A stretch of DNA of 64,000 nucleotides, from positions 49,107,847-49,171,846 of the forward strand of contig NC_057711.1 in assembly GCF_004010195.1 (NCBI RefSeq), written 5' to 3'. Origin of the DNA: Chiloscyllium plagiosum. Its lineage: Eukaryota. The position numbers and the translations under genes are program-made. The notes under the pieces are model-generated. The model worked only from the letters and a program-made list of their open reading frames with translations, searched no databases and was not told the DNA's origin. Shown piece by piece: positions 1 through 64,000 of the stretch. Within the stretch, counting starts at the first letter, position 1; each line of letters begins with the position of its first letter.

Positions 1-1000
1 AATAAAAGGAAGAGCCCCAGACTCATCCATACGAACAACTCAAAACACACCTCTGAGTAGGAGCAGTCATGGGCTTCCGTGTATTCATTGTCAAGGCCTT
101 CGTCTTCACTGTCCTCCAGTGCGGAGACATAATCTATCTAGATTAGGTTTGGGGTCACATTCTGGTGAGAATAGCACTGGCACAGGCATGTAACTAGAGG
201 AAGAAAATACAGTTGAGATCTTAGATGTTTGGGAGATTGCTGAAGAACAGGACTGTACTGAACCCAGTACAGTTGATGAGCCTCTGGACTTGGCCAATGT
301 TGAACCAATGGCGATATAAAGATGTGCAGGCAAATAACATAGGTCCCAGAGATCTCATTGAGGGTGAGCTGCTGGAAAAGCGCAGCAGGACAGGCAGCAT
401 TCATGAAGCAGGAAAATTGACATTGCAGGCAAAAGTGTTGATTTTCCTGCTTCTCGAATGCTGCCTGACCTTCTGTGCTTTTCCAGTACCTCACTCTCGA
501 CTCTAAATCTCCAGCATCTGCAGTCCTCACGTTTTCCCAGAGATTTCATGCAGACTGTATTGAATGTCACAGGAGTCTATCTAAGCTTTGTCTGACATCA
601 TGACTCTAACATGCCAGCAAGTGGCTACCTCCATCAATTGGCTGGCAGCTGCTATGGAAAGCTAGGCAACTGGAGGACAAAGGACCTCAACCTCCAGCAG
701 GGTGCCCAATTCCCTCAAGATGCAAAGGAGATGCCATTCTGCACCATTAAGTGGGAAGAGTGACAGCCTGGCACTCAGAGATTGTTATCGTAGGACACTC
801 CAGAATTGCCCTGCCTGTCATGTCTCCTCTACTAGGAGCCCAAAGGCCTCCATCAAATCAGGATGCGGATGCCGCATCTGCATTTGTACGGAAGTCCTCT
901 ATCAGCCCTCTGAGTCCCAGATGACTAGAGGATGTCTCCAAACCCATCTAAGGTAAACTGACAAAACAGATTTGCTCAACTTCAACTGCAGCTGCCAAGG
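1..1000 (+). mobile_element. Decayed 3' part of a Harbinger accessory (Myb/SANT-protein) gene region
   Basis: Relatively GC-rich, low-complexity coding-like remnant (e.g. ...TEPSTVDEPLDLA...). It faces the Harbinger transposase remnant at 2270-2845. No diagnostic domain lies in this stretch, so the assignment is by context. Confidence 0.4.
359..534 (+). mobile_element. Short fold-back insertion of a PLE terminal repeat (family A), old copy
   Basis: Inverted arms gctggaaaagcgcagcagg... / ...ccttctgtgcttttccagt plus the family tail tctccagcatctgcagtcctcac. TSD tcccagagat(c/t)tcat at 344-358 and 535-549. Confidence 0.85.
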
Positions 1001-1602
1001 TGACACCATGACATAGTGAATGGAAAATCTTAAGGAACATTGAACCGGATATCAGCTTTCTATTCAATGTGGCAAATGACACAAATAAAGAACTATTAAA
1101 ACAGTCCTGAGGTCTGTTTGAATCTTTTAAGATATCTATTTGGGGGTTAATTGTTATTCAGTTTATGCTGATTACTCAAGTGGACCATGTGCACATCAAT
1201 GCATTCTGAGGCTGCAATTTATTTCTGAAGGAATATAAATATTGCAAAAAATATTTTTGTTAGATGGTTGGGTTTTGGAAGTCAGGCAGCATTGGTGAAC
1301 CCATATAGATCTCAATGATAGATGAATGTCCCTTTGAAACAAAGTTTGAGTTATATAAATGCAGCCATCATGTAGACCCTGAATAACTCCATGCTAATAT
1401 GGTATTCTGACCAGAAAACAGAACACTAAATTATTGGTGTAAAGAGAACATGGTAACTTAACAATGTATGCTAAACAATGTAGCTTAATGTTTTAAAGCT
1501 CTGAACAAAGTATTCAATTGAGGACAGGAAAGCCTGTGTGCCATAATTTGCACATATTTCTGACTGTTCAAATAAGCCAATGCAAAGTCTTTTACGATTA
1601 AT

Positions 1603-2238
1603 TCATAGAGTCAGAGAGTCATAGAGATGTACAGCATGGAAACAGACCCTTCGGTCCAACCTGTCTATGCCGACCAGATATCCCAACCCAATCTAGACCC
1701 ACCTGCCCACACCCGGCTCATATCCCTCCAAACCCTTCCCATCCAAATGCCTCTTAAATGTTGCAGCTTGTTCAGCCTCTCCCTGTAGCTCAGATCCTCC
1801 AACCCTGGCAACATCCTTGTAAATATTTTCTGAACCCTTTCAAGTTTCATAACATCTTTCTCATAGGAAGGAGACCAGAATTGCCCGCAATATTCCAACA
1901 GTGGCCTAACCAATGTCCTGTACAGCTGCAACATGACATCCCAATTCCTGTACTCAATACTCTGACTAATAAAGGAAAGCATACCAAACACCTTTTTCAC
2001 TATCCCATCTACCTTTGACTCCACTTTCAAGGAGCTATGAACCCGCACTCCAAGGTCTCTTTGTTCAGCAACACTCCCTTCGGATCTTACCATTAAGTGT
2101 ATAAATCCTGCTAAGATTTGCTTTCCCAAAATGCAGCACTTCGCATTTATCTGAATTAAACTCCATCTGCCACTTCTTAGCCCATTGGCCCATCTGGTCC
2201 AGATCCTGTTGTAATCTGAGGTAACTCTCTTCGCTGTC
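1603..2238 (-). mobile_element. CR1 LINE 3' fragment with internal deletions
   Basis: ORFs encode CR1 RT C-terminal motifs (WQMEFNSDKCEVLHFG, LYRTLVRPLLEYC.QFWSP); tail (tcatagag)n. Confidence 0.93.
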
Positions 2239-2269
2239 AGGTTTGCTTGTGCATGTGTGCCTTGTCTCA

Positions 2270-2845
2270 GTATGCCACTGGTCCATCCTCAACCTCATCA
2301 TTGACTCCCTGAGCATCTCCCTTAATCTCTACTTCATGTTTATTCAATGACACGGTTCATCGCCTCCTCTTCTAGGTTCTCAGTCCATTGCTGAGCTAGG
2401 CTATGCAGGCTAAAATGATCACTATTTTGAAAACTCTATCTGGCAAATACTAGAGTACTTCTCTTGGTTCATCTGAGAAACAGAGTCACATCTTCAGAAG
2501 ACTACTTATCTGTTCAATCATGGTCTTAATGGATACATAGGCAACATTGCAATGTTGTTTGGCAGCAGTCTGAGAGTTGTGTACTCAGTTAGTTAGCCAT
2601 GCCTTCTGGAGGTATCCTTTATCACCAATGAGCCAGATAAGGAGATGATGTAGGGAGTGAAAAAAAAATTGTTGATGCTGGGACTTGTGCTGAATTTAAA
2701 CAACATGAGAATTCTCTGGTTCACAGGGGCTTACTTGCAGAAATTGTTGCCTGTGGTCACAAATGAGTTGGACATTGAGGGAGGGAAATTCCTTCATGGG
2801 ATAGTGTCAGTCATCAGGGTCAGAAGCTGCTGGTGTATGTTTTTA
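2270..2845 (-). mobile_element. Decayed PIF/Harbinger (HARBI1-like) DDE transposase, C-terminal half
   Basis: Minus-strand translation gives SLNVQLICDH (2753-2782), WLIGDKGYLQKAWL (GDKGY at 2612-2626) and IEQISSLLKM, matching HARBI1-type motifs (SLNVQ.VCD, LGD.GY, IE..FG.LK). Several stop codons. Confidence 0.8.
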
Positions 2846-2849
2846 TGAA

Positions 2850-3262
2850 AGAGAAAGATGTTGCCCATGCTATGGTGACCAATGATGAAACACTGTCACA
2901 AGAAGTGATTAAAATTGAGAAGGAAGAAGTCTTGGATAGATTTTTGTAATTCAAGTTGACAAGGTACCCGGATGCATCGAAGGATATTGAAGGAAGTGAG
3001 AGCAGAAATAACAGAGGTGCTGGCCATAATCTTTAGATCTTCCTCGGACTTTGGGTTGATGCTGGAAGAGTGGAGAATTGCCAACATTATGTTTGTAAAG
3101 AAAATCCTAGAATTATAGGCCAGTTAGTTTAATTTTGGTAGCAGACAAACCGTTGGAAAAACATTATTTGGGGTAGAATCAGTAGTCACATGGAAAAGGG
3201 TGAATTGATTCTGGAAAGTCAGCGCAGATTTTTAAAGGAGAAATATAATGGTTTATTTGAAA
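2850..3262 (+). mobile_element. CR1 LINE internal ORF2 fragment
   Basis: Translates RILKEVRAEITEVLAIIFRSS..G...EEWRIANI...NYRPVSL, typical CR1 RT N-terminal region. Confidence 0.85.
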
Positions 3263-3564
3263 GTCAGTCAGACCCCTATCACTACAAATAGAAGGCAAAA
3301 TAAAAAAAAATGAATTATCTGTGATTCACCAGCATTGAGATTCATGATTTTGCCATGATATTGCCAAACTATCAGTAAGGCTGTGTTGGTTATGATTCCC
3401 AAGTGGAGTAGGATGTCCTTTGGTTTCTATCATTGCTATTGAACTTGTTTACAGTTTCTTTAGAAATAACAATCAGTATGAAATATTCATGAATGTATCT
3501 TTGTTAATGAGTGACAATTGTAATGTTCACACTATTATGGCAAGTCTGAGGGGATTGGTTTACT

Positions 3565-3882
3565 GGGCAGGTCGGTGGCTCAGTGGTTAGCATTGCTGCC
3601 TCACAGCGCCAGGGACCTGAGTTCAATCCCAGCCTTGGATTAGCCTTGCACATTCTCTCTGTGTCTATGTGGGTTTCCTGCTGATGCTCTGGTAAGCTTC
3701 CACAGTCCAAAGATGTGCAGGTTAGGTGAATTGGCCATGCTAAATTGCCCATAGCTTTCAAGGATCTGTAGCTTAGGTGCATTAGTGAGGGGTAAATGTA
3801 GAGGGATGGGTCTGGGGGGGTTACTCTTCAGAGGGTCAGTGTGGACTTGAAGGGCCTGTTTCCACACAGTAAGGATTCTATT
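3565..3882 (+). mobile_element. HE1-type tRNA-derived V-SINE
   Basis: A-box tggctcagtgg, B-box gagttcaatcc, V-domain cacagtccaaagatgtgcaggttaggtgaattggccatgctaaattgccc, CR1-like tail gggcctgtttccacac. Confidence 0.92.
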
Positions 3883-3904
3883 ATTAGTGGTACAAGAGCA
3901 ATAA

Positions 3905-4585
3905 AAGGACCAAGTAATCGCATAAACACAATGGTTTCAAGAACAGGTCAAAGGCTAGGAATACCGATGTTAATAACTCACTTCCTGACTCTCCAGGGCC
4001 TGTCCACCATTTACAAAACACAATTTAGGAGTGTGATGGAATACTCCCCATTTTCCTGGATGGGTGTAGCTCCAACAACTCTCAAAAAGCTTGACACCAT
4101 CCGGAACAAAGCAGCCTGCTTGATAGGCACCACATCCATAAGTATCCTTTCCCTTCACCACTGATGCTCAGCGATGGCTGTGTGTACAAGATGCACTCCA
4201 GAAATTCACCAAAGACCTTTAAACAGTACCTTCCCAATCCACAAACACTTCTATCTAGATGGATAAAGGCAGGAGATACATGGGAACACTGCCACAGGTT
4301 TGACCACCTGTTCATCTATACCCTAGTGTTGTGTGATTTTTAACTTTGTAAACCCCAGTCCAACACCGGCATCTCCAAATCATGACTTGGAAATATATGA
4401 CTGTTCCTTCACTGTCATTGGATCAAAATACTGGAATTCTCTCCCTCAGGGTATCATGGATCAACCACATGAAATGCAGCGGTTCAAGAAGGCAGCTCAC
4501 TATCACCTTTTCAAGGGCAACTAGAGATGGGCAATAAATGCTGGTCAGCCAGCGATGCTAATGTCCTGTGAGTGAATTTTAAAAA
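3905..4585 (+). mobile_element. LINE family B (CR1/L2 group) 3' fragment
   Basis: GLSTIYKTQFRSVMEYSP..WM..APTTLKKLDTI.NKAACLIG; 3' end ttcaagaaggcagctcac...gggcaataaatgctgg. Contains a small PLE family C fragment at ~4293-4385. Confidence 0.85.
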
Positions 4586-4900
4586 GTATATAATAAATTC
4601 TTGCTATGTTAATATAGTCGCCTAAAAATGAAAGAAAAGATATTTGTAACACTGAAGGTTTATTTTAATTGGCTGTTAAGTACAATAATGAAGTTTGTCT
4701 AATTATTTATTTGATATGAACTGTTCTTTAATTGCAGCACAATTCAGGATAACTAGTGATGAGAAGATGACTTACTGGCTCATTATCTTTTAAAAGGACT
4801 AATTGTGTCTATAATTAACTAAAACCTGTGGTACATCTATGTGCTTATAATTACAGATGTCTGTATGTGATGGATGAAAACCTGTACTATCTATAATCAC

Positions 4901-4914
4901 ATTGCCATGGCAAC
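4901..4914. promoter_or_regulatory. RFX X-box-like palindrome
   Basis: attgccatggcaac, 13/14 match to GTTGCCATGGCAAC, in unique sequence. Confidence 0.4.
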
Positions 4915-6079
4915 AATGTATTCTATTTGATGGCACTATGAATTTGAACTGTCCTTTTTCTCATGTGTCTAAGTACTTCAACATCTCTCTGAACTGCTCT
5001 GTTAAACCATGAATATTCTTCATGTATTAGATAAACTTATCTATGCAGCATCTCTTCCCCATGGTCAGATCAGCTCCATCTCCAAACACATGTATGTGTG
5101 TTCTGACATACCCTGAAGTCAGATATCAACACCTTTTCACTCAGAGATGGCAGCAGGGAACAAAAAGAGTGAATGTAAGAAAGCTTTGGGACTGGGTCAC
5201 TGTGCTGGCCTTGTAGCTAGCCAGACAAGCGTACCAACTGTGATTAAAAACACAGTCTACACATCTCTCAGACAGTGGATGCCCCAGGGCTATCCCAGAA
5301 GACTATGTGCACAATGCATTTGAGTCACCAAGGTGGCAATTGAACCTCTTCACAGTTCTGAACTGTGAATGTATGCAATGAGAACATTAAGAGGTGAAAT
5401 GTCAAGGTTACCTCCTTTTGCCTGCACGAGACTGAAGTTTGTGAAAGAGGCTGCTGCCGATGTCATCAAGCAGTGCATACACCAAGCAGATATTTCTGAG
5501 TATATTTTCCATTCTTAATCAGTTTTTATGCTGATTTGATGTTTTTGTTGAAATCACCATTTGAAAATTAAATCACATTGTTCCTTAATTGTAGCAGAAT
5601 TGGTATGCATGAATGTTAATAATTGCAATTACATTTTTATAATAAAGGAACATTCCATTTTCACAATGTCATAGAATCATCTTCCCTTTTAGCCAGTGAA
5701 TCTCATAAATGAAATTAAGTCTTTACAATTCAGAAGTTAAATCTTTGCTATATTCTGTACTTAACAGGACTATATGTCTCTTCAACTAACAATTACACTA
5801 TCTGCAGAAATTTGCAAGCAAACTTCCAACAGAATCATTATGACTGCATTGACAAGTGGTTTAATAGAAGTAAAACACACAGTCCCATGGATTAGCTACC
5901 TGTCGGACTGTAATTGCAATTTTATGAAACTTAACAATTCCAGATAATTTAATTGCTGAAAAAAGACACATTTTATCTAAACTTTTGGTCTTACGCTCAT
6001 CAAGACGATTGACGAGAAATGCCAAATTAAAGAGTCAAGGTCAGAAAATATGCTCTTTCTGTTGAATGTGGGAGATTAG

Positions 6080-6300
6080 GGAGAGTTTCCACGTTACTGC
6101 AGTAAGTGTGTTTACCAGAGGAAGTGGTGGAGGATGATACGATTACAACAATTAAAAGGCATCTGAATGGGTATAAGAAGGGTTAGTATGATTATAGGCC
6201 AAATGCTGGCAAATGGGACTAGATTAATTTAGGATATCTGATTGATGTGGACAAGTTGAACCGAAGGATCTGTTTCCATGCTGTACATCTCTATGACTCT
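6080..6300 (+). mobile_element. CR1 LINE 3' end
   Basis: ccagaggaagtggtggagg...ggcaaatgggactagattaat...tgtttccatgctgtacatctctatgactct; same tail as the 20561-21463 copy. Confidence 0.85.
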
Positions 6301-6502
6301 AAGTTTACAACACCCGGTTATAGTCCAAAAGGTTTATTTGAAATGACAGGCTTTCGAAGCATACTCCTTTGTTCAGTGAAGTTCAGGTGATGGAGCAGCG
6401 CTCCAAAAACTTGTGATTTCATGCAAACCTGTTGGATTATAACCTGATGTCATGTGACTTCTGACCTTGTCTACCCCAGTCCAACACCAGAACATCCACA
6501 TC
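6301..6502 (+). mobile_element. Fold-back PLE terminal-repeat insertion (family C), decayed
   Basis: Inverted arms (ggttatagtccaaaaggtttatttgaaat / atttcatgcaaacctgttggattataacc), helix ggagc-agc-gctcc, and an unpaired tail ccccagtccaacacc also seen at ~4353-4385. Confidence 0.65.
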
Positions 6503-6785
6503 GAATTAAAGGAAAAATGCAATTTATGCTGCGTAAAAGGAATGTGCTGTTGGTTGGCAAGTAGACTTTGTATGACTGAACAATTGCTGAGGAGAATTAC
6601 TCCTCAGTTTAAATGTTGTTTTCCTTTTGGTGTTTCTTGTGAATTCTCCTCATTGTGCAAGATGGCCAACTTCAACACAATCCATCCTTTGTCAAAAGAA
6701 AACTCTCAAATAATTCAGCTGAGAACAGTTTCATTTTACATAACTTATCATTAGTATTTGTCCTACTATATCCTGTATACATTTA

Positions 6786-6996
6786 CAGGGGGTCTCCAAT
6801 TTGTGAACATCTGACTTACAAATGCTTGCACTTACAAATGCAATCCCATGCAAGGGTGTAATTTTAAAGACTTAATTCAAACATTTCCTTTACCTACAAA
6901 CAACTGCTTTTATATTATACTGCATTTCGATTTGTGCACAAACAGACTTGCAAGTGGACTTAGGAATAGCATTGTTCGCAACACAGGGACTGTCTG
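6786..6996. mobile_element. Tigger/pogo-like MITE, old
   Basis: TA|cagg...tctg|TA ends with degenerate TIRs (gtctcc..ttgtgaac / gttcgcaa..gggac) and internal acttacaaatgc repeats. Confidence 0.55.
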
Positions 6997-7405
6997 TAGC
7001 TAACATTATCATTATTTCGAACACCTGAAAAAAACAATGCAATAAACAAGAAAATATTCTCTAATATACAATTTAATTTTCCTAGCCATACAAATTATAC
7101 ATTTAGCTTCAATTGATTGAAATTCCAAAGACATACTTGACACCTGCATTATATTAAAGTTCGGATTGGTTTAACACTTCATTTTAAAATGCCTTAAACA
7201 TTCCTCTATGGAACCTGTCATGTGAAAATGCTCAGTCTTCCTTGTTGAATTCATTTTTTTGTACAATCATGTTCTTTTTTACCTTCACGGTTAATTAGGC
7301 CATTCACATTTTTGTTTTGTTTTGTGATGTTACTAATCCCAATGCATTCAAATTACTGGCTTTTTTTTACATTCATTCAGGGAATGTAGGATTCACTGGC
7401 GAGGC

Positions 7406-8220
7406 CCCACCACAGAACACACCAGATGGCCTCCTTCTTTAGAGACCGCAATTTCCCTTCCCACGTGGTTAAAGATGGCCTCCAATGCATCTCGTCTACA
7501 TCCCGCACCTCCGCCCTCAGACCCCACCCCTCCAACCCGTAACAAGGACAGAACGCCCCTGATGCTCACCTTCCACTCTACCAACCTTCGCATAAACCAA
7601 ATCATCCACCGACATTTCCGCCACCTCCAAACAGACCCCACCACCAGGGATATATTTCCCTCCCCACCCCTTTTCACCTTCCGCAAAGACCTGGGGAAGA
7701 CAGTGTATTATATCCAGTAAATGTGAAATACTTTAGAAGCAGTATTTTCCTCAACATCAAGATACAGTTTTATATTCAGTTGATGGAAGAGCCCTCTATT
7801 CCAACCCTTATAACCCCTCATACAGCCACCTTATGCTCATCCTACATTCACAGTCATAACTGCTTATGGCCCATCATTCCTCTCATGACCCCGACTCCCC
7901 TGACCATTACCCTGGGTCCCCTGACCATTACCCCGGGTCCCCATGACTTGTCCGGACTTGTCCGACCTGCCTATCTCCTTTTCCACCTATCCACTCCACC
8001 CTCTCCTCCCTGACCTATCACCTTCATCCCCTCCCCCACTCACCCAATTGTACTCTATGCTACTTTCTCCCCACCCCCACCCTCCTCCAGCTTATCTCTT
8101 CACGCTTCAGGTTCACTGCCTTTATTCCTGATGAAGGGCTTTTGCCCGAAATGTCGATTTTGAAGCTCTTTGGATGCTGCCTGAACTGCTGTGCTCTTCC
8201 AGCACCACTAACCCAGAATC
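7406..8220 (+). mobile_element. Composite Penelope-like insertion: ORF piece (7406-7691), unrelated filler, then 3' terminal repeat
   Basis: MASFFRDRNFPSHVV...NKDRTPLMLTFH...IIHRHFRHLQTDPTTRDIFPSPP is a PLE thumb/linker region. 7940-8220 resembles the 3' end at 30370-30620. It interrupts a minus-strand LINE B tail. Confidence 0.85.
8128..8155 (+). ncRNA. Minimal hammerhead ribozyme core
   Basis: CUGAUGA-A-GGGC-UUUU-GCCC-GAAA-UGUC. Confidence 0.65.
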
Positions 8221-9560
8221 AATATTTATTGTCTATCTTTAATTATCTGTGAGAAAATGATGCTGAGCTGTCTATTTTGATCAGTTGGTGTAGGTACAGT
8301 GCTGGGGTCACAGTGTTGTTAGGAAGTGAGTTCCAGGATTTTGACTCAGTGACAGTGAAAGAACTACAATATATATCCAAGTCAGGATGATGTGCAGTTT
8401 CCAAAGGAACTTGCAGATGGTGATGTTCCTGTGTATTTACTGCACTTCTACTTCTGATGATATTGGTTGTGGGTTTGGAATGTGCTGTCAAAGGAGACTT
8501 GGTGAATTTCTGCAGTGCATCTTGTAAATGGTAGATACTGCTGTGACTGAGCAATGGATGTTTTTTGGGTATGTTGCCAAGCAAGTGGGCTGTTTGGTCC
8601 CAAATAGTGTAAGTCATATTAACGATTGTTGGAACTGTAGTCATCCAGGCAAGCTGGGGATATTTCATTACGGTCCTAACATGTGTTTTGTAGCTGGTGG
8701 ACAAGCTTAGCGAGTCAGAATGTGAGTCACTCATTGCAGATTCTTAGCCTCTGATCTATTTTGTAGCCACATATTTACATGGCTACTCCAATTCAGTATC
8801 TGGTCAATGGTAACCCTCAGGATGTTGATAGTGGGGGATTCAACAATGATCAAGTCTCAATGTCATGTGATGATGGTTAGTTTCTTTAGTCAGTGGAGAT
8901 GGTCATTGCTTGGCACTTGTGTGTAATAAGTATTTGTTTGCCACTTGTCAGCCCAATCCCAATATTGTTCAAGTCTTGCTGCAATTAATTCGAACTTCAA
9001 TGTCTGAGATATCATGACTGGTATTGAACATTGTGCAATCATCAGCAAATATCCCACTTCTAACCTTATGATGGAGGAAATGTCATTGGTGAAGCAGCCG
9101 AAGATATTTGGGTCTGGGACACCACCCTGAGGAATTCCTGCAAGATGTCCTGGATCTGAGATGACTGATCTCCAACACCACCAACTCGCTTTCTTTGTGC
9201 CCGGTATGGTTCCAACCAATGGAGCATTTTACTTTGATTTCCATTGACTAAAGGTTTTGCTCAAAACACTCAGTCAAATGCAGTTTTGATGTCAAGTGCA
9301 GTTACATCACTTCACTTCTAGTGTATTTTTTTTTGTCCATACTTGAACCAATGTGCTAATACAAACCAAACATTAGCATCAGTGAGCAAGTTATTGCTAA
9401 ACCAATGCTGCTGGATAGCAATATTGATGGCCCCTTCCATCAATTCAATAATGATCGAGTTTAGACTGATGGGACAGTAATTGACTGGGTGGATTTGTCC
9501 TGATTTTGTGTACTGGATATACCTGGGCTATTTCCACATTGTTAGATGCCTGCCAGTCTG
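8221..9560 (-). mobile_element. LINE family B (CR1/L2 group), decayed; its extreme 3' end lies at ~7370-7405
   Basis: Minus-strand motifs GIPQGGVPDP.IF.CF.ND and LSTSYKTHVRTVMKY; homologous to 3905-4585 and 21464-23870. Confidence 0.85.
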
Positions 9561-10924
9561 AATAGTTTATATTGACTGTGTATTGGAGGAATGTATGTAT
9601 TAACGTTTATTCAATTAGAGTTCTAAGCTCTATTCCAGTTGGAATTAGTTGAAGTAGGATGTGTTTGTCTGTGCCTTAATATCTGAAAAAAAGACCTTAA
9701 ATCTGAGGAGGAGAAAAATGGGTCTTTATTCATTCAAATGTTATCACCCAATAATATTTTCTCATTCTTCAGTGCTAACAGATTGTGCTGAAGTGACTGC
9801 TGTAAACTTACATGCTTCTATGTGCATGTTAATGTACTAGTATTTTGATTGAAAATGACACTGTGAACTTAATGCTTAATTCTTATTAGACATAGATGAA
9901 CATTCATGTTTTTTCTGCTGACAGTAACCATTTGTGACTGGTTTTCCCAGGGTATTTGTCGATGTAACTGAGCTCCAGTATGTGATTCCTCAATGTTTTG
10001 TAATGGGATGTGCATAGAATGGAGCTGTAACATCTAACTCCAAGAATCATTCAAACAGATGTTCCGACGACAATTTTTCAATCCATTAACATGTATTTGG
10101 TGCATTGTGCTAGTATTGGTGCTAAATTCTCCAATGAAGCACAATACTTTAAGTCAAATTTCCATCTTTTTCTTGATATCCGTCTCTATTTTCACTTTCA
10201 ATTATAAATTTATTTACTCCACTCTTTTTATTTAAAAAATGCTAACAATTTGAAGTTCCAATAGACATCAGTGTGAAAGCATTTATTTTAATTAAATTTT
10301 CAATCAATGGAAACAATTTCATTGTTATTGGAAATCACAGATGTTTCTTGCCTTCTATCTTGGGTCTGTTTTGAGAATTTTGCAATAACTAAAATCTCAA
10401 TAATTAAAACAACTTGCCTGGAATGAAATATTGCACTTCACAGAATTGAATTCAGATTTTTTTAAAAAAGACAAGATACCATGCCAGGAAGGAGATATTA
10501 AGATTGATGACCAAAGTCTTATTCCAGCAAGTGTGGTTAATGCGATTCTTAAGGGAAAAGATAGCAGTAAACTTTCGGAAATGGACTGGAATGTGAGACC
10601 AAAACACCTGTAAACAGAAAACCAGATTTTCATGATCAAAATCAGTTGGGAATGGTGCAAGCAAAATCAGCAAAGCTAAGATCAAGCGACCAGAGCTTTG
10701 AATTTCTCCTGTAAAATGAATTCCACACAAGCTTCCCACAGGCAAGAATAGTTTTTTTGGAGTGTGACCCCATGCATGTGGCCTGTGAATTAAGTTATAA
10801 TTGACAGATCCAGGGAAATGTGTGTATTACAGTATATTCATTGTATCAGTGACTTTTGGAAGCCTATGGGAAACCTGCCAAGTAATAAAGGTCAAGGGCC
10901 TTAAGAGAAACCTGATGGGGAGGT

Positions 10925-11372
10925 AACATAGAAATATAGAAAATTGGAGCAGGAGTAGGCCATTCAGCCCTTCAAGTACATCCCAGCAGTCAATATGATC
11001 ATGGCTGATCGTCCAACTCAATATCCCGTTCCTGCTTTTATTCCATGCTATTTGATTACATTAGCCCGAGGACCTATATCTAATTCCTTCTTGAAAACAT
11101 GTAATATTTTTGCCTCAACCACTTTCTGTGGCAGAAAATTCCACAGGCTCAACACTCTAAAGTGAAGAAACTTCTCCTCATCTCAGTCCTGAATGGCCAT
11201 CCGGTATTCTTACATTATAACTCCTGGTTCTCTACTCCCCAGTCATCCAGAACATCCTTCTTACACTTCCCCTGCCTAGTCCTGTTATAATTTTATAGGT
11301 TTCTATGAGATTCCCTTTCATTCTTCTAAAGTCCAGTGAATCTTAGACGATCTAATCTCTCTTCATGCAGTA
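10925..11372 (-). mobile_element. CR1 LINE 3' fragment
   Basis: Tail catagaaatatagaaaattggagcaggagtaggccattcagccc; gaagaaacttctcctcatctcagtcct (TEMRRSFF motif on minus). Confidence 0.85.
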
Positions 11373-11479
11373 TCTGCAAGAGACGAGGAAGGATGGCATT
11401 GTGGCCAGTGGTTAGATGTTGTCTGCAATTAATGCAACTGACAATGTTGTTAATGTGAGAGTTACATTGAAGTGAAGAG

Positions 11480-12075
11480 CACTGTTTACTCGATTGACAG
11501 GATGTGGCTGTTTCCGCATCCCTGCAAGAGCAGTCCCAGTCTTCTCCTACGACAGCAAAGATTCTCTCCAGGTAGGGAATGAGGACCTGGATCTTGGACA
11601 CCCTGCCACACCGGTATGGACTCTGTCTGCCCTGTTTTGAGATATCTTCTCCTTCAAAGAGAGGGAGGAATAAATAAGGTTACAGAGGGTGGCAGAGCTG
11701 TTAGTGCTGCTGTATGTAAATGGTGGGATGTTCAAAAGAATTAAGGAGACAGCATAAAGGGCATGGAGTGTTAGTGGGAGACTGAGGAGGTTTGAGCAGG
11801 AATGGGGGGGTTATCAAAAGTGAGGTGGGAGAAGGTGTGGCACAGAGAAGAGTGTGGCACTCACCCTGGCAGAGCTGGGAAGGCCATTGATCTTCTCATA
11901 GCACTGTTGGCTGTTCCTAAAGATGACGCTGACTTGGGTGGTGATCTTGGACCATGCTGGTGGTGTCTGCTAGTGTGGTCTCCTCTGCTGGTTATCCTGG
12001 AAGAAATCACCTATTTTTAGACCACACCAATCACCAGGATCTCCAGGTCCTTGTCGGAAAACTAAGATGCTGTGT
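11480..12075 (-). mobile_element. Decayed two-exon Harbinger Myb/SANT-domain gene; intron 11652-11864
   Basis: Exon 1: FSDKDLEILV...AWSKITTQVSVIFRNSQQCYEKINGLPSSAR then donor gtgagt. Exon 2 after acceptor tttgaag: EKISQNRADRVHTG...IQVLIPYLERI. Trihelix Myb/SANT plus (K)TGGG-like motif; contains stops and frameshifts. Confidence 0.75.
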
Positions 12076-12144
12076 GATTGAAAGGGATGCCAGTTTTTTG
12101 GGATATCCCTGAGTGGTGAGTTTTCCCAGAAGTGAGCGTGGTAA

Positions 12145-12650
12145 TGTTATGAGAGGTGCGTTTTAGAATAATTTGTTCCATCATGTTTCTTTTGAAAGCA
12201 AGTGTTGGGAACTTGGAGATGAGCTGTCTGCTCTGAGTCCAGCTAGTGTGGCAGTTTTAAAAGTTGGAACAATGGAAGCAGCATGAAGGGGTGGGGTCAA
12301 GTTCCCACAGAATCAGGATTTTAGTTTTAGCTATCAGTATTTGCTGGGGTCTTGAGGCTGTATGTGGAACCTCTTATTCCTTTCTCAGTTATGACTGAAT
12401 CTGGGATTCTCTTCCTGCTGTTAGAATTGCATGTGAGACTATCTATTTCACTGAATTTCTTTTTGCCAAGGGTGTGTTTATGGGATGTTACTATGTTGGA
12501 ACAGTTGCTGTGTAGTAGTTAAATAACCTGTTAAGTTTTCCAATAGAGTTAAGTTAATCCAATTCTTCTTTCTTTTTGTTTGTATTTTAAACAAACAAGA
12601 GTGTAAAGATATAGTGAGTTTTGTTTCATACCTGGCAGCTTGACCAGTCA
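12145..12650 (+). mobile_element. LTR-like fragment, truncated by CR1
   Basis: Starts with TGTTA and has LTR-like composition. No ORF, second LTR or TSD seen. Confidence 0.45.
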
Positions 12651-13660
12651 AAGAAGAACAAAGAACAAAGAAAATTTACAACCCAGGAACAGGCCCTTTG
12701 GCCCTCCAAGTCTGAGTCGATCCAAATCCACTATCTAAACATATTGCCCAATTCCTAAGCATCTGTATCCCTCTGCTCCCCTCCTACTCATGCATCTGTC
12801 CAGACGCACCTTAAATGAATCTGCCATGCCTGCCTCTATTACCTCTGCTGGCTATGCGTTCCAGGCACCTACTACCCTGGGTAAAGTACTTGCCGCATAT
12901 ATCCCCCTTAAACCTTTCACCTCTCATCTTGAACCCCTGGCCTCTCATTATTGAATCCCTCACCCTGGGAAAAAATTTATCTCTATCTACCTTTTCTAAA
13001 TGCTTCATGATTTTGTAGATCTCAATCAGGTTCCCCCCCCCCCCCCCCCCACCCCGCCAATCTCCTTTTTCGAATGAAAACAATCCTCACCTACCCAACC
13101 TCTCTTCATAGATAGCACTTTTCATACCAGGCAACATCCTCGTAAACCTTCTCTGCACCCTCTCCAAAGCATCTACATCCTTTTGGTAATGTGGCAACCA
13201 AAACTGTACACAATATTCTGAGTGTGGCTGAACCAATGTCTTGTACAGTTTTAACATGACCTGCCAGCTCTTTTACTCAATATCCCGTCCGATGAAGGCA
13301 AGCATACCATAAGTCTTCTTGACCGTTCTATCCACTTATGCAGTCACCTTCAGGGTACGTTGGACCTGAACTCCCAGATCTCTCTGCTCAACAACTTTTT
13401 TCAAGGCTCTTCCATTTACAGTATGGTTGGCTCTAGATTCAGTCTTCCCAAAATGCATCACCTCACGTTCACCTGGATTGAACTCCATCTGTCACTTCTC
13501 CGCCCAACACTCCAGTCTATGCATATTCTCCTGCATTCTTTGACTGTGCCCTATGCTTTCTGCTACTCCACCAATCTTCGTGTTGCCTGCAAACTTACTG
13601 ATCAGACCAACAATGCCCTCTTCCAGATCATTTATGTATATTACAAACAACAGTTGCCCC
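12651..13660 (-). mobile_element. CR1 LINE 3' ~1 kb
   Basis: LLFVIYINDLEEGIVGLISKFAGNTKIGG (YADD region), NLIEIYKIMK; (aagaaca)n tail; poly-C expansion at 13033-13050. Confidence 0.92.
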
Positions 13661-13661
13661 A

Positions 13662-13900
13662 GCCTATCACCTTTACCCCTTCCTCTATCCATCTATTGCA
13701 CTCCCAGCTACCTTCCCTGCAGCCCCACGCCCTCCCATTTATCTCTCCACCCCCGAGGCTTCCAGCCTCATTCCTGATTAAGGGCTCCTGCCTGAAACGT
13801 TGATTTTCCTGCTCCTTGGATGCTGCCTGACCTGCTGTGCTTTTCCAGCGTCACTCTAATCTTGACTCTGATCTCCAGCATCTGCAATCCTCACTTTCAC
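13662..13900 (+). mobile_element. PLE family A 3' terminal repeat without an inverted arm
   Basis: Homologous to 30430-30660; mutated ribozyme core ctgattaagggctcctgcctgaaacgtt at 13774-13801. Confidence 0.85.
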
Positions 13901-15061
13901 CAAATAAATAAGATTCAGCCTTCTGAATGACTGCTGCCCACAATTTTAACCTTGCAACATAAAACACATTTTATCCCTGCCTTTTTCTAAAGGCAGGAAT
14001 AATTATAATAACATAACTTAATCATCCCATTACTTGGATCATGGTGAAATTGACCCTCTGATTATCAAGCGCATCACATGTACCTTGGAAGGCACTCATT
14101 CAAATATCATCACTTGGGCACTTGATGTTAAGAAATTTATAATTGAATGTTTTCAGTGAAATGATAATGTTTCTTTGCTCTTGGTCACAAACCTCTGACT
14201 TTCTCCCTCCTGAAGAACATTAGAATTCATTTTGTTGCATCCAAATTTCACTGCTTATCTTTGTAATACAGTCTCTTTTAGACTTTGTTATGTGTAAGGG
14301 CATTGAGGATGTGAGGTTGAACCGGTGAACAAATGCACTACACAGTCACTTGAAAACCTAATCTACTTCTGCTACCTGTGGTTCAGTCAGGTACCAGACG
14401 CTCTGTATATTTCTTCATAATATTTATAATAAGTCAAACCATTACAATGGCAGAGAGAGGGATGTCTCAGAGCAAATAAAATGTAGCTTTTCGGTCATCA
14501 GAACATGATACTAATGATATCTAATCCCCTCCAGGCCTTTCTCTGTCTGCTGTCTCAGATAAAAGATTTGATCGAAACATGACTTCCCCAGTGAAATCCA
14601 AACAAAGTATTTTGCAGTTTGGTGCCTACCATGTCTCCTGGCCAAATGTAACATTCTGTGCAATAGATAGGCAAAGAAGATGCAAAGGTAGGAAGATTTC
14701 ATCTCCCCACTCGGTACAGCAAAATCATAAACTGCTAAAAAGATCAATGATTCTATTGCACTAAATGCACATGTGAAAGCAAAGTGTAACCTCCCTATAT
14801 TCATGCTTGTAAACATTTATGTTAAAGTACATTGAGATCACTTCACAAATTTTTGTTTGCAACAAGGTCAGTTTAAGACCCCATGTTTATCATACGATCC
14901 ATCTGATTTTTTGAGGATACAAATAAGAATCAATCCTGAGGTGCTTATTATGCTATTAATTTTTTGTGTATTCTATGTTTCAAATAGATGATAATCACAC
15001 AGAAATAAAAAACAGGAGTATGTAATTTATCCCACCAATTCACCATTTCGTGGGTGATTTT

Positions 15062-15412
15062 TTAGATTTAGATTACATTAGATTACATTACAAATTAGAT
15101 TTTTAGATTACATTACAGTGTGGAAACAGGCCCTTCGGCCCAACAAGTCCACACCGACCCGCCGAAGCTCAACCCAACCATACCCCTACATTTACCCCTT
15201 ACCTAACACTACGGGCAATTTATCATGGCCAATTCACCTGACCTGCACATCTTTGGACTGTGGGAGGAAACCCACACAGACACGGGGAGAACGTGCAAAC
15301 TCCACACAGTCAGTCGCCTGAGGCGGGAATTGAACCCAGGTCTCCGGCGCTGTGAGGCAGCAGTGCTAACCACTGTGCCACCGTGCCGCCCACTGTGCCA
15401 CTGTGCCGCCCA
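15062..15412 (-). mobile_element. HE1-type V-SINE, young (CpG retained), with duplicated 5' head
   Basis: Reverse complement shows gggcggcacggtggcacagtggttagc (A-box) and gggttcaattcc (B-box), V-domain and a (tagattaca) tail. Confidence 0.92.
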
Positions 15413-16589
15413 CAATGTTAGTGCAATGTTTTTATTTTCCATTCTCTTTTCTTCCTTATGCTTTTATAATCTTATGTTCATATTGTGGGCAACAAATTGT
15501 GGGGCAATTAGGAGTGTTCTATATGGCAATTAATACCTGAAAGGATTAACTGACAACATCAGGTAAGCTCCAGCAATCAGAATATGAAAGACCATTCCTG
15601 GGAGGAGCTAACCACTTGCAAGTTCAAGGTCAGAGAAAGCTGTAGTCCCAGTTGCACATTCCATGATAATTTCTAGGCAGGTAAAAAGTTGTGTGTACTT
15701 ACTCTTACATCTAGTCTCATGAAAGACTCTCACGTATCTTAGATGTAATGTAACTATTAGGTATTCTCTCATTAATCTATGCTGTTCAAGAAGACTGAGC
15801 TTTAATTCTACCAAGGTCTTTGTGTGTGCACTCTTCCCTTCTTGGTATCAGCAAGTTAAAATTATACCAACAAGAAGTATTGTTTTCAGTCAATCTAATC
15901 AAAGCATCTTAGACAGTACCACAACACGACAGCAATATAGACCATGCTGAGCTGCAGTGTAGATTTTGTCCAGACAGTGTTAGCCTAAAGGAATATTAAG
16001 TCGAGACAAGTTATAAACCCTTAAGGACTGTAAAAGAGAAGTAAAATTCCATTAAGAAACTGTGTGTGTATCTTTAAATATTAAAAGCACATGGAACCAG
16101 TCTGCTTCTGTGAAAGTGATAGCCAGTTGTTCAGATGGCTGCAGAAGTAATAGCAATGTGAAGCCTGCTTACAGAAGTTTAAAATGGCAGAAATACTGTT
16201 AGATATTGAAAATGTGCATGAAAACCATGGAGTCCTGGAAACTTACAAGAACAAATATCTAAATCAGAAAACAGGGATGAAGCAATCAATATTGGATATA
16301 TTGTGTCTAAGGAGTTGAGAAAGGCGCTGACCATTTTCCAATCATCAGTGAATATCCTCACTTCTGACTCATTTTAAAACCATTATATAAATGTAACTGT
16401 ATAGCATCTTACACATGTTTTTTTTTGTGTGGATGGAACTTGGAAGAGATTAACATTTTTTCACTTGTTGCCAAGGGTTCATTAGTAGAGGTTAAATAAC
16501 AACAGGGAGCAAGGTTCCTGGATCTGTTATTTTTGTAAGGCTGACTCCAGGAATCAGGAGGATCGATGTATCTTTACTCAGAGCCAGAA

Positions 16590-19500
16590 AGCTGAGAGCT
16601 GACTGATAGAGGATCTGAGGAGGAGGCTGTTTCGGTGGCTGGGATTTTAAGCTAAGTGCACGACTTCAAAATTTTAAATCGTTTTTTTGGCATCTCCTGT
16701 ATGCTTAAACTTAAAAACTTAGGGAAAGAGAAGGGTAGACTTTTTTTTAAATTGTAGTATTTTTAGCTTCATCTTTTAATATAAAATATAAGCTTTCAGT
16801 TCTCCCAGCAGAGTGCGTCAGCAACAATCGGTCTACAAACACTGAATTTGAGAAAAGTGTGGGTCTTTTTAGGCAAGTCTACATTAGCAAATTTTTAAGA
16901 GGCCATTATGACAGCCAATGAAGTGGGATATTCCTCCTGTCAGACTTTGGACCTCAACATGTGAACAGGCAATTCAGATGGTTTGCCTCAGTGGCAGATA
17001 CGACCAAGTGACCAATTCTCCACATCATCATCAATCAAATAGAGAAACAGAGAAGGTGGTCAAAATCTTAAATTCAAAGAACTGAATGGGTACTGGACTG
17101 ATGCCCTGGAGAATATTTGTTTGAGTGGTTGGGAGGGTTTGAACTAAATTGGCAGGGGATAGGAACCTATGGGATGAGAAGAAGGGGAAATCAGTTACAG
17201 AGCAATACCATTAAGTAATGAGAACTCACGATCTGAATTGTTAACGGGAAAGGGTTTGAAAACAGTATTGAAGTGTAAAATCAAGTCAAACGTAACCTTT
17301 AAAGATGATGAGAAGTGAATAAACAAAGGAAAAAAACAACACCACAAAATATTGTGGATGTAGTTTAACTGTAGATGCAGTGCAAAGAAACTGTGTAGTT
17401 TAAAATCAGGTCAGAAAGACAGAGACAGTAAAAAAACATTGGGACCAGTTCAGCAGGAGGTGGGATCAGTTCAAACAGGAATATTAAAACAAACAAGTCT
17501 TAAGACCTTGTGTCTAACCACATGGAGCAATTGAAATTAAGTGGATGAATTAATCACACAAATAGATGTAAACGCTTATGAGATAGTTGACATCTATTAC
17601 GGAAACATGGCTGCAGAGTGACCAGGTCTGGGAACTGAACAATATTTAGCAAGGACAGACAAAAAGGAAAGATGGCAGAGTTGAGTTACTGTTTAAAGAG
17701 AATATAAACAGATTACTGATGAAAGATATTAGCCCAGATAACGTAGAATTTGTGTTTGTGGAATTGGGAAATAGTAAGAGGCAGAAAACATTAGTATGTA
17801 GACCACAACACTGTTGTGGTCATGTTGGGAACGACATAACAAGAAATCAGAAATTCCTGCAGTGAAAGAAGATGTGTAATTATGGGTGACTTTAATCTGC
17901 ATGTAAATTTGGTGAATCAAATTAATTGCAATATCATGGAGGAGGAATTATTAGAGTGCAGATGGAATGTTTTTTCTCGTTTAATATGTTGAAGAACCAA
18001 CTAGAGAACAGCTCATCTTAGACTGGGCATTATACATTTAGAAAATAATAATTGGCAATCTAGCTGTGAAAGACCCCTTGGGGATAAGCGACTGTAATAA
18101 GATAGAATCTTCATCAAGATGGAGAGTGAGGTAGTTGATTCTGAGATTGGGGTCCTGAGTCTTAATAAGGGAAACTGTAATGGTATGAAGCATGAGTTGG
18201 CAAGAGTGGTTTTGGGAATGTTACTGAAAGGAATAATAGTGGATAGTCAATGGCAAACTTTGAAAAAGTGAATGGGTCAACTAGAAAAATTATTTATTTC
18301 TGTCTGGTACAAGAGTACAAAACAAATTGTAGCTAAACCATAGTTTATGAGGGAAGTTAAAGATGGTATTAGATGCAAGAAAAGGGGTACAAATAGGCAA
18401 GAGAAAACAACAGACCTGAGGACTGGGAACAGTTTAGTAGTCAGAAAAGGAGAGCCAAGTAATTGTTCAAGAAGGGAAAATAGAGTATGAAAATAAGCTT
18501 GAAGTGAACACATCGAACTGACTGTAAAGGTTTCTACAGGTATGTAAAGATTGGTGAAAACTAATTTAGGTCCTTTAAAGTCAGAAACTGGAGAATTTAT
18601 ACTGGGGAACAAAGAAATGTCTGATGAACCAACTTTACATCTGTCTTCACAAAGGAGGATACAAATAGCATACCAGAAATGGGTAATGCAGAGTTTCTTG
18701 AGAGGGAGAAACTGAAGAAAGCCAATATTCATAGAGAAATGGTGCTTGAGAGAACTGAAGTCTGATAATCAAAGGGCCTGGTAATCAAAATCCCAGAGTA
18801 CTTAAGAAAGTGGCCCTCAAAATAATGGATGCATTGGTGGTCACCTTCCAAGATTCTTTTGACTCTGGAACAGTTCCTGCAGATTGGAGGGTAATGGGCT
18901 CATGTAACTCCTTTATTTAAAAATGGAGGGAAGGAGAAACAGGGAACTATAAACCCGAGAGTCTGACATTGGTCGTGGGAAAGATATGAGACTCCATTAT
19001 AAAGAATTCTATAGTAGAGCACATAGAAAACAGTGATAGTAGTGACAGGTAGCATGAATTTACAAAAAGGAAATCATGCTTAACAAAGCTACTGGAATTC
19101 TTTGAGGACACAACAAGTAAAGTTAATCAGAGAGCCAGTGGATGTGGTTCATTTGGACTTGCAGAAGGCTTTTCGAGAAAGTCCCACATTAAAAAAAGTG
19201 TAAAAATAACATGCATGGAATTGAGGGTCATGTATTGAGATGGACATAAAATTGGCGAGCAGACAGGAAACAAAGTTTTGGAATGACAGGGAGTGAATGG
19301 TGAGGTGCCATAGAAATCAACACTAGAATCTCAACTATTCACAATATATGTAATGCTTTAGATGAGAGAATTAAATGTAATACCGCAATGTTTTCAGATA
19401 ACACAAAGCTGGGTGGAAGGGTGAACTGTGAGAAAGATACAGAGATGTTGCAATATTGTCTGCATAGGGTGAGTGAGTGAGGAATACCTGGCAGGCACAA

Positions 19501-20275
19501 TATAATATGGATAAGTGTGAGGTCATCCACTTTGGCAGAAAAAATAGGAAGGCAGATTATTATCTGAATGACTGTAAATTGAGAGAGGGGAGTGTTCAGT
19601 GAGACCAGGGTGTCCTTGTGCAACAGTTACTGAAAATAAACATGCAAGTGCAGCAGGCGGTAAAGAAGGCAAACTGTATTTTGGCCTTCATAGTGAGAGG
19701 ATTCAAGTACAGGACTGAGGATATCCTACTGTTATTATTCAGCTGAGACCACAGCTGGAATATTGCATGCAGTTTTGGTCTTGAGGAATAATGTTCTTGT
19801 CATAGAGGGAGTGCAGTAAAAGTGGATTCCGAGGACGGTGGGACTGACAATATGAGTAAAGATTGTGTTGGTTTGGATTATACTCATGGAAGCTTAGAAG
19901 AATTAGCAGGGATCTCATAGAAACCTACTACATTCTAACAGGATTGTACAGGTTAAAAGCAGAATATTCCTGTGCTGGAGACCAGAACCAAAGGTCATAG
20001 TTTTAGGATAAGGGGTAAGCCTTGCAGGACTTGGGGAGGAATTTCTTCACCCAGAGAGTGGTGAGCCCGTGGAATTCATTACCACAGAAAGTGGTTCAAA
20101 CCAAAGCTTTTAAAAGGAGATGGAAAAAGCTCTTGTGGTCAAAGGGATCAAGGGAAATGGGGGAGGGTGAGATTAGAGTATTGAGCTCAATGATCAACCA
20201 AGACCATAATGAATTGAGGAGCAGGCTTGAGGGGTGCAATGACCTAGCCCTACTCATATCTCCATTGTTTGTATG
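16590..20275 (+). mobile_element. Long, old CR1 LINE (ORF1 remnants, APE endonuclease and RT), heavily mutated
   Basis: ITETWLQ (~17596), CVIMGDFNLH (~17875), LDLQKAF (~19153), FSDNTKLGG (~19391), RPQLEYCMQFWS, RNFFTQRVVSPWNSLPQKVV. Confidence 0.9.
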
Positions 20276-20560
20276 CAAAGAACTGATCAATCAAGATTTT
20301 ACATAGTTAGATCAACTGAAGGAATACTGAGGGGAAATAAGAAGACATTGATCTTGCTTAAGTAAAGAAATAAGACAAAGTATAATTATCAGACATGAGA
20401 CAAAGGCATCAACACTACATCACAAAGTCTGCTGAACAGTACAATGATTCCTCCGTATGGCCTTTGTGGAGACAATATTCCATCTTTATATTAAGAATAC
20501 TCTCCATCATGTTGTATGGCACTATCACCGCATGACAGGAATTAGACTTTAAACACATGC

Positions 20561-21463
20561 AGTGGACAGCAAAGAAGGTTACCTCAGATTACAAGGGGAT
20601 CTTGATCAGATGGGCCAATAGGCTGAGAAATGGTGGATGGACTTTAATTTAGATAAATGCGAGGTGCTACATTTTGGGAAAGCAAATCTTAGCAGGACTT
20701 ATACACTTAATGGTAAGGTTCTAGGGAGTGTTGTTGAACAAGAAGAACTTGGAGTGCAGATTCATAGCTCCTTGAAAGTGGAGTCGCAGGAAGATAGAAT
20801 AGTGAAGGAGGCATTAGGTATGCTTTCTTTTATTGGTCAGAGTATTGAGTACAGGAGTTGGGAGGTCATGTTGTGGCTGTACAGGACATTGGTTAGGCCA
20901 CGGTTGGAATATTGTGTGCAATTCTGGTCTCCTTCCTATCGGAAAGATGTTGTGAAAGTTGAAAGGTTTCAGAAAAAATTTACAAGGATGTTGCTAGGGT
21001 TGGAGGATTTGAGCTATAGGGAGAGGCTGAACAGTCTGGGGCTGTTTTCCTGGAGTGTCAGAGGCTGAGGGGTGACATTATAGAGGTTTATAAAATCATG
21101 AGGGGCATGGATAAGATACATAGACAAAGTCTTTTCCCTGGGGTGGGGGAGTCCAGAATTAAAGGGCATAGGTTTAGGGTGAGAGGGAAAAGTTATAAAA
21201 GAGACCTAAGGGGCAACTTATTCACGCAGAGGGTGATATTTGTATGGAATGAGCTGCCAGAGGAAGTGGTGGAGACGAGTACAATTGCAACATTTAAAAG
21301 GCATCTCGATAGGTATATGAATAGGAAGGGTTTGGAGAGATATGGGCCGGGTGCTGGCAGGTGGGACTAGATTGGGTTGGGATATCTGGTTGGCATGGAC
21401 GAGTTGGACTGAAGGGTCTGTTTCCATGCTGTACATCTCTATGACTCTATGACTCTATAACTC
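20561..21463 (+). mobile_element. CR1 LINE 3' ~0.9 kb, relatively young
   Basis: ORFs 20637-21068 and 21098-21370 are the CR1 ORF2 C-terminus split by a frameshift; (ctatgact)n tail. Confidence 0.95.
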
Positions 21464-22305
21464 AAGACTGGGCATCCATGAGGCACTGTGGCTATCAACG
21501 GCAGCAGAATTATACTCAAGCACAATCTGAAATCCATATTACTTTGAGTTTTAATACAATCTGCAACCTCATGGCCCAGCATATCCCCTACTCCATCATT
21601 ATCAGCAAGCCAAGAGATCAATCCAGATTTAATGAAGACTGCAGGAGGGCATTCTAGGAACAGAAATGGGCATACGTAAAACTGTGGCATCATCCTGGGG
21701 AAGTTACAAGACAGCACTATTTGCATGCCAAACAGCATAAGCTGTGATTGATAGATGATGCTGAGTGATTTCACTGCCAATGCCTCTGCTGTTCTGCAAC
21801 ATCTAGTTGTAAATAGTCATGGACAATTATATCGCCCACTGGAGGAGGAGGCTCCACAAATATCCCTAATCTCAATTATGGGGAGCCCTGCACACCAGTG
21901 TCAAAGATAAGGCTGAAACATTTACAAAGATTTCAGCCAGGAGTCCCAAGTGGGTGATCCGTCTTGACATCATCCAAGCATCACAGATATCAGCCTTCAG
22001 CCAATTCAGTTCAATCCTGTGATATCCAGCTGAAACAACTGGAAACGGCAAAGGTTATGGGCCCTGTTAACATTCTGATAATAACACTGAAAACTTGCAA
22101 TGTAGAGCTTGCTGTGTCCCTAACCAATCTGTCCAGTGCAACTATAACATTGGCATCTTTCTGATAGTAAAAAAAATTGCCCAGGTACACTCAGTACACA
22201 AAAAGTAGGAGAAACTGAGCTAATGACAGCTCATCAATCTGCTTTTGATCATCAGTAAAGTGATGGAAAGATGATATCCAACAGTACTTAACTTCTCAAT
22301 ATTGG

Positions 22306-22432
22306 AACAAATTATTGCAGATGCTGGAATCTGTACTGAAAACAAAAAGTGCTGAAAATCTCAGTGGGTCAGGCAGTATCCGTGGAGACGTGCAAGCTAA
22401 TGTTTAGAGTCTGGATGACACTTCATCAGAAC
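22306..22432 (-). mobile_element. PLE family B terminal-repeat fragment with decayed hammerhead core
   Basis: Minus strand ctgatgaagtgtcatccagactctaaac...gatgctg...ttccagcatctgca; homologous to the arms at 23596-23827. Confidence 0.7.
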
Positions 22433-23595
22433 ATCTCAACAACCTGTTTACTATTGCTAATTTTGTGTTCTGCCAAATTATTCAGCTCCTGACCTCATTA
22501 CAGCTTTCTTCCGACATGGACAAAAAGAGCTAAAGTGCAGAGTGTACATGAGAGTGACAGCCCTTGACATTAAGGCTGTATTTACATCAAAGGTGGCATC
22601 AAGAAGCATTGGCAAAATTAAAGTCAATAAAAGTCAGGGGGAAAAGTCTCTGTTGGTTGGAGTCATACATGATATAAAGGAGTATGACTGTGGTTGCTGA
22701 AAGTCAGTCATTTTAGGTCCTGGATGTCTCTGTAGGAGTTCGTCAGGGTTATGTCCATAGCCCAATCATTTTCACCTATTTCATCAATGACTTTCCCTCC
22801 ATCATAAGGTCAAAAATGGAGATGCATGCTGATGTTTGCACAATATTCGGAATCATTTGTGACTGGTCAGATATTGAAGCAGTCCAAGTTCAAATGCAGC
22901 AAGATCTGGACATTATCCAGGACAAATAGTAAGCAATTCATGCCTTGCAAGCACCAGGCAATGACAATTGTCAACAAGGGAGATTCTAACCATTGCTGGT
23001 TGACATTCAGTGGCATTCTCATTGCTGAATCCAAGGACCAAAATCCTGGGAGTTACCATTGGCAAAAAATTGAAGTGAACAATCTATATAAATAATGTGA
23101 TGACAAGAACAAGTCAGAGGCTAGCAATTTTATAACAAATAACTCACCTCCTTACTCCAAAAATGTCCACCATTTACAAGGTTCAAATCAATAATGTGAT
23201 AGCGTACTCCGCACTTGCCAGAATGGATGTAGTTCCATTTACATTCAAGAAACTCAACATCATTCAGGGCAAAGTAGCCCACTTGATTGGCTCGACATCT
23301 TCAAATGTATGCATTCTCCGTCACCGATACACAATCAAAGCAGATGTACCTTACATGAGACAAGTTCCTGAAATTCACTAAGCTTCATTATACAGCACCT
23401 TCCAAAACCATGATTTCTTTCATCAAGAAGGACAAGAGTAACAGGTATCTGGGAATACTACTTTCTTTCCATTTACTCATCATCCATACTTGGAAATTTA
23501 TCACCATTCCTTCAATGTCACTGGATCAAAATCCTATACGTCCCTTTGTAACACGTGTCTACTTAAGGCACAGCACCAGTACCTTCCCAAGGATA

Positions 23596-23827
23596 AAAGC
23601 AAATTACTGTGGATGCTGGAATCTGAAACCAAAAGAGAAAATGCTGGAAAACCTCAGCAGGTCTGGCAGCACCTGTAAGGAGAGAAAAGAGCTGACGTTT
23701 CGAGTCTAACTGACCCTTTGTCAAAGCTTTGACAAAGGTCAGTTAGACTCAAAACATCAGCTCTTTTCTCTCCTTACAGGTGCTGCCAGACCTGCTGAGG
23801 TTTTCCAGCATTTTCTCTTTTGGTTTC
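23596..23827 (-). mobile_element. Near-perfect palindromic PLE family B insertion
   Basis: ~102-bp arms (23624-23726 / 23727-23828) with no loop (centre aagctt), a ~28-nt unpaired tail, and a perfect 15-bp TSD accttcccaaggata (23581-23595, 23828-23842). Confidence 0.9.
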
Positions 23828-23919
23828 ACCTTCCCAAGGATACCTAGTTTCAGGTATAAAATGCTGACCCAACCAGTGAAGTCCACGTCCACTGAACACG
23901 TTTTAAAAAAGAATGTCAA

Positions 23920-24125
23920 ATTTCATTCCCAAAAGGACATTAGTGAACTAGAATTGTTTTTTAAATACAAATTGATGATGGACTGCATTAGAGTGGCTAT
24001 TTATTCCAGATTTTTTAAAAATTGAATTCAAATTTTCCCATCTGTTGGAATTTGAATCAATGACTATAGAACATCAGCCTGGGGCTTTTGATTACTAATT
24101 CAGTGGCATAAACCAGGAGCACCTT
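23920..24125 (-). mobile_element. SacSINE1/Deu-SINE-like element, old
   Basis: ggacattagtgaactaga...attccagatt...ttgaattcaaatt; homologous to 28770-29034. Confidence 0.65.
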
Positions 24126-24184
24126 CCCAAAGTAGAATGTAAAAATTTAGTTAGAACATGAAAGCCAGTGTTTTAAAATTGAGT

Positions 24185-24575
24185 TATTGATGAATCAGAA
24201 ATCAGTGTAGGTGTTTGGGTATAGTGTGAATGTTGTCTGGTATGAGCTAGAAAATGAGCAATGGAACTTGAGATGCCTTCAAGTTTATGGATAGAATAAG
24301 ATAGGAGGCTGGCTTGGACACTACTGCAACAGTTGAGTCCACGAGTGAAAAAATAATTGATGAAGATTGAGCAGATGTGCTTATCTAGAGTGGAGATTGG
24401 TGATGTTACAGAGGAAAAAATGATCATTGTGATCGAAAAGATAATAGGATCAGAAGATCAGCTCGAGTGAATTAGGATCCTAAGGTTGTAAACAGTTTAG
24501 TTCAGCGTGAGATATTGGTCAAGGAGAAGAATGCGATCAATGATGAGATAAGAATTTGCTCTGAAGAAGAATCAT
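24185..24575 (-). mobile_element. L2-type LINE fragment
   Basis: Decayed L2 C-terminal motifs on minus (LNCCSSVQASL ~ LDYCN.LLAGL; NL.IL region); similar in character to 52600-53240. Confidence 0.5.
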
Positions 24576-25995
24576 CCATGCAAACCTACCTTTGTTTCCA
24601 ACATTGATTAATTTACAGTCTCTTTCCAACTCTTTCTACATTCATTCCAGAACGAAACCAGTTTTTGCAAGATTTCATTTAACAGTAAAAAGGAGCACTG
24701 ACCCAGATATTAAATCAACATTTTGTTAACAAAGCAGCAAACCTTTCCTCGACAATATTGGTAACATTGAGAACATTCCAAATGATATAATTCATTACTT
24801 CTGGCTGAGTTTAATCATGACCCAAGTCTCTTCATTCGAACAAAGTTCAGCAAAGGAATCTTTCATTAAAGCTGAAGGTCATCGTCACCTCCCTTTGATA
24901 TGTCAGAATTGATGTAATTCAGATTGTGAAAGTCAGGTTATTTAACTTTGTTGGAATTTGTATGATTTCTTGGCAACAAAGTCATCTTTAATAAAATTTA
25001 TAATTTTCAAGTTATACATGTGAAATCTACATGATAGACCTAATTATTAGTCAGAAACTCTCCTGGTTTAATTTGTTTCCAAAGTCTGGCTCCACATTTT
25101 TTCATTATTTTCTTCTCTGTTTAAATCCCATAGCATATTTTCAAAATGATGATATATAATTTTTAGGTTCTATGCTAAAGATTTAACTTGTATCAATTAT
25201 AATTGGACAGTCTGCTATGGAGAGAGATCATTATCTGACTGAATTATGTAAGGTATTTGCTGCTTCAGTTTCCCCAAGTCAGATTTCAACATGAAGTTGG
25301 GGAAATCCACACAATCTACTTGGATCTCACCACATCTCTGGGGAAATGTTAAAAAAACCCACAGGTTTCCACTATTTCTGGGAATTTCTTCTTTACCTTG
25401 CAAGGAGTAAAATATCTATCTGGCCAGTGTGGGATTTATCTTAAGTCATGCACTCATACACAACAGCAAGAAGGAGGATCCTGCATAATAGTATGTGTGC
25501 ACTAACCAGCACAAACATGGGTTGCATAACAGGCTTGGCAAATAACCTGAAGTGTTGAAGAATTTTCAATGTTTAAAAAAATCTGTCTTGCACAAGGAAT
25601 CAGTAGAACAATGATAGGACCTGGACAATCGAACCCATCTCCCCTCCAAGCATGCAACAGATTTCTTTGTTCATACCTAAGTATGCCACTCTCCCACTAA
25701 CCCTGTCAATTCTAACCAAAGGCTATTCCTTTGTTCTTATGTTTTCATGAAGACTCGCTCAATGGTGATTGTGATATATTTTCTTGTGTTAAAGTTAAAA
25801 CATAGTTGTTTCAATTCAAGTGTTTCTTTTCTTCAACTTTACAAGAAATTCTTCATTGACTGTAGGGAATGATTGTATGATAGGCTGATGAGACACAACT
25901 AAGCATTTTCATTTACCAAGGAGAACAATAATGACACACTTAGCTGTGTCACTCTTCTTTATTACAATAGCATTATTCCTTCCATCATAAGCACA

Positions 25996-26199
25996 GTCGA
26001 AGAGTATGGTGCTGGAAAAGCACAACCAGTCAGACAACATTCGGGGAGCAGGAGAGTCAACATTTCGAGGCTCCTAATGAAGAGCTTATGCTCAAAACGT
26101 CAATTCTCCTGCTCCTCAGATGCTGCTTGACTGGCTGTGCTTTTCCAGCACCATACTCTTCGACTCTGATCTCCAGCATCTGCAGTGCTCACTTTCTCC
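25996..26199 (+). mobile_element. Fold-back PLE family A insertion
   Basis: Arms gtcgaagagtatggtgctggaaaag / cttttccagcaccatactcttcgac; decayed core ctaatgaagagcttatgctcaaaacgtc at 26074-26101; no clear long TSD. Confidence 0.88.
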
Positions 26200-26629
26200 C
26201 ACAAGAAAACAATAACCCAGGCAAATTAATACTAAGCTATATGAACTCTACAGATTACCATTACTGTGGCCTTGCTTGCAATTTACATCATGTATCATAT
26301 GTTGTTTCTTTTGTCCCCTCCTTTCGAGAAGTAATTGCACATTGGATTGCAATTCCATGGATGTTGATAGTTATCTAGTAAATTTATTAACCTGAGAGTG
26401 GGCATCGTGTATTGATAGGGCATCGTGTAGTAAGATAGGTAATACTGCACAACTAACCATTGAACTAACTAATTCAATGCATGTCATGCACATTTTCCAG
26501 CAGGGTTGCTGGGAAATAATCAGAAGTACAATCCATGTGTAATTATTGCCTGCTCCCCAGCCACCCAAAACTTTGTAGTCCAAAGATCAGGACAATCCAG
26601 GACAAAGCAGTCTATTGGATCGGCATTTT

Positions 26630-27030
26630 AAGCACTCATTGCTTCCACCACTGAAGTACAGTGACAGTAGGTGTGTACCATCTACAAGATGTGCTGCAGG
26701 AGCTCACCAAGGTTCCTTCAACAATACCTTCCAAGCTTCTACCCAGAAGAACAAAAATAGCAAACATATGGGAACATTGGCAATTACAAATTCCACTCCA
26801 AGTTACAGATCATCCTGACTTGATTCCGTTCCTTCGTTGGGGCTGTGTCAAAATCCTGGAACTCCCACCCTAACAACACTGTGGACAAATCTACATTAGG
26901 GGGAAGGCAGTGTGCTCAAAGGTAGCTTCACCAGCACCTTTCAGAGGAAATTAAAGATCCAGAAAAATATGCAGCAAAATATGTTGGCCCAGCCAATGAT
27001 TCTCACTTCCCATAAAAGAATTGAAATAAA
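26630..27030 (+). mobile_element. LINE family B 3' fragment
   Basis: gtgtgtaccatctacaagatg...ctcaccaagg...tcaaaatcctggaactccc; homologous to 4150-4560. Confidence 0.75.
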
Positions 27031-27829
27031 TAGAATCCAGTGGGATCTTGGCTAAGATGACTGACCACATCCTAAACCATCTGGCCTATGAGACCCAGTA
27101 CAAAACTATATGAAGTATCTCTCTCATAAAGGGAAGTTTAGCAGTATTCTTTCATTATTTTTAATACCACATAAGCCACAATCTACCACATAAGCGGAAA
27201 TCTATCAGTCATCTTAACATTCATTTGTTTATGTCTGATAACATAGAGAAGCATTTTAATTTGAAAATCAGACTACAAAATTCTTTTCTGTGAGATGGGA
27301 ATATGCTCAGGAATGTGACATTGTATATGTTATGTTATCACTGTAGACCAGCTGAACTACTCTATTTTAAATTTTTTCTGGCAGTTATGTCCATGTAGAG
27401 TACTTCAAAGAACAACTGCAGCTCTCATCTTGACTTGTCCCTGACTAAATATGCACATCACAAAATATCAAACTTGTAACTGTCTAAGCAGTTGTCTCTG
27501 GGGTCTGTAAGGAAACTGTCTTTGATAAAACCATTTCTTTTAAAACACATACAACAAAAGTTTGACCTTTTGTAAATATGCAAGCAAAATATCATTAATG
27601 CCACACAAAAGCTAAACTTCACACTGGGCTCTTCAGTGTAACAGAGTAAAAGCTTTTCCCCTTTTCTGTGTTCAGTGCAATCCCAGGACCAGCAATATTT
27701 GTCATGGAACACTCTCAAGTATCACTGTGAAGGGAAACTTCTCAAGCTTTATCTTGTGGGTTTCTTCAGGGCAGAAGGTGGAAATGGCAGGTTCAAGTAA
27801 CAGTGCAGTTTCAAAAAGGAAACCAAAAC

Positions 27830-28592
27830 TGTTATTATACAAGTAAGGAGGTTACAATTGAACTGTATATAACATTAGTTCAGCCACAGTTGGAGAACTG
27901 TGAGCAGTTCTGGTCACTACTCTACAGGAGGGATATACTTAGGCTAGAATGTGCAAAAACGATTCGTTGCCATGTTGAACAAATGTCTCAAGAAAAAACA
28001 TACCCGACTCGAAAAGTTAATCCTGCTTTTTCTCTCTACAAATGCTGCTAAACCCACCAAGTATTCCCATCACCTCCACGTTTTTTTTTTAGATTTCCAG
28101 TATATGCAGGATTTTGCTTTTATCACCAGGATGTTGCCTGGTCTGAAGCGATTCAGCTATGAAGAGAGGTTGGGGTTGTTTTTCCTGGAGTAGAGAAAGC
28201 TGGGGATCGGTGATTGAGGTGCTCTGAGGGAATAGACAGGACAGATAGGGATATACCTTCCCTCTTAGTAGACGGTCTATAACAAGGGGGCATGGTTTTA
28301 TGGGAAGGAATGGGAAGTTTAGAGGGGATTTGAGGAAATATTTTTGTCACCCAGAGGGTTGTGGGTATCTGGAACTCACTATCTGAAAGGTGTTGGTCAG
28401 GTAAGCAGAAGGGGACCCTCAAGACATTTAAGAACTATTTAGCTGAACACTTAAAACAACATAGCATACAAGGCGTTGGGCTGTATGCTGGAAAATGAGA
28501 TTAGAATAGATGGATGATTTATGACTGACATGAACATGATGAGCCAAAGAGTTCCTTACCTTGTTGTAAAACTCAATGTGTCTATGACTCTC
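27830..28592 (+). mobile_element. CR1 3' fragment interrupted by a PLE family B terminal repeat (~27970-28122)
   Basis: LYITLVQPQLENCEQFWS before, and TRMLPGLKRFSYEERL after, the insert gactcgaaaagttaa...agatttccagtatatgcag. Confidence 0.85.
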
Positions 28593-28769
28593 CATGACAA
28601 CTGGAACTGGTGGTGAGATTGTTAACTATGTGGCAATCAGCTAGCCATGCTTCCTGAGTGATAATGTGTTATGGTGTCACAATAAGTTGTGATGTACTAT
28701 AAAATCCCATAATATTATTGTTGTGGATTTTCTTCATTTAAATAAAATATAACTTTCTTTTAAATTCAA

Positions 28770-29034
28770 TTAATGGATGTGGGTTTTCTAGATATACCAG
28801 CATTTATTGCCTATTCCTAATTGCCCAGAGTGCAGTTAAGAGTCAATCACATTTCTGTGGGTCAGGAGTCACATGTTCGCCTACCTAAAGTACATGAGTG
28901 AACTAGATAGGTGTTTCTGACCATGTACAATGGATTCATGATCATCATTAGATCTTTAATTCCAGATTCTTTATTGAATTCAAATTCTACCATCTGCCAT
29001 GACAGGATTTGAACCCAGGTCCCCAGGACATTAG
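28770..29034 (-). mobile_element. SacSINE1/Deu-SINE-like element; its 5' head continues at 30676-30720 after the nested PLE
   Basis: B-box gggttcaaatcc on minus (~29005-29016); tail ccagcatttattgcctattcctaattgccc shared with LINE family B. Confidence 0.75.
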
Positions 29035-30660
29035 AGTCAAGAGTGTGGTGCTGGAAAAGTACAGCAGGTCAGGCAGCATCTGAGGAGCAGGAGAATCGAC
29101 GTTTTGGGCAAAAGCCCTCCATCAGAATGAGGCTGTGAGCCAAGGCAGTGGAGAAATAAATGGGAGGGGGCGTGGGGCTGAGGGGAAGCTAGCCGACAGT
29201 GTAATAGGTAGGTGGAGGTGGGGGTAATGATAATAGATCAGAAGGGATGGTGGAGCAAATAGGTGGGAAGGAAGATGGACAGGTAGGATAGTTCAAGAGG
29301 GCAGTGCCAAGCTGTAAGGTTGAAACTGGGATAAGGTGGGGGGGAGGGGAAATTAGGAAACTGGTGTAATCCAAATTGATGCCATAGGATTGGACGGTCC
29401 CTAGGCAGAAGATGAGGTGTTCTTCCTCCAGGAAGTGGAAATGGAGGAGGCCCAGCACCTGCATGTCCTCAGCAGAGTGGGAGGGAGGGGTTGAAGTGTT
29501 CCACCATGGGGGGTGGGGTTGGTTGGTGCGGGTGTCCCAGAAATGTTCTCTAAAGTGCTCTGTGAGAAGGCGTCTAGTCTCCCCAATTTAGGGGAGACCA
29601 CATCGGGAGCAACGGATACAGTAAATGACATGTGTGGAAGTGCAGGTGAAAATGAGATGTAGAAGGCTCCTTTGGGGCCTTGGATGGAGATGAGAGGGCA
29701 GGTGTAGGCACAGGTTTTATAGTTCCTGCAGTGGCAGAGGAACGTGCTGGGAGGAGACTTCCATATACATTGTATCATCTTTCGCCATTTCCACCACCTA
29801 CAAACGGACCCCACCACCCCTATCCGCTTTCCATAAAGACCGTTCCGTGTGCGACTACCTTGTCAGGTCCACACTCCTCAACAACCCAACCTGCCCTCCA
29901 GACACCTTCCCCTGCCACCGCAGGAATTGCAAAACCTGCACCCACACCTCCCCCCTCACCTCCGTCCAAGGCTCCAAAGGAGCCTTCCACATCCACTAAC
30001 ATTTCACCTGCACTTTCACACATCTCATTTACTGTATCTGTTGTTCCTGATGCAGTCTCCTCTACATTGGGGAGATAGTATGCCTACTTGCAGACTGCTT
30101 CAGAGAACATCTCTGGGACACCCACACCAACCAACCCCACCACCCTGTGGCCGAATGCTTCAACTCCCCCTCCCAAGCCGCTGAGGACATGCAGGTCCTG
30201 GGCCTCCTCCATTGCCACTCCCTTACCACCCGACACCTGGGGGAAGAATGCCTCATCTTCCACCTCGGGACCCTCCAACCCTATGGCATCAATGTGGATT
30301 TCACCAGTTTCCTCATTTCCCCTCCCCCACCTTATCCCAGTTTCAAACTGCCAACCTAGCACCGCCCTCATGACCTGTCCTACCTGTCCATCTTCCTACC
30401 CACCTATCCGCTCCCACCCTCCCCTCCGACCTATCACCATTACCCCCCACCTCCAGCCACCTATCGCACTCTCAGCTATCTTCCCCCAGACCCACCTCCC
30501 TCCCATTTATCTCTCCACCCCGAGGCTCCCAATCTCATTCCTGATGAAAGGCTTTTGCCTAAAATGTCGATTTGCCTGTGCCTCGGATGCTGCCTGACCT
30601 GCTGTGCTTTTCCAGCAACACACTCTCGACTCTAATCTCCAGCATCTGCTGTACTCACTT
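29035..30660 (+). mobile_element. 1.6-kb inverted Penelope-like element: minus arm 29035-~29755, plus arm ~29756-30660, GIY-YIG endonuclease pseudogene in both arms
   Basis: TFPCHRRNCKTC zinc knuckle and FTCTFTHLIYCICCS*CSLLYIGE...FREHL (GIY-YIG). Perfect 15-bp TSD tccccaggacattag (29020-29034, 30661-30675). Confidence 0.93.
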
Positions 30661-30974
30661 TCCCCAGGACATTAGCTGAGTTTCTGGATTAATAGTCCAG
30701 CAGTAGTTCCCCTCGGCTGTTGCTGCTCCATTTTAAAATATTGAATGTGAAATTACTCCTGTATAAATACTGAACTCTTTCACCTGAAACTCCACTCCAG
30801 ACATTTTTTTAACATAAGTCAACAGGTCAATTTCTCCTTGAAAGTTTTTTCAAGAATTTCAAGTAGACATTTTGAATATTTGTGTATTGCTATCTCAAAT
30901 ATATAATGACAAGGTTAATTTTCTTTTGATATTACAATTTAGTTACAATGGGCTAGTTAAAGCATCTGCCAGAA

Positions 30975-31396
30975 ATTTCCTGATCTGTGCACAGCCCAAA
31001 CCATCACAGAACCCAGCCTTCCATCCATGGATTGAATTTACACAACTCATTGCCATGGAAAGACTGTCAACATCATCAAAGACCCATCCCACCCTGGTAA
31101 TGCTCTCCTACAACATCTTCCGTCAGGTGAAAGAGACAGAAGCTTGAATACTCACACCAGCAGGCTTAGGAACAGCTTCTTCCTGGCCATTACTTGAATA
31201 AACTCTCTAACTTCCAATAGTGATGATCTTGCCAAGGGCATGCCTTGTGCGCCATAACTTGTGCGCTTCTGTCTAAGTTTTTCTCTACCCGATGATATGT
31301 ATGTCCTTTCTTACTCTAATCTGCTTGCTCAGAAACAGAGCTTTTCACTATACTTAGGTACACATGACAATAGATAAATCAAATCAAATCAAATCA
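30975..31396 (+). mobile_element. Rex1/Babar-type LINE 3' end
   Basis: NIIKDPSHPGNALLQHLPSG..RSLNTHTSRLRNSFFLAI; (aaatc)n tail. Confidence 0.8.
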
Positions 31397-31959
31397 GTGC
31401 AACAAACAACAATCTGATAATCGACTGCACCTTTCTACTTTTGCCCCATTAGTCTTGACTCTTTTACTGATTAACAATATGTCTACCTCAGCCTTGAATA
31501 TTGACATACTGAATCCACAGCCTTCAGTGGTAAAGAATTTTATAGAATGACTTCCCTCTGAGAGAAGGATGACCACATACTCCAGCATAATTTCCTGAGA
31601 ATTTCACACCATTCAACTTGGTACGCAAAACACTGGTGGGATATGTGTATATTGTTTAATTTTCACACAACTGGCAGGAATGTTGTTAATTAAAGGCACT
31701 GAGAGTCTTAAAGAATTGCAAAGATCCTAGTTGGATCTTGCAATGTGTTTGATGCATAATCCCTTGTAGCAAGAAACTAGGCACAAATATTGTGGTATTG
31801 AAGAATCCAACTGAAACATTACTAAGTTTCTGGAATAATATTAAGCTACTAAGTTACAACAGAGGCGCATGCCAAGTGATCCCAAGTAAAATGAAGTACC
31901 TTTTACACTCAGGTCACATGCAATGATACAGTGATAACATCTTGAGCATAGTTCGAGAA

Positions 31960-32303
31960 ATAGAGTCATAGAGAAGTATAGCACAGGAATAGACCCTTCA
32001 GTCCAACTCGTCTGTTCTGACCAGCTATCCAAAATTAACTTCGTCCCATTTGCCAGCATTTGACCCATATCCCTCCAGACCCTTCCCATTAATATACCCA
32101 TCCAGTTGCCTTTTAAGTATTGTAATTGTCCCAGCCTCCACCACTTCCTCTGGCAGCTCATTCCATACATGCACATCCCTCTGCATGAAAAAGTTGCCCC
32201 TTTGATCCCTTTTAAATCTTTGCCCTCTCACCATAAACCTAAGTCCTCTTGTTCTGGACTCTTCCACCCCAAGGAAAAGACCTTGTCTATTTACCCTATC
32301 TAT
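31960..32303 (-). mobile_element. CR1 3' end
   Basis: RGNFFMQRDVHVWNELPEEVVEAGTI; gagtcatagag tail. Confidence 0.92.
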
Positions 32304-32759
32304 GAAGTTATACACATACAGATTATGAAACAAACCATGATAGTTTCTGGGATCAATAATGAGCTTTGCCCTTGTGTCTCATTTCATTCAAGTGCCTATT
32401 GTTAATGAATAAAAAGTGCAAAGAATTCATGCAATTATCATAAATGCATGTTAAGGAAATATTGGAAATATATGTCTGTTTGTAGACCATATGGAAAACT
32501 TGAATATATTAAACTGCTTACACAGTTCCAGGATTAAAACGAGTTTTAACCAAAATGTGCTTAAAAGGAATCCATGGTTTCTTGGAAATGAGGACAACAG
32601 TTTAATATCGGCTATGATTCTTCGGCTGATTACAGAAAGTCAGATGACTTAGAAAAATTACATTCTTGGCACCAGCACCATGTTTAACAGATGTTCACCT
32701 CAACAAGAACTGCCTGTCCAGACCTGCCCTGCACAGTTCCTGACATTCGTCATAGTCAC

Positions 32760-33560
32760 AGCAAAGACGGGAAGGTTCTTTGTGGACAGGGACTTCGAGG
32801 TCCCGTTACAGTGGTGTGTAGAGGCAGGAATCTTTTTTTCCACAGGACCAGCAGGGGAAACCCTGACAACAGACCACAGGCAGTTCTTCTATAATGTGAT
32901 GGCTGCATTCTTGTGCAACCCCGCATTATAGAAAAATTGTGCTTGAGAAACAACACTTAAAGTGTTGGCACTGTAAACACTTTACAGCCAACACACATTT
33001 TAAAAGTTCGCACTTTAGAAACTGTGTCCCCAGGTCGTCAATCGCGTTACAGCGAATTTGCGTTGATGAAACACGTGTTATAACAGAACAACCTGCATAT
33101 CATCCTGGTCTGAGTTTGCCACTCGATTGTAAGTAGAAATGCACAGCAATGGAGGAAGAGGATCAATTACCTTCTCCACTTTGTCAATGTAAGTGTCACC
33201 ATCTTCTTTCTGGTACCTCACACTTACTTTATTCGTGCTATTGTATCCACATCCCATCCAGGTTCATGTTTTATCACTCTCACCATTACCTGCAACATTT
33301 TCCCTCACTCACTGCCAGCCACTCCAACCTTTGGCAGCCGTCACCATGCATGGTATTGCCTAATCTCGTGCTTAAGACACACTCCACATACACCAGAAAT
33401 AAGTCTGCCACCCACTTCCAACTCCTTTAATAGATGCCTGTCTTTCATTTTAGGAGGAATATTGTCTGCATTGAGAGAAAGAGTCAACATGGGTGGTGGA
33501 CTGCTCACTATTCAGCTGTTGTACCCTTATGAGGAGAGGATCCTGACTCAGGCCACCCTC
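32760..33560 (+). mobile_element. Second decayed Harbinger Myb/SANT gene; intron 33189-33453; exon 1 split by a MITE
   Basis: FVDRDFEV...FFPQDQQGKP [MITE] SSWSEFATR..RNAQQWRKRINYLLHFVN then gtaagt ... ttttag then ...RVNMGGGLLTIQLLYPYEERIL; aligns with the 11480-12075 copy. Confidence 0.75.
32877..33095. mobile_element. Tigger-like MITE
   Basis: TIRs caggcagttcttctataatgtg / cgtgttataacagaacaacctg; flanked on both sides by CA instead of TA. Confidence 0.65.
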
Positions 33561-34246
33561 AGTAGCTGACCGACCACATCCAAGTCCATGTCCTTGACTT
33601 ACTGTGCTGGATCCTCCTAATCCAAAGTATTCTCCCTTGAATTGACTGAGGACTGCTGACAACCATGACAAGCTTCCTGGCTTCATGTACGCACTAAATG
33701 GCAAGGCAATGCTGCAGTATTGAGCCTGGTATCTTTGCCTAAGAACAATGCAGAATGACACAAGGTAAGGCAAGGCAGGGATGGGGTGAGCATCTGGGTA
33801 GGATCAAAATGAGTGAGCACTTAAGGCAAGCAAACAGCCCAGAGGTGCAACCTGATCCTGTCCATAAGACTGGTGCACGTCCTTCAGAACAAAGTGTCCT
33901 TGTCGTAGCATAACATTGAAAGTTGTCATCTCACACTGAGGTGCAGCATTGAAGTGCAGCAACATCCTGTAAGTGGGTCAGAGATATGCCAGGATGGTTC
34001 TTAGAGGCTGGTATATGTTGATGCCAATAAACATAGGTATGTGTCATAGCCACAGGGAGCATGTGGCTGTTGAATATGCCTACTGTCCCTCATGGATAAG
34101 CAGTGAGCTGTTGTCACCAGTTACCTGCTCTAACGTCTAGGTCTAGGATTCTCAGTGTTTGCTCATGGCAGGTTGTACAATGGAAAGCTACTTATTAATG
34201 AGGCAGGGTTTGCAGGAAATAAGTTTGTTGACAATAAATAATGACT

Positions 34247-34455
34247 GAAAATGTGTTGCTGGAAAAGCGCAGCAGGTCAGGCAGCATCCAAGGAACAGGA
34301 GAATCGATGTTTCGAGCATAAGCCCTTCTTCAGGAAGGGCTTATGCCCGAAACGTCGATTCTCCTGCTCCTTGGATGCTGCCTGACCTGCTTCGCTTTTC
34401 CAGCAACACATTTTCAGCTCTGATCTCCAGCAGCTGCAGTCCTCACTTTCTCCTC
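34247..34455 (+). mobile_element. Fold-back PLE family A insertion, young
   Basis: ~85-bp inverted arms; perfect 15-bp TSD caataaataatgact (34232-34246, 34456-34470). Confidence 0.92.
34306..34333 (-). ncRNA. Minimal hammerhead ribozyme core
   Basis: CUGAAGA-A-GGGC-UUAU-GCUC-GAAA-CAUC on the minus strand. Confidence 0.55.
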
Positions 34456-34536
34456 CAATAAATAATGACTACCTAGCACAAATATCACTTTGATGCCTGG
34501 AACTAAGTTAAGAGATGAAGTGAGTTAAATCAAAGT

Positions 34537-34672
34537 GTTCTGAAGAAGGATAACTGGACCTTAAATGTTAACTCCGCTTTCCCTCCACTGATGCTACTGG
34601 ATTTGCAGAGTTTCTCCAGCAATTTCTATTTTTGTTTCAGATTTCCAGCATTCGCAGTTCTTTTTTTTTGTT
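34537..34672 (+). mobile_element. PLE family B terminal-repeat fragment, old
   Basis: ttctgaagaagga...gtttctccagcaatttctatttttgtttcagatttccagcattcgcag. Confidence 0.65.
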
Positions 34673-34839
34673 AGTACATCAAAATACTGCTTTAATTTTG
34701 AGGATTTTGAAAATAAATAACTTGTTAAAGCAGCAACATGAACACTGTTTAAATAATGCTTCTGGACTCTGTTTCTTTATGGTATTCCAGTAAAGTTTTG
34801 AAGCTCATCACTAAATGGTCTAACGCACAGACAGACAAC

Positions 34840-35700
34840 ATAGGGACAGGTTTAGGCAATTCGGCCCCTCAAACTGACACAACCATCAATGAGTTCATGC
34901 TGATCCATTTGTATTTCAAATTCCACATACCAACCTGCACCAAGTAATCTCTTGTTCCCTTCCTGATGAGAATCTTTCCACTTTTGACTTAAATGTATTC
35001 AATGACCCTGCTTGCACTACCTTCGAAGATGGACAGTTCCAAAGTTGCACAACCTTTTGAAAGAAAATGTTTCTCCTCAGCTCAGTTCTAAAAGGATGAC
35101 TCCTCACGTTAATTAAAAACCCATTTTATTTCCTAAGTCTTGTAAATGTTCTTAAAGCATACTGGTTAGCTTGTCCAAAAACAGATAAACCTGCTCAAAC
35201 ATATGTGGCCTAGTTTTTCATATTTCAAAAGGATACTGAAACAGGTGAAGAAGCTTTCTTTATTGAACTGGACTCAGCCACAAGAGAAAACATCCTTTCT
35301 ACATCCATCTTGTCAAGACAATTCAGGATCGTATAGATTCAACCAAGTCACCTCCCACTCTTCTAAACTCCAGTAGAAACAAGCCTAGCCTGTCCAAGTC
35401 ATCCCATAAGACAACCCACTCATTCCAGGTGTCAATCTGTATTGAATAAGTAGAACAAAACTGCAGAGCGTTCAAGATTTGGCCTCAGCAATGCCCTGTA
35501 TAACTGCAGCACAACATTCTTACTTTGATGTCAAATAATAAAGGGCAGAATTCCATCAGCCTCCTTGATTATGTGCTCTACATGTATAATAACTATTTGT
35601 GACACATGCAGTAGAATACCTGGATCCGACTGCCCCAAAGAATTTCACAGACATTCTCCGGTGAAGAAATACTTTGCTTTTTTAAAGCTTTTTCCACATA
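34840..35700 (-). mobile_element. Old CR1 3' fragment
   Basis: RSHPFRTELRRNIFFQKVVQLWN...VVQAGSLNTFK. Confidence 0.75.
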
Positions 35701-36126
35701 AGCATATTGTGTTTCTCACCAATTTACTGGTGCATCCTACTGTAACTATCATGCAGTTTCCTGACCATTAGCTTCTTTTCCCCCTCACTATTATGAGGAG
35801 ACAATATTAAATCATCCATGTTGTTTGACATTGAAAACACCACCCATCTTTTTCTGGCTTATGAGGGTCTCTCTTAAACATTGTGTAGAAATTTATCACT
35901 GACTTCTAAGTCATTAATAATTGATAAAAAATTGCTTTCCTTATATAAAGCATTGACTCGAAAAAAGTATGACAAACATTACAGTTATTCGTAAAGCTGC
36001 TCACTTGTGACTAGATTGCATAAGTTGAATAACAATTATATGTGGTTCCAGTGGATGGATAAACATCCATTTACCCTTACTAGAAAATCCATTTACCCTA
36101 ACTAAAAAGAAAATGCCATTATTTAA

Positions 36127-37080
36127 AGTCATATAGCCACAAAGATATATAACACAGAAACAGACCCTTCCATCCAACTCATCCATGCTAACCACATATC
36201 CTAAACGAACCTAGTCCCATTTGCCAACAGTTGGCCCATATCCCTCTACATCCTTTCTATTCATTTACTAAGCCAGATGCCTTTTAAATGTTGTGATTGT
36301 ACAAAAATCCACCACTTCCTCTGGCAGCTCGTTCCACACACACACACACCACCCTCTGTGTGAAAAATTTGTCCCTTAGGTCTCTTTTAAATCTTTCCCC
36401 TCTCACCTTATGCCTTCTAGTTTTGGTCTCCCTTATTCTGGGGAAAAGACTTTGACTAGATTAGATTCCCTATAGTTTGGAAACAGGCCCTTCGGCCCAA
36501 CAAGTCTGCATCGACTCTCCAAAGAATAACTTAACCAGACCCATTCCCCTACCGTATATTTATCCCTGACTAATGCACCTAACACTATGGGCAATTTAGC
36601 ATGGTCAATTCACCTGACCTGCACATCATTAGATTGTGAGAGAAAACTGGAGCACCCGAAGAAAACCCACACAAACACAGGTGCCTAGTGCTGTGAGGCA
36701 GCAGTGCTAACCACTGAGCCACATGCTGCCTCACCGTGACTATTCACCCTATCCATGACATCATAACCTCTATTAAGGTCACCCCTCAGCCTCTGACACT
36801 CCAGGGAAAATAGCCCCAGCATATTCAGCCTCTCCCTACAGCTCAAACCCTCCAACCTAGCAACATCTTTGTAAACCTTTTCTGAACCCTTTTGAGTTTA
36901 ACAACATCTTTCTTATAACAAGGAGACTAGAATTGAATGCAGTATTCCAAAAGTGGCTTAACCAAAGTCCTGTACAGCCACATCATGACTTCCCAACCTC
37001 TATATTCAATGCACTGACCAATAAAGGCAAGCACACCAAACACCTTCTTCACCACTCTGTCTACTTGGGACTCCACTTCT
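36127..37080 (-). mobile_element. CR1 3' fragment with a nested HE1 SINE
   Basis: Same subfamily as 1603-2238 and 20561-21463; (CA)n expansion at ~36335-36349. Confidence 0.9.
36459..36736 (-). mobile_element. HE1-type V-SINE, internally deleted
   Basis: tagattagattccc tail, V-domain, A-box ctaaccactgagcc (reverse complement); short flanking repeat tgacta. Confidence 0.88.
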
Positions 37081-37964
37081 TCCGAGAAGCTGATGCAGCA
37101 TTGCTTGTGTTATGTCTAAAAATATCTAAACGTTGTTTTTTTTATATATAGGAACTGCTTACACAGATAGCTGCAAATTAGTAAATGGAGAACTGGTTTA
37201 ATTCTATCATGAAAGAAAAATGCATCTTCTGGTTCACCCAGCATTAAAGCCTCTCTCTTAAGCAGCTCATTGAAATTATTTTTTTTTAAACAGTCTTACT
37301 TTGTATTTTCCTTTATTAATTTATTTTATGGAGAATTTGTGTCAAGGTAATGTTTCACAATGTCACAGTATAAAGTGTGAAGTATTGACCTTGTATCCAG
37401 TTGTTTGATTTAATATCAGATATTTTCATGGACTGAAATAGTTTTTAAAAAGGATCCAAAAATGTGATTCACAATAGCCACAGAGATCACCTAACCACAA
37501 AAATTGAAGAAGTTTTCACGCAATTAACATGGATCAGACAGGAATAAATCTGATCTGCAATTCACACGTTTCCCCACACCAAGAAAATCAGTCGAGCCTT
37601 TCCTCAGGTACCTGAAAAGGTCTTCATTATCCACCTTATTTGCATCACCCACAGATAGAGTTTACAACCAGCTTGTGTTTCAAGGAGCTTGTTGGAACAA
37701 AGCAGCAGAGATTAATGTTTGACTGCAGAAGTGAAACAAACTGGAAAAGGTTTTCTTTCTCACTCATTGACTTTCTACCCCTCAAGAAGAAGAGACCAGT
37801 ACAGCATTGACTGCAATTAAATTTCAGGAATCAGAAATCTTAAAAAATACTTGCAATATTCTCTATTGGTGACAGTCCCAGAAAGTTACTCATCAAAAGT
37901 TGTTCCACGTTAAATCATTATGTGTCAAGGAAAGGCAAAAGAAAAACTGTACTGGCTTTTATCA

Positions 37965-37988
37965 TGTGTGTATGTGTGTGTGTGTGTA
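37965..37988. repeat. (TG)n microsatellite
   Basis: tgtgtgtatgtgtgtgtgtgtgta. Confidence 0.8.
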
Positions 37989-38729
37989 GGCTGTGTGCTT
38001 GACATCCCATCTTTTTTATTTTTCTTGCTGTTGTCAAATACTAAATTTAATCTTTCATAACTCAAGACAACATGGCAACTGGATCCTTACTGTTACAGTA
38101 AAAAATAGTTAACTACATTTTAATTGAGGAAAGGTAAAGCTGTGTTAAAAAGGGCTTTAAAACTCCATTGCATCTATCCAGAGTGATTGAAAAGAGGAGG
38201 AATGCTTCACCTCTCCTCACCTGCAGCTGCAGAATACTGGCATTATTTAAGAAACAAAAAGAAGATTGAACTCAACACGTCCAAACTTCCTGTTAACAGA
38301 TCAAATCCAACAAGATGCTGTGTTAATATATCCCATAATCCCTTTTCATTTTGAAAACAACATCAGGCTGGAAAATGATTCTTAAGAAGTGATTCCTGAA
38401 CGTGAATAAAGTGGCACAGGCACTTTGGCACAAAAGTGAAATTTTCTTTGCATATTAAATTGATCAAACTTAGCTTACTGTGAATTGATAGTTGCAGATG
38501 TGCCTAAAAATACGGACCGATCATGGTGCCCATCCTAAATTTAAGATCGGATGTAGTACCTTGTGCCCAGAAATTGGTAATTTAAAAACAGATACAATGC
38601 ATTTAATTTCTCCCAAATTTGATTTTCTGTTGAACTTATTGTTACTCTATCATTATTCATTGCCACATCAAAATACCTTTTCTAAAACCAGATTCCCCAA
38701 TGCCAATTCCATCACATGCCAGCAGTAAC

Positions 38730-39200
38730 ATTTATGACCTATAGAATTGGGAACTTTGTTTTTGGTATGTCATTTATCTTAATATCTTAATTTTGTATGC
38801 TTTTGGTAATTGCATGCCATGATTTGCTGCAATCAGGTTAAATTTAACTTTAAGTTAGGCATTCAAACTGCATGGAATTTTACTGAAAATTTAATGCGGA
38901 CTCTTAATTAAAATCAGCAAATTATAGGAGAATTGAGCTTTATTAAAGCTTGATGTTAATACAGTGACTGTTCATTACCACAGACACATGGGACTGGCAA
39001 TCCAACTGAATTGATTATGGATAATTCATGAAAACGATGAATTTTCATGTGTGATTTTACACGAACATGCATAAAAGTCAACTTATAATGTTCATGACTT
39101 TTTCTACATATCTCAATCAATATTAATGACATCTTGTCAGCTCATAGGCAGAATTCAAGTGTGTAATTTATCAAAGTCCATAAAATCTGAAATAGGCTAT
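38730..39200. promoter_or_regulatory. Candidate conserved non-coding element (enhancer)
   Basis: TE-free block dense in homeodomain/TALE-type motifs (tttatgac, ttaattaa, tgattatgg, tcaatcaa, taatgaca, tgtca, ccataaaa). Conservation not tested. Confidence 0.4.
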
Positions 39201-40414
39201 CTGTAACCAACCTGTGAGTGAGTCAGTAAACATCCATGAGCTACCTTGATCCAGAAAATAATAGACCGTGCACTTTTGTGAATGTTCTTGTCAATGCAGC
39301 AATAGTTCTTGAACTCTTTGTGACCCTAAGAAAAAAAATCCAGATTGAAAAAATGTGCTATTACACTCCACCCTCATTATAAGCCTTTCAGTTCTGAAAC
39401 CATTTCTGTTATAAACCTACTGGACCTTGGCTCGTGACCTTTTTGTGCTAGATACTCCATTATATTATGGGATATTTGCTACAGAACACATTATCATGTA
39501 TGAAGTGCTTAACACCTAAGGATAGAGATATAATGACAGTGAGTGCACTTTTCTTAATCATAAATAATTTATATCAAAAATTATTTTACGGAATGCCAAC
39601 ATAAAAGGTAAACTCAGGTTTAGAGACACCAGGATTATGAACTCTTTCTTAAGGCAAAAACATTGTGATATTTTAAAACAAAGATTTCCATACACAAGAG
39701 TTCATAATTGCTGGAAATTTCAGTAAGTGCTCAGTACAGAATTGCACAAGCTTTTATATTCAACTAATTTCTTTTTAATATTAGTTTTCGATTCTATATA
39801 ATTGGCCTAATTTTATAATATTGATACAAGTGCTACAAATTAGGAATGTGCAATGGTTGATACAAATCATACAGTTGCTTTTTCCTTTTATTGCAATCTT
39901 TTATCAGAATATATGGTAAAGATAATGGTAAAATCTCAGAGGACTGGATGGCGACTCTCTCATCGGAGAGAGGACACCAGTGGTTGCTTAACCTGTGGGT
40001 CACCATGCCTCAGTAAAGGCTGGGCCACTCAGCTAAAAAGAAATGACCCAGATCTTCTGAGTAGCGGCAATGATAAGCAGGTCTCTGCTGTGTTTGAAAA
40101 TTCACTTAATTTGATACAGCTGCACATTTCTTCCAAAGTTGTCAGGTTCAGAGGCTAGACAGGTCTGGTTCAGGAGTGTGGCAGGGGACTGAGAGGATAG
40201 TTGGTGGTCAGCTTCGTAGTCAGGTTGTCTGGGGGAGAGAGTTAGGTCCAGGTGAGGTAGCCAAGTTATGGGATGGTCGCAAGAGTGGTCAGGTTGCAAC
40301 AGGAGTCGGTCTGCTAGGGACTATTGAATAGCTGGAATGTCATTGGATCAGAGGCATGGCACAGTCAAGTCAGGGAGTAGCCAGTGAGATTAGTTGGAAG
40401 AGTGGGTCAGGGTT

Positions 40415-40812
40415 ACTTGGAACAAAGCAGCCCACTTATTTGGCACCCCTCCTCTCACCACAACAGCAGCAACAGTGTGTACTGTTTATGAAATGTGCTG
40501 TAGAAATTCGCCAAGTCTTTTTCGACTACAACTTCCAAACCCACAACCATTTCCATCAGAAAGACAAGGGCAGCAGATACATCGGAGCACCACGGCTTCC
40601 AAGACCCACTCTAAGCCACTGACTACCCTGACTTGGAAATATTTCACTGTCCGTTCAGTTTCACTGGGTTAAAGCCCTTTGGCTTTATGAGTCTATCCAC
40701 ACCAAATGGACTGCAGCTATCAAGAAGGCAACTTGCTGCTGCATTCTCAAGGGCAACTAGTGTTGAGCAATAAATGCTGTCCCATCCAGTGATGCCTATA
40801 TCCCATGTGAAA
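40415..40812 (+). mobile_element. LINE family B 3' fragment
   Basis: aacaaagcagcccactt...caagaaggca...ctcaagggcaactag...gcaataaatgctg. Confidence 0.8.
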
Positions 40813-42296
40813 TGGCAACAGGAACACCAATGCTGGCCATATACCTCTTCCCAGTGAGACAGACAATTTCGTTCAGGGGACTGACTCCAAGCTGGTTGGC
40901 CCTAGCCAGTGTACTAAGCACAAGTAAGTAAAGGGTGACTTGGTGACAGGCTACCAGCCTCTGAGCAGTTATTTCACTGTGAATGAATTTTTTAAAAGCC
41001 CATGGTGAATAATGGGTGAGTTAGCATGGAAGATATGAGGGAAAAAGGAGCAGGTAGTCAAGCATGGGTTGGCATAAATTGGTATCATTTTGGCATGGAG
41101 GAAATAGAGTCATAATCTGGTGAAAGTTGTTGCTAGTAAATTTGTGCAGTTTTAATGAATCGTGTGATTAATTGGTGGGGCATGGCTTTTCACTTATTTG
41201 GCACAGACTTCAATGTAAATTATTACATCACACACACTAGAAATCATTAGTGCTTAATGACAAACAGCTTCATGATAACTTTAATTGATGCCAACATTTT
41301 ATTTCAACTCTGCATCATCCAAATGAAGATTTGAACTTGCATTCTCTGAATTGTTAGTCAAGTCACTGTTTATTACTTGGCTACTGGCTGATAAAAATGT
41401 TGAAGTAATTAAATGAAATGACAGAGAATCTGCAGGGAATGTCATGAATCACATGCTTAGCACATACTAAACGAAAACTGACTTTAAGATCTATCACAGA
41501 TCACTTTCAATATTTAAATCGACTCACTCACTAATCCACCTTTTTCAATTATAGCAGTTTTTAAGAAGAATACTTTTGTCTTCATTCTTAGAAAGCCTTG
41601 ATGAGCAGGCTATTAGGAGTTGGTTCCACTTCACATCTCTTACAATGTTTTTTGGATAAGCCTTTCAAAGCACATTAACCCAGCCAATCAGATTAATTGA
41701 TTCAATCAATCTTTCTACAAATGTCTTATAGCATATCAATTGTGTTTTGTTGGAGAATACCAATAGAGGTGCTTCTGAAACTATGATACACTTTGTTTTT
41801 ATCAGTGCATTGTCCATTATATCTGATAAATTACCATGTTTGCATTAATTACACTATAGGCTGCTTTGCAAATCCTACAGTTTTGTTTTGCAAGGAATGT
41901 GTAAACTGCTGATTTGCTATTTGTGAGTTCAGAGATTGTTGCGTGACATGCAAAGATTTTAAGACTCTATTCACTGCAATTGAATTTTCTACATTTTTTT
42001 TTTAAATTGCTTTGAGCTGACTCCTTATTTCTAGAGTTTAAAGTAACCAGTTTGAACACTAGAAAGGATTATTTTAACATGTGAAAGCATATACCATGGA
42101 TGCTGGATATTTGAAACAAAAACAGGAAGTGCTGGAGAAACACAGTAAGTCTGACAGCACCTGTGGAGAGAGAAACAGAGTTAATGTTTCAAATGCATAT
42201 GATCCTTCTTTGGAAATCCAAGGGAATGGAAAATAATGATTTTTTAAGCTGTTGATAAAGGGGGAGATAGAATAAGTGGAATAGATGGGGAGGGTT

Positions 42297-42515
42297 GAAA
42301 AATGTGGTGCTGGAAAAACACAGCAGGCCAGGCAGCATCCGAGGAGCAGGAGAATCGATGTTTCGGGCATAAGCCCTTCTTCAGGAAGCCTGAAGAAGGG
42401 CTTATGCCCAAAACATTGATTCTCCTGCTCCTCGGATGCTACCTGGCCTGCTGTGCTTTTCCAGCACCACATTTTTCAACTCTGATCTCCAGCATCTGCA
42501 GTCCTCACTTTCTCC
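42297..42515 (+). mobile_element. Fold-back PLE family A insertion with a ribozyme core on both strands
   Basis: ~90-bp arms with a 3-nt loop (cagg-aag-cctg); perfect 15-bp TSD tagatggggagggtt (42282-42296, 42516-42530). Confidence 0.92.
42357..42384 (-). ncRNA. Minimal hammerhead ribozyme core
   Basis: CUGAAGA-A-GGGC-UUAU-GCCC-GAAA-CAUC. The plus-strand twin (42390-42417) has GAAA mutated to AAAA. Confidence 0.6.
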
Positions 42516-43765
42516 TAGATGGGGAGGGTTCACAGAGCAAAAGACCAAGGGAGTGCTAATAATGGTAGAGGAGCGAGATTTAGAGACAGTGACTGAGGAA
42601 GAAGATGTGGCTGTGGAAATGAGTTTTGGTAAACACCTTTTCAAGCACTAGCAGCATACCCTCCCTATCTGTTACTTTGTTAATCACCGAAAAACCATCA
42701 TTTTCAAGCGCCATTCAGTTTCTGGAGAAGAATAATATTGGAACGTTCCTTTTGATTTTTTCCTCCAAAAATGCTACCAGATCTGAGTTTATCCAGCACT
42801 TTCTGTTTTTATTTTCATAATATATCTTTAATTCCTTTTGACATTACCACATTTTCTTTCCTCCAACATTGAATATTTTCTTCAAACCATCCATTCTGTC
42901 ATTCCACCTTATCCCACACTCACCTCCAATTTCCCTTCAAACCTTAACTGGTGAATTCAGAGTTTTTCATTGAGTGGTGACTATCTTATTTCCATGCATT
43001 TGTATGCCATTAAGTCCCCAACTCATGTTATTTGTATGTGATATCCAATTGGGCTCTCCTTCACCAAGAAACTACAGGGCACAAATTCCTGAAAACTGAG
43101 CAGTACCTGGCAACTGAAGCTCTCTGAATGCTTGTCCAATTCATGCTGCAATTGCTTTTTCATAACAGTTCCTGTGTATTCCATGGCCACCATCCTCCTC
43201 AACCCATCATCCACATACGACAGCATTGGTAAACTACAAGCCTCACCACATCACCATGCCTGCTCTCAAACTCAGGCACCGCTACAGCCCTTCAACAATT
43301 GACTTTGGAGCTCCAGGGCACCCATTACTTGCATGCTTCTGCACACAATGTACATCGACAATGTAGCTTTTGCGCTCACATGGACGGGTTCTCCCTACCT
43401 ACTCTATCCAACACACTAATGATTTTGAAAACCTCTATCAGCACTACTCTCAGTTTCTCTTCTTCAAGGAAAAAAGGCTCAAACTTTTGCTTTATTCCCA
43501 TAAGTGAAGTTTTCATCCCTGCAACCAATCCGGTAAACAACAATCTCTATGTTCGCATCTTTCCTACAATGTGGCAGCCAGAACAATATTCCAGCTGAAG
43601 TCTAATGACTGTCTTATCCAAGTTCAGTATCATCTCCTTGCTATTATAGTCTATGCACCTATTAATAAATACTGGATACTGTCTGGTTTACTTATTGTTC
43701 TGACCAGCTGTCATGCCAATCCAATGATCTATGCACAAATACATCCAGGTCCCTGTACTCCTGAA

Positions 43766-43913
43766 GGAGTAAAGCAGGTCAGGCAGCATCCTGGTGAAGG
43801 GATTATGCCTGAAACATCGATTCTCCTGATCCTTGGATGCTGCCTGACCTGCTGTACTTTTCCAGTATCACACTCTCTACTTCGATCTCCAGCATATGCA
43901 GTCCTCACTTTCT
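43766..43913 (+). mobile_element. PLE family A insertion with a very short inverted arm
   Basis: agcaggtcaggcagcatcc arm fused to core ctggtgaagggattatgcctgaaacatc; TSD c(c/t)ctgtactcctgaa (43751-43765, 43914-43928). Confidence 0.85.
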
Positions 43914-44536
43914 CTCTGTACTCCTGAACCCCTCTTTAGAATAGTAATTCTTCTTTTATGCTGTCTTTCATTTCCCTTCTGATTAATATGCATCATCCCT
44001 CACACTGCTCTGCATTGAACCTCATTTTCCATGAATCTGCTCACTCTACCACCTTGTCGATTTCTTTCTGTAGTTTCACATTGTCCTCCTCACAATTTAG
44101 AATTCTTACAAGTTTTTGGAAACTTTGAAATTGTCCCCTGCACACTCAGAACCAGATCATTAATATATATCAGGAAAACCAAGGGTCCCAATCTCAACTC
44201 AGAAGGAATTTTACTACAAATCTTCCTCCAACATGAAAAAAAATTAATTGACCATTACTCTCTGTTTCCTATCACTGAACCAATTTTGTATCCTATTGCT
44301 ACTGTTCTTTCTATTTCATGACGTATAACTTTCCTCACAAATCTGTGGCATTATACCAAATGCCACATCAACAGTATCAGCGTCATTAAGCCTTTCTGTT
44401 ACTTCTTTAGAATTTCATGCTGAATTTTCCCAATCAATCCACCATTTTTTCCATATATCTACAGATTCCATAATGAATAATTGTCTCTCAAAGCTTTCTC
44501 ATCACTGATGTGAAACTGACTGGCGTGTAATTGCTG

Positions 44537-44750
44537 TTAAAAAGTGTGACACTTTAAGAGCACAGCCAATCAGGCAGCATCCATGGAGCAGGAAAGTTGA
44601 CGGTTCAAGCATAAGGTCTTCATTCCTGATGAAGCGTTTATGCTTGAAACATCGACTCTCCTGCTCCTCAGATCCTGCCTGACCAGCAATGCTTTTCCAA
44701 TGTCACACTTTTTGACTCTGATCTCCAGCATTTACAGTCTTCACTTTCTC
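44537..44750 (+). mobile_element. Fold-back PLE family A insertion, old
   Basis: Arms aaaaagtgtgaca / tgtcacacttttt; CTGATGA at 44626-44632; TSD ctgg(cg/tc)tgtaattgctg (44520-44536, 44751-44767). Confidence 0.85.
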
Positions 44751-44986
44751 CTGGTCTGTAATTGCTGGGTTTAACCATATAACCATCTTAGACAAGTCCA
44801 TCATGGTTGCAATTCTCCAGTCTTCTCGCACCTCCCCTGAGTCCAGGGAAGACTGAAAGATTGTGGTCAGTGCCCATGCAATTTCCACTCTCACTTGTTT
44901 CAAAATAGTTCATGCATCTTATCCAGTTCTTGGTGCCTTGTAAACTTTAAATACCAAGAGTCTATCCAGAACTTCTGCCCTATCAA

Positions 44987-45991
44987 ATTAGTGCCTGGTT
45001 TTCCAAATGGTTTGGTACTGGATCCACTGTTGTTTATTGCTTATATAAACGATTTGGATGAGAATTTAGGAGGCATAGCTAGTAAATTTGCAGATGACAT
45101 CAAAATTAATGATATAGTTGACAGTGAAAAAGGTTATTTAGGATCACAAAGGGATCTTGATCAATTGGGCCAATGAGCTGAGGAGTAGCAGATGGAGTTT
45201 AATTTGGATAAATGCAAGGTATTGCATTTTGGTAAAGCGAACAAGGGCAGGACTTAAATAAATAATGGTAGGGCCTTGGATAGTGTTGTCAAACAGACAG
45301 AACTCGGGGTTCAGATACATAGTTCTTTGAAAGTTGCATCATAGGTAGACAGAATGCTGAGGAAGATGTTTAGCATGCTTACTTTCATTGCTCAGACTGC
45401 TGAGTATAGACGTCATGTTGAAGTAGTACAGGACATTGGTAGGACTTCGTCTGGAGTATTATATGCAGTTATGGTCGCCCTTTTACAGAAAATATATCAT
45501 TGAATTGGAGAGAGTTCAATGAAGATTTAACAGCTTATTGCTGGGATCGGAATGTTTGAGTTATAAAGCGAAGCTGGTTAGGCTGGGACTTTTTTCCCTG
45601 GAGGGTAGGAGGTTGAGGGGTGACCTAATAGAGGTTTATAAAATCATGAGGGTTATAGATAAGATAAATAGCAAATGTCTTTTCCCTAGGGTGGGAGAGT
45701 TCAAAACTAGGGGGTATATTTTTAAAATGAGAAGGGAAAGATCTATAAGGGACCTGAGGGGTAACCTTTTCACATAGGGGGTGGTTCAAGTGTGGAATGA
45801 ATTGCTGTAGGAAGTGGTGGATGCAGGTACAGGTATATCATTTAAAAGACATTTGGACAGATCTATGAATATGACATGTCTGGCAAAGGCAAATGGGATT
45901 AGTTTAGTTTGGGAAATTTGGTCGGCATGGATAAGTTGGACCAAAGGGTCTGTTTCCATGCTGTGACTCTATTACTCTATGTCTCTATGAC
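44987..45991 (+). mobile_element. CR1 3' ~1 kb
   Basis: LLFIAYINDLDENLGGIASKFADDIKI, RRLRGDLIEVYKIMR; ctatgact-type tail. Confidence 0.92.
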
Positions 45992-48499
45992 CAAGTTCCC
46001 ACCTCTGTCACCATGGCCTGTTAGCTTCTCTTGCTTTGATGAAAACAGATGCAAATTATTCACTTGCTGGGATGACAGCTAGGGGTTCCCCACATTCTTG
46101 TCCTATTTCAGCTCAGGGCTTCAACCATAATCAATCAGAAGCTTAGTTCTAACAGAGTCCCAGGATCTGCACCCTTACTGTCCAGGAATGGTGCCAGAGT
46201 CAGTCCTATAGGTCATGTGCAAGTGGTCTGGGGATTACAGGTACATTAATTGGGATGTTGTTGAGACATCAGTCAAAAGGGTGGTCCAGTTTTTCCTGTA
46301 ATGAGACTATGAGAGACACTGAGTAGTGGAAGTGGATGAAAAAAATAGTTAATGGACTGTTATAAAATGAATGATTATGAGTGGTTGAAAATATTGTCTA
46401 GAATCTTAACTTTTTTCACGAAGGTTGCAAACAAATAATGTTGAATGTTACGTTCCCAGGCTCACTTCGCCTGCACGAGCAAATTCAAAAATTGAATTCA
46501 GAGAGTACCTGATACCAATAGTACTTTTTTTACTTAACAAAGCTCCTTTCCATGCTAACTTAAATAAATAAATCTAAATAAATAAATAATATTTGTTGCA
46601 TTTTCACCACTGTACACCATGGCCAAAGTACTAATATAACCAATAAAGTCCTTTTTGGTGTTTCATTAATGCTACAATATGAAAAGCACAAGACTACATG
46701 TCATATTTTCCTTTTGGGAGGGGAATGACGATATCAATTCAAAATGTATTCATTGAAATGAATGGGGTGAATGTGAAATGTCAGCTGTGTTGACATCAGA
46801 GAAATAAATAAGCTTACCAAGTTCTGATCTGTTTTGTATGTGTTGTTATTCACCACAACAGATTTGTACATAGGTCAATATATTCTCTGTGCCAATACAG
46901 GTTGAAGTGATAATATTCATTCCAATTAAATATAAATACCATAAAATATGCTTTTTCAAGGGCTAAATCTAAGGTTACCTCTTGTATTTGTTGAATTAAG
47001 TTGAAAGAGTATTTGGAGGGCATACAAAAGGTACATGAAAAGGATTGTTCTGCAGATTCTTGGTTTGCAAGAGATCCACATCCAGAGGTTATGGCTTCTA
47101 TCACATGAGTGGATTCCTGAAGGTGTTTTTTTTAAATTGCACCAATTTCTGACAGCCCAAGATTCACAGCATGTCAATGGATGAATGCCAATGCTAACAC
47201 GTTGCCACAAACAATAATGGCGGTCTTTCAATCCTTCATGCTCAACAAGTTTAACTGAACAAATCCCCTGCTCCCATTGCTATAGCAACTCACATACGGG
47301 AAACAATTGTTACACAAGTGCATTATGAAGCAGTTTTCTGTGACAGAATATTCACTGACCAAAGGAAAACATTTCCTGACATGTTTCCCTCTACATATCT
47401 GAAACATAAGGTGAAAAGAATGGTCAGAATAGAACTTGGTTGGGCTTGTAAATAACATTTCGAGTGGTACTTATTTGATAGATTTTAATTATGTCAATAT
47501 AATCTGGCCCTCAGCAAACTATGCCTACTCACGTATCCTATGCATGTGCCCAAATCAAGCAGTCTTATAACAAAATAAGAATCCCTGTACCAAGGCTGGA
47601 TTATCTATTTAGCACAAAGCAGGTTATATTATAATTGTCTCATCATCTGTTTATCACCTTCTAGCCACAAAATGTAGTTATTTAAATTCTACTCATTATT
47701 TGATTGTAGTCTAAAAATAATTTTACCTCTTCATTTATGAGTCTTCCTTTTATCTCAGTGATTCCAAAACCCTTTACTGTGCCAATTATCATGAAGCAGC
47801 TTTTTTCCCCCTATATTATAAAGTAGCACTTTTATCCGTTTGAAAATTATGCTGAGAAAGTAACAGCTTTATTTTTCTTTCACAAGTTTTAATTTTCAAA
47901 GCAACTAACTGTGGTCAGATTGGAATTAGCAGCAGAGAAGGAATCTTTGTTCCACAGTTTATTAAAGAACGTGAGAACATCTGCATAATAACATGTGGCA
48001 CTAACCACAATGTGGCTGTGACAGGTAAGTGGGCCAGACAAAAAGACAAATTACCAGGTCATTTATTGAATTGCATATATGTTGCACCTTGTGACAGAAG
48101 ATTGTAGACAGTCCAAGTTGCCCTGTAAAATAGAAATCTTTCTGGTGTAGATACTTTCCTCAGGAATTATGCCATATAGTTTATATATAAACATTGGCCC
48201 TTAACCTTTTTGGTTTGAAAGCGATTTGAATCTTTCTCTTAGATAATTATTTTAACCTGGCTAAGATTGTGATGATAATGTTAGAGGCATAATATAATTA
48301 TTGTCAGAGAAAAGTACTGCACCCGCCAGGTATTTGCAAATAGCACAGAAGTAATCGTTACATTTCCATTTTGCAGCAAAACAAGCCTTACAAAGCCCAA
48401 ATATTTAATCTCTTAACTATAATGCAAAGTTCACATAAAGCATTTCATTGTAAGTTCCAATGCAAGTTAACAAGGGCACAAAAAAAAAGCAATATCTTA

Positions 48500-49090
48500 T
48501 TTCTGGATCAATAAAATTGGTAAGTTTCAAAAGTTATGTTAAACTCGTATCAAAATGCGTTGAATCACAGCTGGAGTATTGTTTACTGTTCTGGAATCCA
48601 CATGACATGAAGAATATGATAGCACTGAAGAAGATGCAGATGAAATTTACCAGCATGTTGCCTGGATTAGAAAGTTTTAGAGCAATTGGAGAACCTGCAG
48701 TTGGTTTCCTAGCAGAGGAGATTGAGAGGACATGATTGAGATACATAAAATTATAAGGGACATGGACATGGCAGACATGAATGAACTTTTCCTCTTAGCG
48801 AAGGGATCAATGATTTAAGGTAAAGGGCACGCGATTTAGAGGAGTTGTGAGAAAAACCTTCTTCACTCAGAGGCTGCTGGCAATCTGGAACTCACTGTCT
48901 GAACAATGGCAGATGCAGAAACCCCATAGCATTTAAGAAGTATTTAGATGTGCATTTGTGATACCAAGGCATACAGGACTATGGACCAGGTGCTGGAAAA
49001 TGGGATTAGATTAATTAGGTGCTTGTTAATGGTTGGGGCAGACTTGATAGGCTGAGGGACCTTTTTCTATGCTATAGATCTCCATGAGTC
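48500..49090 (+). mobile_element. Old CR1 3' fragment
   Basis: SQLEYCLLFWNPH...KFTSMLPGLE; ttcttcactcagagg...tggaactcactg. Confidence 0.8.
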
Positions 49091-49239
49091 AATAACTGTC
49101 TGACCATACCTGAAGTATTGTTGGTTGTTATATTATTTTCTAAAAGCTATTAAGGCATTATACAGGCACAAAATAATAGCCTTTAAAAATGATAGTAGTG
49201 ATGTGGGGCAAGCAGGGGAGGTCACCCATCAGGTGAGGT

Positions 49240-49510
49240 TGATCAAGCTTGATGCCTTTTGTCTTGAAGAGAAGGCTGGTGGTGACAGAAAAGTGATCTT
49301 GAAAATAATGCAAGATAGACAGTGTTCCCACTTGTAAGCAACAGTGAAACTTGAGGCCATCTATATAAGCTCAACACCAAGGAATCAAGTAACAAAATTC
49401 AGAAGAAACTTCTTCACCAGAGAATGATGAGAATGTGAAACCAACAGCTAGCAAGAGAAACAAATAATATAAATGTATTTAAGAGGAGACTAGAGACACA
49501 TATGAGGGTG
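49240..49510 (+). mobile_element. Very old CR1 3' fragment
   Basis: ttcagaagaaacttcttcaccagagaatgatgagaatgtg (FRRNFF.QR..RMW motif). Confidence 0.6.
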
Positions 49511-50591
49511 TGTTATTGCAGTCAGAGACAAGATCGTGAAAAGTTGTTTCGGTACTGTTATAAAGTTCATAAGATCACTTTGCTTTGTGACTGTCTCTTT
49601 GAGGTAAAATGGAGAAATGAAAGAGGTTCATGTGACCTGCTCTGAGTTCTGCCAACAACAAAACTGAAAGAAACGTGGCACCCGGGTTGACTTACTCGAA
49701 GCTCATTCTTGTAGGGAATGCCAGGAGCAACCATACTGTCTGTAGGCAGGGAGATAAAGAGATAAGTTAGGCTTAAGTTCCAAGATGGTGTAAGGTTGGT
49801 TGTCGAGAGGATGGTTAATTAGCATTTCTACCTGAATACAGAGCCATAGTGCCACTGTGGCTTTATTTGAGAGGCATATACTCAATACAAAATGATTGCA
49901 GTTTTGAATTGTGGATTTTCTAAGAGATTAATGAAGCTTGCAGACAAGTCAGTCGACAGACACTTGGCAGAATGTGGGTGGGAAATAATGTTCATATTGA
50001 AGAGACCAAATTTGTGAGCATTCATATCGAAGATTTGTTTATCTTCAAGTAGAGGGAATGAATCTCTTGCGTAAATCATTACACTGTATGCAATTTCTGG
50101 CATTTGAGGTTACCCAGCTGGTAACAAAGCAGATAGCAGGCCTTCAACTTTGGACTTCATTCCTGGAGAATAAAGTGTCCTCTTGAGAAACAGTGTAAAG
50201 GATAACCATGGTAAGAGATTTCTGGTCATGGCGAAAGTTAGATTGTTAGTTTTTTTGTCTCTAGAGTTTAAGCTGCTTCCTGAACAGTGTTTAAATGACG
50301 TTGCCTTTTGTTTGGTTAGTAAATAAAGTTCTTAAAATTTGAAATCTTGTGTGATCATTTCAGTCAATTATTAGATGTTGAAATGTATTGTTTTTAACAA
50401 TAATCAGTCTCAATAGGAATTGTTAGACATTATATATTCTAATATATCCGCAATAACACACCCTTGTATGTGTATCTAGTCTCCTCTTAAATACATTTAT
50501 ATTATTTGTTTCTCTTGCTAGCTGTTGGTTCCACATTCTCATCATTCTCTGGTAAAGAAGTTTCTTCTGAATTTGTTACTTGGTCCCTTGG
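49377..50591. repeat. 143-bp inverted repeat (49377-49519 / 50450-50591) around a ~930-bp spacer
   Basis: Manual alignment shows 7 substitutions and 1 indel over ~143 bp. Confidence 0.92.
49511..50429 (+). mobile_element. Solo-LTR-like sequence
   Basis: TGTTA...GACA ends, AATAAA at 50322-50327, no ORF. Confidence 0.4.
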
Positions 50592-50885
50592 GGTGGCCCG
50601 GTGGCTCATTGGTTAGCACTGCTGCCTCATAGCATCAGGGACCTGGGTTCAATTCCTGACTCGGGCAACTGTCTGTGTGGAGTTTGCACATTCTCCCCAT
50701 GTCTGTGTGGGGTTTCCTCCCACAATCCAAAGATGTGCAGGTCAGGTGAACTGGCCATGCTAAATTGCCCGTGGTGTTGGGTGCATTAGTCATGGGTAAA
50801 TGTAGGGGAATGGGTTTGGGTAGGTTGCTCTTCAAAGGTTGGTGTAGACTTGTTGGGCTGAAGGGCCTCTAGGGAATCTAATCTG
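50590..50885 (+). mobile_element. HE1-type V-SINE
   Basis: tggctcattgg A-box, gggttcaattcc B-box, V-domain, tagggaatctaatct tail. Confidence 0.92.
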
Positions 50886-50949
50886 TGTTTTTCTAATTCT
50901 TGTAGTTTATGCATCTGTGCATACCAGGATACTATATGCTTTGCTTTTA

Positions 50950-52055
50950 TTAACTCATAGGATGAGGACATCACTGGCTGGGCCATTATTTATTGACCAA
51001 TCCTAGTTGCCTTTAAGGAGGTGGTGATGATCTGCTACAATCCATGTTCTTCAGGTAAACCCAAAAAGCCAATAGAGAGGGAGATCCAGGACTTTGACTC
51101 AGCAACACCAAGGGAACAGTGATATATTTCCAAGTCAGGATGGCAAGTGACTTGGAGAGGAACTTGTAGGAAGTGATGTTTCCATGTACCTACTGCCCTT
51201 GCCCTTTGAAATTGAAGTAGTCATGGGCCTAAGCAGCCTTGGTGAATTTCTGCAGTACATCTTAGAGATGATATACACTGCTGCTACTGAGCACTGATGA
51301 TGAGGGAGTGGATTCTTGTGGGTGTGGTTCCACTTTATCAGATATTTTGTCCTGAATGGTGTCAAGCGTTTTGAGTGCTGTTGGAGCTGCATTCACCCAG
51401 GCAAGTGAAGAATATTCCATTGTACTCCTGATTTGTGCTTTTTAGGTGGTGGACAGGCCTTAGGGAATCAGGCGGTGAGTTCCTAGCTTCTGACCTGCTC
51501 TTGTACCCCCTTATACTGCTTGTCCTGGTCACTGGTAGCTTTGCAGATGTTGGTAGTGGTAATTCAATGATCATAATGCTGTTGAATATCAGGGGAAGTT
51601 AGTTAGATGCTCTCTTACTGGAGATAATCATTGTCTGGCATTTCTGTGGTACAAATGTTACTCACCATTTTTTAAACCAAGCCTAGATATTACTCAGGTC
51701 TTATTGAATTTTGACATAGGCTAGTTCAGTACCTGTGCAATCATTGTTGAATATTCCAATTTGTCCTTATGGTGGAGGGTAGGTCATAGATGAAGCAGCT
51801 AAAAATGCCTGGGCAATTTTTCCCCAATTCCCACTGACTCCAGTTTTGCCAGGGTTCCTTAATCACATACTTGATCAAATGCAGCCATGAAGTCAAGAGC
51901 AGTTACTCACACCTCACCTCTGGAATTCAGCTCTTTTGTCCATGTTTGAAACAAGGTTGAGGTCAAGAGCTGAGTGGCCCTGGCAGAACCCAAACTGGGC
52001 ACCAGTGTGTGGGTTATTGCTGACCAGGTGCTACGTGATGCATGGTTGTGCGATA
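50950..52055 (-). mobile_element. LINE family B, internally deleted
   Basis: QTWTKELNSRGEV motif; tail cactggctgggccattatttattg. Confidence 0.8.
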
Positions 52056-52599
52056 CATGTGACCACCCTGAGACATTGGTGCCATGTGTCCAAGATGTAA
52101 GTCCAGATGAGCAACTGCTAAGATGGCAGCAACCCATTCAAACGTCCATGTCCGGAAATCTTGGCATCAATTCAGTGGTTGAAGAATATGAGTCTGCATA
52201 TTAAAGAAGTGAAATTAAGTAGTAATGAAGATGATAATGATCAATTATCTCCATTAATAGTCTTTGTGATGCTCACTAGCAAAAATCTTGTCTTGATGTC
52301 CAGGACTTGGTTGGAAAATGTGACTTGACAGTTTTGATGACAAAAAAGACATCATTCAACATTTCATGTGATTCACCCAACATTCTCACCTTAGCCCACA
52401 TTGTTCCGGGCCTGGGAAATTGCACCCTTAGTTCCTGAAGCTCACCAACCTTATCACCGCATTTAATGCATTTATTCACTTACATTCCAATATTGATTGA
52501 GACCTTTTTATCTAGTCTGTGGTCTTACCTAATATTAGGCAGGGATTTCCAGACCATGAAGTCGAGGTAAATGAAGATTTGACTGTGAAGGGGCAAACA

Positions 52600-53240
52600 G
52601 GCACAAGAGGCCAGATTGGAGAGTTTGTTCTGGCAAGTGTTGCATAACCTGAAAGATTTGCATCGGTGGCGAAGACCATCATGTGATTTGAACAGAACTT
52701 GCTAGTTTTTAACTGTGACGCAGTGGATACTGTCTGACAACATAAACCAGGGATGTTTGATATGAGATATAATACATTTTGCACTGCTATGGAGGAGTTG
52801 AATTATTCAGAGGATGGAAGCTGGGAATTGATCAGTTATGTGTTGAAATAGAATATTCTGGAAATAACAAAAGAATGAGAGGGTTTCACCTGCAAGTGGG
52901 CTGAGGTACAGGTAAAGGCAAGTGATGGAGTTGGATGTAGGCAGTCTTTGTGATGGATGGTCAGAATATAGTGGAGCAGGGGTAACAAGAATCCAAGAAG
53001 CCTGAACCAGCCTGAGTAAGTGCCTGGGACAGGGAATAGAGTTGGCGACAATGATTGAAATTTCTAGTGGGGAGATAAAATCGATGGCATTGCTCTTTTC
53101 TATGCTCACCTTATGTAAGCTTATCTAAGATTGAATATCAGGTAAATAGCTTGATAGTGTAATGATAGTGTAGGCTTCAGAAAGAAGGAAGTAGAAAAGT
53201 AAGGCTGAGTATCATCAATAAACATATGTAAGTTGACCGT
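52600..53240 (-). mobile_element. L2-type LINE 3' fragment
   Basis: HMFIDDTQ (YADD region) at ~53205-53228 on minus, followed by decayed C-terminal motifs. Confidence 0.55.
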
Positions 53241-54499
53241 GGCCTGAATTTTCACTCTGGGATTAATAGTACAGAATCCAGATACTTCCTGACTTCATAA
53301 ACCCAATCAGAGAAAAGATACTTTCAGTTTTCATATTGGGAAGCATTAGGCGCTGTGGGAATCATAGTGGGTGACTGTGAGAGCAATGTAGATGTTTCTG
53401 GATGAAGATGCAGCCTAGTTGGAAGGCTACTTCAATGTAACAAGACTTTATCAAATCAATCTTTTAAAAAATCAGAAATAAAAAAGCCTTCACCTCTCAC
53501 ACCCTCTTATCTTCTCACATACTACCCATGTTCCAAACCAATGAGAACATTAAAGCAGAAGAGGAACTGGAAATAGTGACTTTGAGAAGGATCTGGTGTC
53601 AAGCAATCAGGGTTAACTACGTTTCAGTCAATGTACAATCATAAATGCAATACCTCACAAAAACTTTGTGATAACAAAGGCCTTGTTTGTGTGTAAATGG
53701 ACCAACTGTAAGAAAACATGTGAGAGGCAGTGATATGTCAGCACAATTCAATGGTTAGGATGCCTCAGCTTCATGCCAATATGTTGCTGTGCCTCAAACA
53801 GTAGGTGTCTCTTGAATGATCTTTGAGAGGCCATTATTCTGAGAAATCAAAATGCGTACTTTAAATATTGTTAAAGAAGTCAACTAATTTACACAGCTTT
53901 AAAAATAAGATTGCTTCCATGTTGTTCATAGGGTATCTGGTGAAAACTGTTGACTCTGCAACTAAGTAGAAGAGTTAAAAATTTTGACAGAAAAGAAAGG
54001 TCTGTATTTCAGAGCCCACAGGGGTCATAAGCTTTGGTATTGAAAGCACTTTTGACTGCACAGTGGAGCCAAATGTGTTTCAAACCTTTTTGAAATGTGG
54101 GACATAATTTTGGACCAATTACAATGTGCTGCAGCATAAGGAGCAAGGCCAAGGATTATGCTGATTCTAATGATTAAAATCAAGGTACGTAGCAATATCA
54201 ATGATGGAAGGTATGTGAATGCATTTAAAAAATCTCAAATGGTATGTCATAAAACCATATAAAAACAGTTGTTTTCTCTATTGTTTGTTCTTGTTCCTTT
54301 TGAAAAATTTATTAGAATATTTGACAAAATAAAATATCTGCTGTACAGTATCGGAAATGTATTACCTTGCTGTAAGCCAGAAACTCAAGTCAGTACTCAC
54401 CAAAATTTATAGCATTCTCTGTAGTCTTTCGAAAACCTCTAGGCTTTCTGAGCAGGTGCAGAAATACTTCTTTTAGGACAGCTAATCAATACAGTTTCA

Positions 54500-55125
54500 G
54501 TGTAAATATCTTGGAACATGTTATTTAAGAACCACACATTTCTTTAAGTGCAGTTACTGGTACTGTATTACTCTGGGACGTGACAGGCGTGCAGGAAACC
54601 CCTGTTTCAGTCAGCATTGCTTCATAGAGCTGATGGGATGGATTGAGAATGGCTCTTGTGTCTGATCCATAACAGTCATTGTCTGTTATATACATTTCAA
54701 GATTCATTCGTGCTATGAAGGTAATCGAGGCAGCAGACAGTTACCCCTGCAGCTGAATGGATTTATGATAGCACTGTCAAGAAAATGAGGGAAAATGACA
54801 CAGTAGCCAGCTTTAGCTGCAAATAATGTGATAGGCTGCACAGTGTTACTGCTGGAGCTGCTGTCATTGCAGGTAATAGGCTATAAAGAAGGCTGATAGC
54901 AATACCTGTCATTTCTTAATGGCTGACTTCACTGAAGAGCTTTTGTGGCCTTTAACATGGAGATAATAGAAGATACAACAAATTTTACAGCTTTTACATT
55001 GCATTCATAATTTATCTTGAGAGTAATACCACAACAAGGACAACAGTTGTCAGGCTGAGAAAGTACAGCACTGCCTGAGATGGGATACGGAAGTTGCCTT
55101 CTGCTGTCAAGAATGGAATTCAAGC
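54500..55125. promoter_or_regulatory. Candidate conserved non-coding element
   Basis: Unique, stop-rich block with ggatttatga, multiple TGTCA/TGACA, E-box cagctg and cataatttat. Conservation not tested. Confidence 0.4.
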
Positions 55126-55322
55126 ATTTTAAAAATCTTTAAACACATATTCTTTGGAAAAGCAATTTCTTATAATAAGAGGCTTGAGAGTTTACAGTTC
55201 TCAATTATGTCGTGCAGCACCAGAGTTAATTCCAATCTTTGAACTACCACAAGCATGGGCTTACGTTTTACTTCAGGTGTACTCCTGTACAAAAATCCAT
55301 TATAAATGTCCACTCATAAGGA

Positions 55323-55528
55323 CGGAGAAAGTGAGGACTGCAGATGCTGGAGATTAGACCTGAAAATGTGTTGCTGGAAAAGCGCAGTGGGTCAGGCAGC
55401 ATCCAAGGAGCAGGAGAATCGACGTTTCGGGCATGAGTTCCTGAAGAAGGGCTCATGCCCGAAACGTCGATTCTCCTGCTCCTTGGATGCTGCCTGACCT
55501 GCTGCGCTTTTCCAGCAACAATTTTCAG
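55323..55528 (-). mobile_element. Fold-back PLE family A insertion, youngest-looking copy
   Basis: Tail ggagaaagtgaggactgcagatgctggaga on the left; near-identical arms; TSD cactcataagga (55311-55322, 55529-55540). Confidence 0.92.
55441..55468 (+). ncRNA. Minimal hammerhead ribozyme core, intact
   Basis: CUGAAGA-A-GGGC-UCAU-GCCC-GAAA-CGUC; all core residues present, GUC cleavage triplet, palindromic ACGU in place of helix III. Confidence 0.7.
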
Positions 55529-57999
55529 CACTCATAAGGATGCATTGGTACTCATGATTGCCACTTGTAATCTCAGCTCATCGGAGTGGCCAGAACAAAC
55601 CTGAGAATGCTCTAAATTATACCAATAAACTATGTTGTAACATTAAAAGGAAGCAGCTTGAAAAATCTAAGGGTAACATTAAATCATATTAATATGAGGA
55701 CAATTGTGTACATTTTGGTGCCTCATAAAAACAGTTGGCATTTTATCATTTTCCCAGGCAGTATGATAAGATTTTGCTAGCCTAGCAGATAATCCATATT
55801 GATTTGTTATTTAGCATTGTTATTTATGAAAAATGTTGCATAAAATCATATCACAGAAGGCCCTCGCAATATTGCAAGGTCCATGGAAGAACAACATCAA
55901 CTTTTAAGGAGTTACTCTTCATTAAAAGAAAACCTGCTCGCTGAAAGGCACGTATCCCATCACATTTGAAATGTCACTGATGCACATTGAACCAGAGAAA
56001 CTTAGCGGTTCTTTCAGATTAAAACTACTAGTGGAGGAGGGGAGAATGTGATCTTTTGGATATGTAAACGGCCTACAGTTTAAATTATGGAAGCGTGATG
56101 TTCACTGTGCTGGAAGAGATAACATCAAGATAAATCTCAGAAATATACCTTCAGTCTTCATATAAAACCTACCAATGAACTTTCTTGTGTTTCCTTAATG
56201 AGGTCAAGTTGTAAATATATTTTAGTGTGCAAATAAGGCTCAGTTTTTATGATTTTATTTTCTTTCCATCAGAGAAAAATCTTTGTTTTTTTTGTCTTTA
56301 CCTTGATCTTATATTCCATACACAACTGATTCTTTTCATGTTGTAATTAAAGTACAGATAGAAGAGCTGAGATTCACTGGGAGCTGCAAAACAATAGCAG
56401 GAACAAATGAATTAATTATCACACCAAAGCACCTTTATATATAATCAATTACCCTTTTTTCCTTCAAATAAAGGGATGCCCCTTGAGTTTTATTCTTTTA
56501 TGGTTAGTCTCTTGTCAGAAATATACCCTTAAAAAGGATTATTAGTAAAACATTTCAAATATTGGGATAATTATGATTTTATTTTAGGATGCGAATATTA
56601 GCCTGCAATTTTAGACTTTTAAATGAGGTTAAATCTGAATGTACTAGAAAAAAACTAGATTACTTAAATAGAATGCAACAATCATAACTATTTTTAAAAT
56701 ATGCATTATAGATTTGCAAAGCATACGTATGTTGCTTTGGGAGCATAAATAAACAGGGAAAGAAAGCTAACATCGTCCTAAAATTTATAGATCCAAACAA
56801 CAATGACCTGAATAAAATCAGAAAGTTCCTATTTTATTTAGTTCTGTCTGAGCAATAGGAAGTAGATGTCATCAGTTTTCTTGCTTTGACTAATTAATGG
56901 ATACAATGTCAGATTTCCTTGTCTTGTTTGTTTTGAGGCTGTTTTGATGCCCAGCAAATAGTGCCATCTCTGCTATTTTTCTCAGGCCTAGGTGGGCATC
57001 ACTGTAGCAGCATTCAATTATGCATCTTTTTTCGTGAAAGTGATGGCAAAACCTTTATGTGAGGATATGGCCGAGGTTGTGGAAAATATCACGAGGACAT
57101 CCTCATCTTAGAAATGGTACATACACTGCAAGATGATGTCATTGCAGTTGCTGGGGGAGTTGGCACATTCTGTTGCTGATAGATTTGTTCAATGATTGTT
57201 TTTTACCATTTCACTTACTTGTTGGTTGCCACTGATATTGGATTTAAAATAGCTTTACTTTTGTCATAATATATTAAACATTGCTTTGTTTCTCATTATC
57301 TACATTTTACTACCTTCAAAATCACTGTAACATGGTGACATGAATTGTTTTCTGTTTTTGATCACAGCATTTTATTGCTTAAATATTGTACTTCCCATTA
57401 TGGAGGGAAATAGCTTGTTTTAATAGCTGCAGTTCAGAGCTTTAAGTTAGCAATCATATATCTTTAATGTGATAAAATAAGCCATAAATCATAATTCATC
57501 TTCTTTACATACTTTGTTTCTGATATTTCAGTGTATTTTTCATTCCTGCTTTCCAAAAGTAAACTCTTTCACTAACAGAAACAGGTCTAGAATCTGAACT
57601 TCAGATGAAATTACCTTTAATTCTGCAGGACAGGGGTGATTTAAGCAATTGCAATTTACAAGTTATTTCCCAGATGGTGTAGAATTCAATGAGATCTCAG
57701 CTAAAAGCAACACAAAAAATCAGCACTTAACAGATTAGGAGCCTTTGGAGCAAGGGTTAAGAAAAATGACTCTGCTTCATATTACAAGTGTACGTATTGT
57801 TTTGAGATATTTGGAAATTTAGAAACAGATTATTACTTCACCATTATACAAACTGATAGTGAGTTTTTGCTCCCTTCCTTTCATAATGAAATAGGTTGTC
57901 TTAAAAGCATGCTTCTGACTGGAAAATTCTTCTTTGTTGATGTTTCTGTTATTTATTAAACTGCAAGCTTAATAATATTTTGGACAGGTTACTATAAAA

Positions 58000-58330
58000 T
58001 AAAGCAGCAGCTAGAAAAGACATCTGCTGAGTACAGTGCTGTGTGTTACTCCACTAAAAATGGTCATGCTTAGGGGGAGTACTCATTAGCTCTAATGACA
58101 AATTCAAGATGGTCATGGTTACTGAACTGCATATGTATATCTTACATAATAAATTTATGACAATCAGCTCATAAATTTAAATATTGAACTTTCACAGTTC
58201 TTTAAAAGTAAAGACAATTATGGCTCATTCATTTTAATCTTCATTACCAAGAGCAATTACCAATTTGCTGCTTTTAACATTATCTTATGCTTCCATATGA
58301 AATTGATTTATGTTTAACTACTGCTTTACA
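58000..58330. promoter_or_regulatory. Candidate conserved non-coding element
   Basis: tcattag-ct-ctaatga inverted homeodomain sites, aaatttatga/tcataaattt inverted pair, caattatgg, caattac. Conservation not tested. Confidence 0.4.
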
Positions 58331-60245
58331 GAAAGATAAAATAGACAAGTGGGAGGAGAAATTTTCGGGGTCACTGATACAGAACGTGCGCAGAATTTTT
58401 AATGCGGAATAATTCCTATGTAGAAACTAATTTCTCTGAGCATGTGACAAAATCGGACTGCAGTGTAATCTTTCTCAGAATGACACAGTGGAGCAAGTTC
58501 ATCCAATGTGATGACTTTCTATTCTCTCTTTCTTCTCATGAAATATTTCCCTGTAACTCAGAGGCAGTTATGAGACTTAAACATGGAAGAAGAACAACAC
58601 ATCTATTCCGATGCTTCTGCAATGCTATAAAGAATATGTGCTGGTGATGCATAGAATCCCACAGGCAAAATAAAGGTGACCTACTGCTAGTTTTAAAAAT
58701 TCACCAAGCAACTGTCACATGCCTGCAGCACTGTCCTTCTAACCTTCGAGAAAGGCTGCACTTATTAACCATTAAATGTTAGTCACTGTTGTGTTAAGTG
58801 CATGCTTATGCACATACATTCAATAAAGTGTTAATGGAATCCCTTTTTTGGTCTAAGGGATCATTTGCTGAATGAATCTTTCAGTCATGTTGCTTAGATC
58901 ATGGAAATTGGAAATGGATCCTGATTCATAAAACACCATTTTCGCAAAAACCTGGGTTTCATTTGGATCTTCTAACACTTGAAGTTGTTCCATGGCCATT
59001 TTAAATAGGTACTAAGTTTATTGTGGAATAGAGAAAAATCACATCTGAAACACAACAGATTCAAAATGGGAATAGTTCAGTATAAACATGTCAGAATGAT
59101 TCTGATTCCCAATTAAGAAACAAATTTGAAGTTCAATGGAGCCCAATGATGCAGTTTCAGTTTAAACACTCAGCTATTTTTGTTTCCTTCCTCGTGAGTA
59201 TCAACAATTCCAGTATCTGGGCTTGGTTGTTCTCATGGGCAACCTGAGAGTCATAACTTTTAAACAAACATTTTTTAGCTTAACTATTCAAATACTGCTG
59301 TAGCTGCAATGAACCCGGGATGTAATATTAAGAGTGACAAATACAAGAGGCCCTATAGGTTATAGAATAAAAGTGGTTGCAGAAATCAAATGATTAGCTG
59401 AATATCCTTGTGTTTCTCTGTTGATAAGATCATGTGAAACCAACAATTGTAGCAGACACAGTATGTGCCCTGAAACTGATAATGACATTTTAAAAGTTGT
59501 AAAGGTACATTTTTAGGGTAAAAGTTGTAAACCATTACAGTTATGCTGAAGTGGTTTAATCTTCACACTGTGTACTGCAATGTTGTTTATTGTAGTTAAG
59601 TATAGGAACAAATATAAATTTGAAAAACATCAGTTAAACATTACATATTAAGATTAAAAAAATCAGAAGAATGTGTCAATTGAGACATCTTTCCAGATGT
59701 GTGATTCCAGTTAACACTTTGGCACAACTCTCCAGTTTTAATAAAGCTTTTGACGGAGGCAAATAACATAGAAGTCAAAACATTGCGAAATTTCTCCACG
59801 GTCATTGACAATGGTAGGGTAAAGACTCCAAAATATCTCGTTTGTATTATAAGCTAAACTTTTTTTTTAATCTGGACAGATTCTGCAAATATTTACATGT
59901 CTCCAGTAGCACTAGAACATGTTATTCTATTGAGTATTTCATTCTCTTTCCACAGATAACTGTTATCTTTTAAATCAAGTTCTTAGTCAATCATTCAGCT
60001 ACATTTACAATGAGTTAATCAATATTGCATTCACAGTTTCTTAATGGAAAGGCTGTTTCCTATGTCTAATACATTTCTAATCATTTCTCTTGAAGCTTGC
60101 TAATTTATTTGATCTCCAGCTACGTGTTAATTATTGAAAATAAATAAGGTCTATGAATCTATCTTGTTTATTCTTCTCTTAATTTAAATTTATGTCCCCT
60201 CCTCATTTTTCAAGTAATTGGAATAAAATTTTTGTGTGGAATCTT

Positions 60246-60259
60246 GTTGCCATGGTGAC
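60246..60259. promoter_or_regulatory. RFX X-box consensus match
   Basis: gttgccatggtgac fits GTNRCC-AT-GGYNAC. Confidence 0.35.
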
Positions 60260-60714
60260 TGTCTTGGTGGCGGGATAAGAATTAAATATACCTTCCATTC
60301 AGAGATGAGACAACTGACCACTCAAAATCACATGGCAGCCAGCCAGTCTGCTGTGACCATTTGATGGGCTCAACCAATTGTGCGGCAGAGTCGGTCAGGA
60401 AGTCACCAGTCCCACCATTACCTCAGAGCAGTAGAAGGTGTAACACCATATTTAAATGACAGCCAGGCAGTCATCCACTTCCTGAAAGCCTGTCTGAGAG
60501 GAGGAATGTGAACTTGAATGGCTGCCACCTCTTGCCCACCTGCCAAATTTGGGTCTCTGGAGCTGAAAACCATCATCCTGCACCATCTTACAGTCACCTT
60601 TGACCTTTCCTCACGCACCCTTCACCTGTTGCCTTCCTATGCAGCCACAAAGGGTTGGTTAAGTACCTGTGAAAACCTACATGTTTTTCAGAGATTTTTA
60701 GATGAATGAGGGAG

Positions 60715-60872
60715 TTCTTAGCATTTAGATGTGCACTTGCAATGCCAGGATATACATGGTCAAGTGCAGGAAAATGTTATTAGAATAGTTAGGTGTTTGA
60801 TTTTGACTAGCACAGACCAATCAGATGAAGGACCTTTTTTCTCTGTTGTATACCTGTGTGACTCTGTGACTG
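60715..60872 (+). mobile_element. CR1 extreme 3' end, old
   Basis: catttagatgtgcacttg...ggaaaatg..attagaatag; homologous to 48940-49090 and 28430-28590. Confidence 0.65.
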
Positions 60873-61030
60873 TTTGATTCCAATAATATGATAATATTTG
60901 TAGTTATTGAAGAGTGAACAGTTTACCAAGATCTAATCTTGGGATCCTCTTGATTCAACTTGAGTCTTTTATGTACTTTCCTGTATTCCTATCTGAAACA
61001 TGTGCCTGCACATAAGTTTTGCAAAGCTAA

Positions 61031-61757
61031 TTACAAGTGGAGTTCCGCAGGGATCAGTTCTGGGTCCTCTGCTGTTTGTAATTTTTATTAATGACTTGGA
61101 TGAGGGAGTCGAAGGGTGGGTCAGTAAATATGCAGATGATGCGAAGATTGGTGGAGTTGTGGATAGTGAGGAGGGCTGTTGTCGGCTGCAAAGGGACTTA
61201 GATATGATGCAGAGCTGGGCTGAGGAGTGGCAGATGGAGTTCAACCCTGCCAAGTGTGAGGTTGTCCATTTTGGAAAGACAAATAAGAATGCGGAATACA
61301 GGGTTAACGGTAGGGTTCTTAGTGAGATGGAGNNNNNNNNNNNNNNNNNNNNNNNNNNNNNNNNNNNNNNNNNNNNNNNNNNNNNNNNNNNNNNNNNNNN
61401 NNNNNNNNNNNNNNNCGAAGGATGAGGGGTGACTTGATGGAGGTTTATAAGATGATCAGAGGAATAGGTAGAGTAGACAGTCAGAAACTTTTTCCCCAGG
61501 TACAGCAGAGTGTTACAAGGGGACATAAATTTAAGGTGAAGGGTGGAAGGTATAGGGGAGATGTCAGGGGTGGGCTCTTTACCCAGAGAGTGGTGGGGAC
61601 ATGGAATGCGCTGCCTGTGGGAGTGGTAGAGTCAGAATCTTTGGTGACCTTTAAGCGGCAATTGGATAGGTACATGGATAGGTGCTTAAGCTAAGACAAA
61701 TGTTCGGCACAACATCGTGGGCCCAAGGGCCTGTTCTGTGCTGTATTGTTCTATGTA
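61031..61757 (+). mobile_element. Young CR1 3' fragment spanning an assembly gap
   Basis: SGVPQGSVLGPLLFVIFINDLDEGVEGWVSKYADDAKIGG...WQMEFNPAKCEVVHFG open without stops. Confidence 0.95.
61333..61415. other. Assembly gap (83 N)
   Basis: Run of n characters. Confidence 0.99.
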
Positions 61758-61819
61758 ATTATATTTGCTGCTGTGTATATTTGTTGCAAGTTTTTATCAA
61801 CCACGCTGTTAATTTATTT

Positions 61820-62555
61820 AAAACAAAAATAGAAGTTGCTGGAAAGACTCAGCAGATCTGGCAGCATCTGTGAAAAGAAATCGAAGAACTCCCACAGAAC
61901 TCTTATTTTTTTAAAAAAACCCACTGCCTCCAAGCTGATAATCCCCCAGCCCTTCTACCTCCTTCTGGAAATCCACAAACAGGGCTATCCTGGGCCGACT
62001 CATTGTTTCAGACTGTTCCTGCCCCACAGAACTCTTATTTAAAGAAGACCCCTTCGCCAGCTCCAACACTCTTTCTCCACCTGGACCCCTCTCCTTGGCC
62101 TTTTACCTGGACTCGATTTGTTCACTGAGAATTGTTCAGGTGACTTTGGTTACCTCATTTTCTCTGCACCCCACCTCACCCAATCCAACCTATCTCTCTC
62201 CAAACTGATTGCATTCCGTGTGCTTAGATCCAACCTTAACTGTGTTATTAAGCTGCTGATAAGGGTAGTGCTGGTGTAGTCTGACAGACTGACTTCTACA
62301 TGGTAAACGCTGAGTGCCAGCTCTCAGATACCTCCTCCAATCTTCCCCTGGACCATGACCCCACCATGGCACATCAGGCCATTGTATCAACGACAGTCAT
62401 TGACCTCATTTCATCTGGCAATCTTCCCCCTGCTGCCTCCAAGCTGATAATTCCCCCAGCCCTGCAGAGCTCTCTTCTACATCCTTCCAAAAATCCACAA
62501 ACAGGACCGCCCAGGCGACCCATTGTTTCAGCCCGCTCCTGCCCACAGAACTCTA
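61820..62555 (+). mobile_element. Decayed Penelope-like RT N-terminal region preceded by an inverted family B terminal fragment (61820-61880)
   Basis: ADKGSAGVV..TDFY..AECQLSDTSS...HDPT...DLISSG.LP; F(Y)ILPKIHKQDRPG.PIVSA are diagnostic PLE RT motifs. Confidence 0.85.
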
Positions 62556-63289
62556 ATCCATGGTTCTTTTGGCTATTAATTTATTAACTTACCTGAAAAT
62601 CCTTCAGTCATTCTTTAACTCAACCTTTTAATTTATTCATACCTCTTTGAATATTATACATCACTTATTCAGTGATAGGTTGACTATCAAAATTTCATGT
62701 CATCATCACTTGTAAGGTGATAAACAGTACCCTCCTCTATACCATTTCAAGTTGTGGAATGGTTATATTTGAGGAATACATACTTGTTGGGTTTCTACAC
62801 ACTAGGTAAGAAATCTGTGCAAAGCTGCTGAGATACAGGTTGATCAAGGTGATTCTTTGATTTATTGCACAATGCATGTTATTAAGCCCAGAGGACTAAT
62901 CAGAGACGAATCATAAGGGCATTGATTTTGTGAAGAAAATTTAAATCAGCTTGTCAATTTTTACATGGTCACTGCATATAGGCTTCAGAACGTCCCCACC
63001 ACACTACTGCCAATAAATTGCATAAAATATTCAACCTAATACTTCACATACCTTTAGTGGAGAAGCTGGCTGAATCTCGAAATTTGTGAAGTATGTGAAC
63101 TTTCCCTCCAGGACCCATTTTAAGTGCATTATGATTTCAAAGGGTTCTTCTCTTAAAAGTGAAGAGAAACAAGATAGTCTTCAAAACCTTCACAAGTGAC
63201 ATGGTTGATGGGGTAACTGTCGTCTCTGCTGAGGTGGGAAATTGGGAGATAGTAACCACAACAACATTGAATACAGTGCAAAGAAAAGT

Positions 63290-63392
63290 GGAAACTGAAA
63301 AAGAAAATGCTGGAGAAATGCAGCAGGTCTGGCAGCAACTTGTAGAGGATAAACTAATGTTAATACTTTGAGACAAGTGACCATTCATCAAA
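63290..63392 (-). mobile_element. PLE family B terminal-repeat fragment
   Basis: gaaaatgctggagaaatgcagcaggtctggcagca...gtgaccattcatcaaaac; homologous to 23625-23725. Confidence 0.65.
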
Positions 63393-64000
63393 ACAAAAAA
63401 GCATGCCAGCAGGGCTCAATCTGTGTGAGACAACTTGTAGGCCTGAAGAAGAGCATCCAATATGGAGTCTCAGACTTCATTCAGAAAAGACCAGTGAGCT
63501 GCTGATACCTTCTGCCACTACCTAGACAGCTCACTGGACAACTGGATTTGAATCATTGGCAGGTGCCTTAGATCCTGCGAGGGAGGATTTAATATGATCA
63601 GGATGCTTTCAAATGGATGGTAATAGTCTTTGATGCTTCAATGAAGCCACTTGAAGCACATGTAGCATTCATACTAAAAAAAAAGGACTAGACAGTTCAC
63701 AATGATCAATAGCAGAGGAAAAGAAATTAAGTAAATAGCAAAAAGCAAACTGTTGTAAACAAGCTAAAAAGGAGAAGCATGATAAGACCCAGCACCAAAT
63801 AGTCAATGAGGATATCGTTCAAAACTTTGGTCAAATTGTGATTTGAGTGTGAGGAAACATTTCAGAGAGAAACTGAACTGGAGGATGGGCATGGAAAAAA
63901 ATACAACACTTCAAGATTTTTTTTTAAATTTGGATAACAGATTGTAGGTTATTGGGATGAAGAGATGTTGCTATGAAACTTGCACTTATCTCTCCACCCT

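What the first reader, a model, noticed from the sequence alone, without database searches (positions are those of the whole stretch)
34247..34455. Family of ~150-220-bp fold-back insertions whose inversion point sits at the ribozyme
Seen: seven family A short copies (359, 25996, 34247, 42297, 43766, 44537, 55323) share one architecture: an inverted arm, a centre lying within or just 5' of the hammerhead core, a direct arm, and a constant ~30-35-nt unpaired tail (tctccagcatctgcagtcctcactttctcc). Each copy has a different centre sequence, so they are not clones of one MITE master. Established: PLE insertions often have a 5' inverted terminal repeat and a short 3' tail. Inference: reverse transcription repeatedly stops or switches template at the ribozyme, or the template is a short ribozyme-processed, retrozyme-like RNA. 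The products mimic MITEs and could be mis-annotated as DNA transposons or SINEs.
Basis: partly seen in the sequence, partly recalled or inferred. Interest (0 to 1): 0.7.

Follow-up and report, generated by a model that had tools for sequence, protein, structure and literature searches.

The report
Penelope strong-stop fold-back insertions
These short hairpin-shaped insertions are stumps of a known jumping gene (Penelope-like) whose ends pile up at one base just in front of its ribozyme, often with an extra G, which likely marks the capped start of the element's own RNA rather than a stop or a cut caused by the ribozyme.

Summary
The fold-backs are real insertions of a Penelope-like retroelement (PLE) in a 3.56-Gb animal genome. 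In 1.66 Mb of unselected DNA there are 67 head-to-head pairs and 2 tail-to-tail pairs. Of 55 short fold-backs, 53 carry the tail on one arm only and all 55 centres differ, so this is not a MITE master.

Arm 5' ends hit a sharp wall at -8..0 from the hammerhead CUGA (mode -4).

Genome-wide, copies ending at -4 are preceded by G in 3,955 of 6,556 cases (26% expected); neighbouring end points show no G excess. A(-4) lies in an initiator-like TCATTC, with a conserved TTTATCT about 30 nt upstream.

Best reading: both nicked target strands prime reverse transcription at two internal sites, run off the capped RNA 5' end, and join by microhomology. The layout is published; I found the wall and extra G in no paper searched. 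This scan noted the wall, two-ended priming and a strong-stop reading earlier on other DNA. RNA reads could not test the start site.

The parts
34232..34246 (.). left target-site duplication (15 bp, exact)
34247..34336 (-). inverted, tail-less arm (ruler +88 to -3); carries the only complete CUGANGA...GAAAC core of this copy, with C3 at 34333
34334..34336 (.). junction: 3-nt GAA overlap between the end of the inverted arm (-3) and the start of the direct arm (+5)
   Evidence: read directly; the same junction type recurs in another subfamily
34334..34417 (+). direct arm (ruler +5 to +88)
34418..34455 (+). unpaired PLE tail (+89 to +125); in full-length copies of a sister subfamily the tail runs straight into the 5' part of the ORF
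34456..34470 (.). right target-site duplication
359..534 (+). short fold-back, arms end at +11/+25, TSD 344-358 and 535-549
25996..26199 (+). short fold-back, arms end at +19/-2, no clear TSD
42297..42515 (+). short fold-back, arms end at -3/-1, exact 15-bp TSD
43766..43912 (+). short copy with a ~26-nt inverted arm, direct arm from -2, 16-bp TSD
44537..44750 (+). older short fold-back, arms end at +3/-6, 17-bp TSD
55323..55528 (-). short fold-back in the opposite orientation (tail on the left), arms end at -3/+12, 12-bp TSD
29035..30660 (+). long fold-back of the same family, centred at about -649/-808 in the GIY-YIG-coding part, TSD 29020-29034 and 30661-30675; counter-example to a ribozyme-only centre
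13663..13901 (+). single 5'-truncated copy (-112 to +124) that passes the wall
7955..8208 (+). single tail-less copy (about -169 to +80) that passes the wall

Best explanation
The short fold-backs are insertions of a Penelope-like retroelement whose two arms start at two fixed points of the element and mostly end at one base just 5' of the hammerhead core; they likely form when both nicked strands of the target prime reverse transcription, each cDNA likely runs off the capped 5' end of the element's mRNA, and the two likely join by microhomology. Shown: family identity; TSDs; 3' ends clustered at about +88 and +124; tail on one arm only; the wall at -8..0 with mode -4; the G excess specific to -4; both arms of a copy sharing subfamily markers; the tail being internal to full-length tandem copies. 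Inferred: (1) A(-4) is a Pol II start in an initiator TCATTC, with a conserved motif at about -30; (2) the extra G is the cap copied as a 3' C on the cDNA; (3) RT uses the 5' pseudo-LTR of the mRNA, because in the anole PLE the RNA needed for insertion reaches into the ORF start beyond the initiation sites, so the main product is a 90-130-nt strong-stop-like cDNA; (4) twin priming from the two DNA ends followed by end joining gives the hairpin. The roughly 40% of arms that pass the wall would come from read-through transcripts of tandem copies or from initiation in the 3' pseudo-LTR. On this reading the ribozyme is a passenger at the start of the transcript, not the cause of the breakpoint.
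For: Wall: 109 of the 182 arms that reach 0 end in -8..0 (104 after removing 5 that are visibly long copies of an unreferenced subfamily); the mode is -4 with 21 arms; none of 62 arms ends over -18..-28. Genome-wide exact counts in the young subfamily: core 42,272; reaching -4, 24,005; reaching -14, 6,769 with a pattern 4 nt shorter at its 3' end. Base before A(-4): template C 17,449, G 3,955, A or T 2,601. G is thus 60% of the non-template bases, against 26% from base composition. Controls: for ends at -3, G is 14 of the first 100 listed; for ends at -5, 19 of the first 100 (hand counts); neither is above composition. Second subfamily set: G 56, A 44 in the first 100, p=0.003. Among 37 G-loci no shared upstream exon is seen, and only 1 is a long copy with a point change. 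In 6 single copies (two of them one duplicated locus) the G lies inside the TSD overlap, as expected if a cDNA with an extra C paired with the target; in others it is untemplated. An extra 5' G from the cap marks full-length L1 insertions and can serve as microhomology (PMC11702581, passages). Initiator-like YYANWY at -6..-1 and T(T/C)AT(C/T)T at -29..-32 from A(-4) in 61 of 67 long copies, in all six clusters; the YYANWYY consensus is recalled. Twin priming: exactly one tail in 53 of 55; the tail-less arm is deeper by more than 2 nt in 28, the tailed arm in 14, and the two are within 2 nt in 13. The anole PLE protein cleaves and extends both strands and starts RT at two internal sites that bound the tail, and ribozyme-dead RNA inserts normally (PMC11167929, parts 1-2 of 4). 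Arm-to-arm identity has a median of 0.92 against 0.83 for random pairs, and loop II agrees in 22 of 29 (0.23 expected). In six full-length loci the pLTR and tail run directly into the ORF 5' part.
Against: The wall is about 9 nt wide, not one base. Ends at -3 (6,861) are as many as non-template ends at -4 (6,556), so trimming or microhomology must be invoked. In the 1.66-Mb sample the G excess rests on one subfamily group (10 of 13, against 1 of 8 in the others), and it is weaker in the second genome-wide set. Part of the G count can come from the partner arm or the target by overlap (about half of the first 20 loci). Of six full-length loci that keep an upstream pLTR, five begin upstream of -4 (-538, -185, -37, -35, -16) and one at +4; these belong to the subfamily with the weakest wall (8 of 20). 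A(-4), U(-2) and C(-1) are also helix I of the hammerhead, so their conservation does not prove an initiator. The mapped D. virilis Penelope start lies about 120 nt upstream of helix I (PMC2377424, section 15 and passages; PMC4209133, passages), so the coincidence is not general. The conserved -30 motif is not a consensus TATA box.
Confidence: 0.55

Rival explanations
1. The RNA has a discrete 5' end near -4, but it is made by processing (for example 5'-to-3' trimming up to the protein-bound hammerhead), and the extra G is a non-templated C that this RT adds at any run-off end. The twin-priming part is unchanged.
For: The wall coincides with the 5' edge of helix I (A-4 pairs with U+31; read from sequence). 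The anole hammerhead is protein-assisted. The wall is spread over about 9 nt.
Against: There is no G excess for ends at -3 or -5. An initiator-like motif and a motif at fixed -30 spacing are kept in six clusters whose sequence in between has diverged.
Confidence: 0.2
2. One reading: RT pauses or switches template at the folded or protein-bound ribozyme on a longer RNA, and the cDNA snaps back on itself to make the second arm.
For: Ends cluster at the hammerhead. Short self-complementary words around -7..+7 allow snap-back, and junctions such as that of 34247 fit it. Self-priming was proposed for inverted pLTRs (PMC3846280, passages).
Against: The ends lie on the 5' side, after the whole core has been copied; the rate on the 3' side (+26..+46) is background. 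Snap-back from the tailed cDNA needs the tailed arm to be the deeper one, but the tail-less arm is deeper in 28 of 55. A stall does not predict a position-specific extra G. The monomer folds weakly (z -1.1 to -1.7). Single-arm copies show the same wall.
Confidence: 0.12
3. The template is a short ribozyme-cleaved, retrozyme-like RNA (linear or circular monomer).
For: The minimal type I hammerhead core is conserved. Animal retrozymes derive from PLE pLTRs (bioRxiv 10.64898/2026.07.22.740005, part 1 of 5 and passages).
Against: There is no peak of 5' ends at +28 (3 of 280 arms). The copies span the cleavage site intact. Head-to-tail arrays of a fixed monomer were not seen in the 864-kb listing. 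Ribozyme-dead RNA inserts in vitro.
Confidence: 0.04
4. A non-autonomous master (SINE-like 130-nt unit or MITE-like hairpin) starting at -4 was amplified as such.
For: Very high copy number (42,272 exact core matches). Host RNAs carry whole fold-backs (strand-switch joints in RNA reads).
Against: 55 of 55 centres are distinct, with 52 junction types. Short and long copies share the same subfamily markers, and the wall appears in five of six groups. TSDs are 9-18 bp (median 14), and the tail is asymmetric. Three equally spaced pairs checked for clonality had different centres.
Confidence: 0.06
5. The wall is a splice junction: the template is a spliced RNA whose intron ends at helix I, as in D. 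virilis, and the G is the last base of exon 1.
For: In D. virilis the intron end maps to the 5' end of helix I (PMC4209133, passages).
Against: The bases before A(-4) are TC, not AG, in the main subfamilies. No shared exon sequence precedes the G in 37 loci.
Confidence: 0.03

Closest known systems
Inverted-pLTR insertions of endonuclease-bearing Penelope-like elements (Adineta Pen2a_Av, PMC3846280; general scheme in PMC8557442; passages read)
   Same: Head-to-head inverted 5'-truncated copy, 30-40-bp tail on one side, TSD, palindromes or overlaps at the inverted junction, initiator-like motif noted in the pLTR.
   Different: Here most insertions are only 90-220 bp and end at a fixed wall with an extra G. 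The published explanation is self-priming, possibly on an antisense template; the arm-depth counts here favour priming from both DNA ends.
Poseidon PLE of Anolis carolinensis in vitro (PMC11167929; parts 1-2 of 4 read)
   Same: Two internal RT start sites bounding the tail; both target strands cut and extended; hammerhead at the pLTR-ORF junction and dispensable for insertion.
   Different: The parts read do not describe fold-back stumps, a 5' wall or a transcription start at the ribozyme. In the anole element the ORF starts inside the hammerhead; here the long ORF appears to start after the tail (by eye).
Minimal hammerheads of metazoan PLEs (PMC4209133; passages read)
   Same: Minimal type I core with almost no helix III and a short helix I; mostly dispersed single motifs; pairs on opposite strands 100-700 bp apart were already noted and linked to truncated PLEs.
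   Different: No breakpoint map or mechanism in the passages read.
L1 twin priming and cap-derived extra G (PMC11702581; passages read)
   Same: Second RT primed from the other DNA end, TSD preserved, microhomology joint, extra 5' G when RT reaches the cap.
   Different: L1 inversions copy non-overlapping parts of one RNA (recalled). Here both arms copy the same 90 nt, giving a palindrome, and priming is internal with no poly(A).
Minus-strand strong-stop DNA of LTR retroelements (recalled)
   Same: Short cDNA primed near the 5' end of the RNA that runs off the capped end.
   Different: Primed by target DNA rather than tRNA, and integrated directly instead of jumping to the 3' end.
Non-LTR retrozymes (bioRxiv 10.64898/2026.07.22.740005; part 1 of 5 and passages)
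   Same: Non-coding, hammerhead-bearing, related to PLE pLTRs.
   Different: Retrozymes are tandem repeats with a hammerhead in each unit. These copies are inverted or single, and their ends do not match the cleavage site.

Membership tests
EN+ Penelope-like element (canonical, C-terminal endonuclease) | RT followed by a C-terminal GIY-YIG endonuclease in one ORF | tested here: met
   Long copies give RVT_1 at E=3e-4, below the curated cut-off on a 134-aa piece, upstream of a region whose Atlas neighbours carry GIY-YIG in 12-22% of members at scores 0.96-0.97. Pfam itself gave no GIY-YIG hit. YIDD and YIGET motifs are visible. All copies seen are broken.
EN+ Penelope-like element (canonical, C-terminal endonuclease) | Pseudo-LTR from partial tandems; optional 30-40-bp tail | tested here: met
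   Six full-length loci have pLTR plus tail joined to the ORF 5' part. 3' ends cluster at about +80-90 and +110-124.
EN+ Penelope-like element (canonical, C-terminal endonuclease) | Inverted 5'-truncated copy head-to-head, with TSD | tested here: met
   67 head-to-head against 2 tail-to-tail pairs; TSD found in 37 of 55, median 14 bp.
Penelope/Poseidon clade within PLEs | RT phylogeny; no zinc-finger-like linker of the Neptune type | not tested
   No tree was built. Copies carry a CxxCxxC stretch before the endonuclease, so Neptune is not excluded.
Minimal type I hammerhead | CUGANGA, stem II, GAAA, NUH, short helix I | tested here: met
   Motif read directly; helix I is 3 pairs plus one U-U. 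No Rfam hit, as expected for minimal forms.
Minimal type I hammerhead | Self-cleavage | not testable with these tools
   Needs a biochemical assay.
Non-LTR retrozyme | Tandem repeats of a monomer whose ends match the cleavage site | tested here: not met
   No end peak at +28; copies are single or inverted.
MITE (class II non-autonomous) | Many copies of one master with the same interior, symmetric TIRs and a short fixed TSD | tested here: not met
   55 distinct centres, one-sided tail in 53 of 55, TSD 9-18 bp.
Capped Pol II transcript 5' end (strong-stop reading) | Capped RNA starts at A(-4) | tested here: inconclusive
   The genomic extra G and promoter-like motifs support it. The one RNA run that laid showed only copies embedded in other transcripts and no start peak.

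The most novel reading that the evidence does not exclude
The dominant product of this shark-type Penelope element is an integrated strong-stop cDNA: RT starts in the 5' pseudo-LTR of a capped mRNA that begins exactly at hammerhead helix I, from both cut strands at once. The tens of thousands of stumps then form a fossil CAGE map that fixes the promoter, explains the inverted pLTR and one-sided tail of PLEs, and shows why only read-through transcripts of tandem copies can yield full-length elements.
Probability: 0.45. Interest if true: 0.7.

Novelty: new variant of a known kind. Interest (0 to 1): 0.52.

Why it matters
How PLEs get their inverted ends, and what the hammerhead does, are open questions in the papers read (PMC11167929, PMC8557442, PMC3846280). 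A wall at one base with a cap-like extra G turns this into sharp, cheap tests: CAGE at one position, and TPRT with capped or 5'-extended RNA. It argues that ribozyme cleavage does not shape the inserted copies. Practically, a rough extrapolation (55 in 1.61 Mb) gives about 10^5 hairpins per genome that repeat annotators could file as MITEs or SINEs, and that put long double-stranded RNA into host transcripts.

Tried and rejected
Rfam scan of the window: no family. Pfam on five window ORFs: nothing above cut-off. Search for shared sequence downstream of +124 among 124 dispersed copies: none; it appeared only in full-length tandem loci. RNA: no RNA holder was listed as on record. Raw single-cell poly(A) reads of run X21 laid on both strands, 89-96% running on into unrelated sequence, with no place where many molecules begin or end; X22 laid nothing. 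These reads are not used as evidence for or against the start site, and the organism of that run may not be the window's. A pattern with leading N did not return upstream bases and served only as a denominator. The alignment display was out of register by 2 and is not used. Searches stopped part-way; the missing parts were rerun. The Fisher test used 20 of 100; the hand recount is 19 and one search uses that. Three equally spaced pairs were checked as a possible clonal fold-back and rejected. A planned further 200 kb of sample could not be fetched, so the sample is 1.664 Mb. Literature searches that found no description of the wall or of an extra G in PLEs: (open-access library only; supplements not read, and those of PMC11167929 and of the bioRxiv preprint may bear on 5' ends).

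Full report
Setting. The window is G000:C2:49107847-49171846 of a 3.56-Gb animal assembly. That it is a shark-type genome is my inference from its size and repeats, and agrees with the scan's earlier notes. All positions are on a ruler where 0 is the C of the hammerhead CUGA, the cleavage triplet ends at +27 and the element ends at +124/125.

Observation. The seven copies are as described. Six have 12-17-bp TSDs; 25996 has none that I could find. The deeper arm ends at -6..-2 in six of the seven, and at +11 in copy 359.

Family. Extending upstream through 100 fetched loci gave broken copies of one ORF, with an RT region (RVT_1, E=3e-4, below cut-off) followed by a GIY-YIG-like region (Atlas neighbours at 0.96-0.97; motifs visible; no Pfam GIY-YIG hit). 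In six loci an upstream pseudo-LTR with its tail runs directly into the ORF 5' part, so the copies' 3' end is an internal point of a tandem template. This is an endonuclease-bearing PLE; the clade was not tested. At least six subfamily clusters differ upstream of the hammerhead.

Unselected sample. I analysed 1.664 Mb (the window, 200 kb beside it and 14 blocks of 100 kb placed without looking; 53 kb are N). Of 327 profile hits, 67 pairs are head-to-head and 2 tail-to-tail, and 10 of the 67 are centred well upstream. Of 56 short pairs, 55 were scored (one dropped for N). Exactly one tail is present in 53, a TSD in 37 (median 14 bp), and there are 55 different centres. The deeper arm ends in -9..0 in 43. 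MITE-style amplification is thereby excluded.

End map. From 350 local hits, 294 arms passed identity and length filters, and 14 next to N were dropped, leaving 280. End rates per nucleotide: +28..+46, 0.0037; +26..+30, 0.005; +9..+27, 0.009; +1..+8, 0.023; -8..0, 0.093; -40..-13, 0.0035. The mode is -4 (21 arms). Five arms scored in the wall are really long copies of an unreferenced subfamily, leaving 104 of 182. By group the wall takes 66 of 100, 29 of 51, 8 of 20, 5 of 7 and 0 of 3. Only 3 arms end at +28. The peak is therefore real but lies on the 5' edge of helix I, which RT reaches last.

Extra G. Whole-genome exact counts for the young subfamily: the core occurs 42,272 times. Copies reaching A(-4) are preceded by the template C 17,449 times, by G 3,955 times and by A or T 2,601 times. 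G is 60% of the non-template bases, against 26% expected. For ends at -3 (6,861 copies) G is 14 of the first 100 listed, and for ends at -5 (3,245 copies) 19 of the first 100; neither exceeds composition. A second subfamily set gives G 56 to A 44 (p=0.003). I fetched the first 37 of the 3,955 G-loci. One is a long copy with a point change, and none shares an upstream exon. In six single copies (two are one duplicated locus) the G sits inside the overlap with the TSD, and in the rest it is untemplated or shared with the partner arm or filler. This is how a cap-derived base behaves in L1 insertions (PMC11702581, passages). A(-4) lies in TCATTC (TTATTC or CCAGTC in other clusters), and a T(T/C)AT(C/T)T motif starts 29-32 nt upstream in 61 of 67 long copies, against 7 hits in 5,662 nt further upstream. 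These copies are related, so the count is of six clusters rather than 67 independent cases.

How the hairpin forms. The arms' outer ends are at about +88 and +124, each abutting one TSD copy. In the anole PLE, the protein cuts and extends both strands and starts RT at two internal sites that bound the tail, and the RNA must extend into the ORF start (PMC11167929). Snap-back of the tailed cDNA would make the tailed arm the deeper one, but the tail-less arm is deeper in 28 of 55, the tailed in 14, and they tie in 13. Two cDNAs primed from the two DNA ends and joined at short overlaps or fillers fit all three classes, and also the single-arm copies with or without tail. The two arms of a copy share subfamily markers (22 of 29, 0.23 expected), which points to one RNA or one source locus; later gene conversion is not excluded.

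Against. The wall is 9 nt wide. The G excess in the small sample comes from one group (10 of 13, against 1 of 8). Five of six full-length loci with an upstream pLTR start upstream of -4. Helix I alone could conserve the initiator-like letters. In D. virilis the start site lies about 120 nt upstream of helix I, where an intron ends instead (PMC2377424; PMC4209133). RNA reads could not test the start.

Comparison. The layout is published for PLEs (PMC3846280; PMC8557442), and opposite-strand hammerhead pairs were noted in 2014. I found no paper on the wall, the extra G or a strong-stop reading in nine searches of the open library. This scan's earlier agents reached two-ended priming, the fixed stop and, once, the strong-stop reading on other DNA. 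My reading was recorded before I looked, and those notes are not counted as support.

Verdict. A real, very abundant variant of a known kind of insertion. Run-off at the RNA's capped start with priming from both strands is the best-supported mechanism (0.55) and can be tested directly. Interest 0.52.

Noticed in passing
L159, L162, L173, L175, L180 (tail-ORF junction); window 34418-34455: The tail ends in a branch-point-like word, a pyrimidine run and, in several full-length copies, AG just before the apparent ORF start. It resembles a splice acceptor (consensus recalled); no donor was found between -4 and the tail by eye.
   Followed up: no
L282 and L283: Two fold-backs with arms ending near -92 (tailed arm) and -55 (tail-less arm), with similar but not identical joints; possibly a second preferred stop in one sub-subfamily.
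   Followed up: partly
L112:2755, L118, L123:2857: Long copies jump from -191, -165 or -105 straight to +13, +40 or +14, as if a long cDNA were joined to a short tail-less piece.
   Followed up: no
G000:C12 block 43623-44958 and G000:C2 block 26257-26739: Two unrelated loci share a -128/-57 tandem duplication in the 3' region, probably a subfamily variant.
   Followed up: no
L144 (element-sense 1337-1447): A short tail-less copy inserted, with its own TSD, into the ORF of another copy of the family.
   Followed up: no
L178, L170, L179: Near-full-length copies begin with an inverted piece made of the tail alone (about 10-35 nt).
   Followed up: no
long copies, 29-32 nt upstream of A(-4), e.g. 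window about 30505-30512: The conserved TTTATCT motif reads AGATAA on the other strand, a GATA-type site (recalled), at the TATA position.
   Followed up: partly
G000:C1 pairs such as 18547204/18547230: Perfect palindromic centres in which both arms end at -4 and overlap by AATT: 7 such pairs among the first 100 matches.
   Followed up: partly
window 23600-23834 and 61835-61868: Older, more diverged elements with weak similarity to the family's 3' end; 23642-23810 is itself hairpin-like.
   Followed up: no
window 1603-2239, 20561-21466, 45116-45995, 60969-61631: Fragments of another repeated RT-coding family, by eye CR1/L2-like LINE (recalled); Pfam found nothing on the one frame tested.
   Followed up: no
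L173:1179-1191 and L087:9013-9041: RNA reads with strand-switch joints at the wall show that whole fold-backs are transcribed inside host RNAs.
   Followed up: partly

Follow-up and report, generated by a model that had tools for sequence, protein, structure and literature searches.

Minimal hammerhead ribozymes occur in the pseudo-LTRs of metazoan Penelope-like elements (PLEs). In the examined portions of the main account of them (Cervera and De la Pena 2014, PMC4209133), they have a type I core with an extra base between positions 9 and 10.1, a G10.1-C11.1 pair, a palindromic 15.2-16.2 segment, a short helix I and a U3-A8 variant, and they lie mostly as single dispersed copies, some on opposite strands, with many families per genome. 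Apart from the length of helix I, which varies among copies, these features are shared by the copies described here. Also shared is the canonical layout of endonuclease-bearing (EN+) PLEs, which, in the portions of the sources examined (PMC8557442, PMC3846280), comprises an inverted 5'-truncated copy, a one-sided tail of 30-40 bp and a target-site duplication (TSD), as well as TATA and Inr-like elements in the pseudo-LTR (pLTR). The combination of a TATA box and an Inr-like element has been described in the rotifer pLTR (PMC3846280). How PLEs replicate, and what the hammerhead contributes to this cycle, are treated as open questions in the parts examined of two sources (PMC8557442, PMC11167929).

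The window analysed here is a stretch of 64,000 nucleotides of Chiloscyllium plagiosum DNA. At 55441-55468 on its plus strand lies an intact minimal type I hammerhead core, with exactly the sequence that an earlier sequence-only reading had given. Five tests were applied to each copy (core, GAAA, a 4-bp helix II, palindrome and UH), and the focal copy passes all of them. A search with the Rfam hammerhead families, which that reading had proposed as a check, returned no match at the gathering score in the 64-kb window. The focal motif is not due to chance, because controls on reversed sequence gave no match with either the descriptor or the 32-nt pattern described below. Helix I of this copy has 2 bp, its -4 base is missing, and RNA folding of the focal arm alone predicts this helix to pair with a probability of 0.02. 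The hammerhead motif belongs to a published class, and the finding as originally posed is ordinary.

The core is part of a 206-bp head-to-head PLE unit at 55324-55529 (Table 1). A 12-bp target duplication surrounds the whole unit, which is therefore a single insertion, and its inverted 5'-truncated copy, one-sided tail and duplication fit the EN+ PLE layout. This fold-back context and the duplication were absent from the sequence-only reading. As RNA, the insert is predicted to fold into one long hairpin with a minimum free energy of -164.5 kcal/mol; with the hammerhead helices forced, the value is -123.3 kcal/mol, a cost of 41 kcal/mol. The probability of helix II is 0 in the whole insert versus 0.99 in the forward arm alone. 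The focal copy sits head to head and not in a tandem array of at least two motif units, and the nearest same-strand family-A core in the window, at 44626, is decayed. Since folding places the motif in its own long hairpin and it is without a dimer partner, the focal copy is likely inert.

Table 1. Features of the focal insertion and of related insertions in the window (window coordinates).
Feature	Position	Strand	Remark
Focal hammerhead, CUGANGA-type core	55441-55447	+	extra A at 55448
Focal helix II	55449-55452 / 55457-55460	+	at least 4 bp; G10.1-C11.1 with extra 5' base
Focal GAAA	55461-55464	+	followed by palindromic ACGT (helix III remnant)
Focal U-H triplet	ends at C55468	+	predicted cut 3' of C55468
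TSD, left copy	55311-55322	+	12 bp; first base at right copy may be the element's
TSD, right copy	55529-55540	+	12 bp
Inverted arm	55324-55437	-	element ~+11 to tail end (+125)
PLE tail, ~36 nt	55324-55359	-	on inverted arm only
Forward arm	55438-55529	+	element -3 to short 3' end (~+88), without tail
Larger inverted family-A insertion	29026-30666	.	decayed cores 29125(-) and 30541(+); pseudo-LTR
Family-B fold-back	23618-23834	.	intact U3-A8 minimal hammerhead on minus arm from 23724
Family-A fold-back	34245-34455	.	15-bp duplication, one-arm tail
Family-A fold-back	42291-42517	.	15-bp duplication, one-arm tail
Old family-A fold-back, GAGC/GCUC subfamily	25992-26199	.	decayed core
Family-A pseudo-LTR copy	7955-8210	+	core 8128, palindrome decayed
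Family-A pseudo-LTR copy	13663-13902	+	decayed core 13774
Family-C fold-back, decayed	6307-6460	.	decayed core

Ten other family-A cores had been proposed in the window. All are real copies near the positions given, but none passes all five tests; in overlapping classes, four have a broken CUGANGA, four are without GAAA and seven without the palindrome. At the proposed family-C site (6392-6404) the helix is there but the core is decayed. The intact family-B copy on the minus strand, which the earlier reading did not contain, has a U3-A8 pair in place of C3-G8 and a helix I of 4 bp. The fold-back that holds it is centred on a self-complementary AGCT (-4 to -1) at which both arms stop, and each of the three family-B copies of near-full length in the sample begins at -4 to -2. 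The window also contains three stretches (1665-2288, 20622-21370 and 60997-61694) that resemble decayed CR1/L2-like LINE reverse-transcriptase fragments, and a run of 83 N at 61333-61415.

The PLE origin assumed for the motif is borne out by the coding sequences next to it. A reverse-transcriptase (RT) stretch in locus L068 matches PF00078 (E=2.5e-8), and the 3' repeat of this locus holds a CUGAAGA-type core like the focal one. The open reading frame (ORF) has a GIY-YIG-like end (Atlas score 0.96; PF01541 in 55% of one cluster), and the core follows 170-250 nt past the ORF end, with 22 matches from 30 ORF-selected loci. Both arms of the larger inverted insertion in the window carry the decayed 3' end of a PLE ORF, in which a C-x4-C-x2-C linker and a GIY-YIG-like domain are encoded, and there, as in loci L031-L070, the core comes after such an ORF end. 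The linker agrees with the definition of a C-x2-5-C-x2-C motif before a C-terminal GIY-YIG in the portion of the source examined (PMC8557442). Judged from these sequence features, the parent is an EN+ PLE, Neptune-like by its linker motif, a linker type that is also found in Nematis. Four copies run past the tail into a common sequence that resembles the beginning of an ORF. No intact full-length element was present among ten loci, in which the longest frames are N-gapped or broken; Pfam gave no match for six ORF fragments, and a PDB sequence search gave none for two fragments.

Abundance was estimated in a sample of 1,309,580 non-N bases, consisting of the window and 11 genome blocks picked regardless of the motif. 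In these 1.31 Mb, a strict minimal-hammerhead descriptor found 66 matches, against 0 in the reversed control, and 64 of the 66 lie inside repeat families. Across the 3.56-Gb genome, the 32-nt core pattern has 54,589 exact matches and its reverse 0. Descriptor-intact cores number ~50 per Mb, which extrapolates to ~170,000 genome-wide, and the arms of the family are estimated at ~600,000. The proposal that the genome is densely seeded from at least three PLE families holds for the density and for the families, of which six were seen, but not for activity of the scattered copies.

Among 113 full-core family-A copies, the proposed helix II covariation GAGC/GCUC recurs, with both sides changed in five copies (Fisher p=1.6e-4), and it looks like an old subfamily. 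The second proposed case, AGGC/GCCU, occurs in only one of the 113 and is decay. In these copies covariation is absent from the remaining three pairs of helix II; only the 9-18 pair covaries. Copies of family A do not preserve the core more strongly than its flank: non-CpG core positions score 0.95-0.99 versus ~0.91-1.0 for non-diagnostic flank positions, and CpG positions 0.74-0.88. This is as expected from neutral decay of genomic copies; apart from the 9-18 changes, the variation is CpG decay. Between families (majorities from 124, 3, 10, 11, 2 and 1 matches for A, B, C, D, E and F), the core stays constant, whereas compensating changes are seen in helix I, helix II, the palindrome (ACGU versus AGCU) and C3-G8. 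Because the core is fixed between families and decaying within family A, selection acted on the source elements and not on the copies. The palindrome is ACGT in families A, B and D and AGCT in C. Helix I has three of four pairs in most family-A subfamilies, with a U-U mismatch, and all four pairs in a single subfamily as well as in families B and D. In four copies with differing contexts (L247-L250), TTTT stands in place of CGTC after GAAA.

A few same-strand neighbours were observed, two of which are described here. In the first, a partial tandem (L111:2259-2593; G000:C15, minus), 334 bp separate two intact cores and the ORF start lies in between. In the second (G000:C10:30090181-30090225), the cores are 44 bp apart and the second restarts near -6, as if copying had repeatedly jumped back to the 5' end of the RNA.

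The strongest form of the earlier reading was that the scattered copies are themselves active and cut host transcripts. The density of descriptor-intact cores, the few same-strand neighbours just described and the fact that copies are read through in host RNA are on its side. Even so, we consider it highly improbable, since most copies are decayed, solitary or hairpin-locked. The focal copy is locked in this way, none of the ten other family-A copies of the window is intact, and no excess core conservation exists among copies. Moreover, single minimal motifs did not cleave in vitro in the portion of the original account examined (PMC4209133), and the anole motif required the element's protein according to the parts examined of that study (PMC11167929).

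The ends of the copies carry most of the information on how they arose. In 220 copies, with the anchor placed 3' of the predicted cut to make cut products visible, 62 of the 5' ends lie at -7 to -1 (mode -4/-3), 51 at 0 to +11 and 58 further upstream, with only five at the predicted cut (+27 to +29). When the 18 copies without extension beyond +36 are omitted, the stop rate per base is 0.074 at -7 to -1, versus 0.010 at -59 to -8 and 0.006 at +12 to +35. In a control for end mapping, the chance extension was 0-2 nt in 129 of 150 cases. The 51 ends at 0 to +11 require trimming or microhomology to fit a start at -4. The A+T fraction reaches 0.97 at -36 to -33 in 39 long copies, within an A+T-rich box that spans -36 to -31, and in family C, TATAAA-like boxes precede the most frequent start (A at -8) by ~30 nt. 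The C-A step at -5/-4 fits an initiator.

The base preceding ATTC was counted genome-wide in one young subfamily. Besides the templated C (13,092), G was found 2926 times, A 1413 times and T 543 times, so that G makes up 60% of the non-C bases versus 25% expected at 40% GC; 8,971 copies of this subfamily extend to -8. Perfect fold-backs with both arms ending there account for 20 of the first 100 A matches. None of the first 40 G loci continues into the pseudo-LTR; by eye, 15 are solo and 25 are fold-backs. In the 15 solo loci, the G lies within target microhomology in 11 and in neither target nor element in one. An untemplated G has been described as a mark of capped templates in L1 and SVA in the portion of the source examined (PMC4859970). 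Taken with the end positions, the stubs look like run-off cDNAs of a capped RNA front end. The G excess may come from target-site or partner-arm bias, the G being often readable from the partner arm in fold-backs. It is not visible among the 30 short ATTC copies of the 1.31-Mb sample (C 16, A 6, G 4, T 4). Two other candidates, a spliced leader at the -4 end and a separate G-bearing subfamily, were rejected: no AG precedes -4, and the upstream sequence in the 40 loci is target or partner arm.

The same pile-up could be produced on a longer RNA, with no start at this place, if the RT stalled or fell off at the end of the ribozyme fold and the G reflected target or partner bias. Helix I starts at the same base, the ends are scattered over -7 to +11, the G excess is unseen in the small sample, and no RNA start appears in reads: among 2,409 reads of a related organism (~2% of the run), no position has many starts or ends that would mark an RNA start or cut. 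In these raw reads, 93% of which continued into unlike sequence, the -4 position and the two 3' ends were again points where homology stopped. A stall is expected on entry into a structure, however, and not after leaving it, and it would not account for the TATA-like box ~30 nt upstream in two families or for L212 and several fold-backs, whose G belongs neither to the target nor to the element. The stalling explanation is thus judged fairly unlikely, and a run-off from a capped 5' end is the reading retained here.

Head-to-head pairs are common, with 74 of the 220 copies forming 37 pairs. The tail is on exactly one arm in 35 of the 37 (p=3e-9), and exact duplications of at least 7 nt flank 29 of the 37, against 6% in a swap control. 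Within the 35 pairs, the tail-less arm reaches further 5' in 19, the tailed arm in 12, and four are ties. As the tail-less arm has the longer reach in 19 of 35, neither arm of these pairs was copied from the other. This asymmetry favours two separately primed cDNAs, one for each nicked end and start site. It agrees with the anole enzyme: in the examined portions of that study (PMC11167929), the element's protein nicks and extends both strands, starting at two internal sites on mostly uncut RNA. For rotifer PLEs, self-priming on an antisense template has been proposed from junction palindromes, in the portion of the source examined (PMC3846280). Snap-back of one strand, or spread as a palindromic non-autonomous unit, would suit the recurrence of some junctions and the subfamily sites common to both arms (0.89 versus 0.56 for random arms). 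Yet each arm has sequence absent from the other in 19 of the 35 pairs, the focal pair included, and the junctions mostly differ, the recurrent ones being in different subfamilies. Such an origin of the fold-backs is considered unlikely; the arm and junction evidence argues against snap-back of a sense-templated cDNA and does not bear directly on the antisense-template version.

Further evidence comes from copies joined to U6. The best 48 scored matches represent 46 loci, 44 of which have a readable 3' end, and counts from this set are lower bounds. At least four loci (L257, L274, L284 and L291), with four sequence variants, have U6 joined exactly at +28 of family A, and in L286 it is joined to family E directly after the UH triplet of that family. 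Thus, five of the 44 readable loci among the matches listed have U6 at the predicted cut, and no joint was found elsewhere in the head regions of families A-D among the same 44. In L269 and L273, U6 is joined inside the PLE ORF, away from the ribozyme site. In the fold-backs L284 and L286 each of the two arms contains the fusion (one L286 arm differs by a base at the joint), as suits a chimeric RNA made before reverse transcription. One arm of L284 (G000:C31:9507064-9507915) holds two tandem U6 3' parts. Hammerhead cleavage leaves a product with a 5'-OH. RtcB joins U6 cyclic-phosphate ends to 5'-OH RNA, as described in the portion of the source examined (PMC6789731). Because RtcB needs such a partner, the joints, as specific though indirect evidence, make it likely that the motif cuts in the germ line in vivo.

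Plain insertions that end at the cut are less telling. Genome-wide they number 497, versus 284 and 387 at two neighbouring positions, so that the apparent cut ends exceed their neighbours by 1.3-1.75-fold at most; true ends were found in 7 of the 20 inspected, which were mostly point variants. A T-run search for U6 before the cut product of the young subfamily gave no fusion in 10 loci. The scarcity of plain cut ends would agree with a role for the motif in protein binding or as a promoter element, without catalysis; the joints to U6 would then stem from a protein nuclease or template switching at that bond. In the examined portions of the anole study, ribozyme mutants had no effect on insertion in vitro and no RNA-seq ends lay at the cut (PMC11167929), and some PLE clades are without the motif in the parts examined of another source (PMC8557442). 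A purely non-catalytic role is nevertheless very unlikely in our estimation: compensatory changes across families affect all helices and C3-G8, five U6 loci join exactly at the scissile bond, and template switching would still require an RNA end at that bond.

U6 was also seen next to other sequences. In L258 (G000:C17:47236055), its 3' end is followed directly by tRNA-like sequence, which looks like a U6-tRNA chimera. In L255, L262, L263, L267, L272, L275-L280 and several of L281-L295, it is followed by the start of an abundant SINE-like repeat, often with the SINE head upstream too; these loci are possibly chimeras or a preferred target.

Together, the copies can be arranged into a cycle. 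A capped transcript would begin 4 nt before the core, so that its first 32 nt would be the 5' part of the ribozyme. The element's protein would cut both DNA strands ~10-17 nt apart, as the duplications show, and reverse transcription would start inside the RNA at one of two sites, ~+90 and +125, where the two 3' ends lie. Internal initiation has been published for the anole element, in the portions of the study examined (PMC11167929). Where it starts on the 5'-end copy of the region, the enzyme would reach the end of the template within 95-130 nt, frequently adding an extra base by copying the cap, and leave a mass of short stubs. Where both DNA ends are primed, one per site, the two cDNAs would be joined head to head through microhomology and give the fold-backs. 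Most templates would be uncut, while a fraction of the RNA would self-cleave after the UH triplet, and its 5'-OH product would occasionally be ligated to U6 and then copied.

That the motif is a minimal type I hammerhead from the pseudo-LTR of an endonuclease-bearing PLE, with the 55441 copy as one arm of a single mirror-image insertion, likely inert, is considered probable, the stub and U6 mechanism included. For the wider claim the chances are about even. It holds that these copies are a fossil map of the PLE RNA cycle. The transcript would be capped 4 nt ahead of the hammerhead, and the stubs, several hundred thousand in number, would be strong-stop cDNAs aborted on the capped leader. Each mirror insertion would combine two of them, one primed from either DNA end, at the two tail sites, and the U6 fusions of two families would show that animal PLE hammerheads cut in the germ line with a ligatable 5'-OH. 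If true, ligatable 5'-OH ends would provide the step needed for the proposed circular intermediate. From the statistics of copy ends, transcription is predicted to begin at -4, uncut RNA to be the common template, each DNA end to use one start site, and cleavage to fall at +27/+28. The abundant hairpin inserts would also be a likely large source of dsRNA in host transcripts. The interest of the locus rests on these family-wide end statistics, which were not found in print within a limited literature search. That search gave no published description of strong-stop-type PLE cDNAs or of U6-Penelope ribozyme chimeras.

Several differences separate these copies from the known systems, of which only portions are considered here. 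Compared with the 4,000-9,000 minimal hammerheads of coelacanth and Xenopus (PMC4209133), far more are present here, and the examined portions of that account name no cartilaginous fish and hold no analysis of start site, cap or U6. Relative to the canonical EN+ PLE layout, the units are cut down to ~200 bp without an ORF. In the sources for that layout (PMC8557442, PMC3846280), the tail is attributed to resolution by the endonuclease and the inversion to self-priming; the arm asymmetry found here favours two cDNAs instead. With the Anolis carolinensis Poseidon element PAc (Frangieh et al. 2024, PMC11167929), our copies share two internal RT starts bounding the tail, nicking and extension of both strands, uncut RNA as the main template and a motif overlapping the ORF start region. 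PAc belongs to the Poseidon clade, while the linker here is C-x4-C-x2-C, as in Neptune and Nematis; moreover, PAc had no RNA ends at the cut, and 5' run-off ends are unreported in the examined portions of that study. Non-LTR retrozymes (bioRxiv 10.64898/2026.07.22.740005) are also PLE-derived with a type I hammerhead, and one chondrichthyan genome is reported to contain them, but they are tandem arrays by definition, unlike the focal copy and nearly all others here, which are solo or head to head. Finally, the U6/L1 chimeric pseudogenes made via RtcB (PMC6789731) likewise arose by retrotransposition after the 3' end of U6 had been linked to a retroelement RNA; the L1 joints lie at variable truncation points, whereas the head-region joints described here are all at the ribozyme bond.
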